This document shows positions 1 to 64,000 of a stretch of 64,000 nt of DNA, in pieces. Below the pieces are notes generated by a model. The model did no database searches. It worked only from the letters and a program-made list of their open reading frames with translations, and was not told the DNA's origin. Source of the DNA: Blastocystis sp. Blastoise. Its lineage: Eukaryota; Protista; Bigyra: Opalinata. Each line of letters starts with the position of its first letter. The stretch's first letter is position 1. The translations under genes and the position numbers were made by a program. The stretch is from the NCBI GenBank assembly GCA_039096225.1, contig JBBPEB010000023.1, forward strand, positions 248,001 to 312,000, written 5' to 3'.

Positions 1-1221
1 CATGTATTTGACTTTGAATGATTTCAATCATATTTACAAAATTCTTTGTTTGATCATTATATATGTAATAATTGTATTTCTATTAATCAGTCAATTTGAT
101 TGAAATCAAATCAAATGTTACACTTTTTTGTCAAACTCATTTTGCCTAAAAAACATTTATTGTTTGATTTTAATATGAATCAATAGGGTTGACTTAATCA
201 TTTGAGTTTGATAGCATTTTCAGACTAAATATACAAATCAATTATTTTTTATTATGTATTTCTTTGAAAAACAATTATGTCAATAAATTATTTAAGAAAA
301 ATAAATCAGGATAAATATTAATATAAATCATTATATATATTTTAATACTACATGTATGCGATACTATAAGTCAAATTATATTTTTACCGTCAATACATTG
401 ATTTCAAATAAATCAATCAGAATACAAATATATTTTCTAATTATATTTTGTTGTTATTATTTCGAGTCACTCATGGATTGTAATAAAAATTCTAAAAATG
501 TCGGAAGTCTTTATCAGTATTTGGTTTATAACATATTTCGTTATTACAATAAAATGAAATGTTTAATATTAAAAAAGTATTGTTAATATAATCAATATAT
601 AAAAAAACATAGATTCATTTTGGTTTCAAGTTATATAACATATATTTACATATGTGGTTATAGTTTATTTATAGTCTAAAAAGTGAAAAAAAATATACTA
701 AAAAACTTATGTGTATAGAAGAATTTAACTATTATTGAAAGAAGGGATAATTAGCAAATTAATGTATGTGTTAATTATTTTTTAGTGGCAAAAAATATAA
801 CACAGAAATTTTAATGAAAGTCAAAAAAGTAAATTATAAGAAAAAGCAAATAAAAACTAGTGAATAAAAAAGATAGGATGCAAATAAATACCAATTCACC
901 AACAACAATATAATACAAATGAATATTAGTATTTATAGAAACTCACAATATATCACATTTTAGAATACTATAAGTTGTGATTGCTACTTTCAGTTATTTA
1001 ATCTAACTACATGATATACAATAGAGTTCTTTATAATAGCTTGAAAATAAGAGAAAAACGTATTAATTAAACAATATATTGATTACAACAATTAGTGAAG
1101 AGCAACAATAATTTATGTATAAATATAATTATGTCTATAAGAAAATATTATAAATAATCATAATTAAATAAATAAATAATTAATTAAATAAATAAATAAA
1201 TAATTATATAAATAAATAAAT

Positions 1222-1277
<56 letters not shown>

Positions 1278-1432
1278 AGCGATTAATTAGTAAAATAAAA
1301 AAAAAACGAATAAAATACTAGAGTGAATACATATCTAGAAAAGATATTTCTGCATAATTAACATAGTATTAAAAAAACTTCAGAGAGAAAAAAGATAGTT
1401 ATGTAATGTGTACAAAAAATAAAGAAATGTAA

Positions 1433-1473
<41 letters not shown>

Positions 1474-1702
1474 AAAATCTTTGAAAATGGAATAAGTAAA
1501 GACAAGAAAGATAAGAATTTAATAAAAAGAAACTAATAAAAGAAATAGTTAAAATAGAAAAATTCAAAAACAACTAGAAAACAAATAATAAAACAACAAA
1601 AACAACAAAAACAACAACAGCAAAGAATAATAGTATGAAAAATATATATTAATAATAATAATATATATGGTTCTTGCTAGTAGATTGATTGAATTACAGT
1701 AT

Positions 1703-3869
1703 TTAGAATGAGCTAATATTTGTATTATCTAAATAGTAAGGATCAGGAAGAATATTTTGCTTGATATCATAGGAAGGGAATACAGGAGGGGGACTAGAAT
1801 AAGGAGATACGTTCTCCATAAAGGTTGTTACACTGGAATAATAATTTGGATGAGGAGGAGGAGAAGAAGATATGGATATTTCTGAAGCACAAGTTGACTT
1901 TATATTAAAAGAATCATTATCATGATTAATGACATTCATGTGTTTTTCATTATAAATAGGCATTAGAGCTATATTAGGAATACTGGTATTGAGAGGTACA
2001 GGATCTATATGTTGATTATAATATTGCTCCATAGAATCAGGGGGTTTATTTACTATTATACCTATAGTATCAGTAGTATTATTATTAGTATCGATTGATT
2101 CATCTTGTGTTCTCTCGGTACTGTTCATATCATTGGTATCATTATATTCAGTAGTACTTGTATCTTTAGTAGATCTATACGAGATGAGGTCAATTGTGCT
2201 GTTAGGACATGCTCTCGTATCAGATGAAGAACCATAAGCGCGGGATGTGTGAAAGGTATTCATTCCTGCGTAGAAAGTTGCATTCAGAAGAAGGTCGTTA
2301 TTCTGTAGATCTTCTTTAGTGACATCATTCAATGGAATTAGTTCATGTACACGTATACTCTCCTCTTGAAGTGGTTTATCGATAGATGGAGTGTTTCCAG
2401 AAGTCTCTTCGAATAGAGGAGGAGGAGTCATGTATTTTGCATCATCAATATAATTATTTGAAGGATCAACTATGTTTGATGATACTTCTGAGGCTTCTTT
2501 AGTCTTACCTGTGATATCCTCAGTTCCAAGGTGTATATCTGTAGATATTCGAGTATTCAAGCTATTTATTGCATTTATTTGACTATTTATTAATAAATTA
2601 TCAAGAGGAGAAGAAGTAATACAGGTTGAAGGAGGAACTTCATTAAAAGAACTTGTAGAAGGCTCTGGATTGTACGGCGAAGAGGGACATAATGGAGTAA
2701 TAGAGGTATTTGACATATCTAAAGAATTCACTGGAATAGCCACTGAATTTAACGAATTGGTTGTGTCAGAGGTGACAGATGAAGTGACACTTGACTGGTC
2801 ATCATGTATAAATCCATATTGTTTATAGATAGGGTTGTATATATTAACATAGTAATCATAATAATATTTATATATATTATCACATTCTTTAGGAAGTTGG
2901 GGATGTTTCTTTTTTGACAAATCGACAATCGGAAAACTAAATTGATAATTCTGAATTTCGGCATCAATTATCTTATTGATATATATATTACTATTCTTTA
3001 TTATATCATTTCGTCTTTGCATGATTTCAGGCTATAGATATATATATAGTTATTATAATTATATAAAATAAATGAAAAACAAATAATAAATATAAATATA
3101 CAGTTATATAATTATGTAAAATAAATGAGAAACAAGTAATATATATATACATAGTATTCTTTTAGATCCTTTCTATAATTTGCGGAGAAATCTTTTCCAA
3201 GGCCTAGAATCTACAAAAGTAAGTATTCAATGATTTTATTTCTATTTATATACTCGACCAATGAGAGTGATTTTACATCCAGATATATACATAAATAACC
3301 ATACTTGAGTATCTTCATCAGTTAATGCATGATTACTAATATAATATAAATTAATATTAATATATATAAATATACTTGAAAGATAGAAAGTAAGATTCAC
3401 AATATTGTCTGCATAAATCATGATATTGACTGAATTCTTTTTTCATCCATCTATTTGTAATGTCCCATCCTTCTTTTGAAAACCCATTTTTTTTTATTGT
3501 TTCTGCTATCTTATCAACTACATCTTCTTCTGTTACCTAAATATATATGAACGATAAAGTATGATAATGTCACTTAATTCTATAAGAGAGAAATTTTGAT
3601 TAGATAAATTATTATTGTAAATATACACTTGACATCTTAGGAACATTCTCTGTATGATGATTTATAATATTGGGATAGTATTCGTAATCTGGAAATATTT
3701 TTTTGAAGACAAATAATATAAGAGGTATAATTCTCGCAGCTTCTCGTGCAAAATCGGGTATTGAACCCTTACGTAATATATCACGGTCAATTTTAATGAG
3801 ATTTGTCAACTCAAAGTGATCGATCTCAGTATTAGGCATTTGAGAGGAATCTTGGGTGTTCGGATCCAT
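1703..3869 (-). CDS. Hypothetical protein (about 5 exons) with a central HTH-like motif and a long Ser/Thr/Pro-rich disordered C-terminus
   Basis: ORF 3869-3612 splices in frame through GT-AG introns to exons reading VTEEDVVDK..., NHALTDEDTQVWLFMYISGCKITLIGR and ILGLGKDFSANYRKDLKEYY, then into the 439-aa ORF ending at TAA 1703. Confidence 0.65.
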
Positions 3870-4956
3870 TAACTAAAACTTTTCAGATAAGTTTGTGTTA
3901 AAAAATAGTAATCCGCATGCAATAAATGCTAAAGATATACTTGGGAATGAGGAGCTCTTTAAAGAATCATTCCACTTTGCTAAAATAATAACCGTGGGAA
4001 ATCCAATAAATGTTTTTGAAACTAGTTTTTTCATTTTAAAACTAGCGATCTGAAAAAAATTATGGAAATATTCCGATTTAAAAATTGAAACTATGACCAT
4101 TCAATTTGCATCTAGAATACTAGAAAAGATTGTAACTTCTGTTCCAGTCTTTGACTGATATAATTTCACGAAAAAATAATAAAAACCAACAATAGCCAAT
4201 CAATGCTAAGAATAATACGACTTTTGAAATGTCATTCATTTGATTTATTTCAATTTATTAAAAAAAAACTCTTTTTAAAATTCTTTAATGACTACAATAA
4301 TTAAATAAAGATAAAATATATATTTCTCTTATGATGAAAATTATCTTTTGAAAACATCATGAGTTTTTTTTAGTTATGGTAATCTTGAGAATTTATCATC
4401 TTATGTGATAAATAGCATTATTGTAATAAAATAAAAAGACATTATATGCTGAATAAAGCAAATCTTCAAGTTGATATGAATGATTGATTATGAAAGTGGT
4501 AATTGCAAGAAAACAATTGAAAAGAAATAATATTGAAGTTTGTATATATAAAACAATGAATTGGATAGAAAAATGGTTAGACATGCTCTAAATTTATTTA
4601 ATCGATGCTTTGAATCAGTGTAAAGAGACTTTATTCTATTGTTTCATCGTGAATACCCTAGTGATAATATCCCATATAATGCATTCTCTGGTTAAAATAT
4701 GGATTATTCGTTCAGATATACAAATAATAAGAAGTATAAAAAAATGATCTTTGAGTAAAGTGTTTTTTTTATGTTCTATATATCTGTTGTTTTATTCCTA
4801 CATTTTATATATAATATAAATAGAAGTGTGATGAATACATATATATTTTAATATATATATATATATAAATTTGTATATAAATAAATATATAATAACATAT
4901 ATACAATAATAATATATATATATATAAATTTATATATATAAATCAATAATAATAAT

Positions 4957-4961
<5 letters not shown>

Positions 4962-5042
<81 letters not shown>
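4962..5042. repeat. (TA)n microsatellite
   Basis: Uninterrupted TA run of about 80 bp. Confidence 0.95.
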
Positions 5043-5044
<2 letters not shown>

Positions 5045-6006
5045 CTGTGAATATATAAATATAGATAAAAAAATATATATATCTATAAAACTATTGATAT
5101 CTAGATTAATGTTAATAATCTCTCTCTCTCTATATATATATACTCTTCTTCTTATTTGTTTTTTACTAATGAATTAATAAGAATTCTTTTACTGTATATA
5201 AATATTGGTGAAATAGATATTAATTGTATATATATATTTTGATATATATATAATTCCTATTCTTTAATATTTGATGAAAAAATAAAAAGAATTTCATAGA
5301 GTCTTATACAAGTGAAGATTTTTGGTATTCCAACAATTCAATAACAATATGTATAATATTCAATTTAGTAGGAAATAACGATAAATACATTGACTAGTGA
5401 TAGGTGATTAGAGTTATATATAGATTTTTATCTTCATTATACACAAGACTCTATTTGAATAGTTACTATGACTCTATTAATATGTACAAAATTGTATTCT
5501 GAACAGGAATAGATACAATAACCGTGGATATTTGAATAATAAAGTGTTTATGATACTTACTAATGATTCGTTGCATATATACATGCTATTCCTAACTGAT
5601 AGGATATAAAAATAAAATTATCGAATGATATTAACATCTTTGACAACTTATCTATAGGATATACATGATAGTTTAGTATTTTTCTTTAGTTTGTTATCTA
5701 TCTAATGAAGAATAGAGAACCAGGATAGTTATATGTGTAACAGATTTAGGAATATGAATAATTTATTATATTATGTGTATCCTATATAGCTTATCAAACA
5801 CTCTTTATATACTAGAGTCTTCAATAGAATATACTAAAAAATCACTCTTTAATAAGAGTCGTAAGAGTATTTAAAATAAGTATATGATTAACAAAACTAA
5901 TAAAAATAGGAAAAACTAACAGAAAGACAATAAACATATATGCTAGAAAAAAATATATAAATTGAATTAAGATAAAGCTATGGATAATAAAAGAATTAAA
6001 ATGGTA

Positions 6007-7652
6007 TTAAACATTTTGAAGATACGCGGTATTGAGAACCGCGAAACCAGCACAAACACCTCCTTCCATAGATTCACTACTCTATATATATTAATATAAT
6101 ATAATAAGAATAGAATATTAGTATAATAATAGAGTATATAGTTACTTTTGTTTTAAAGAGATGTCCCACAATATTATCTTTGTAATAAGACCCTCCAATC
6201 ACATAACTATATACACCAAACTCACTATATATATAGAACAATAGAACAAGAAATCAAAGAGAGAAATAATCACGATTCTATATATATATATATATATATA
6301 CTGAATAGATTGATGTTCTGACGCTTCTCCTTCGACCACGTGTATAGCTGGGTATTCAGCAGCTTTGATTCGTTGCATCAGAATTAATCCCCCTAATCCT
6401 CCTTCAACACCCATCTCTCCCTTAAGAACCGCGGGAATATTCTTTCCCCAAATTAAATTACCTCCTCCTTCTCGTTGAGGTTTAAGAACATAATCATCAG
6501 GATATTCTATTGCATCTTTAACAGCTCTCTTTGTATCTATATCTGTAGAGAGAGGATTCCATATTCCCGCGAAACAGGAACGAAGTTGCGCGGCTTCTTT
6601 GGAGGGAAGGAATCGTTCAACCGTACCTGGTTCTGTGAGTGCTTGTTGAATACATTTCATTCCTGTAAGTTGAAGGAATACATTTGGACATTTAATGGCT
6701 CTAGATACTTCGATATCTTCACGAACACGAAGTAATTCAGGCGTATTCAGATCGTCTGGATTATAACAGCTTCTAAAGTAGACGAGAGCAACTTCTTGAG
6801 ATCGAGTGTGTGTATTGTCATCATATATATATAACGTTCCTTCTTTAATATACATATCTGTTAATAATTCATCTACAGTCTTATATACACAAGGCACGTG
6901 ATAGTGTTCCTGAATATAACTGCTCAAATTATATTGGTCAACTCCATTCGTCTCCGATTTCTGCACACAGAACATAACAACAGGGTTTGTGGTAGTTGGT
7001 TTATAGAGATGGAATGCTTCAACGATTCCTTGTGCAGATATTTGGAGGGTATTATTGGCGGGAAGATGTGAAGAAATATCTTCTGTATGAGTGAGTTTAT
7101 AGTATTGTTGAACTGAGGGATAGAGATCTATATTATTCTTAAGGACTTCTTTTTGTAAATTTGATATTCCCTCCATGACTCCAGGGAAGGAACAAGAAAC
7201 AGTATTTAATTCAATTTGTAATAACTGTTGTTGATGTTGAGAATCTTCATTAATCATATAATCTGATCTTAAAAGACCGAGTGTGATTGGCTGATAATAA
7301 AAACTTTTATAAGCCTTGTCAGCAATCTCAAGTAGAGAATTCACAAATGGATCCGAACAACTATTATGAATAAAAAGAATACAAAAAAAAAGACATACTT
7401 CTTTAAAACTTTAAGCATCCATTCTCTTTCATCACACATATTAATCACCAAACGATCAAATAATCTTGAATACATAAGTGAGTCTTCATAAAGTTGTTTT
7501 GACATAGGAACAGGAAGAAGGGCAAATGGCATGTTTGTATAATAAACCTTATGGTTAAAAACGTTTCCATGAAGAACACCATGAGACATAGCATAATGAA
7601 CTGCCTCTTTTCTCATTTTCTCCATAGCTTGTTGATCTATATGTCCTTGCAT
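6007..7652 (-). CDS. GSS: Glutathione synthetase, eukaryotic type (4 exons)
   Basis: Motifs LGLLRSDYM, QIELNTVSCSF, VYFRSCY, YVLKPQREGGGN, ILMQRI; spliced C-terminus HEFGVYS...GHLFKTK|SSESMEGGVCAGFAVLNTAYLQNV*. Confidence 0.95.
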
Positions 7653-9327
7653 TTTTATAACTTCAATCTTTTTATTAAATAAATATATATAATTGATAAA
7701 AATAATGAATATTATCAATTAAAGTGGTCATATGAATTAATTGGGTTACTTATGATAAATTCTTTATTTGATTGGTCGAACAAATATTCTTTTTTTTATA
7801 GAAAAATTTCTGAATCAATTTTTCTATTTATTTCTTCCATGAAGTATTTTTAGAAAAAATGGAAATTTTAAATCGAAGCACTGTAAATCGATTATTCTCT
7901 ACAGGAATCTCAGACAACTGAAAAATATTCAGTCTCATTTTGGTTCTTCTGTTTTTTTTTCTTTTTTTTTTTTGATTCCTTGTTAATAATGAGAATAAAT
8001 CAGTGTTTAGAGTATGTGGAACTTTAAGATATCTCCTAGTATATGTGAAAAACTTGAAATGAAGGGTTTTAATGATTATTTTCTCTTTGGAATGATGAAA
8101 TAAAAGCTCAAATATGTAATTGAATTCATATATAACTATCATACAAGTTGCTCATATATCTACACAGTGTTCTTCTAATGGAGACTACTTTTTTTTTAAC
8201 AATTTTTTCCATATCCGAATTTGTTAGATATATTGTATTAATGAAAACAGTGTATATTAATAAATAAAAAAAAAATAAAATAAAGAAAAGCTGTGAAGAA
8301 ATTTAACATTTTAAAAACTAAAAATTGAATAATCCATAATTGAATGTGTAGAAATGATATGTAACCCTCAGAAAGAATTCAAAGTGAAGTAACTGATAAA
8401 AACAAACATATAAATGAGTTCACTTATGGCTTTTTTATTAAAAAAACTTTAAATAAAAGTACTAATATATGATGTATGAAGTATTCTCTTATAAAACATT
8501 TTTTTAATATTTTTTATAATTGAATATAGAATTTTAAAGCATTAATATTAAAGATGTAGATATATCCAACTTGATTTCTTTTTATTATTATATTTAGATA
8601 TTATGAAAAGAAATCTCTATATATATGTATCCCAAAGAAGCATATTTCTTTAATTTTTCATGTCAAAAGTAGAATAATGGTGCTGATGAATTATTATTTG
8701 AGAGTATGATCATTAACTGTATTCTAACTAGTATAGAAAGTTGTGATATTCACATATACAGTGAAAAACAATAATCACACAATTACTGGTTTAGATATTG
8801 ACAATATATTATTAACTAAATAGGAAACTAAAGAAATAAACGAATGAGAAACTTATGGATTGAATTATTATGGAAACAAAGTGAAAATAGTATCAATTAA
8901 TCATCTAATGAAAAACAACTATATTTGCTAAAAAGTAGCTGAATACTATTTTCTAACAAGTGGAAAAGCAAAAACAATAAAATAATTATATGGAATAGTC
9001 ATATGAATATCAAAGTCAATAAAAAATTAAAGCCAGAACATGTATATTGTTTTATTGTGGAAACACCCAATGAAATCTCGTTATTTATCAAAATAGTCAT
9101 ATGCTTTTCTTTTCTTTTATCAAATAGTCCTTTTTTTAAAGAACAAGAAAAGGAAAATTTATATCTTTTGAATTGTATTCTATCAACTATAATGAAATTA
9201 GCAATTAATAGTGATTATTTAAAAAATAAAATACTTGATAGATTTTTTTTTTGTCTTTGTTTCTTTTCTTTATTTCTGTTAAAAAAGAAAATATTTATAT
9301 ATTTATTTATATATAAATTAGAAAGAC

Positions 9328-12300
9328 ATGGATAGAGCTCCAAGTATTTTAAAGAAATCATTTCCAGACTCCTCAGGAAGTGTTTCCATTTCACCAGATT
9401 CGAGAATTTTTTCCCATTTGAAAGATTTGATTCAAAACCATAATTGCGGTAAAATATACGTTTTACAAAAATCTCTATTGAATAAGAATGTATATACTTA
9501 ATTGGATCAATTCCATTTCATTGTTTTCACTATACTCAATATATTCCATATTTTTTTAGATATTATCAGATCCTAAATATGTATGGATTGAACAAAATAC
9601 ATTCTATTATGCTGATGATGAAACGAAGAAGAATATAAAGTAATTATCTTATTTGTTATGTTATTAAGATTTTATACTTTTTCAATAGTTATGATTATAT
9701 TATTCATTAAAACATACTAAGAGCAAATTATTATTAGGTCTTTTATCATTCCTGATGTGATTATTACAAATCCTTCAACTTCATTTCCTCAAACAATACC
9801 CAACACGATGGCTATGGATGTTCAAGTAGAGAAATACAAAAGTATTATTCTTGTAGCCGATACAAAAGACAAACAATCTGTGTCTATTTTTGAAAGAGTA
9901 ATATATATATATATATATATAATAATTATTTTATTTATTATTGTATAGATCTATAAATTAAATTTAAAATTCAAAACTGCATTAGGAATACCTTCATCTT
10001 CAGACTCTCTAAATCTTAAGTAATTTATATTCTTCATATTAATAATAAATGTTATGAAATCTACTCTATATTATCATTATATAAATATATATATATATAT
10101 ATAGATATATAAAATGCTTGGATGATTTGGATATCCCAGAAAATAAACGAGGAACATTAGTCTTAAATACTTCTCAAGAACGAAAATGGGATGTTATCAA
10201 ATCATTAATGCAAAATACTGTTTCTGATGACGAATCTATTGTCGACGCATGTATAGAACTCTTACAAGAGGTATGTAGTATATTATCTTACTTTCTTTTT
10301 ATATATAAGTTTCATCTTTCTTATCCATTATTTACTTTTTATTCTTATTCTTATTAATATATTTTATAAGATAATATCAATAATTCTTTAGCCATACATT
10401 CTATTGGATAATATTAAAGAGATTCAAGTACTTCTAAGGACTAAGGGACGTTCTATGCATAATAAATTCATGAATAGAAATGGACTGGATCTTCTTTGTA
10501 AAGTATAATTATATATTGGATTCTATGTTTTTTATTATAATAAAAAAGTTATTCTTTCTCTATTTCACATAGAAAACTTTGATATTTTAAATTCTATTTC
10601 TATATATATATAGCATATAAATACACTTATCCAATTTGATAATACTGTTCTCTCTTTTTATAAAAGTGAATCTATCACTTTATCTGTATTGAATCAATGC
10701 TTACTATGTATTAAAGATATAATGAATATTAAAACAGGAATGGATGCAATTCTTGAGACATCTGAAACTATTTATTTGCTAGTTACTTGTATGAATACAA
10801 TTGATCCTCTTATTCTGAATACTCTTTTTGAAATTCTAAGTGTAGTTTGTTTTTATTCATATGAGGGACATCTCTTAGTTATACAAGCATTCGATAAATA
10901 TTCTTATGCTACAAAAGAATCTATTCGATATGAAACACTTGTAGGTCTATTAGCTATTTCAAAAACTCCTGATTATTCTACACAAATACTATCGTTTATC
11001 AATATTTTTGTCAACGCATGTACTAGTATTGATGACCGTATGAACGTATATATATATATATATATATAGTTACTTTATCTTTTTTATTTCATCTAGTATT
11101 AATACTCTATTGTTCTAGATGCGTCGTGATTTACTTCAAAATGATATTCTATTGGTCTGTAGCCAGCTTCTTACTGAAGATTCCAAACATGATGATGATT
11201 TTATCTATCAATATAACAGTTTTCTGGATCAAATGTCGAAAGACAAAGATTTATCGATGTCTGAAACTGTTAACATGACATCAGCTAAGGATTTATGCAG
11301 TATATAGCTCTTCTATCACACATAATAATATTTATATATGTATTCTCCATGTTTTTCATTATTATTCTATATCCTATCTACCAAACATTCAACACTTATT
11401 AAAAAACTTATTATTTCTAATAGTATTTGCTTTCATATATTATCATTACGTTCTCTTTAGCATACTTGGAGAATAGTATATCTCATACCTATAATGAATC
11501 TCTATATATATCGCTTCTTCGATCTCTTATTTATATACCTGAAGACAAAGATATTGGAGGCTGTATATGGAAATCATTAAATATATGTATTAACTCATTA
11601 TTGAAAAATATTTATATTATCAATAAAGAAGAACCATTTGAAGTCGATATTGAACTACTTAAAGTATATATATATATATAGTTTTATTAATAAAATAATT
11701 ACTTATATTTGAAAAAGAATCATTCTTGTATTATTTTTAAACAATAACTCATGAATCTTAAATATTTCTTATATATACTATTTACTGTAATCAATCTTTA
11801 TAAACCTATGATATGCATGATTTTCTAAAAATATATTTATATAGAGTCTGAATGAACAGAGAGAATTATTTATTACACGAATAAAACGAATTGAAGAACA
11901 AGATTCCATTATCTATCGACAAAAACATAAAATTGAGCAACAAGAACAAACAATTAATAATGTATATATATATATGGTGTTTAATATATATCTTTATTCT
12001 ACATGATACTTTTCATTTTTAATTCTGAATTATATGTATTTTATATTTGTCATATATAAACAAAATATATCTTAAAATATTGAATCTTTTTTTAATCAAT
12101 ATTTTTTTGATATTCATTTATATAGCTGAAGAAGTCTCAGGAATGGTATAGTAATCAAGTATATTCTCTGTTTTCTTCTTTGAATAAATATGTATCGATA
12201 AAAGATTTATCAAAAGATCCTGATTTAGGTCCTTATTATATAGAAATGATGAGTGGAACCTTAAAACAAGATATTCAAAAGAGAATTGATGATAATCATA

Positions 12301-14247
12301 TTCAAAACATTGATTTGAATTTACCACTTTATTCTATAAAATCACTACATATACCTTCTCCTTCTTCTACTGTTTCTCCATCTCCTCCTCCTCCTTCTTC
12401 TTCTTCTTCAAGAATATCCAGAACAAATATAAATAGTATTCCACAAGAGACTGAGCGTCATTCTGACAGACGCAGCAGTATATCATCCCATACATCTCAT
12501 AGAAGAGCTACTAACTCAATTTCCCAAAATACAAACAATCAATCATCCACTTTAAATAACTCTATTCTGGTTTCTCCATCTTCATCTTTATCATCATCTT
12601 CATCATCCGGAACAACAAAGATACCAGCTATTTATAAAAGATTCTTCAAGTTAAAGAAGGTGAAAGTAGATATTGAGACTATTAAACAGAATATGATACG
12701 AGATCATTTAGATCCATCTATCATAGATATTCCAAATCCAATATTTGAAGATGAAGATTCCAATCAACAATCTATTAGTAATTCTCCTACAACACAAATA
12801 AATTCTTCTCCAATAGCTATGTTACAAAATAAAAATATTAATCTTCCTCGATCTCCTTTAGCAGGGTTACAATTACCAACAAGAAAACCAAGTCTTTTGT
12901 CATCTATCAATAACAAATCATCTAATTCAAATACTCCTAACATATCTTCTTCAACTTCTATTTCTAATTCTCCAACACAGACTATATCATCATCTTCTTC
13001 TATTATCACTTCTAGACCAATTAATGTATCTAGTGCTTATCCATTTCCTATTCCTGAAGTAACACAAGATACAGAAATGTACTATGAAAAAGCATATCGT
13101 ACTTTTAAATTAGGATGTATTGATATGGAACATCTTTTGATTAAAATAGAAAATGAAAATATGGATACATTTGTATTTCGTCGTTATGTAATGAAAAAGA
13201 ATTTTATATTCCATTATTACTCTGAAAAAGAAAAGAAACGAATAGAAATGGTAATGAAGAAACCCTATAAGTCAATAATTCTCCATGAATCTCCTCCTCC
13301 TCTTCCTCCTACAGGGGAAACATCTACAACTTCTTCCATTCCTATACGTAATGATATAAAAAATATATCTTCTCCAATAAGCCGATCTCCTATCCAATTA
13401 CCATCACGTGATGGTTCCCAACTTCATCCCTCACAATTGAACTCCTCTTCGAATGGTATTGTGAACACTCTTGAAATCGAAAAAAAGATTCCTCCTGTCC
13501 TTCCTGATCCACCTAAAGAGAATCCAAAACCTCCAGTTCCTTTAAAGTCTTTATATTGGGAAAAGATCACAGGTGAAGCATTAAGAAAAAGTATATGGAT
13601 ATCTATAAATGATGCATCTATAGTATTTAATAAAACAATCATTCAACAATTATTTGTGAAGAATGATAAACCTAAAGTAGTTCTACAAGAAAAGAAGGAA
13701 AAGGAAGAAGAAGAGATTTGTTTGACTGATCCAAAGAGACAACGGAATGTAGGTTTAATTCTAGTAAGATATCGATATACACCTGAACAACTAAAAGACT
13801 TAATTATTTGTGGAGATTTCACAGTTCTAGGGAAAGAATTTCTTGGTATTTTAGAAGGAATCATGCCTACAGAAGAAGAAAAGAGTATAGTTCAAAATTA
13901 TCAAGGAGATTTATCGAAATTAAGTAAGGTTGATCAATTCTTTCTTTGTATGAGTAGTATTACATATTTAAAGATGAGATTTGAATATTATCAACTGAGT
14001 ATTGGTTGGAAAGAAGTAGAAGAAGATATTACAAATAAATTTAAGGGTTTTTATGACTGTCTTCTTCTTTGTAAAGATAGTAATATATTAAAGATGTTCC
14101 TAACGGTTGTTCTTGCTGTAGGAAATTATTTGAATGGTATACATATGTTTATTACGTTTTTATATTCTTTATACTCTCTGTAACTTTATTTTTTGTTTGA
14201 AATATACATATATATATACTCATTCTTAGATTTATTATATTTGAATG

Positions 14248-14281
<34 letters not shown>

Positions 14282-15632
14282 AGGAAGTCCTCGAGGTGGT
14301 GCTTGGGGTTACCAGTTGAATATATTGATAAAATTGAAGGATACGAAGACTAATGATAATAAATCATCGCTATTACAGTATATATATATACAACATATAT
14401 TATTTTTCTTTATATATATATCATAAATCTATTATAATAATACATTCTTGTAGTTATATTCTTCAATTATGTCAAGTACAATATCCTGATCTTCTCTCTC
14501 TTCCTACCCAACTTGCTGTATTTACATCCATACACGGAATGTCCTATAATCAAGTTCTTCAGGAATGGAAACAATTAGAACAAAAGTTATTACGTATTAA
14601 AAAGATGACTTCGATTAAACCCATGAATGATAAAGATAGATATATTACTCTCTCTATATATAATAAATTATGGATATAACAACAGAAATTTATATATATA
14701 TATAATGAAACTATTGCTTCACTTTATGTTTATAGATATATCTCTATATTAAAGGAACTGGAGACGTCTTATGACCATTTGAAGCCAATAATAGATAATT
14801 ATCAGAAGGAAATACAGTCTTTATATTCAGGAGTGTGTACTATGTTTAGTATGTACTTGATATTCTTCTATTACTTATAATGAAATAATATATAACACAT
14901 TATATCTATATATAGATAATAAGCCTTCTACTCCAATAGAAGATTTCTTGAATATCTTCTATGAACTGGCCAATCAAATTAAATATACATTGATAGATAT
15001 TGACCGAAAACGTGTTCTTGAAGAAAAGGTAAACATATATATTTGTATATATTCTATTTAATACATATGTATAGGCAAAGAAAGCGTATTTGAAGAATGC
15101 TCATGGTTCCTCTGTGATATCATCTACTTCTACAACTATTGGTAGTCCTGAAAAACAGATTAATAAGGAAATTAAAGAAGTACAAAATAATGAGGAAATA
15201 TTCGATAAATATAAATCTCTTCATCATAAGGTGAATCAGAATGATGTATATAATATAATATATAATATATAATATATAATATATAATATATAATATATAA
15301 TATATAATATATAATATATAATATATAATATATAATATATAATATATAATATATAATATATAATATATAATATATAATATATAATATATAATATATAATA
15401 TATAATATATAATATATAATATATAATATATAATATATAATATATATAGTTGGTTGAGACCCTTCGTACGAATCACGTGCAAACCACATTAAATAAGTAT
15501 ATGGATACCATGCATTCTCGCAAAGTATCATCAGTTACATCTATTAATAATAATACCATTCGCGAATATAAACGTCAGAATGTACGATTACAAAGTGTAC
15601 GAAACATTAATACTCTCTTAAATCAACATTAA
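9328..15632 (+). CDS. Diaphanous-related formin: PH-like N-terminus, GBD/FH3, weak FH1, FH2 (multi-exon; start codon uncertain)
   Basis: GBD-like LDDLDIPENKR...QERKWDVIK; FH3-like ILSFINIFVN...DDRMNMRRDL; FH2 motifs PLKSLYWEKI, LTDPKRQRNVGL, VLAVGNYLN|GGSPRGGAWGYQL, LKDTKTNDNKSSLL; exons join in frame to TAA 15632. Confidence 0.9.
15246..15449 (+). repeat. (AATATAT)n heptamer tandem repeat making up almost an entire formin intron
   Basis: GT at 15246, about 200 bp of AATATAT units, AG at 15449. Confidence 0.9.
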
Positions 15633-16061
15633 TATTCTATTTTTATATCTTCATTTATATATAAATTGTTTTACTGGCTATATATATATGTTGTTTTAGT
15701 TGCTTTTTTACTTCTTAATAGTTATTAATAAAATAAGTTGTATTTAGTTGTTTTTATTGTTTTATACAAATCTAATTCCACTAGAGGAGACATTTCGTCC
15801 TAATTAAAAAACATAATAGAATCAGTCTCTATAAGTCTTTTTATTTGTATGAATAACAAATCAATAAATAGAAATAAAACTGAACCACAAATGGTTGAAA
15901 AACGAAGAAGAAGAGTTTGATATGAAACAACAAAAAGATGAATACAAAGTGAAAAAGACATATCAAAATAGTATATAATCAGAACTATTCTAAAACATAG
16001 AAAAGAAGAAATATAAGAATCTAATAGATATATTAAATGATATATATATATATATATATAT

Positions 16062-16434
16062 TTAATGAATAAGTGGTTTAATCATAGGTGGTCGAATATA
16101 GTTTGCCCCATTTCCCCGCGGGGATTGAGGTGTTATTACATGAACAGGTGAAGTAATATTTCGTTGTGGTTGGAGCATCGTCTGATTGGCGGCAACAGGA
16201 GTGGCGGGAACAGACGAAACAGGGGTAGAAGTGAGAGGAGTAGAGGGAACTGCTTTTGGCGTGCTTCGCGTCAATTTCAAAACACGACGATGAGAAAGCT
16301 GCTGCTGCTGTTGAGTTAAAAGAATCTATATATAAAATATAGATATATGTATATATAAGGATATACTTTATTCTTTGCGCAAATTTCTTCTAATTCCATA
16401 TTTTTTTTCTATAAATAAATAAATAAATAAATAA

Positions 16435-16482
<48 letters not shown>

Positions 16483-17273
16483 TAAAATCATCGACAGTAC
16501 CTCGTAATACGGTAACGGTCAAACTAGAATCATCTATATAATAGTATATAATATAATAATAACAATATTATTAATATATACATAGTTGCTTTTTGAGATT
16601 TTCCATTTCTGACTCTAATTCTGGGATTCGACTGTTAACAGTTTCCTTCAATGAATCGATTTGTGTTTCTTTTTGTTGAACCTCCTTCTCCTTTTGTAAT
16701 AATTGTTGTTGGACTGTTTTTAGAGTTTCAAAAGACTTTAAATTCATCTCTCCAATAGTATCTTCCCCCTCATCTCTTTCGTACATTTGACGCACTCTCT
16801 CAGTTTCTTGTTCACTTTCCGTTAGCATCTGTTGTAGATCCTCAATATCCCTCTCTCGATCAGCCAATAATTGTTCCATATTATCTTTTTCTCTTTGAAG
16901 AAGTAACTCATAATACTGTTTATAACGAGTTTGGTACAAATTCTCTTTCTCTTCATCATCTATCAAACAATCTTTCCATTCCTCCATAAGTTTTTGTCTA
17001 ATTTCCATTTCAAATTCTTCCAAATCAACGTTATTTGTGTTCTCATTCACGTGATTTTGTGACTCTTTCAGTTCTTTATCACGTGCTGCCAATTGATCCT
17101 TTAAATCTTTTACTTCATTTAATTGGTCCGTTGAGGGGGTCAGGAGGGATTTCAACGACGGAAGTGTTCCAGCTAATGTACTCATCTATATATATTATAT
17201 ATAATAATAATAATATATAATATATATATATATATATATACAGTTTTATATCTTGATTCTGACCTAGAGTTTG

Positions 17274-17310
<37 letters not shown>

Positions 17311-17442
17311 AATATAAGTATATACTTGGATCGGATGGTATTCAGAATGTAATCCACTGTTTCCCAATGGTCCTTTATATTATCGCTATCCCCGCGAATA
17401 TGTATATATGTAAATACTTGACTATTACGTTCATAGCAACCC

Positions 17443-17511
<69 letters not shown>

Positions 17512-18225
17512 TATATATACATACTTTAAGAACATAGCATAGTTTTCGTATTTTATCAAAATATCGACGTGCACCTCTGTCATAGATCACGTGTATATTC
17601 TGTAGTAGCGAATGCACTCCAGCTGAAACACGTGACTTCGTAGCAATTGATTCGACGAATCGGATCTTACCAAGTATCTCTCTTGTTCCCTTAGAATCAT
17701 GGAATAGTGTTACGATCAGTACGGAACATGAATCCTCACGTGGGACACTAACAATAGCTTTATTGTTATGTTGGCGGGCTTCTCCTTCGCGGGCAAGTTT
17801 TAATCCCTCTTCTACATTATGAATTTCTGTCTCCTAAATGTAGATTATATATATATATAACCAATATATATATACAGTAATTCCTCTAATAATAACGTTC
17901 TTTTCGCGATCGCAGGAGGCGAGGAGGGAATGAGTACTGGTGGAACTGTCTCTATATATATATATATATATACATATAAACACAATATATATATATATAT
18001 AAATAGAGAATATAATACATACGTATTTACGAAAAGATCTCTGATTTTTTCTGTAGCTATATTTAACATAGTTAGACTAATCTTATACTTCATCACATCC
18101 TCATTCTTTTTAACAAACGCAAAAAGATCAGTTAATGCATAATATAACAATCCATGATTTCTATGTTATATATATAATAAGTATATTAAATATATTAAAT
18201 ATATATAAATAAATGAATAAATGAA

Positions 18226-18264
<39 letters not shown>

Positions 18265-18835
18265 AAAAATAAATAAATAAATAAATATAATAAATAAATA
18301 AAACAATAAATAAATAAATAAATAAATAAAAAAATAAAATAAATAAAAAAATAAATCATAAAAAAAATAAAAATAATAATAATAGAAAAAAATACTCTTC
18401 TGTGCCTATCTGTGTTACTGTTTTCTTTGAATCGGTTTCACCTACATTTAATACAAGAATAGGAGTTCCTGAAAATGCTTTTAAAACTGAGGATTTGAGT
18501 GTTGATGAATAAATGTCTTCCTATAGAGTATTAAAGATGAATAAGAATATATAAGAATATAATGAATATAATTATACAATAGTTGATTGTGGTGTAAACA
18601 CTTTTGAGAATGTTTTAGGTCTACATAGTTCACGATCTTTTATATTCTAGAATGAATAATTATTAATTGAGAGAAATCATACAGAGTTATCTTTGGTGAA
18701 ATCAACAGAAACCACAGTATCAGTTTCTATTTTGAATTCATCACTGATTTCGTTAGTTTGAGAGTTTTTTGGCGCAATATTTAAGTATATATTATATGGA
18801 TCCTGATCAATAGTTTTCTCTTCAGTTGAGCTCAT
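16062..18835 (-). CDS. Kinesin-like protein with degenerate motor motifs, coiled-coil stalk and Pro/Ser tail
   Basis: Spliced translation follows kinesin motor order: TFSKVFTPQSTIEDIY, ILVLNVGETDSKKT (P-loop position), GLLYYALTDLF, MLNIATEKIRDLF, VIIRGITETEIHNVEEGLKL, GKIRFVESIATKS; coiled coil in ORF 16571-17185. Confidence 0.85.
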
Positions 18836-19912
18836 GGGTATTGAATAATATGGAACGCTATTTTGAATAGGAGTGTATGTAATACAAATCTGGTTTTTTA
18901 ATAATCACGATTCTAAAGTTTTTTCTCTGTTGTTTTCAAAAATAATTACGGTTTTATTTCATTTGTAGAAAGAAAGCTATTCATTTTTGTTTTATGGACT
19001 ATTTTTTATTTGAAAAAGATAATAATATTAAAATAAATATTTATTTTAGAGTGAAGTGAAGATCTTCTATATGTTTGACAAGCAATGTTGTAAAATACAT
19101 TATTCTTTAGGAGCTCATTTAAAATAAATTGTATTAAAATGGGTATATAATATATAAATAAATTAAAAATTGGAGACATAAAAGAATAATGTCTAAAAAA
19201 AAATAAATAAGCTATCTTTGAAGATTTTTGGAAACTTTTTATCGTTTTTTTATTATTGTTAAATATAAATATCATTTCAAATTGTAGCTTATATACAGTA
19301 TAATACAGTAAAAGTTCGAACTGGAGAATTTGCCGATTTTTAAAACATTTTTGGATGAACACAAAATATATTTAAATAATGAACACTAATAGGCTTATAA
19401 AAGATAATGAGATAAATGGAAATCAATATTTATTTATAAGCTAGATTATAGATAGAACGAATGCTTTTTTAAATGCTTTTATTATATATGTTATATTATA
19501 TTCTCATATATAATCATTTATATATATATATGTTTTATGATATATATGTAAACATAAATCTATATTTTTAGATTATAAATAATAAATGTATATAGAATAT
19601 TCATATATATTCAGAAAGTAATTGAATAGCTTTATTTGAGTATATATGAAATTTTTAGATTTTCTTTATATATTATCATTTATATATATTTTTGTATGTA
19701 TATGTTTTCTCCCAATTTTCAGCAATCGAGAGAATGACTTGATGAATAATATATACATATGTTCTATTGAATATATATGATTATATCGTGATTCAAAATG
19801 TTTATAATTGTTAAATTGAATTAAAACAAAAAACAAAATAAAATATTGATAATGATTCACATGTATATACTTAGAAAAGATATATATATATATATATAAA
19901 GATTGATTTTTC

Positions 19913-20633
19913 TTAAGGTAATACAACACCGACTTCTTCTGATTTGATGGTATTCAATCTCCAGTTATAGAAATAATACTATATATATGTATATATATGA
20001 AGACATAATAAACAAAGAATAGTTATATATATATATATACTTGAAGATGACCATCTCCTTTGTGGAAACGAAGAGGAAGGAAGGCTTCTTCATTCTTCAT
20101 AATATTCAAAGAATTAAAAACATCAGTACCCCCCTATATATACATATATAATAATAATAATATAGTGCTTATATATATATATATAACATAAAATAATATA
20201 GAATAATATATAATAGAATAAACATATAAATAGAATAAATATATAAATAGAATAAATATATACATTTTTAGCAAGTACGAGTGCGTCAGCGAAAAGATCT
20301 GTGACGGGAATGTTGTCAGAGAAATAATAATAAGAGTACGAAGCAATGAATTCCTTATATTTATCATTATGTTGAATAGAAGATTGAATATTGAAGAAAG
20401 AAAAGAAAGAAGTAATTACACCTGAAGTAGCATCCTCTATAACATAACTATCTAAAACTCCTTCACGAGGGAGTAAGAAATGTTTGGCTTCTTCTTCTGT
20501 GAATATAGGGTGAACAGGGAATTGTTCAAGGTATTTATTAAGTTTCTCTGTAATCACGGGAATATCATCTTCAGTCGGACGACGGAGACCCTGAAGTTTG
20601 GGCTTCTAAAAGATATAGAGTTATATATAATAT

Positions 20634-20679
<46 letters not shown>

Positions 20680-21719
20680 TATAATAATAATATATAATAA
20701 TAATAATATACTTGAGGAACTCTACATAATTTAATATATCCCGCCATAGATATTTTAGGAGGGACGCAACTGAATCCGACATATACCATCTTTTTAGCAT
20801 TTAAAATACGATGATAATAACTATATAATAATAAACATAATAATAAACATAATAATAAATATAATAATAATAATAAATATATCTACGTAGTAGTAGCAAA
20901 GGGAGTAGGAATAGTATTTCCAACAGTATAAACAGCCTATAAATTATATATATATATAATGCACTAATACTAGTAAAAAACTGTATTAGAATAAAAATAA
21001 AAATAGATAACTATATAATAATATATACCTGCCATTCATCATTTCTGTGAACACGTCTGGCAATTTCTTTAATAAGAACAGGAGCTAATCTCTTACTACG
21101 AATTCGTTTCTCAACACATAGGAAATTAATCTATTTAGAATGAAAGATAAAATAAATACTTGATAAACATAATAATACATATATAGATAATGGTATGAAT
21201 AAAAGAAAGAGCTGATAAAAACTTAATAAATTTTATTTAGAAATGAATATATACATCAACCATGTTTATGGGTTCTCCTCTAATGGATACAGTAGTAGGA
21301 GTACCCGTGATGAATCCCATTAATTGACCAGTTCTCGTGAGTCGAACACCAAGATGATATTCCTTTTTGTATCCAGGAACACATAAAGCCCATTTTAAGC
21401 AATCAACAGAATATGCAAAACGGAAAACAGAATCAGCATCTTCAACATAATTTTCTTCTAACATCACATAGACATCTTTTGCATAAAGACTATAGTGAAA
21501 AAGGATAAAAAAAACAAAAAATACATCTTTTTCGTCATATAGATCGATTTCAACCCATTCAAAACCATTGGGAAGTTTATAAGGAATAGCTCTTTCAGAT
21601 TCAGGTGTAAAAATAGGATCAATAGGACCTTCCTCAATGTTAGTTTCACCATCTTGAATAACAGGTTGGGTATTCCAAAACTGATGTTCTTTTCCTATGT
21701 TTTGTAAAAATTGTTGCAT
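19913..21719 (-). CDS. NMT: Glycylpeptide N-tetradecanoyltransferase (N-myristoyltransferase)
   Basis: [70 protein letters not shown]-terminus EVGVVLP*. Confidence 0.97.
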
Positions 21720-21902
21720 TTTAAAACAGAATAATAACTCAAAAAAAATGACATGTTTTTCAAGAAATGAAAATGTCAGAGTAAAAAAACTTGATTCTCG
21801 TGGTTATTCAACAGTCTCTTTTTTAACTTTTTATATTTATTTAGGGAACTTATACTTTTTCCTTTGTCAATCTTATTTTATTTGATAGAAAAGATCATCA
21901 TC
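21720..21902. promoter_or_regulatory. Compact divergent (bidirectional) promoter region between NMT and Nup62
   Basis: Head-to-head ATGs at 21719 (-) and 21903 (+), 183 bp apart. Confidence 0.55.
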
Positions 21903-24759
21903 ATGAACCCTAGTATATAAGCATCATTTTATCAACTTCATCTTGCTTTTCATTAAATCCATTACGAAATAATCTCTTTTTTTCTCACTATATTTAATAC
22001 TATACTATTTATATATATAGCAGATAATAATAAAACAAGTCCTTTTGGAACAAGTATGGCTTAGGTTTCAATTATCTTTTATTCTTTTTTCATTCATTTC
22101 GTTGTAAAAAGTATTCTAAACAATCCTATCCTCTAGGCACAAACTTCTCAGGATTTGCGACAAACAAATCTCAAGGTAGTAATATTTTTAATAATTTTTT
22201 TGTTCGATTTTTTTTTTATTATTATTTATCATTATAGATACTAGTGCTTCAACTACTAATACCACACAATCTGGTATGATAATTATTTTTCATTTATTTA
22301 TTTATCTTTATATATAGCTAATACATCTCAATTTACTTCCTCTTTTGGTATTTATTCTAATGTTTTTCATTATTATTTTTATTTTTATATTATATATGTA
22401 TATATATATCTTTTGGTAAATCATCTGGTGGTTTTAACTTTGGTAATACTTCTTCTACTAATACTACTGGATTTGGTAATACTACTGGATTTGGTAATAC
22501 TAATAGTACTGGATTTGGTAATACTACTACTGCTCCTGCATTCAGTAATTCTGTTGGTTCTACTTCTTTTGGATTTGGTACTAAACCTGCTGAAAATAAG
22601 GATTCTACTACTACCACTTCTTCCACTACTACTACTGCTCCTGCATTTGGATTTGGTAATACTACTCCTGCTCCTTCTGCATTTGGAACTAAACCTGCTG
22701 AAAATAAAGATGCTAAAATTACCACTTCTTCCACTACTACTACTTCTTCTTTTGGTTTCGGTAATACTACTAGTACTGGATTTGGTAATACTACTGTTGC
22801 TCCTGCATTTGGTAATTCTACTACTTCCTTTGGTTTTGGCACCAAACCTGCTGAAAACAAGGAATCTACTACCACTTCTGCTACAACTTCTGCTCCTTCT
22901 TTAAGCTTTGGCACTAATACTACTACTACTACTCCTGCTGCTGCTCCTACTACAACTACTACATTTGGTTTTGGTACTAAACCTGCTGAAAACAAGGATT
23001 CTGCTCCTGCATTTGGATTTGGTAATACTACTGCTGCTCCTGCATTTGGTAATTCTACTACTTCTTTTGGTTTTGGCACCAAACCTGCTGAAAACAAAGA
23101 ATCTACTACTACTACTTCTACTACTACTTCTACTCCTTCTTCCTTTGGTTTTGGTGTTAAACCTGCTGAAAATAAAGAATCTACTGTTCCAGATATCTCT
23201 GCCTTTGATTTAAGTAAAACACCATTCGTTCCTGTTTCTAAATCTACTGAGAATAAAGATAAACCTGCTACTACTACTTCTTTTGGATTTGGTACTAAAC
23301 CTGCTGATAGTGCTACTACTGCTACTGCTACTACTGCTACTACTGCTAGTACTACTGCTTCTTTTGGATTTGGTAGTAAGCCTGCTGATAATAATACTTC
23401 TTTTGGATTTGGTACTAAACCTGCTGATAGTGCTACTACTGCTACTGCTACTACTGCTACTACTGCTAGTACTACTGCTTCTTTTGGATTTGGTAGTAAG
23501 CCTGCTGATAATAATACTTCTTTTGGATTTGGTGTTAAATCTGATGATAATAAAGATAAATCTGCTACTACTACTTCTACTACAACTGCTTCCTTTGGAT
23601 TTGGTGCTAAATCTACAGAGAGTACAACTACAACAACTAATACTCCTTTAAGTTTTGGTGCTAAGCCTTCTACTAGTACAACTCCTGCTACTACTACTAC
23701 TGGATTTAGTTTTGGTAGTAAACCTGCTGATAATAAAGATTCTAAAGCTACTACTCCTGCTCCTGCATTTGGATTCGGTAATACTACTACTGCTCCTGCA
23801 TTCGGTAATTCTGTTGGTTCTACTTCTTTTGGATTTGGTACTAAACCTGCTGAAAACAAAGAATCTACTACTACTACTTCTACTCCTGCTCCTTCTTTAA
23901 GCTTTGGTACTAAACCTGCTGATAGTACTACTACTTCTACTACTGCTCCTTTAAGCTTTGGTACTAAACCTGCTGCTACTTCTACTCCTGCTCCTTCTTT
24001 AAGCTTTGGTACTAAGCCTGCTACTACTTCTACTCCTGCTCCTTTAAGCTTTGGTGCTAGTTCAACTGAAAATAAGGATAAATCATCATCATCATCATCT
24101 ACTACTTTTACTACTGCTCCTGCTTTTAGTTTTGGTACTAAATCTGATGACAATAAAGATAAACCTACTACTACTACTGGTGGCTTTACTTTTGGTACTA
24201 ATAATACTACTTCTACTACTACTCCTGTTGCTCCTGCTTTTGGTTTTGGTGCTAAATCTACAGAAAACAAGGATAAGCCTGCTACTAATACTACTTCTAC
24301 TACTGGTTTTGGTGCTACTAATACATCTACATCCTTCGGTATACATGTCCCTACTAACAGTTCTTCTTCTTCTACTTCTACTAATACTACTACAAACAAT
24401 AATGATTCTGTTCCTACTGCTCCTGTTAAACAATATCGTATATATATATATTTCTTTATAATTATTGTTGTATATCTATTTAACTATTTTATAACAATTA
24501 TATAATATACTCAACTAATATAATACTATTATCTTTATATATATATATATATTGTTATATTCTATATTGTATAGAGACTTCAGATCCTTTCTTTTCTGGA
24601 CACACTCTCCAATCCCTCCTTCGCACGTGGGATGACGAGCTCCAAGAAGATATACGTATATGGGAAGAAGAAGCGAAGATAGTTTCTCAAAGAGATAAAG
24701 ATATATATACCTATGCAAATCAAATTCAAGAACTTGCAGATCAACTCTATAGTTTACAA

Positions 24760-24795
<36 letters not shown>

Positions 24796-25028
24796 CTATA
24801 TATTTTATTTTATAAATTCTTATTTCTTTTAAAATAGTTGTTTGTATAACTATATATATGTATAACTATCGCTATAAGTATAAGTATAAGTATAACTATA
24901 TATAACTATATATATGTATAACTATATATATGTATAACTATAACTATAACTATATAGATGAAGCAGAATGATGATGATCGTATGTTGAATAACGTTAAAT
25001 CATATCAGGACGGAATGACTGCCCAACT

Positions 25029-25074
<46 letters not shown>

Positions 25075-25563
25075 TAATAATAAATAACATTTTTATAATA
25101 ATAATAAATAACATTTTTATAATAATAATTATTATTATTACATTATATATATAGATCCTTGAGAAATCTCTAGATTCTTTATTATTTCCCTCCTCTTCCG
25201 AGTCTTCTCTCCCCTCCCAAACGAGTACTGAATATAATGTTCAACGTCAACAATTATATGATTCTGCGAAGAACATTAAGGGGGAATTGGCAGAAATGGA
25301 GGTATATTTAAATGACCTTCTAGAAAAGGTGAAGAAAAATGAAATTAGTCATGTATATATATATATATATATATACATATTTATATTTATTATACTATTT
25401 TTATATATACTAATAATAATAATAATAATAATATATATAGGATGGAAATGATAATACAAATACTATTTTTGAGATTTTAAATCTCCATCAGCAAGTCTTA
25501 AATGAGCTGAATACAAAACATGAACAACTTAAGAAAACTGTGGATAATATTGAATTTAGTTAA
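21903..25563 (+). CDS. NUP62: FG-repeat nucleoporin Nup62/Nsp1
   Basis: Micro-exons MNP|TDNNKTSPFGT|STNFSGFATNKSQ..., a ~2-kb exon of FGFG/FSFG repeats with KPAENK spacers, and an Nsp1_C-like coiled coil TLQSLLRTWDDELQEDIRIWEEEAKIVSQRDKDI...QRQQLYDSAKNI...IFEILNLHQQVL; TAA at 25561-25563. Confidence 0.92.
23276..23530 (+). repeat. Perfect 120-bp (40-codon) tandem duplication within the FG domain
   Basis: 23281-23400 is identical to 23401-23520. Confidence 0.95.
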
Positions 25564-26068
25564 TTTATTATATTTTAGTATATAAGAATTACATTTCATT
25601 TTACTTATTTACTCTTTGTTATATGATTCTTTATGCTGTTTATGATCTATATAATTATATTATAACACTCTTTATAAATAATAAATTTAAAACTATTGAT
25701 ATTTATATTCCATTTTTTATTGTTTTTGTTTTGTCTCTTTTTACATATGAATATTCATTCACTTGTTTTGTTCAATGAAAATCATTTTTATTATAGTCTA
25801 ATTAATAGAAATTATATTTTCATGGCTTTAATGATTTTGTATTTATAAATGGTCAGTAATTGTTTTTATTATTTACTATATAAATACAATAGTACTTATA
25901 GATATTTATTATATCAAACTCACTTTTTTAAACTAAATAATAATTTATGAAAAATGTCAAATCTCCTATAGAATATATATATCGCCTCATAATAATATAT
26001 TATCTATTAAATAGTTCTATGTATTGAATTCAGAATAAAATAAACACTATGGACATTTTTTCAGGTTT

Positions 26069-26280
26069 CTGTCAAAAGGTCCAACGACTTTTTTGTTTTG
26101 GTTTCCCCAGTGGTGAGCAGTGAAAATTTTTAAATATGTAGCTGACAAAAGGTTATTTGATTTTTCTGTTTGGTTTCCCCAGTGGTGGAGCAGTGAAAAA
26201 ATTTTAAAGGGTAGCTGACAAAAGGTCCAACGACTTTTTTGCTTTGGTTTCCCCAGTGGTGAGCAGTGAAATTTTTTGTC
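26069..26280 (+). repeat. Three ~73-bp subterminal direct repeats at the left end of the element
   Basis: Units G(T/A)CAAAAGGT...TTTGGTTTCCCCAGTGGTG(G)AGCAGTGAAA start at about 26071, 26144 and 26217. Confidence 0.92.
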
Positions 26281-26559
26281 AGAGTTTCAGTGATTTTATA
26301 AAATCGAAAAGCAGTGCAAAAGTATGACGCACCTTAAAACAATAATTGGCGAATAAAAATGGTTTTAAATATTCTCTATTTTTTCATTTATTGGCTTTTT
26401 TTATTCTTTTTGTGGTGTAATAATAAACGATATAACAAAACAAACAAATTAAATATTATCAAATAATCATAAAAACAAATAATAGAAAACAATAATAATA
26501 AATATATAAAAAAAAGATAATAAAACATATAATAAATAATATAATAAAATATATATAAT

Positions 26560-27280
26560 ATTTAATTTATAATATTTCAACCAGGACAGTTTCAGTCTCT
26601 AATTTGCATTTAAGCCTAACCAACCTATATAAAGAGATGATATTAGTTAAGTATTACTAATAATAATATATATATAACATTTTAAAATAATAATAAAATA
26701 AAAAATATATACCTTTTCTAATCATTACAAGACAGGCAAGGAATCAAAGACAAAGAACCATCCTATAAAAGATATATGATAAATAGTATAATGAATAAAA
26801 CAATATAATTAAATATATATATATACTTTTTATAAACCATTCTCCAATTGGCCAACAACGACAGCAACAGAACTTATGGAAACCTATATAAAGATAGAGT
26901 GAGTTGTAGAATATAATAATATATGATATAATAAAATAATATAGAATAATAAAATATAAATATATACATTACTCCTATATAAATATAAAGTGGGGTTAGT
27001 TATATAATATGTAATAGATAATATAGATATATATGTACCTTTTATTCATGTTGATTCCCTTCATTCTAGACCCAAGCAGCATAACTATAAAAATAATTAG
27101 AAAAAGAAATATATATATATATACCTATAAGAGAACCATAACCACACACAAGAAGGAGCAGAACACTTAAGGAGACCAGGAATAGCCACAGCAAGAAGCA
27201 GAGACAGCTACTATAGAAAATGAATGAATAGAGTAGAAAAAATAAAATATAAAGAAACAGCAAACACCTACCATCATAAT
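26560..27280 (-). other. Multi-exon spliced unit inside the element with no sustained ORF (decayed gene or lncRNA)
   Basis: About six GC-richer blocks bounded by host-style tatag|...|gtat sites, including a 7-nt micro-exon GAGTAAT near 26968-26974; joined frames hit stops. Confidence 0.5.
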
Positions 27281-29119
27281 AGTATCATATGATATGAAAT
27301 AAAGTAATAATTTAATAATACATCATTATAATGATATAAGATATAATAAAATAAATATGTGATAAGTCATGTAGGATTTTGTTTTGTTATAAAAGGGTGT
27401 AATAGGAATTTAGAAGATATAGCTGAAATAATGAAAATAAACATGAATAATCTCATATCTACTAAATATAGAGAATCTTCATCATAAATAAAATGAATGG
27501 TTAAGAATAAAAGAGAAAGAGAAATTTTATTTCTATGAGGAAAATGGATATTGTTATTGTTATTTTCAATTTATCCTAATTATTATTAATACTATAAAAA
27601 ATGTTTTATTTTAAAGAATTATATATTTATTTATCATTATAATGTTTTATAATTAGTTTAGACGACAGAAGAGTCATTTTTATAGTTAATTATCAAAATT
27701 ATTCTTAGTATCACTTTGTAAGTATAACTTATTTTTTAAATAAACCTAGGCTATAATACAGACTTATAGAGAAGACCCTGAGACTTCTAATCCCAAAACA
27801 AAAGTGATTCATATAATTCAGAATGATTGTCTGAATCTTCATTTAGAGTATTAATTTGAGTCACATACTTTCAATAAAATGATTAAATAAAGAGAAAGAT
27901 GATAAAAAAGGTCTAGAGTCAAAATTGTTATGAAATATCAACTTTTTAATCTATTTGTGTAGATTTTCAATTATTTTAATATCATAATATGACTGAAAAG
28001 AAACAAAAAACATTTTAAAGTCAATTAAGTCAACAATTGTAATCAAGTAAAAGTCTTTTAAAACCTCTTCATAAACTCAAAACGTATAGAGTGAGTGTTT
28101 TCCAGTTAAAATAATGTTTATTGTTACAATAATATCAAAAACAAATCAAATTATTATTTTATAATTACTCAAGAACAACTTTTTCTATCAACTAAGGACT
28201 CATAGCTATCAAATATGCATATGAATAAGCAAAAATAATATTTTGTATATTTTTAATTGAAAAGTCAGAATCGTGTTGATAGTTTACTATAAAACAAATG
28301 CAAAAATCACTTTTTTATCAAAAAAATGTTTAATCTCATTAATCGTTATATTCATGATTTATTCATTGTCTACTTACCGTGTTTAATCATCTTCAGTGAT
28401 TTTTAGTGAAACTAAAATTATTTCAAATACATATTTTATTTTCAATAATAACAGAAACGTCTCATATTGCATATTTAGTGTCTAAATGAAGTTTAAACAT
28501 GACAGTGATATCAATTAATCAAAAATTATAAAATATAAAGAATCTCCATTTTTATGACTTGTCTTAAATCATGTTAAGAGTAAATGAATGAATAGTTTCA
28601 TTAGTCATCTGTATGATTTTAGTATTATTTTCAAAATATTTTGTTTTTTAACAAGAATAAATTCTTAATTTATTGTTTATCAAGTCAAAAATGTATTTAA
28701 ATGATTTTTTTCTACTGTACAAGGATACACTGATCATATGAAAAAAAAATTGCACAGAATCTTTTGATAATCTATTTTTGAAAAATGAGAATTATTTTTT
28801 GGAACTAAACTAATATTTTACGTATAAACATTATAAAATCTCCTGAACAATCTTTTGAGAAGATTCTGTGTTCGACAATACACTTAATTAAGTAATTGAT
28901 AATTGTTGGAATATTTTTGTATTGAATAAACTGTTTTGAATGTTTCTATGAATCATCTATATACAACTAATACATTTAATGATTAAATAAATACACATAT
29001 AAAGAAAAAAATAGTAATTAACATAATTGATCTTCACCTCTCTGAATATATATTTTTTGAAAATCTTATACAATATGAATATTAAAACCTATATATACAT
29101 AAAATAGTTATATAAACGA

Positions 29120-29187
29120 CCTTAAGACAGGAATTGAACCTGTTTTCAATCATAAATTGATTGAAACTTACCAATTTAAGCTTAAGG
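29120..29187 (-). ncRNA. tRNA-like cloverleaf RNA or tRNA-derived element (not a canonical tRNA)
   Basis: Minus strand CCTTAAG-CTTA AATTGG TAAG-TTTCAATCA ATTTA TGATTGAAA-ACAGG TTCAATT CCTGT-CTTAAGG: 7-bp acceptor-like stem, D-like arm with GG, 9-bp arm, canonical T arm with B box GGTTCAATTCC; a T-run follows shortly downstream. Confidence 0.7.
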
Positions 29188-29399
29188 ATAATATAGAGGA
29201 AAAGTAATATAAAGGGATATATAATAATACGAAAATAAGTATGAAAAAAAATATATGTATAAGAGAAAACGATGCTAAATATAGGAGGGAAAAATGAAAA
29301 GAGAATAAATAGAGAAAAATATAAAGTTAATGAGATAGGGATAATTAATGAAATTAATAAAAAAGAATTAAAATAATAATATAGAGAAAAAAAAATATA

Positions 29400-33250
<3,851 letters not shown>

Positions 33251-33259
33251 ACTAGATAA

Positions 33260-33290
<31 letters not shown>

Positions 33291-34346
33291 ACATACCTAA
33301 TAGAAAAAAATGAATTTGGTGATGTTGAGTCATAGGGAAAGATAACCAACAGAAACAGTAGAAAACAACCTAAATAAATAAATAATAATAAATAAAAATA
33401 TAAAAATAATGAAAATAAATAATAAAATGAATTAGAATTCTAATTCAAGAAAAAAAAAGAAAGTTAATAATAGATAGAATGAATATACGATAAGTATTTT
33501 ATCATATAATATTACAGCAATATAAAAAATAAAAAGATAAGAGATAATTATAAAAATAAATAAATACATATATACTTTGAAAACAGTTTGACATCATAGA
33601 CGTTGTTGACATGGACTGAAGAGGACTCTTATAACCACGGACGAGCAGGAACCTATACATGCTAGAGAATGGGAGAATGTTAATATGGGTAAAGAATAAA
33701 AAATAGCAATATACATACAAGGGAACAGTCTGAAGTTAAAATGAGCTTCTATTTTTAAAAATAAAGGCAAATAAAAATAGAATAAAAATAAAAAAAATAT
33801 GTAACAAATGAAATATTTTCTAAGTCAATAGGCTCAATAGCGTATGGGTGTCTTCAGGTCTTAAAAGAAAAATCATTTTTGCGGGAATATCAAGAAATTC
33901 AAAAAAGTATATTTTCCCTCCTTTTTTCGCTGTCACTTTTTTTTAATATTTTTGACTTTATAGTATTAAAATCGATTCTTACAGGCATGTATAGACACTT
34001 TATACCACTTTTGAAACTAAAAATCAAATATTCAAAAATGAGTGAAAAATCACAACAAGCAAGAAAAACAATTTTGTAAGCTGAGTATGTTGTGTATAAG
34101 TATGTCTAACAACAGAGATGATAAAAACGCACAACTCCTCTTGGTTTAGGACATAATTATGAATTCTCTTAAAAAAGCTATTTTAAACCTTAAAACGATA
34201 CCCTGAACTATAAATCAAGTCCTGAATGATATTCTAAAGTCATATTTTTAAAAACAGGTTTATTGACGATAATCAATAAACAAAAACAAGAGCTTCTGTT
34301 TTACTTTTCTTTTTTGAATTTTTAATTGTTTTGACTTTCTAGGGTA

Positions 34347-34856
34347 GTTGGCTAAAAGAATGCTGTCGTCTTTAGGCTAAAAAATTATGAATAAAAAAGT
34401 CAAGTCATTTTATTGTTTTTTCCTTGGGAAATCAAAAAGAAGAAATTTTTAGGTGTGTGTTGATTTAGGCTGTATAATGGTTTATATTGTAAAAGGACTT
34501 GACGAGAATGATTGAAATGATAATATATCACTCAGAGAATACACAAATTTTAAAAACTTCTCACTCATGTAATCCATTCCTGAATTATAGACTTCAGAGA
34601 AAAAATTAAAGTCTTTTTGGTTTTAAACAGTCATTTTAAATCATAAAACACTGTAAAATAGTCAATATTTAGAATGTCTATGATTATATAAATAAACAAT
34701 ATATTTTGTAGAGTTATTTTTAAGTTTTTCTCGTCAAAAAGAGAGAAACTTGACAAGTTGGCGGACACTCTTTTCTCGAGTTTAGGCCAACGTATTTTTG
34801 ATTAAAAAATCCCAGTCATTTTGTTGTTTCTCTTACGGGAAATAGGGTCAAAAAAA
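34347..34856 (+). repeat. Degenerate ~100-bp direct repeat pair near the right end of the element
   Basis: GTTGGC...TTTAGGC...AGTCATTTT.TTGTTT...GGGAAAT...CAAAAA at about 34347-34440 and 34757-34856. Confidence 0.6.
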
Positions 34857-34978
34857 CACAAAATGTCCATAGTGAAATAAAATATAAATGTTTATAAACA
34901 AAATACTAGAATGAAATATCAAATGAAAGAAACAAAATTAATAATAAAAATAATATATAAATATAAGTAGATAATAAT

Positions 34979-37041
34979 TTAGAATTCTAATGGAATATCC
35001 ATGTTTCTATATACACTGGCTGTAAGTGCAGGTATATAAACCTATATATATATATTATATTATAAATATATATATTATATATAAACAAATAAAGTATGTT
35101 GTTCTTGAATATATTGAGTAAAATGATCTGTATTATGATCCACGCGGTCTTTCCCGCCAAATGGAGCATCGTCACTCTATATATATATATAAATAGTTTA
35201 AATAATACTAATAATAGTATATAAATAGTTTAAATAATACTAATAATAGTATATAAATAGAATAATAATACTAATAAGAGTATATAAATAGATAATAATA
35301 ATGTATAGTATATATATACAGAGAGAATGCACTTATATTTTCCTGGTAGATGCACGGTAAATTGATAGTCAGTTTGAGAGAGATGAGGATGAAGATTATA
35401 AATAAATAATAAAGGACCTTTCTCATACGCTATTATTTGACTCTCTGTATCTTGTATATATATATACTCACGACTACCCGTCATCACATTGTATAAATCT
35501 TGTAAGCTATTCACATCTCTATCCCAACGGTTGAGGAATTTATAACGGAGAAGAGGGTCATCACAAAGGGACCATTGTCTACGACAATATTTATAACTAT
35601 CACCATTTCCCTCCCGCGGGAAATCAAGCCATTCTGGATGTCCAAATTCGTTTCCCTCGAAATTGAGGTAGCCTTCCCCTCCAAGAGAGAACGTTAATAA
35701 ATGTATACATTTATGTAGCGCTATTCCTTGGTCAACGATTTGATTATAAGGAGATAATACTGACATGCTGGTATACATTTCTTTATCCATAAGCCAGAAA
35801 GCTATAGTTTTACTTCCTACAAGAGCTTGATCGTGACACTCAGTATAGGCTATATATCTCTCTTGATGTCTTCGATTAGTAAGTGTATATAGAATGTTAC
35901 CAACATCCCATTTTCCCACGGTTCCTTTCTCCATCAACTTGGTCCATATATCTAAATAAACACGGGAATAAGAATAAGGCATATTATAATAGTAATAAAC
36001 ATAATAATAAATAATAATAATAAACATAATGATAATAATATATATATACATATATCTGGTATAGCCATAGCCATTCGATAGTCAAAGCCGAGGCCTCCCC
36101 CGCGAATATCGGAGGCCAGTTGGGGATAGCCAGAGACATCTTCAGCTATCGATATTCCCGCGGGGGAAATCTCTTTTATTAAAGAACAAGCGAGACATAA
36201 ATATACATAAGCATCTAAATCAACAGAATTATTATAATATTCATGGTAATCACCTGAAAATCCAAAGTTTGCTCCATGATGTGTATAAAGAATACTAGTA
36301 ATACCATCAAATCGAAATCCATCGATGTGAAATACAGAAACATAATAATTTAAATTTGATAATAAATAACGAACTACATTTGTTTCATGATAATTAAATA
36401 ATTTAGAGCCCCAAAGTGGATGATCCCCGCGGGGACCATGATGGAAATAAAGATCAGAGCCATCATATAAATTTAGTCCTTCACCGACATTTGAGCACCC
36501 GTGACTATTTTAGAAAAATAAGGGATAATTTAAGAAAAACCACGGTTATATATACCTATGAACAATATCCATTAGAACGATAAGACCCTCTTTATGGCAT
36601 GTGTCTACTAATCTCTATATATATAATATATATGTATATATACATAAATAAATAAATATATACATATAATATATATATATAATATATATATATATATACC
36701 ATAAATTGTTCTGGTGTTCCAAAACGTGACGAAGGTGCGTAAAATGATGTCACGTGATATCCGAATGATCCATAATAAGGGTGTTCCGCAATACCCATAA
36801 TCTGAACAGCATTGTATCCTTGTTCTTTAATTCGTTGAATGACGTGATCCGTAAAATAATCGTAACTGGCGATTGTTTCTTCTTCGCTACTAATTCCGAT
36901 ATGACATTCATAGACTTTAATTCCTTTTTTAGTGATATTTTGAGGTTCAGGTCCGTTATATTTAAAGGAATACTGTTCCCATGACGAAGGGTTCCAGTAT
37001 ATACCGGTATATGCAGGCAATTGTTTGTCTATATATACAAA

Positions 37042-37096
<55 letters not shown>

Positions 37097-37974
37097 ATGC
37101 TAATAATAATAATAATAATAAATATAAGTATAATAAATACTTCCATCCCAGTCGTGAACACTTCTGTTGATATACGCGGGAATACGGTATAATCCATTAT
37201 CATTTGCATCCACTATATACACTTTGATTCTTTGATTATGTTGAATGCGAGGGCTAGAGAATAATAATAAACATAATAATAATAATAAATATAATAAACA
37301 CAATAATATTAATAAACATAATAATAATAATAAACATAATAATAATAATAAATATAATAAACACAATAATATTAATAAACTATAATAAATATAAAACTAT
37401 ATCTTTAAAAAAATACAGTCCATTGATATCTGGTAAATAAATTTCAAAATCACCATTTGGTAACTTAGTACATATATCTGTAAATGAATTAAGAAAAAAA
37501 TGAAATAAAAACAATAAATCGAAAGTAAACAATAGAAAAATGATAAAAAAGGATATGCTTTCGTATTCCAAAAGTTGAAATCACCAACCAAAGACATAGA
37601 TTTCGCTCGTGGAGCCCAATCACGAAAGACAATACCTGCTTCTCCATTCTATAAAACAGAAAAGCATATATATTACGATAAAGAATATAGGTAATAATTG
37701 AAATAAATGTGAGATATACTTTCTGGTAACGATTGAAACCATAATATTTGAACGAAGAAGAGAATTCAACGATAGAATTACCACCAAGGATTTCATTTTT
37801 TCGTTGCTTAATAAATAAATAAAATTAAATATAAGTTATAATAAACTGCTATGTAAATACCTCGAAATAGTTGTGACGAGCATAAATAATATCAGCGTAA
37901 GGGAGTAAAGAAGGATCTTCATTCTTTAGAGATTCCAGAAATTCTTTATTTATCTTGTTTTCCTCAGTATTCAT
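34979..37974 (-). CDS. GBE1: 1,4-alpha-glucan branching enzyme (GH13)
   Basis: FRDWAPRAKSMSLVGDFN, VYECHIG, EHPYYGSFGYHVTSFYAPSSRFGTPE, MDIVHSH, GFRFDG, AEDVSG, YTECHDQALVG, GYLNFEGNEFGHPEWLDFPREGN. Confidence 0.97.
37480..37556 (-). other. U12-type (minor spliceosome) AT-AC intron in GBE
   Basis: 5' ATATCCTTT, branch-like TTTCTTAAT, 3' TTTAC; removal restores FNFWNTKA|DICTKLPNGDFEIYLPD. Confidence 0.9.
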
Positions 37975-39638
37975 TGTCTATTAAATAAAAGAAAACTTAC
38001 AAAAATAATCTGGATATTTATAAAATGTGAAAACGTCCGAATTCTTTTTCTTGTATGACGCACAATTCATTAAACGAAGTAGATACTATTATTTATGGGA
38101 ATCGTTAGAGATATAGTGAGAAATTGAGAATCGTCATATTTGTCACTTTTGTGTTTTTCTTTTAATCCAATAAAAAGAAGAGTGTCATTTCGACAGTGAA
38201 GTTGATTTAAAAAACAAGAGCAAATGAATTTATTCAGATTTGTTATGATGCTTCTAAAGTAAGTTATTGATATTGTAGAGAGACGATGCATTTAAAGTCT
38301 ATAGTCTGGAGAAGAGAAGAATAATGATAAATTAGATTTACTGTTCTTGACATATGTGGACATGGCAGTGCTTAATAGATAGTGGAAATATTGTAAGTTG
38401 TCAAAGTATAATGTTAGAAGCATATTGATGCAATAAAATGAGTGTATAGGTGAATCTTATGGGTGATTATTATTTAAAATTAATATTTTGTTATTATTTA
38501 ATGTTGATATCTTCTTCTTAATAAATGTTAAGACTTAAGAAGCAGTTATAGGATAGAAAAAACAATTAGGAACATTTTGTTTGTATAATGGTTGCTTTTT
38601 TCTTTATATACACTGTAAAATCGAATAAATGGTCAAATATATATTTTATATCCTTTATCTATATGAATACGAGAGTTTTAAAGATAATAAGTTTTAATAA
38701 AGAGTAGCAACACATTATCATTTGTTTTTTGAAATAATAATTAATTTTATTATGAAAACCAAGTATATGTGTTAGAATACAGAGTGAATAGATGGAGGTA
38801 TGAGTAAGGAAATATATGTTTATACTTAATGTTTACTTAGAACAGTAGAGATGAATGATATACAGAAAATATCTTAAAAACTATTGAAAATAATATATAT
38901 ATATAGTTTACAGTATATTTATAATTTTTAATTTCAAAAATTAAAATAGAAAAAGAAACAATGTAAATGTTATAAAAATATACATTGAATATATATCTAA
39001 ATATTATATATATTCAATATATAAAAATATAATATAAAAAAAAATGTGTATCTATGATGATGATGATATTTTTATATAGAAAAGTTTATTAATTTTTGTT
39101 TGTAAACAATAGCATATATATATATATTAACAATACACTATAATATAGAGTATAGCTAGATAAACATATATTTAACAAAGAAAACTCAAAAGAAAACAAT
39201 ATACATATATATATTTAAGAAAGAATAAAAATAAGAATAAGGAAATATAAAGTAATTGAGAAAAAGAAATAATTTAAAAATATAAATATATATATATATA
39301 TATAACAAAACAATACATAGAATCTATCTTATATAGAGAAATATATATATATATATATATATATTTATTCAAATAATACATGTATAATAATATAATATAC
39401 GAGATAAAAACGATATTATAAAGAAAAAGTGAAAAGTAACAAAAAAAAAAACATGAAATATAATGATAATAATAAAAAAATATATAAAAAAAAACAAAAA
39501 AATAAATAAACAAATAAATATATATAGAAAGAGAAATATATATAAAAAGAGCAAAAAAAAAAAAGAAATATTCCACTCATTTTATATAAGAATACATATA
39601 TAAAACAACTCTTACTATATATAAAAATAGTATATAAC

Positions 39639-40941
39639 TTAATAGACTTGACAGAAGTCTTCCATTTCATCTGCATTTGGTGCTTGTATAAATAGATATA
39701 TAGAAGAATGTTTTGGTTTAATATGTTTCTCTTTAGCATCTTTTATAGGTAGTCTAAAATGTTTTATGGTTCTCACGGGAATTTTAGAAATATCAGAGAA
39801 ATAGGATAATTCTAAATCTTCTAAATGTGTAAATTCAGGGATACGTCTTATGACTTGTTGATGTCTATATAATACATTATTCGATAATATATATCCATGT
39901 CCAGCAGTATATTGAATATTCTTGGGAATAGCACTTTTAGGATAATATAATCGACGATGTTTAAATTTTTGTGAATATTTCGACATCTCAACATGTCCTG
40001 CATGATAATCTTGCATAGGTTCTTCTCGAAGTTTCGAAACTAATTTAGGTACATTGACACATGTATCGTCATCACCAAAGTAGACAAATGGTGTTGTAGC
40101 TTTAGCTATAACAAATAAATCAGATGCCATAATCACTTTTAAAGTTAAGTTTTCATGAGATTCTAGAATATTTAACATAATAAGATCATTATATTCTCTT
40201 TGTTCATCTTTAAATATTTTCTTTGATTCTTTTATATGATTTGTAAATGAAACGAGGAAATATATCTTAGCATTTATGGAACGTTTTGATATATATTTTG
40301 ATTGACCATACGTATTACGAATTGCTAATCGTTCTTCAACATTAGTAATTCTAGATTTTATAAACATTACTAAATAATAAGGATTAAATAAATCATTAAG
40401 GTATTTCACTTTAGGAATAGCATAAAAAGAAAAATGTTTTGCTCTAGGAATCAAATAGAATTTAGGATCATAATTATATAACGAATTATTTCCTTGAGTT
40501 ATAAATTCAGGTTTCTGATAACTATAAACTTGATCCGTTGAATCTTGAAGATGACTATAGATAGCTTCAGGATATCGAGAATCAATTTCAGTAAAAGGTT
40601 TCAGACGACCTTCCATCTTAAGAACAGACATAACACCAAACATATATGTTGTATCATTAATAACGTAATTCTGCTTTATACGATATTTCTGTTTCTTCTC
40701 AATGATTCTTTCTACGGTTTTGACAACAGTTACATTACTTTTCTTTATATGAGGAAACGAAGTAGGATACAAAAACGATTGACTTGTTCTAGTTTTCTGA
40801 ATACCTAGATTAATTAATAGTATCATAAATAAGAAATATAATAAGAATACCAGCATAGACTGTTGCATTTGATAATTGAAAAACAACTAACCATAGCGCA
40901 AAAATAACTACAAATGCTATACGAACCGTTTTCTTATTCAT
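39639..40941 (-). CDS. GT31-family beta-1,3-galactosyltransferase-like type II membrane protein
   Basis: N-terminal TM MNKKTVRIAFVVIFALWLVVF, one intron, then RLAIRNTYG, EQREYNDLI, ENLTLKV, FGDDDTCVN (DxD), YTAGHGYILS, HLEDLELS. Confidence 0.88.
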
Positions 40942-42025
40942 TAATTCAGAGAGTCCTTGCCACATTAGCATAAAAATGAATTTCCAAAAAAAAAATAAAA
41001 AATATTTCATTTTTGACTCCACGACGAAAATACGACCATTGGAAAGTTATAAATGTGTTTTAACCGTGAATAAACGAGACAAATGAATCAGTTCAATGAA
41101 TTTCTTTGATTTATTCATCATATTGTGGATCAATGGTAAATTTAGATCACTTATCGATGTCTCTTCTCTGAGTAAATATTCTAAACTTGTTTTAAAACAA
41201 TATTAATAAGGAAAATATGGAAATGAATAACTATTATATATAGGATAAAATGATATTAGCATTTCTATTTATGTGTTGGCATAGTTGTTTTTCATTGACG
41301 AAAGTATGAATCCAAGAAAAAAATATTTAATGATATATTTTCTTGTTAATGAATTGAACGATGTCAAATAGACCTAACATTAGATGAATGAATAAGCACA
41401 ATGTATTTAAAATAAAAATATGATATTATACTCCAATGAAAAAAATAGAAATATAGAATCAATACAATGAGACTCTTTGAATTGTAATGAAAAATATGTT
41501 TCAAATACCCAAAAGATTTGTTTGATTCAAAAAGATTCCTATTACAGTAAAAAATCTACAATGATAAGATAAATGATGAATGAATGTGACAAAAAATATC
41601 AAAAGGCACTAGAATTCATCAAAAATATTGGATTGAGATTTTGATTCATTTCATTGCTTATGGGTTGATCAATAGGAAATTGAATTTAAGACTAGAGTCA
41701 GTCAAGAATTGAAATAGAATCAAATTTTTTTTCTATAAAACACAAACTAAAAAAGAATGTATAGTTAAAAAACATGGTTATTTGATATAAAATGGGAGAT
41801 TCATTTCTGTTATCGTTGTTGACGGGAGTCAGATTTGTAAGAATATTGTTTGATAGACATAGATCTTTATATGACTATACAGTAATCACTTTACGTGTCA
41901 GGTTTTTGATATTTATTTATATTTATCAAAAGTAGTAGTTAATTTATAAGACTTTACCATCCTATTCTCTATTTTCTTAATAAAATAATAGCAACATTCA
42001 GAATTCAAAATAAGATTGTTTTAAA

Positions 42026-45687
<3,662 letters not shown>

Positions 45688-47009
45688 TATATATATATAT
45701 ATATATATATATCAACTTATACTATTTAGTTTTCTGTATAATTTATGATATATTTCTATTTAATTTATATTTTTTTATATGAGGCAATTTGTTTTTGTTT
45801 TATTTTTTTTTTGTTTTATGTAATTTATTTTTTTTTCCTTTTTTTCATATTTTTTATTTAAGTTTGTTCATATATATATATACATTTTTTTGTATCTTAT
45901 TTATTTGCATTTGTGCTTATTTTCTATATATATATATGTATATTTTTATATTTATATAAGTGATATAAATTTTTCAATTTATATTATTCTTTTTATTTTA
46001 TTTTATTGTTTCTCATTAACAAAAAAAAACTTTTATTATTTTTATATATACATATAAATATATAATATTGCATTATTATTTAAGTGTATTTGCTTTTCAC
46101 AACTTATTATATATATACATATTCTTTAATATGTTCTAGTAGTTGTTCCATTATTAGTCTTTTCGCTTCTTATTACTCTTTCTTTTTGTTCTAAATATTT
46201 GATTTATATTGTGTTTTTTTTTTTTCATTTTTTTTCAATTTTTTTTTAAATTCATCATTATTTAAAACATGGATTAATGAATAGCACACAACTAATTATA
46301 TTATTATAACATATCTATTTTTATACCTATTCGTTCCAACTTTAAGTATTACCATTTTTGTCTATTATTAATATAATATAGGGAAAACTTGAAACTGTGT
46401 GGTAAAACTTACTTATTCTCATTAAAATAATCAAATAATATGTTTATTTAACTATATAATCCAGAATCATCAATTTCTTTTCACTTAAATAGTATCTATA
46501 TAATTATTTATTCTTAATTAAATAATAATCCCAAAATTTTCCTATGCTTCGATTATTTCTTTTAATTATTTTGTTCAAATAATCAATCATATCACCTGTA
46601 TTCTGATATACATAATTTCATCACTAAGAGAACCGTAACTGTAATAATGAATTGCAAAAACGGTAAACTTATCACACTATCATATATTATTATAAACGCA
46701 TAAAACTATCCTAACATCTGTGTAGCATTAGAGAACAATATAACTCAAGTTTTGAGAATACACGATAAGTTACCATCGTATTTCATTGTGTTGTTTCATG
46801 TGTCTGTATGATCATCCTTCTACACTTGTTCTGTAATAAAGAAAGAAGACTTAGCTTCTTCTATCGGTCTCCCTCTTTTTTTTTGTCACTTCTATCACTT
46901 TTTATTATAAACAATAATCACGATTACAGTTGTTTTTATACTAAGAAATATTTAAATTCCCTTGTTTTACTGAATAGAGCCTTTAAAGAAAATTTACCCA
47001 TCCTTTTTT

Positions 47010-47226
47010 AGTGGCAAACAAATAATAAGCCAATCAAATTACTAGAAATTGAATTAAAACCCAAACTTTTCCATAAAACAGAGTTTTTTAGAATGCCGCC
47101 AAAAATAAGCCAATAGGATTCGTAATTACTCAAAAAACAAATAAAACTTTTTAGAAAGAATCACGGTTATTTGAAACTCCCTCCATAAGCCTTTTTATAG
47201 AGAAGCGCGGTTTGTTCATTGAAAGT
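47010..47226 (+). promoter_or_regulatory. Putative cell-cycle promoter module upstream of E2F: E2F-like site, two CCAAT boxes, CHR-like TTTGAA
   Basis: AGCCAATC about 47029, GCCGCCAAAA 47095-47104 (reverse complement TTTTGGCGGC), AGCCAATA about 47108, TTTGAA about 47170. Confidence 0.4.
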
Positions 47227-47337
47227 CTAATTGTTTTTTATAGGCTTTTTTTATAGTTCTTTATTAGGTTATTAAGATTAGAACAGTTATATCTTGTTTA
47301 AGAAGCGTCATATTCATATAATTATATAAGAATTCTC

Positions 47338-50848
<3,511 letters not shown>

Positions 50849-51559
50849 TTCAAGTATTATAATTATATATATATATATATATAATTATAATTATTTCTAT
50901 ATACATAAAAAGTATGCTTTCTTGATATATATAAACATATAAAAAAGAATTTTCTCTATTTTCTTCACATTTTCTTTTCTATTTATACAATAGACTTATC
51001 ATTTTTTGCCATTTTTTAATTTATGTCTCATTTTATATTATGAAAATAATTTTGAAAACGAATAACTTTGTCATTATGATTTCTATATATATTCAATTTA
51101 TCTTTTTCTTTTCTATTTTTTAAATAAACTAAATATTATTTTTATTTTGCTTCATTGACTTTTCTTTTTTTTTTCTATTTTTATTTTTTTCTTATTCTTT
51201 TTCTTCTTTCTCTTTTCTGATCATTCTCGCTTTTTACGTTTTATTCATTCTTAGATTATATTTTGTTTGTTGTATAAGTCAGAAACTCTATTTTGAAAGA
51301 TAGAGTTAATATTGCAATAGAATCCACACGTGATATCTCGTTATTAAGTCTTAAAGAACTTGATCTAATATTAGTAACTAATTTAAGCAATACGAAGATA
51401 TACATATACATTCATATTCTTCAGTTTGTCACCTCTTCATTTAGAAATCATCCATAATAAGAATTCCCTGAAAAGAAACTGTCTCATTAACGGAAGAAAT
51501 CATAAATTTCCATGGAAAAAAAGTATTCAAAAAAAGAATACAAAAAAAAACTTCTTTTC

Positions 51560-51590
<31 letters not shown>

Positions 51591-51601
51591 ACAAATATAT
51601 T

Positions 51602-53902
51602 ATGTCTAATATAAATAATCAAGACTTTGTATCAGATTATGTTGATAAAAGTAAATTGATTCGAGATGCGTTAACAAAAGAAGAAATCAGAGCTTTTCAA
51701 CAGAAATTAAAAGAGTTTAAGTATTTTAAAATGTATTTATATTATTATATACATGATTTAGATCGACAAATATGTTTAAAGAAACTGATCAAAAGGTATA
51801 TGATCAATCTATCAAGCATCATTTTTCTGAAACTCTCCAACTTGGAGGTGTTTTGTCTTTATGGTATACTTGCTTACGATTCAGACAGCCAGTAGAATGT
51901 GCTCTTGTGTCTGGGTGTATCTCTATATATTTTTTAATATATATTTCGTCCTATTTATTACATATTTTAAAATATGTATAGTTGTATTGTTTCCATTATC
52001 ATTTTATTTACGAAAAAATATGAAAACGGATTCTATGTTAAATTTATGTGATCGACAGAATACTGTTTGTGGAGATTATCTTCGAAATGTGTATATGATT
52101 ATGATTATTATTATTATTATGTTCCTTAACAGTTATTTAATTGTATAGTATATTGTCAAATCATAAGAATACACCTATAGCTACATATTTGACACATAGA
52201 TATATATTAAAGTATATAGAATGAATAGAGTAATGTTATGTTATTTTTATAATTATTTTATTTTTATAATTATTTTATTTTTATAATTATTTTATTTTTA
52301 TAATTATTTTATTTTTATAATTATTTTATTTTTATTATTATTTTATTTTTATAATTATTTTATTTTTATAATTATTTTATTTTTATTATAAATAATAATA
52401 ACAATATTTAATAATAATATTTATAAATAATTGCTATACTATTGTATATAAAATAATCTATCTATAGAGATAATATTAAGCCTACAACAAAGATGTATAG
52501 TAATAAACAAGAGCGAAATTCGGATCGTGAAGGAGGTGTGAATGATACAAAACAATATACATTTAGAGGTAGTATTTATGATATGATAGGAATTATGAAT
52601 ACATTAACAATAAAAACAGTTGGAGAAGGAAATGAAGTTAAAGATATTGAGGGAGAAATGGTTGAATTTAGAGGTGAGTTTTTAACTCGAATAATTGTAA
52701 ATATTCGATCACCTTCTCCTTGGAAGAAACGACAAGAATTAAAAGAGAATCAGAAGAAAGAAGAAGAGCTGAAACGATCTGAAATGATGAATAATACAGG
52801 TAATTTGCCAAGTGGATTCATTGAAGAATCAAAAGAATTCATTAAGAATGATATTATTAATGAAAATAAAAATGAACAATTAATTAAAGATAATAATATT
52901 ATTAATAATGAATATCATAAAAATATAACAAATCATAAAATTATTAATAATAAAGAACAAGAACAAATCAAACATAATATTGAAGGCATATATATATATA
53001 TTATTTTATTTACTATATATATATTTAATTATTTTATTTACTAAATATATATATTTAATAATTATTATTTATATATATAGTTCCATTTATAAAGAATGTA
53101 TCTTCCTCTATTCATAATAATAATAATAATAATAATAATGTGGTTAATAATAATAATACTATTATACAAGAGAAAGAGAATGAGGATATATATAAAGGTA
53201 TTCACCCTATAGTAAAGGAAAGAAAAGACCAAGAGCATTCAGAATATGAAGATACAGATATTAATACAAGTACTTATTATAAAGATTTAGATAATCAAAA
53301 TGAATTACTCAAGTATATATATATTATTATATATATTATTATATATATTATTATTATTTTAATTATTATGATGTTTATTATTTTAGTTATTATTATTATT
53401 ATTTTAATTATTATTATATTTTTAGAGTTAGAAATCGAAAAATGAATGTCATGAACCCATCAAAACGTATATATATATATATGTATTATTATATATATAT
53501 ATATATATTATAGCAAACTGGAGAAATATAAGAAAAAATCAAGGTGATGAAATAATTGAAAACACAATTGATGACGCACATTATCATTTTGATAAATCTA
53601 AACCAACTTCAACGTCTGATTCTGATTATGATCATCAATTATTACAAAAAGAAGCTTATTCAAATACAATGAAAACATATATTGAACCTTCTTCTCCTTC
53701 TTCTACTTCTTCTCCTCCTTCTTCTCCTACTTCTACTACTACTCCTTCTCCTGTCATGAATAGATATACAGAAAATCGATTAAAAATGGAGGGAAAACGA
53801 ATTCCTGTAGATATTGATGAGGAACGTGAAAATAATCCTGATTATGAATTATTAAAAATACGTAAAGTCGACTTTTGGGGAAATCCCATCAAGAAAATTT
53901 AA
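51602..53902 (+). CDS. Hypothetical protein (multi-exon, includes a GC-AG intron at 52986-53080)
   Basis: Exons join in frame: MSNINNQDF...KE|STNMFKE...VSG|FVLFPL...RNV|ILSNH...LK|DNIKPTTKMYS...IE|VPF...LLK|VRNRK...K|PNWRN...DFWGNPIKKI*. No recognisable domain. Confidence 0.6.
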
Positions 53903-55633
53903 ATGATTATATATATAATATAATTTTTGTTTCTCTCTTTATTATTTATAAATTATATAATTTGGTTTATATTTCTATTTGGTTTTTAAATTAAAATTAT
54001 TTTTATATTTATATTATGAATTTTTTTAAATCTATTATATTTATAAAACAAATTTTCTTCTTTTTCACATGAATACAAAAAGTTTCATCAAATCTCTATC
54101 GCAACCATTGATACTATGATATAATAGATTATCCGATAATTCAGATATATTTATTTGCTATATTTATTTATAAAAAAACATTTTTAAGAATAATTCAACA
54201 TTCAAAAACGAATTTATCAAAATAAAAAGTATTTAATTATTAAATTTATTTCTCCTTTTTTAAAAATAACATATAATGGTATTCCTATATACAATAATTA
54301 ATAAATCTTTACGTTGAAAGACCTCAAAATACATATTTCTCAATTGTTATAGTAACCCAGAGCCTTAGAGAATGTGTAGAATATATGATAACATTCATAT
54401 TCAAATAATATTTGATTACCGCCCTCAAAAAATAATTTTAAAAGTTGTTTAAAAATTATAATTCATTAAGAATATTCATTCGTTTATCTGCAACATATAA
54501 ATTCACAATTTAATATCAAATAAGAAACTATTTTGAAAGCAAACATCAGGGAAAACTAATTACTTATATATTCTGATAGAAAAAAAAAGAATTGTTCTAT
54601 ATACATGGTATTCCTGATATGAACTTTACGACATCGATGGCAAATATACTGAAAGAAATCATTCTAAAAGAATAAAAACAAAATAAAAGAAAAGCAAATG
54701 AATGTTCTTAAAAGCAGTTGACTAAAAAGGGATAATTCAAATGTTTTTAAAAATAACCATAAAATAAATTTAAATTCTTAAAGAAACATTTGACTAATAA
54801 ATTTTGTTCTTTTTTTTATTGGTTATTTTGTATTTAATAAAAATTAAATTCGGTTATTAGAAAACACATGGTTAAACATCTCTAACTCCAAATATTAACA
54901 AAATAGAGGACCAAACAGCATTTGAAAATAATGTATTCATAATAAGATATTATGTTTAACATATAATATTAAAAAATCAACTATTATTTTATTAGAATGA
55001 CTTTTTTAAGTATAAATGAACCATAACTGTCTTTATTATTACATTCTTTTCTAAAACAAATCCTAGATTCACCCAATTTGCTCACATTGATGAAATAAAT
55101 ATATTTGCGTAATTTTCAAAATAAAAGAAAAAAGAATTTTAGTTAACGTTTTATTGTCAAGAGAACTGTATAGCGTGCTAGAAATCATAGCCAATATCCT
55201 TTTAACATAAATAAGTAGTTCTACACAATAATCCATATTGCAAAAATGTTTTAATACATCATTTAATGCATCAAAAAAAATAGTTGAACTTTTTTTTGTT
55301 TTTGGATATTTTTTGTCTATCGATGACGCACCTATTGTCACATAAGCATTTCATTCGTTAATTAAATTTGTTTTTTCTCTTTATCATTCTTATGATCGTG
55401 GAAATAGATACGAATAAACAAGAGAATATCATGAAAATGACTGGGAAAAAATAAAGAATCAGAAATCTCTACATACAAAAGAAAACGTTTTTATACATCG
55501 AGAATCACATAACATGACGTTAAACATTAAAAAAAAATAGTTTTCTATAAATATATTTGTTGATTGTAGAGAATATATATTCTCTTTATCTTCAGAAGAA
55601 CTTCACTGGAAAACATTCGGATATTGAGTGCAA

Positions 55634-56644
55634 ATGAACACTAGCTTTGCTATTGATCAACAGATTATTACCTTTTATGGAATTGAAAATCGTCTTCAAT
55701 GTATTGTGCATATTCAGAACCTATTTAAATTTCCTAATTCTGTGTTGTACCGCCAGTTTACTGAAAACTTTAATAGAGATACTAATTCATGTAGTTTATC
55801 ACTATCAGATAAGTTTCTTGATGTTATTACATCCTATATAGATGGTAAATTTATCCCTTGGGAAAGTTTTTCTGTTGAAGAATTACTTTCCATATTGAAA
55901 CAGTTTAGTATATATGGTATACCCCATCCTGAAGGAGTGAATCGATTACTAACACGATCTATATCAGATATCTATGAGAAATCATCTGTATCTCGTTTAT
56001 ATATTTCTTTTCAAAGTTCATCAAATGAAAAACCATATTATCGTGTTTCATCTTCATTGGATATGAAAAATAAAATGGAAACTGAATCTAATGATCAAAT
56101 AAAACTTAATTCAAAGAATTCATTTTTAGCTGATTTATCTAATTCAAATTCGATTACTACTTTATCTTTATCTATTTCTGAATCAGGATTATCTAAAAGT
56201 AATATAAGTTTCTATGATATGTTAAAGAATCAAGAATCATCATCTTCTTCATATCAACCTTCATTTGGTATTTTAAGACGTAGTCAGAATCATTCAGATA
56301 ATATATCACCACTTTCTAGTGATTCTGATTCTCTAAATAAACAAATAGGTACTCATGAAGTATATTCTATTCAACATTCACCTGCATCATCTACTACTAT
56401 TATTACTCCTATTTCTCCTGTTTCTTCAAACGAATCATTATCTTCTTCTTCATCTTCTTCTGAAAATAATGATATACATGAAATTAGTGAGAATAATGAT
56501 ATCCATGAATGTATCTCATTATCATTATCTTCTACTTCTCCTTATCCTTTAGAAAATAATTCAAATAGTTATAATACTATTAATGATAATAATATAGGTA
56601 ATAATTTGATTTATTCTCCTTCTCATCGTTCTTTTATACAAGAA

Positions 56645-56699
<55 letters not shown>

Positions 56700-57180
56700 T
56701 AAAATCACATACATACAAGTCAACTCAATCTACTTCTCTGTCTTATGATATTCAAGAATTCTTATATACCCAATTCTCGGATAGTACTATTATAGGTGAT
56801 AAACCCTTATTAAGAAAAACTCTAATCGAATGGACATCCTTAAGAAAACAATGGACTTGCTCTTTTAGGTATAGAATCATATATTATTTATATACATACT
56901 TTATATACTATTATCTTTTTTATTTTGTTTAATAATAATAACAGTAATATATATATATATACATATATATATAGAGGAAGCGAACATGATTTTAGTGCTT
57001 TTGATTTTCATAATTATTGCGATAACCGCGGGGAAACGATTGTTTTAGTAAAAGTGATTTCTCCTAATAATGTTGAGACTATATTTGGAGGTTATACTCA
57101 AGTTGGATGGAATAACCACGGTTATTTGAATAACCAATTCGTTGATACTAATGAATCTAATAGAAATTCTATAAAAAGTA

Positions 57181-57214
<34 letters not shown>

Positions 57215-57566
57215 ATATATAGATGCTTATCGTATAAATGATCCTTCTGTTTATTTGTTTTCACTTCAAAATCAATATCATACTTCACCTCAACAATTCT
57301 TTCATAATTACCACGGGGAAGATGCGTTAGGTTATAATACAAGTAGTGGTCCATGGTTCTTTGATGGTTTTTATATCTCTCATATGTGTGATTGCTATAA
57401 AACTAGTTTTACAGATAATGATCTTAATACTACAGACTCAAGCTATATCCGGAACACAAATAATGAAGCCAGTTTATTTGTGGAAACTGGGGAATTCGAT
57501 GATTTACATAATACTATTTTCTTTGTGTCGGAATATGAAGTTTATACAAGGTTTCCTTTAGTATAA
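55634..57566 (+). CDS. BTB/POZ-like plus TLDc domain protein with Ser/Asn-rich linker (start uncertain)
   Basis: N-terminal KFPNSVLY...FLDVITSYI...ILKQFSIYGI resembles a KCTD-type BTB; TLDc motifs FR|GSEHDFSAFDFHNYCDNRGETIVLVK, IFGGYTQVGW, YLFSL, GPWF, VSEYEVY. Confidence 0.85.
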
Positions 57567-59578
57567 TTATATATATATATATATAATTATAATTCTACTT
57601 CTATTTATTATATATATATCAATTTTAATTAACTATAATTTTTGAGCTTTATTCATGTTTTCTTTAATTCATTCTTATTCTTTGATCGTTCTATAATATA
57701 TAATATTATATATTTACTATGTTATATTATAATATATAATATTATATATTTACTATGTTATATTATAATATATAATATTATATATTTACTATGTTATATT
57801 TATTTATTTATTTATTTTTTTGATTTATTTCTTTTTCAATAGTCTTTAATATCTTTTCTTTTTAAAAAAATATTTATTATATAAATATACTTTGATTTCT
57901 TTTTATAATCGTGACTTTATTCTATTTTTATACTCTATTCTGTAATATATTCATTGGCTATATTTCCTTTTTTTGTTTTCGTTTTCTTTTTTCTTTATTC
58001 TTTATTTTATTGTGTAATATAAATATATTCTTTTATATTTATATGTCTATTTACATATATATAGACCTTTTCTTCTTTATATATATAGTAATAAAATACT
58101 TATTATTCTAGTTATTCATTCTTTCCTCCTTTGTCTCGATTTCTTTTTTAGTTATATATATATATGAATATATATATATATATAGATTAGTTTAGGTATA
58201 TATACTATATATATATATAAATTTATATACCTAATTAATTTCATATTATTGTTTCATACTCTTTGTCATTCTTTATTCTTCTTTTGTTATTTATGTATAT
58301 ATAAATATATGTATTTATATTTATACATAATATAAAAGATGTTTCTTTTGTTATTCAAATTATATTCATATTACTATATATATACATACTTTTACTTTAT
58401 TTTTTCTTTTTTCTACTTTTTCTACTTTTTATTCTATAAAAATGATAATAATTATAATTACATTTATAAACTATTTCCTTTCTTTATTTTAATTATAACC
58501 TAATATTGAAATAATATATTTATATTTATTAATATTACTTTATATTCATTGTGACTTTTTATGATTATTGTACTACTATGATATTAATTAAATTAATTCT
58601 ATATATTAATAAATTTTTAAATATATATATAACTCAATATTATTAATATAATTCTTATTCTTAATCTCTTTAATATATATATATACATGTATATATATCC
58701 CTCTAAACTGTTATTTCCTTTTCATATACATATTTATTTGTATGTCTTTTTATCATTATTATTCAGTATTTTTTATCATTAACGTATATATATATATATA
58801 TATATACTATATATCCCTTTTTACGTACAGTATATTTTATATAATTCTATACGTTCTTTATATCTATTTTATATTAATATCCTTATTCTTTTTCTTTTAT
58901 AATAATTTTTTTAATTATTTTGCTTTTTTTATAATTATATATTTATATTGATTTTCGTGTGTTGTGTTTTATACTTTTTTTTTTGTTTAAATATATATCA
59001 TTTTTATTTTTGTTTATATTTATTTTTCATATAAAAACTTTCTTGATACTTAATACAAAAAGAATATTACTTGTTTTGTTTATAACAATAATTGCCACTA
59101 AATATTATAATGTATTCTTTATTTTATGTTTATATAATTTCTCAAAAATGAATATCTATATAGCTCAATTTGTTTACAAAATATCTACTATTTTCTTCAG
59201 TTATCAAAGAAAAAAAAGTGGTATTATTTCTTATTCTTCATATAAATTCTTCATTCTATTTCAATCGTATATTCATAATGTATTACAAGAGATAAACATA
59301 GAATTCATTACAATATAGTAAACAAACTAATAAATAGATACATAACTGCACAACTAAAAGAAAAGAAAGCAATAAGTTAACAAAGAGAGAAAAAAATATC
59401 TATACTATACAGAAATCATAATTTCTATATAAACAAAAGAATAAATATCATAAAATATAATTCTTTCATAAAAAATAATATAAAGAAAAACCCTAACAAA
59501 TAAATTATAATAATTTAAATTATTATTGTAAGTAAATAATATAAATAAAAATAATATATATTATTTATAGAACATTAT

Positions 59579-60805
59579 TTATACACAAACAGAAGTACTT
59601 CTGGATTTCGTATTTCTAGAAGGCATACAACAAAATAAACGTTCCCACCAATGAGGGACTGTTGGCGCCAAAGAAGACACTAATGCTAAAATAATAAATA
59701 CATATGTTTAATAAATATATATATATATATATATATAAATATTTAATAATAAAAATAAATAAATATTGAATAATAAAAATAAATATATATTATTATAAAT
59801 ATACGTTCTTCACTATTAATACTATGTCTACTTAAACGTCTAATAACTGACGAAATACTATTCTTTCTTGATTGATCTGAAAATGCGTTACAATCATTTG
59901 GGGGTAAAATTGAAATTTGAATATTTTTATGAATAAAATATTGTTCACAAATAAAATGAAATAATTGAGTTACTGCTATATATATTTATAAGAATTATAA
60001 ATTAAAGATATCAAATTACACATGTATATATATATAATATTACAGTTAAAAGAAATATATTTTTTAGAAGAATTATATAATATACTAAAACTAAATAATT
60101 CATAAATTTTTATATATATAAATAATAATAATAATATATATACATATATACATAAATGATCTAATGAAGAACAGAAGAATAGAGGATAATGTAATGATTG
60201 AACTGACTGAATAATTTCCAGCTGTCTTTCAGGTGATATTAAATCAGAATAATTAGCTACTAATACTAATGAATATTTGTGATTCTTTTTATTATTCTCA
60301 AATAAATGAATCCATGAAATAATTGAATTATTGTTTTCATATTTCGAACAATCAAAAACAATGCACACTGTTTCAGCATCGTCGACCATATCTAGAATCT
60401 ATTTTTTATTTTTAACAAAATAGAGAAGAAGATATAAAATAATATACATCGTTGTTGGGTATATCACATCCTATATACGATAGACCCTATAGAATGAAGA
60501 AATACGAAAAATACCTTCAATATCGTTAAGAAATGTATTGATAGCATACGAATTTATAGTTCTATAGAAAGCGTATGATGTTTTGAGACTTATTAAGATT
60601 AAAATACAATAATAATTCACTGAGAAACATTCCTACAGTTGGAACACGATCTTTCTCAAAAGAACTTTCAACCAATTGCAAGACAATTGACGTTTTACCA
60701 CTTCCTATATTGTTAATATATATATAAATTAATAAAAATAGAATTTTTAAAGATACTTTTTGGTCCAACTAATGCAATCGTCTGTTTGTAGGGTGTGTCT
60801 TCCAT
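59579..60805 (-). CDS. Divergent Ras/Rab-superfamily small GTPase
   Basis: G1 LVGPKRSGKTS, G2 RVPTVG, G3 DIEG, VCIVFD, G4 LVANYSDL, G5 FCSS; tail ...WWERLFCCMP...STSVCV*. Confidence 0.75.
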
Positions 60806-61458
60806 TTATAATAGTAGTAATATAATAATATTTATTGAAAAAAAAGTAAATATAGCGTTTTCAATATGTATTTACTAATAGAATACAAAAGTGATTCTAT
60901 CAGGTTGTTTTTTATTTTTATGGTAAACAAACAAGAAAATTGTCCAATAAAATACCTTTAAAAATTGGATTCACCAATGAAACAAGGAATAGAAATGAAT
61001 TTACCAATCACATTGATGTCGGAGAAAAACAAAATGAAGAACTTCTGACGAACTGACTTCATTGCTTTAAAAAAAAGAGTTTTAAAATGTGGTTGAATAC
61101 TATTTATGTTGTGTATATATAGGTTTATATATAGTGTTAAAGCAAAGACTAAAGTACATAGAGAATGAAATAAAAGAAACATTTTAAGTAAGAAACACAA
61201 AGGTATAAGAAAGAAATGAACAACATGGTACAAGAAAAATATAGAAAGACAAAATAAATAAAAAGAATAAATAGTAACAGTTCAAAAGATCCAATTTATT
61301 TTTTGTTTTGATAAAAATCAAATGAGATAAGGATTAGAATTAAAATTAGATTTTAATATTTGAAATCATAGAATTCATATTCAACGGACATAAAAAGAAA
61401 ATAAATCGAGTTTAGTAAATGATAGACATAGAGTTTAATTATTGAAAAGCAATAACAT

Positions 61459-63847
61459 TTATAAATCCATATCATCAGAATCATCACTTAAATCACTTAA
61501 GTCACTGCTATCAGATTCTTCTTTAGCAGGTTTCTTACCTTTCTTAGGAGCAGCAGCCTTCTTAGGAGCAGCTTTAGTAGTCTTTTTAGCAGTAGCTTTA
61601 GGAGTTTTCTTTGTTTCTTCTTCTTTTTCATCTTCAGAATCACTAAGAGGAGAAATATCAAAATCACCATCAAGAGCAATAGTACGATTCTCTATAATAG
61701 AAATTAATTATTTTTAATGAAATTTAAATGTATATAATATATATAATATAATATATATAATATAATAATATAAATTTAAAATAATAATTAAAAAAAAATA
61801 ATCATAATAAATACTCATGTCTTCTAATTGAGTCTTATATTCAGTAATGGTTTGTTCAGGATCAGGAAGAGCATATTTAGCGAATTCCATCCAAATAGGT
61901 TCTTGTTCTCTACATAATAATACATTACAAGCAGCAAAATGACCAACAGTCATATCGAAATCTTTTAATTTACGTTCAACATAACCAGAAACTTCAACCT
62001 TTAATAAAGCCTTAGTAATACGATTTAATCTCTTCTTATTACGATCAACTTCAGCTTCAATCTATATATATAGAAATTAAATAAAAAAATTATATTTAAA
62101 AATAAAAAATATAATATATAGAAATAATAATCAATTCAAGAAATATGAGTTATAATAATAATTATATATATATATACATCAGTAAGAGCTTGTTTAGCCT
62201 TGGATAATTTAGCTCTATTTCCTTTTCTCTTTTGAACATGGATCTCAAACATAGCGGCATCCTTCTTATGCCAAGAATCAGTATAATCATTCTATAGGAT
62301 ATATATATAGATAGATATATTTGTTATTATAGTGCAATATTTTATTTTTGTAATAATAATAAAATAATAATAAAATAATAATAAAATAATAATAAAATAA
62401 TAATAAATATATAATAATAAAATAATAATAAAATAATAATAAAATAATAATAAAATAATAATAAAATAATAATAAAATAATAATAAAATAATAATAAATA
62501 TATAATAATAATAAAATAATAATATAACATTATATATACAAGATAAGTATATCTTCTTTCAATGAGGTCTAATAATCCTTGAGTTTGTTTTAATTGACGT
62601 TCCATTTCATAGATAAGTAACTTACCAGCAGTAGTAGGCATAAACTGAATAATCTTATACCAATCATTACACATAGTAGCTATATATATAATATTATTAT
62701 TATTATTATTATTTATGAACTATTATATTTATATATAAAATAAACTATATTCTATAAATAAATATAATATATAATAATCATAAATATATTATATTATATA
62801 TATATACATGTATGATCTAAGCTCTTGCAAATAACAGCATTCTTACTATTTAATTCATTAGCAATCTTTAAGTTTTCATAATTAATATCTAAACTCTGTT
62901 GACTTAAGTTCTTAAAACAATGAGACATCTTCTCAGCTGCTTGACTGTATCCATAAGAACGACTAATAACAGTCTTAACGGCACTTAACGTCTTTTCATG
63001 AGTCTTTACTAAACGAGAAATCTTTTCTCTGAAGGACTTTAACACACTATATATATAATAATATAATAATATAATAATATAATAATATAATAATATAATA
63101 ATATAATAATATAATAATATAATAATATAATAATATAATAATATAAAAATAATAATATACACTTCAATTTCTTCAGGACATTTGATATGATTAAGATAGT
63201 TATTATATTCATTATAACCATCATTATCACTGTCTCCCTTGGCCTTCTTCTCAGTAGCACGTTGCTTCTTCTTTTGCTATATACATATAATAGTATTCAT
63301 TATATATTAACTATATATATAATATAATATGATTATATACTCCATCAAAGATACCAATAGCCTTCGTGATATCCGAAGGAATGAAGGAAACGACGTTATT
63401 TACAAGAGTATCCACAGCTTGTGCTTTCTCCCAATTGATCTTTTGAGTGGATAAAAACTCAACGACAGTGTTATCCGCACGAATATAAGGAATAGAAAGA
63501 AGATTATTAATCCAATGCTCTAAGTCTATATATATAATATATAATAATAAATATATAATAATAAATATATAATAATATATAATAATATAAATATAATATA
63601 TAATAATAATATAAACATAGCCATACCTTTCATACGTAAATAGACGAAGTTATTTGATTTATTACCTACAACCTTCTTAGGAGGCATAGGTTCAATTAAT
63701 AAACCAGGATAACGAGCAGTGAGAATATTATAAAGTTGATCAAATTCACTGAAACGTCTTCTGACTTCGAATTCTTGTCCCTTCGTAGATACTTTATAAG
63801 TAGTATAAGGTTGGAAACGATTTCCTTCAGTCTTAGGATCATTTACC

Positions 63848-63879
<32 letters not shown>

Positions 63880-64000
63880 ATCATTATTATAGATTCATAA
63901 TAAAATATATATACATATACAACAACACCATTATAAATTCATAATAAAACAAATATATATATATACAACAACATTAAAGTCTTGAGCTAATATTTTATCA
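61459..64000 (-). CDS. PX-BAR sorting nexin (SNX1/2/Vps5-like), 5' end outside the window
   Basis: PX motifs YTTYKV, VRRRFSEFDQLY..L..RYPGLLIEPMPPKK; helical BAR-like region; acidic and Lys/Ala-rich tail ending DDMDL*. Confidence 0.88.

Follow-up and report, generated by a model that had tools for sequence, protein, structure and literature searches.

A linker-less tRNA mimic at the edge of a C/U-rich tract in a likely CACTA-type transposon of Blastocystis, and its possible role in RNase P/RNase Z processing

The minus strand of a 64-kb window of Blastocystis sp. Blastoise DNA (the whole stretch analysed, 64,000 nucleotides, numbered from its first letter) holds a 68-nt tRNA-like RNA, running from 29187 to 29120, that folds into a linker-less cloverleaf with stems of 7, 4, 9 and 5 bp. 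It is a real, unusual and well-formed tRNA mimic in a telling position, directly 3′ of a 4-kb pyrimidine-rich tract and inside an 8.8-kb element that is likely a transposon (Table 1). We propose that the cloverleaf would act as a mascRNA-like RNase P/RNase Z processing signal that generates the 3′ terminus of a long non-coding RNA rich in C and U. Our confidence in this reading is evenly divided, and every cleavage step in it is one that we infer.

Table 1. Positions of the features discussed, in coordinates of the window.
Feature	Position	Strand	Remarks
Left terminal inverted repeat CACTATGGACATTTT	26045..26059	+	AAA before
Subterminal 73-nt tandem repeat	26069..26271	.	2.8 copies
Predicted multi-exon region	26580..27330	-	splice sites of host type around 5-6 introns; spliced frame at best ~110 aa
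Downstream flank, at least one diverged second copy or allele	28508..28838	.	87-92% identical; X1 records 1, 2 and 4
38-nt GT-AG intron	28957..28994	-	absent from the X1 contig, which spans the cloverleaf's 3′ half as well
Linker-less tRNA-like cloverleaf, 7/4/9/5 bp	29120..29187	-	fold and shuffles; GG closing the D loop on its 3′ side
Acceptor stem	29187-29181/29126-29120	-	7 bp
D arm	29180-29167	-	4 bp, loop AAUUGG
Anticodon-position arm	29166-29144	-	9 bp, loop AUUUA
T arm	29143-29127	-	5 bp, loop UUCAAUU
Exact B-box/T-arm motif GGTTCAATTCC	29130..29140	-	0-mismatch match
Predicted RNase P site	29188/29187	-	inferred from tRNA geometry
Predicted RNase Z site	after discriminator U at 29119	-	inferred from tRNA geometry
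Pyrimidine-rich tract, 4.06 kb	29188..33251	-	~82% C+T; G in most 200-nt bins 0-5%; predicted to form the final exon of a long non-coding RNA
Degenerate GAA/GAT triplet array in the tract	29464..30381	.
Second array, AGAT, in the tract	31122-31248
Predicted small 5′ exons and introns	33252..33760	-	donors 33718, 33575, 33296; acceptors 33653, 33370, 33252; predicted only
Right subterminal region	34371..34843	.	62-nt motif twice (34371-34432 and 34781-34843, 75%) and a strong hairpin
Right terminal inverted repeat	34860..34874	-	AAA after

All 25 pairs of the cloverleaf are Watson-Crick, and there are zero linker bases and zero variable-loop bases; together with the 5-nt loop in the anticodon position, this bears out the description given in a sequence-only reading of the same DNA. 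The structure is the minimum-energy fold of the 68 nt (-18.9 kcal/mol, z -4.8), is equalled by 0 of 200 shuffles and persists within a context of 368 nt. Pair probabilities reach 0.87-1.0 in the acceptor stem and most of the long anticodon-position arm, and the D and T stems are 47-67% populated in the fold model (about 0.5 for the D stem, 0.6-0.7 for the T stem). A cloverleaf descriptor matches only 29120-29187 in the 64-kb window; strict, or relaxed to allow linkers, it finds 0 sites on both strands of 60 block-shuffled windows. The D-loop GG and the B box claimed in the same reading are both present, the latter as the only exact match to the B-box pattern in the window (the sole 0-mismatch site among the four listed). 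Two further claims lose ground. The A-box-like stretch is weaker than stated, with mismatches to TRGYNNANNNGG, the A-box consensus used for comparison, and the downstream T-run, a single T4 at 29104, is uninformative against a background of 10.4 such runs per kb in the window.

Canonical tRNAs have U8, A14, linkers at positions 8, 9 and 26, a variable region of at least 4 nt and a 7-nt anticodon loop, and the cloverleaf departs from them in U8, A14, linkers, variable region and loop. The checks for an ordinary tRNA named in the sequence-only reading agree with this: ARAGORN reports 0 tRNA genes in the window, and the Rfam tRNA model scores 19 bits, below its cut-off of 29, in an alignment that spans positions 1-71 with two linker bases deleted. 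At gathering cut-offs Rfam gives 0 families across the window. There is also a second register, with a 7-nt loop UU-UAU-GA at positions 32-38, which together with the AT-rich tRNA-like arms would suit a tRNA-Ile(UAU) that is aberrant yet functional, or an organellar tRNA copied into the nucleus. This we find scarcely credible, as the register is 11.8 kcal/mol worse (-7.7 versus -19.5 in the register comparison) and has C8, U14, a 1-nt variable region and G37, where A37 is expected after a UAU anticodon; the blank ARAGORN result counts against it too, and neither organelle-like genes nor other RNA families were found in the window.

Descent from a tRNA is likely all the same, whereas decoding is not. 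The D-loop and T-arm pattern retrieves three loci, one viral and two metagenomic, all of which are ordinary tRNA-Ile(UAU) genes by ARAGORN (L001, 286-360 of a viral contig; L002, 755-831, and L003, 519-595, of metagenome contigs); a UAU anticodon of tRNA-Ile is uncommon in bacteria. Beyond these three genes, no homologue of the cloverleaf appeared in two viral, one metagenome and two prokaryote-genome pattern scans, and tighter cloverleaf patterns gave 0 matches. As the collections are non-eukaryotic by design, blank scans carry little weight; with no homologue there is also no covariation.

A closer counterpart is found among the tRNA-like ends of animal long non-coding RNAs. According to the accessible parts of PMC11693755, mascRNA and menRNA have a 7-bp acceptor and a 17-nt T arm, do without the eight linker residues of tRNA, and combine a small D arm, whose two essential Gs dock on the T loop, with a longer anticodon stem and a compact loop. 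The part of PMC8457004 available describes how in MALAT1 RNase P cuts at the 5′ edge of the cloverleaf while RNase Z and the CCA enzyme release it, and how an A-rich tract/ENE and a leader-trailer helix are needed. The Blastocystis cloverleaf shares with mascRNA and menRNA the linker-less four-way junction, the 7-bp acceptor, the 17-nt T arm, the GG placed at the D loop's 3′ edge, a long anticodon-position stem with a short loop and the place directly 3′ of a multi-kilobase non-coding stretch. It is, however, longer (68 nt versus 57-58), with a D arm of 14 nt versus 10-11 and an anticodon arm of 23 nt versus 15-17, and it is AU-rich, with no G-U pairs and no sequence match. Unlike MALAT1, it belongs to a stramenopile, lies inside a likely transposon, has predicted introns and is not beside SCYL1/FRMD8.

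The elements that accompany the animal cloverleaf are missing here. Upstream there is no MALAT1-type ENE, A-rich tract or triple helix; no AAA run occurs within 300 nt upstream of the predicted RNase P site, and the upstream 150 nt are nearly unfolded. No continuous leader-trailer helix extends the acceptor, which gains only four pairs beyond an internal loop. RF01684, which we take to be the Rfam accession of the mascRNA/menRNA family, is not among the seven Rfam matches at E<=10 in 29060-29260. The cloverleaf is therefore not a member of the mascRNA family; by analogy, it probably works like mascRNA from outside it. The mascRNA-like processing signal suggested earlier is strengthened by the linker-less layout, by the tract ending at the predicted RNase P site and by an element transcribed and spliced on the minus strand.

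The tract itself is the strongest strand skew in the window and almost unstructured. Its 3′ change point lies at 29184 (2-log-unit interval 29178-29196), the same in all four ranges tried. Since hairpins must mix purines and pyrimidines, the change point was recomputed with the cloverleaf cut out, and it stayed within -23 to +10 nt of the junction (3/3 ranges). At its 5′ end the change point, 33252, falls on the last predicted acceptor, the AG of a candidate intron. Stops occur in all six frames of the tract, with 10-17 per minus frame. Two long open frames were rejected as coding: a 279-codon minus frame through the cloverleaf, whose crossing part (125 codons) has no homologue in either protein collection, and a 181-codon acidic plus frame with no usable start; on a strand poor in purines, long open frames are to be expected. 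Telomerase RNA was rejected as well, there being no CCCTAA template in the element and a different candidate having been published already (PMC8287931, in the part available).

For RNA evidence, assembled contigs of four runs (X1-X4) were compared with 28500-29460. One 274-nt contig (X1 record 5, depth 2.9) matches 28845-28956 and 28995-29154 with 0 differences. As it skips a minus-strand GT-AG intron, a spliced minus-strand RNA holds the 3′ half of the cloverleaf together with downstream DNA. At the predicted RNase Z site the contig is uncut, and it stops short of the RNase P site; a single contig from a single run, it fits a precursor and equally fits no processing at all. It breaks off within the loop, at 29154, which could reflect chance, a branch in the graph or a true RNA end. 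No exact contigs cover 29155-29460 in the four runs, where contig filters remove records, so that this gap counts neither for nor against transcription, and X2, X3 and X4 yield short unlike pieces or nothing on 28500-29460. A share of 0.51 of the words sampled from 26450-36400 is present in X1, non-tract words being 0.60 of all sampled words, and exact contigs held about 308 of the 688 words of the non-tract stretch compared. Set against the non-tract share, this word share is strand-blind, weak and indirect, and suggests that part of the tract is probably in X1. Transcription of the tract would follow from this share and from the upstream splice signals: with splice-site rules trained outside the element, a rule-based intron finder places three introns (four rows) on its minus strand and 0 on its plus strand, the acceptors 33252 and 33653 scoring weakly.

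The same contig joins the 3′ half of the cloverleaf to spliced downstream sequence, and could thus speak for a cloverleaf that acts on the downstream RNA, either because RNase P would cut and RNase Z would not, leaving a protective 5′ end, or through competition with an intron 29171-29089. The 29089 acceptor, a strong site of host type 31 nt downstream of the cloverleaf on the minus strand, scores 11.9, near the training median of 12.5, and the tRNA-like piece of Arabidopsis GUT15 affects the splicing of its intron (PMC6152437, accessible part). We nevertheless regard this explanation as highly improbable: the 29171 donor, GTAAGT in the D arm of the minus strand, reaches a score of just 3.3 against a median of 8.0, the contig continues past 29089 without splicing, an uncut precursor accounts for the contig equally well, and the upstream tract is left unexplained. 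Splicing from 29171 to 29089 would remove most of the cloverleaf, and the one contig is unspliced there. GUT15 is also a eukaryotic precedent from outside the animals, in which a tRNA-like RNA is cut from a long non-coding RNA that Pol II makes and that is spliced; according to the same part of that source this tRNA-like RNA sits in the last intron, whereas the one described here seems to close a very long exon and is retained in the contig (PMC6152437).

The exact B box, at a tRNA-like distance from the A-box-like stretch, raises another explanation, in which the locus would be a TFIIIC/Pol III promoter: it might drive a tRNA-like gene of its own, serve as an insulator, or act divergently to make a GA-rich RNA from the plus strand. 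Between 29143 and 33222, over ~4.08 kb, TTTT is absent from the plus strand; no other gap of this kind in the window is as long (the next is 1273). Because of this gap and the exact B box, we keep this explanation under consideration as an unlikely one. A tRNA-like sequence with box B lies upstream of the U2 snRNA of Leishmania, likewise a protist and likewise beside another transcribed unit; in the available text of PMC4950102 the boxes are functional there, whereas here the A box is imperfect, the fold is perfect and the neighbour is a 4-kb tract and not an snRNA. TFIIIC tauA subunits are listed for tortoise isolates, but the B-block-binding subunit domain for none of the three, perhaps through missed annotation (PMC12129017, part consulted). 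Apart from the A box, it counts against a promoter that it needs boxes and not 25 perfect pairs, that the absence of TTTT largely follows from the composition of the tract, and that splice signals and the one spliced contig are all on the minus strand. What survives of the promoter or insulator suggested in the sequence-only reading is thus the B box, set against an imperfect A box, an uninformative T-run and a spliced RNA running through the 3′ half of the cloverleaf. The plus strand of 29143-33222 is nearly without C, and, purine-rich as it is, could form R-loops or triplex DNA.

A tRNA-derived SINE has a Pol III head followed by a body and a 3′ simple-repeat tail, and is multi-copy. Here the simple-sequence tract sits 5′ of the supposed head, not 3′, and the A box fails, so the suggestion of a SINE head finds no support. 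The cloverleaf is comparable to such SINEs and to Helenus (PMC10886601, available part) as a small-RNA-derived piece in a mobile element; unlike in these, no LTRs or SINE tail were seen around it, and the tRNA piece is fully re-paired, not decayed.

The element that carries the cloverleaf spans 26045-34874 (8.8 kb) and has perfect 15-bp terminal inverted repeats starting CACTA, with AAA on both flanks. An inverted repeat of 15 bp is reached by one of 200 shuffles and the combination of repeat and 3-bp duplication by none of 200; the AAA duplication alone is weak in AT-rich DNA. Terminal inverted repeats beginning CACTA, a 3-bp target-site duplication and subterminal repeats characterize CACTA/En-Spm transposons, and CACTA ends, a 3-bp duplication and subterminal repeats are what the element has. 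The CACTA...TAGTG ends and the internal low-complexity cargo also recall non-autonomous members of this group; its left and right ends have little in common. Unlike in CACTA (En/Spm) transposons, no transposase was found in this element: 12 stop-read-through frames of the non-tract parts gave no transposase family and one weak SNF2 row (E 0.011). From its sequence the element is likely a non-autonomous CACTA-type transposon. The genus InterPro table (PMC12129017, Table S5) has 0 En/Spm entries; as none of its Blastocystis isolates is credited with such a domain, the family, or else its transposase, may have escaped annotation. Neither the 73-nt repeat nor the left end has a match in viral contigs.

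The element lies between the 3′ ends of two convergent host genes. The neighbours of the cloverleaf locus are an FG-repeat gene and one that we take to be glycogen-branching-enzyme-like, a label drawn partly from reading the sequence of the gene. A glutathione synthetase encoded in the window shares 96% identity with a protein labelled Blastocystis sp. Blastoise, and the hit after it only 54%. The window has ~24% GC and many AT-only introns, which fits the AT-rich tortoise Blastocystis clade, for which the accessible text of PMC12129017 gives 21-23% GC, longer introns and a median intergenic distance of 645-719 bp. A bacterial promoter scan stayed at chance level and is not relevant here.

Cargo of transposons is often inert, which argues against a processing signal. 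On this explanation, a tRNA fragment would have been captured and rearranged in a non-autonomous CACTA element, its acceptor arising by duplication of CTTAAG, and the GA-rich tract would be a microsatellite expansion that starts at the capture junction by chance. The palindrome CTTAAG is indeed present in both acceptor strands (29121 and 29181), so that a 6-bp duplication would yield six of the seven acceptor pairs for free. This also qualifies the earlier argument that complete pairing means maintenance: the 25 of 25 pairs support it, but the duplication could supply most of one stem. The terminal inverted repeats around the cloverleaf also speak for inert cargo, as do diverged versions of the flank 28508-28838 in X1, with 5/64, 17/126 and 23/200 differences, which are other copies or alleles. 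The Rfam tRNA alignment with its two deleted linker bases, the UU-UAU-GA register and the three tRNA-Ile(UAU) loci sharing the D-loop and T-arm letters point the same way, and low-complexity DNA makes up ~12% of these genomes (PMC12129017, part available). Inert cargo accords poorly, however, with 25 Watson-Crick pairs that include a 9-bp arm foreign to tRNA, with elbow bases that are all intact, with a tract edge ~10-20 nt from the cut site within 8.8 kb, and with a tract that is the most skewed region of the window. Because the CTTAAG duplication could give most of the acceptor stem, we rate it as unlikely and no lower.

We favour the processing signal because the layout matches mascRNA/menRNA point by point and the 5′ edge of the cloverleaf is the end of the tract, because the contig is spliced on the minus strand, the intron signals are minus-only and the tract is non-coding, and because machinery of RNase P, of RNase Z and of the CCA type is listed for tortoise isolates. 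In the part of Table S5 of PMC12129017 available, Rpp30, Rpp21, Rpp38, Rpp40, the protein-only RNase P domain and the CCA/poly(A)-polymerase head domain are listed for all three tortoise isolates, and Pop1, Rpp29 and Ribonuclease Z/BN for two of the three. Transcription, by Pol II as we predict, would start near the right end (~33.8 kb) on the minus strand; small introns would be removed and the polymerase would run across the 4-kb tract and the cloverleaf and on through the downstream exons. RNase P, as RNP or protein-only enzyme, would then recognize the elbow of D-loop GG and T loop and the 7+5 bp coaxial stack, and its cut at 29188 would be the 3′ end of the long C/U-rich RNA. RNase Z and the CCA enzyme would free a 69-72 nt RNA unable to decode. 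Lacking a triple helix, the long RNA would need other protection of its end, by protein binding or tailing, or be short-lived. Its most likely job, as a guess, would be that of an unstructured scaffold or decoy for pyrimidine-binding proteins; hnRNP or polypyrimidine entries are not found by name in the genus InterPro table (PMC12129017).

Against the processing signal stand the missing triple helix and leader-trailer helix, the missing Rfam mascRNA match and the lack of a homologue, as well as a sole contig uncut at the RNase Z site, stems that are partly self-similar and D and T stems that are about half to two-thirds populated in the fold model. The wider proposal, that Blastocystis independently evolved the MALAT1/NEAT1 strategy, with a linker-less mimic recruiting RNase P to finish a multi-kilobase C/U-rich RNA, a unit carried and copied by a cut-and-paste transposon, and 3′ protection of a non-triple-helix kind, is tentative, and we doubt it more than we believe it.

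MALAT1 and NEAT1 were called the only long non-coding RNAs matured by tRNA machinery in a 2025 paper (PMC12941219, accessible part), and MALAT1 is reported only from jawed vertebrates and absent from lampreys (PMC10869381, accessible part). The literature searched, mostly without subscription papers, contained no element of this kind, either from Blastocystis or from a DNA transposon, and the available part of PMC5608401 has no passage that we found on tRNA or RNase P. If the processing signal is real, the linker-less fold would be a convergent answer, in a stramenopile and with unrelated sequence, to being cut by RNase P while escaping translation; such RNAs could then exist with no triple helix and be carried along by DNA transposons. 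It would also offer a search idea, namely a linker-less cloverleaf at a composition edge, which tRNA finders and Rfam miss. If the cloverleaf is inert cargo, it is a curiosity.

The region 26580-27330, whose well-formed introns flank short exons with a weak spliced frame, gave no Pfam match in its unspliced frames; it would represent a non-coding RNA of several exons, a piece captured from a gene, or the gene of a small transposon protein. At 33885 and 33850 on the minus strand, just before the predicted first exon, lie TTCCCGC, presumably E2F-like, and ACCCATAC, which resembles the published Blastocystis snRNA upstream element AACCCRTAA; both may be there by chance. At 28840-28870 a small imperfect palindrome has a loop that appears inverted in a diverged X1 copy (loose end 28838), likely through a micro-inversion. 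The strongest 68-nt fold in the element belongs to another imperfect palindrome, at 34721-34795 in the right subterminal region (-20.8 kcal/mol).
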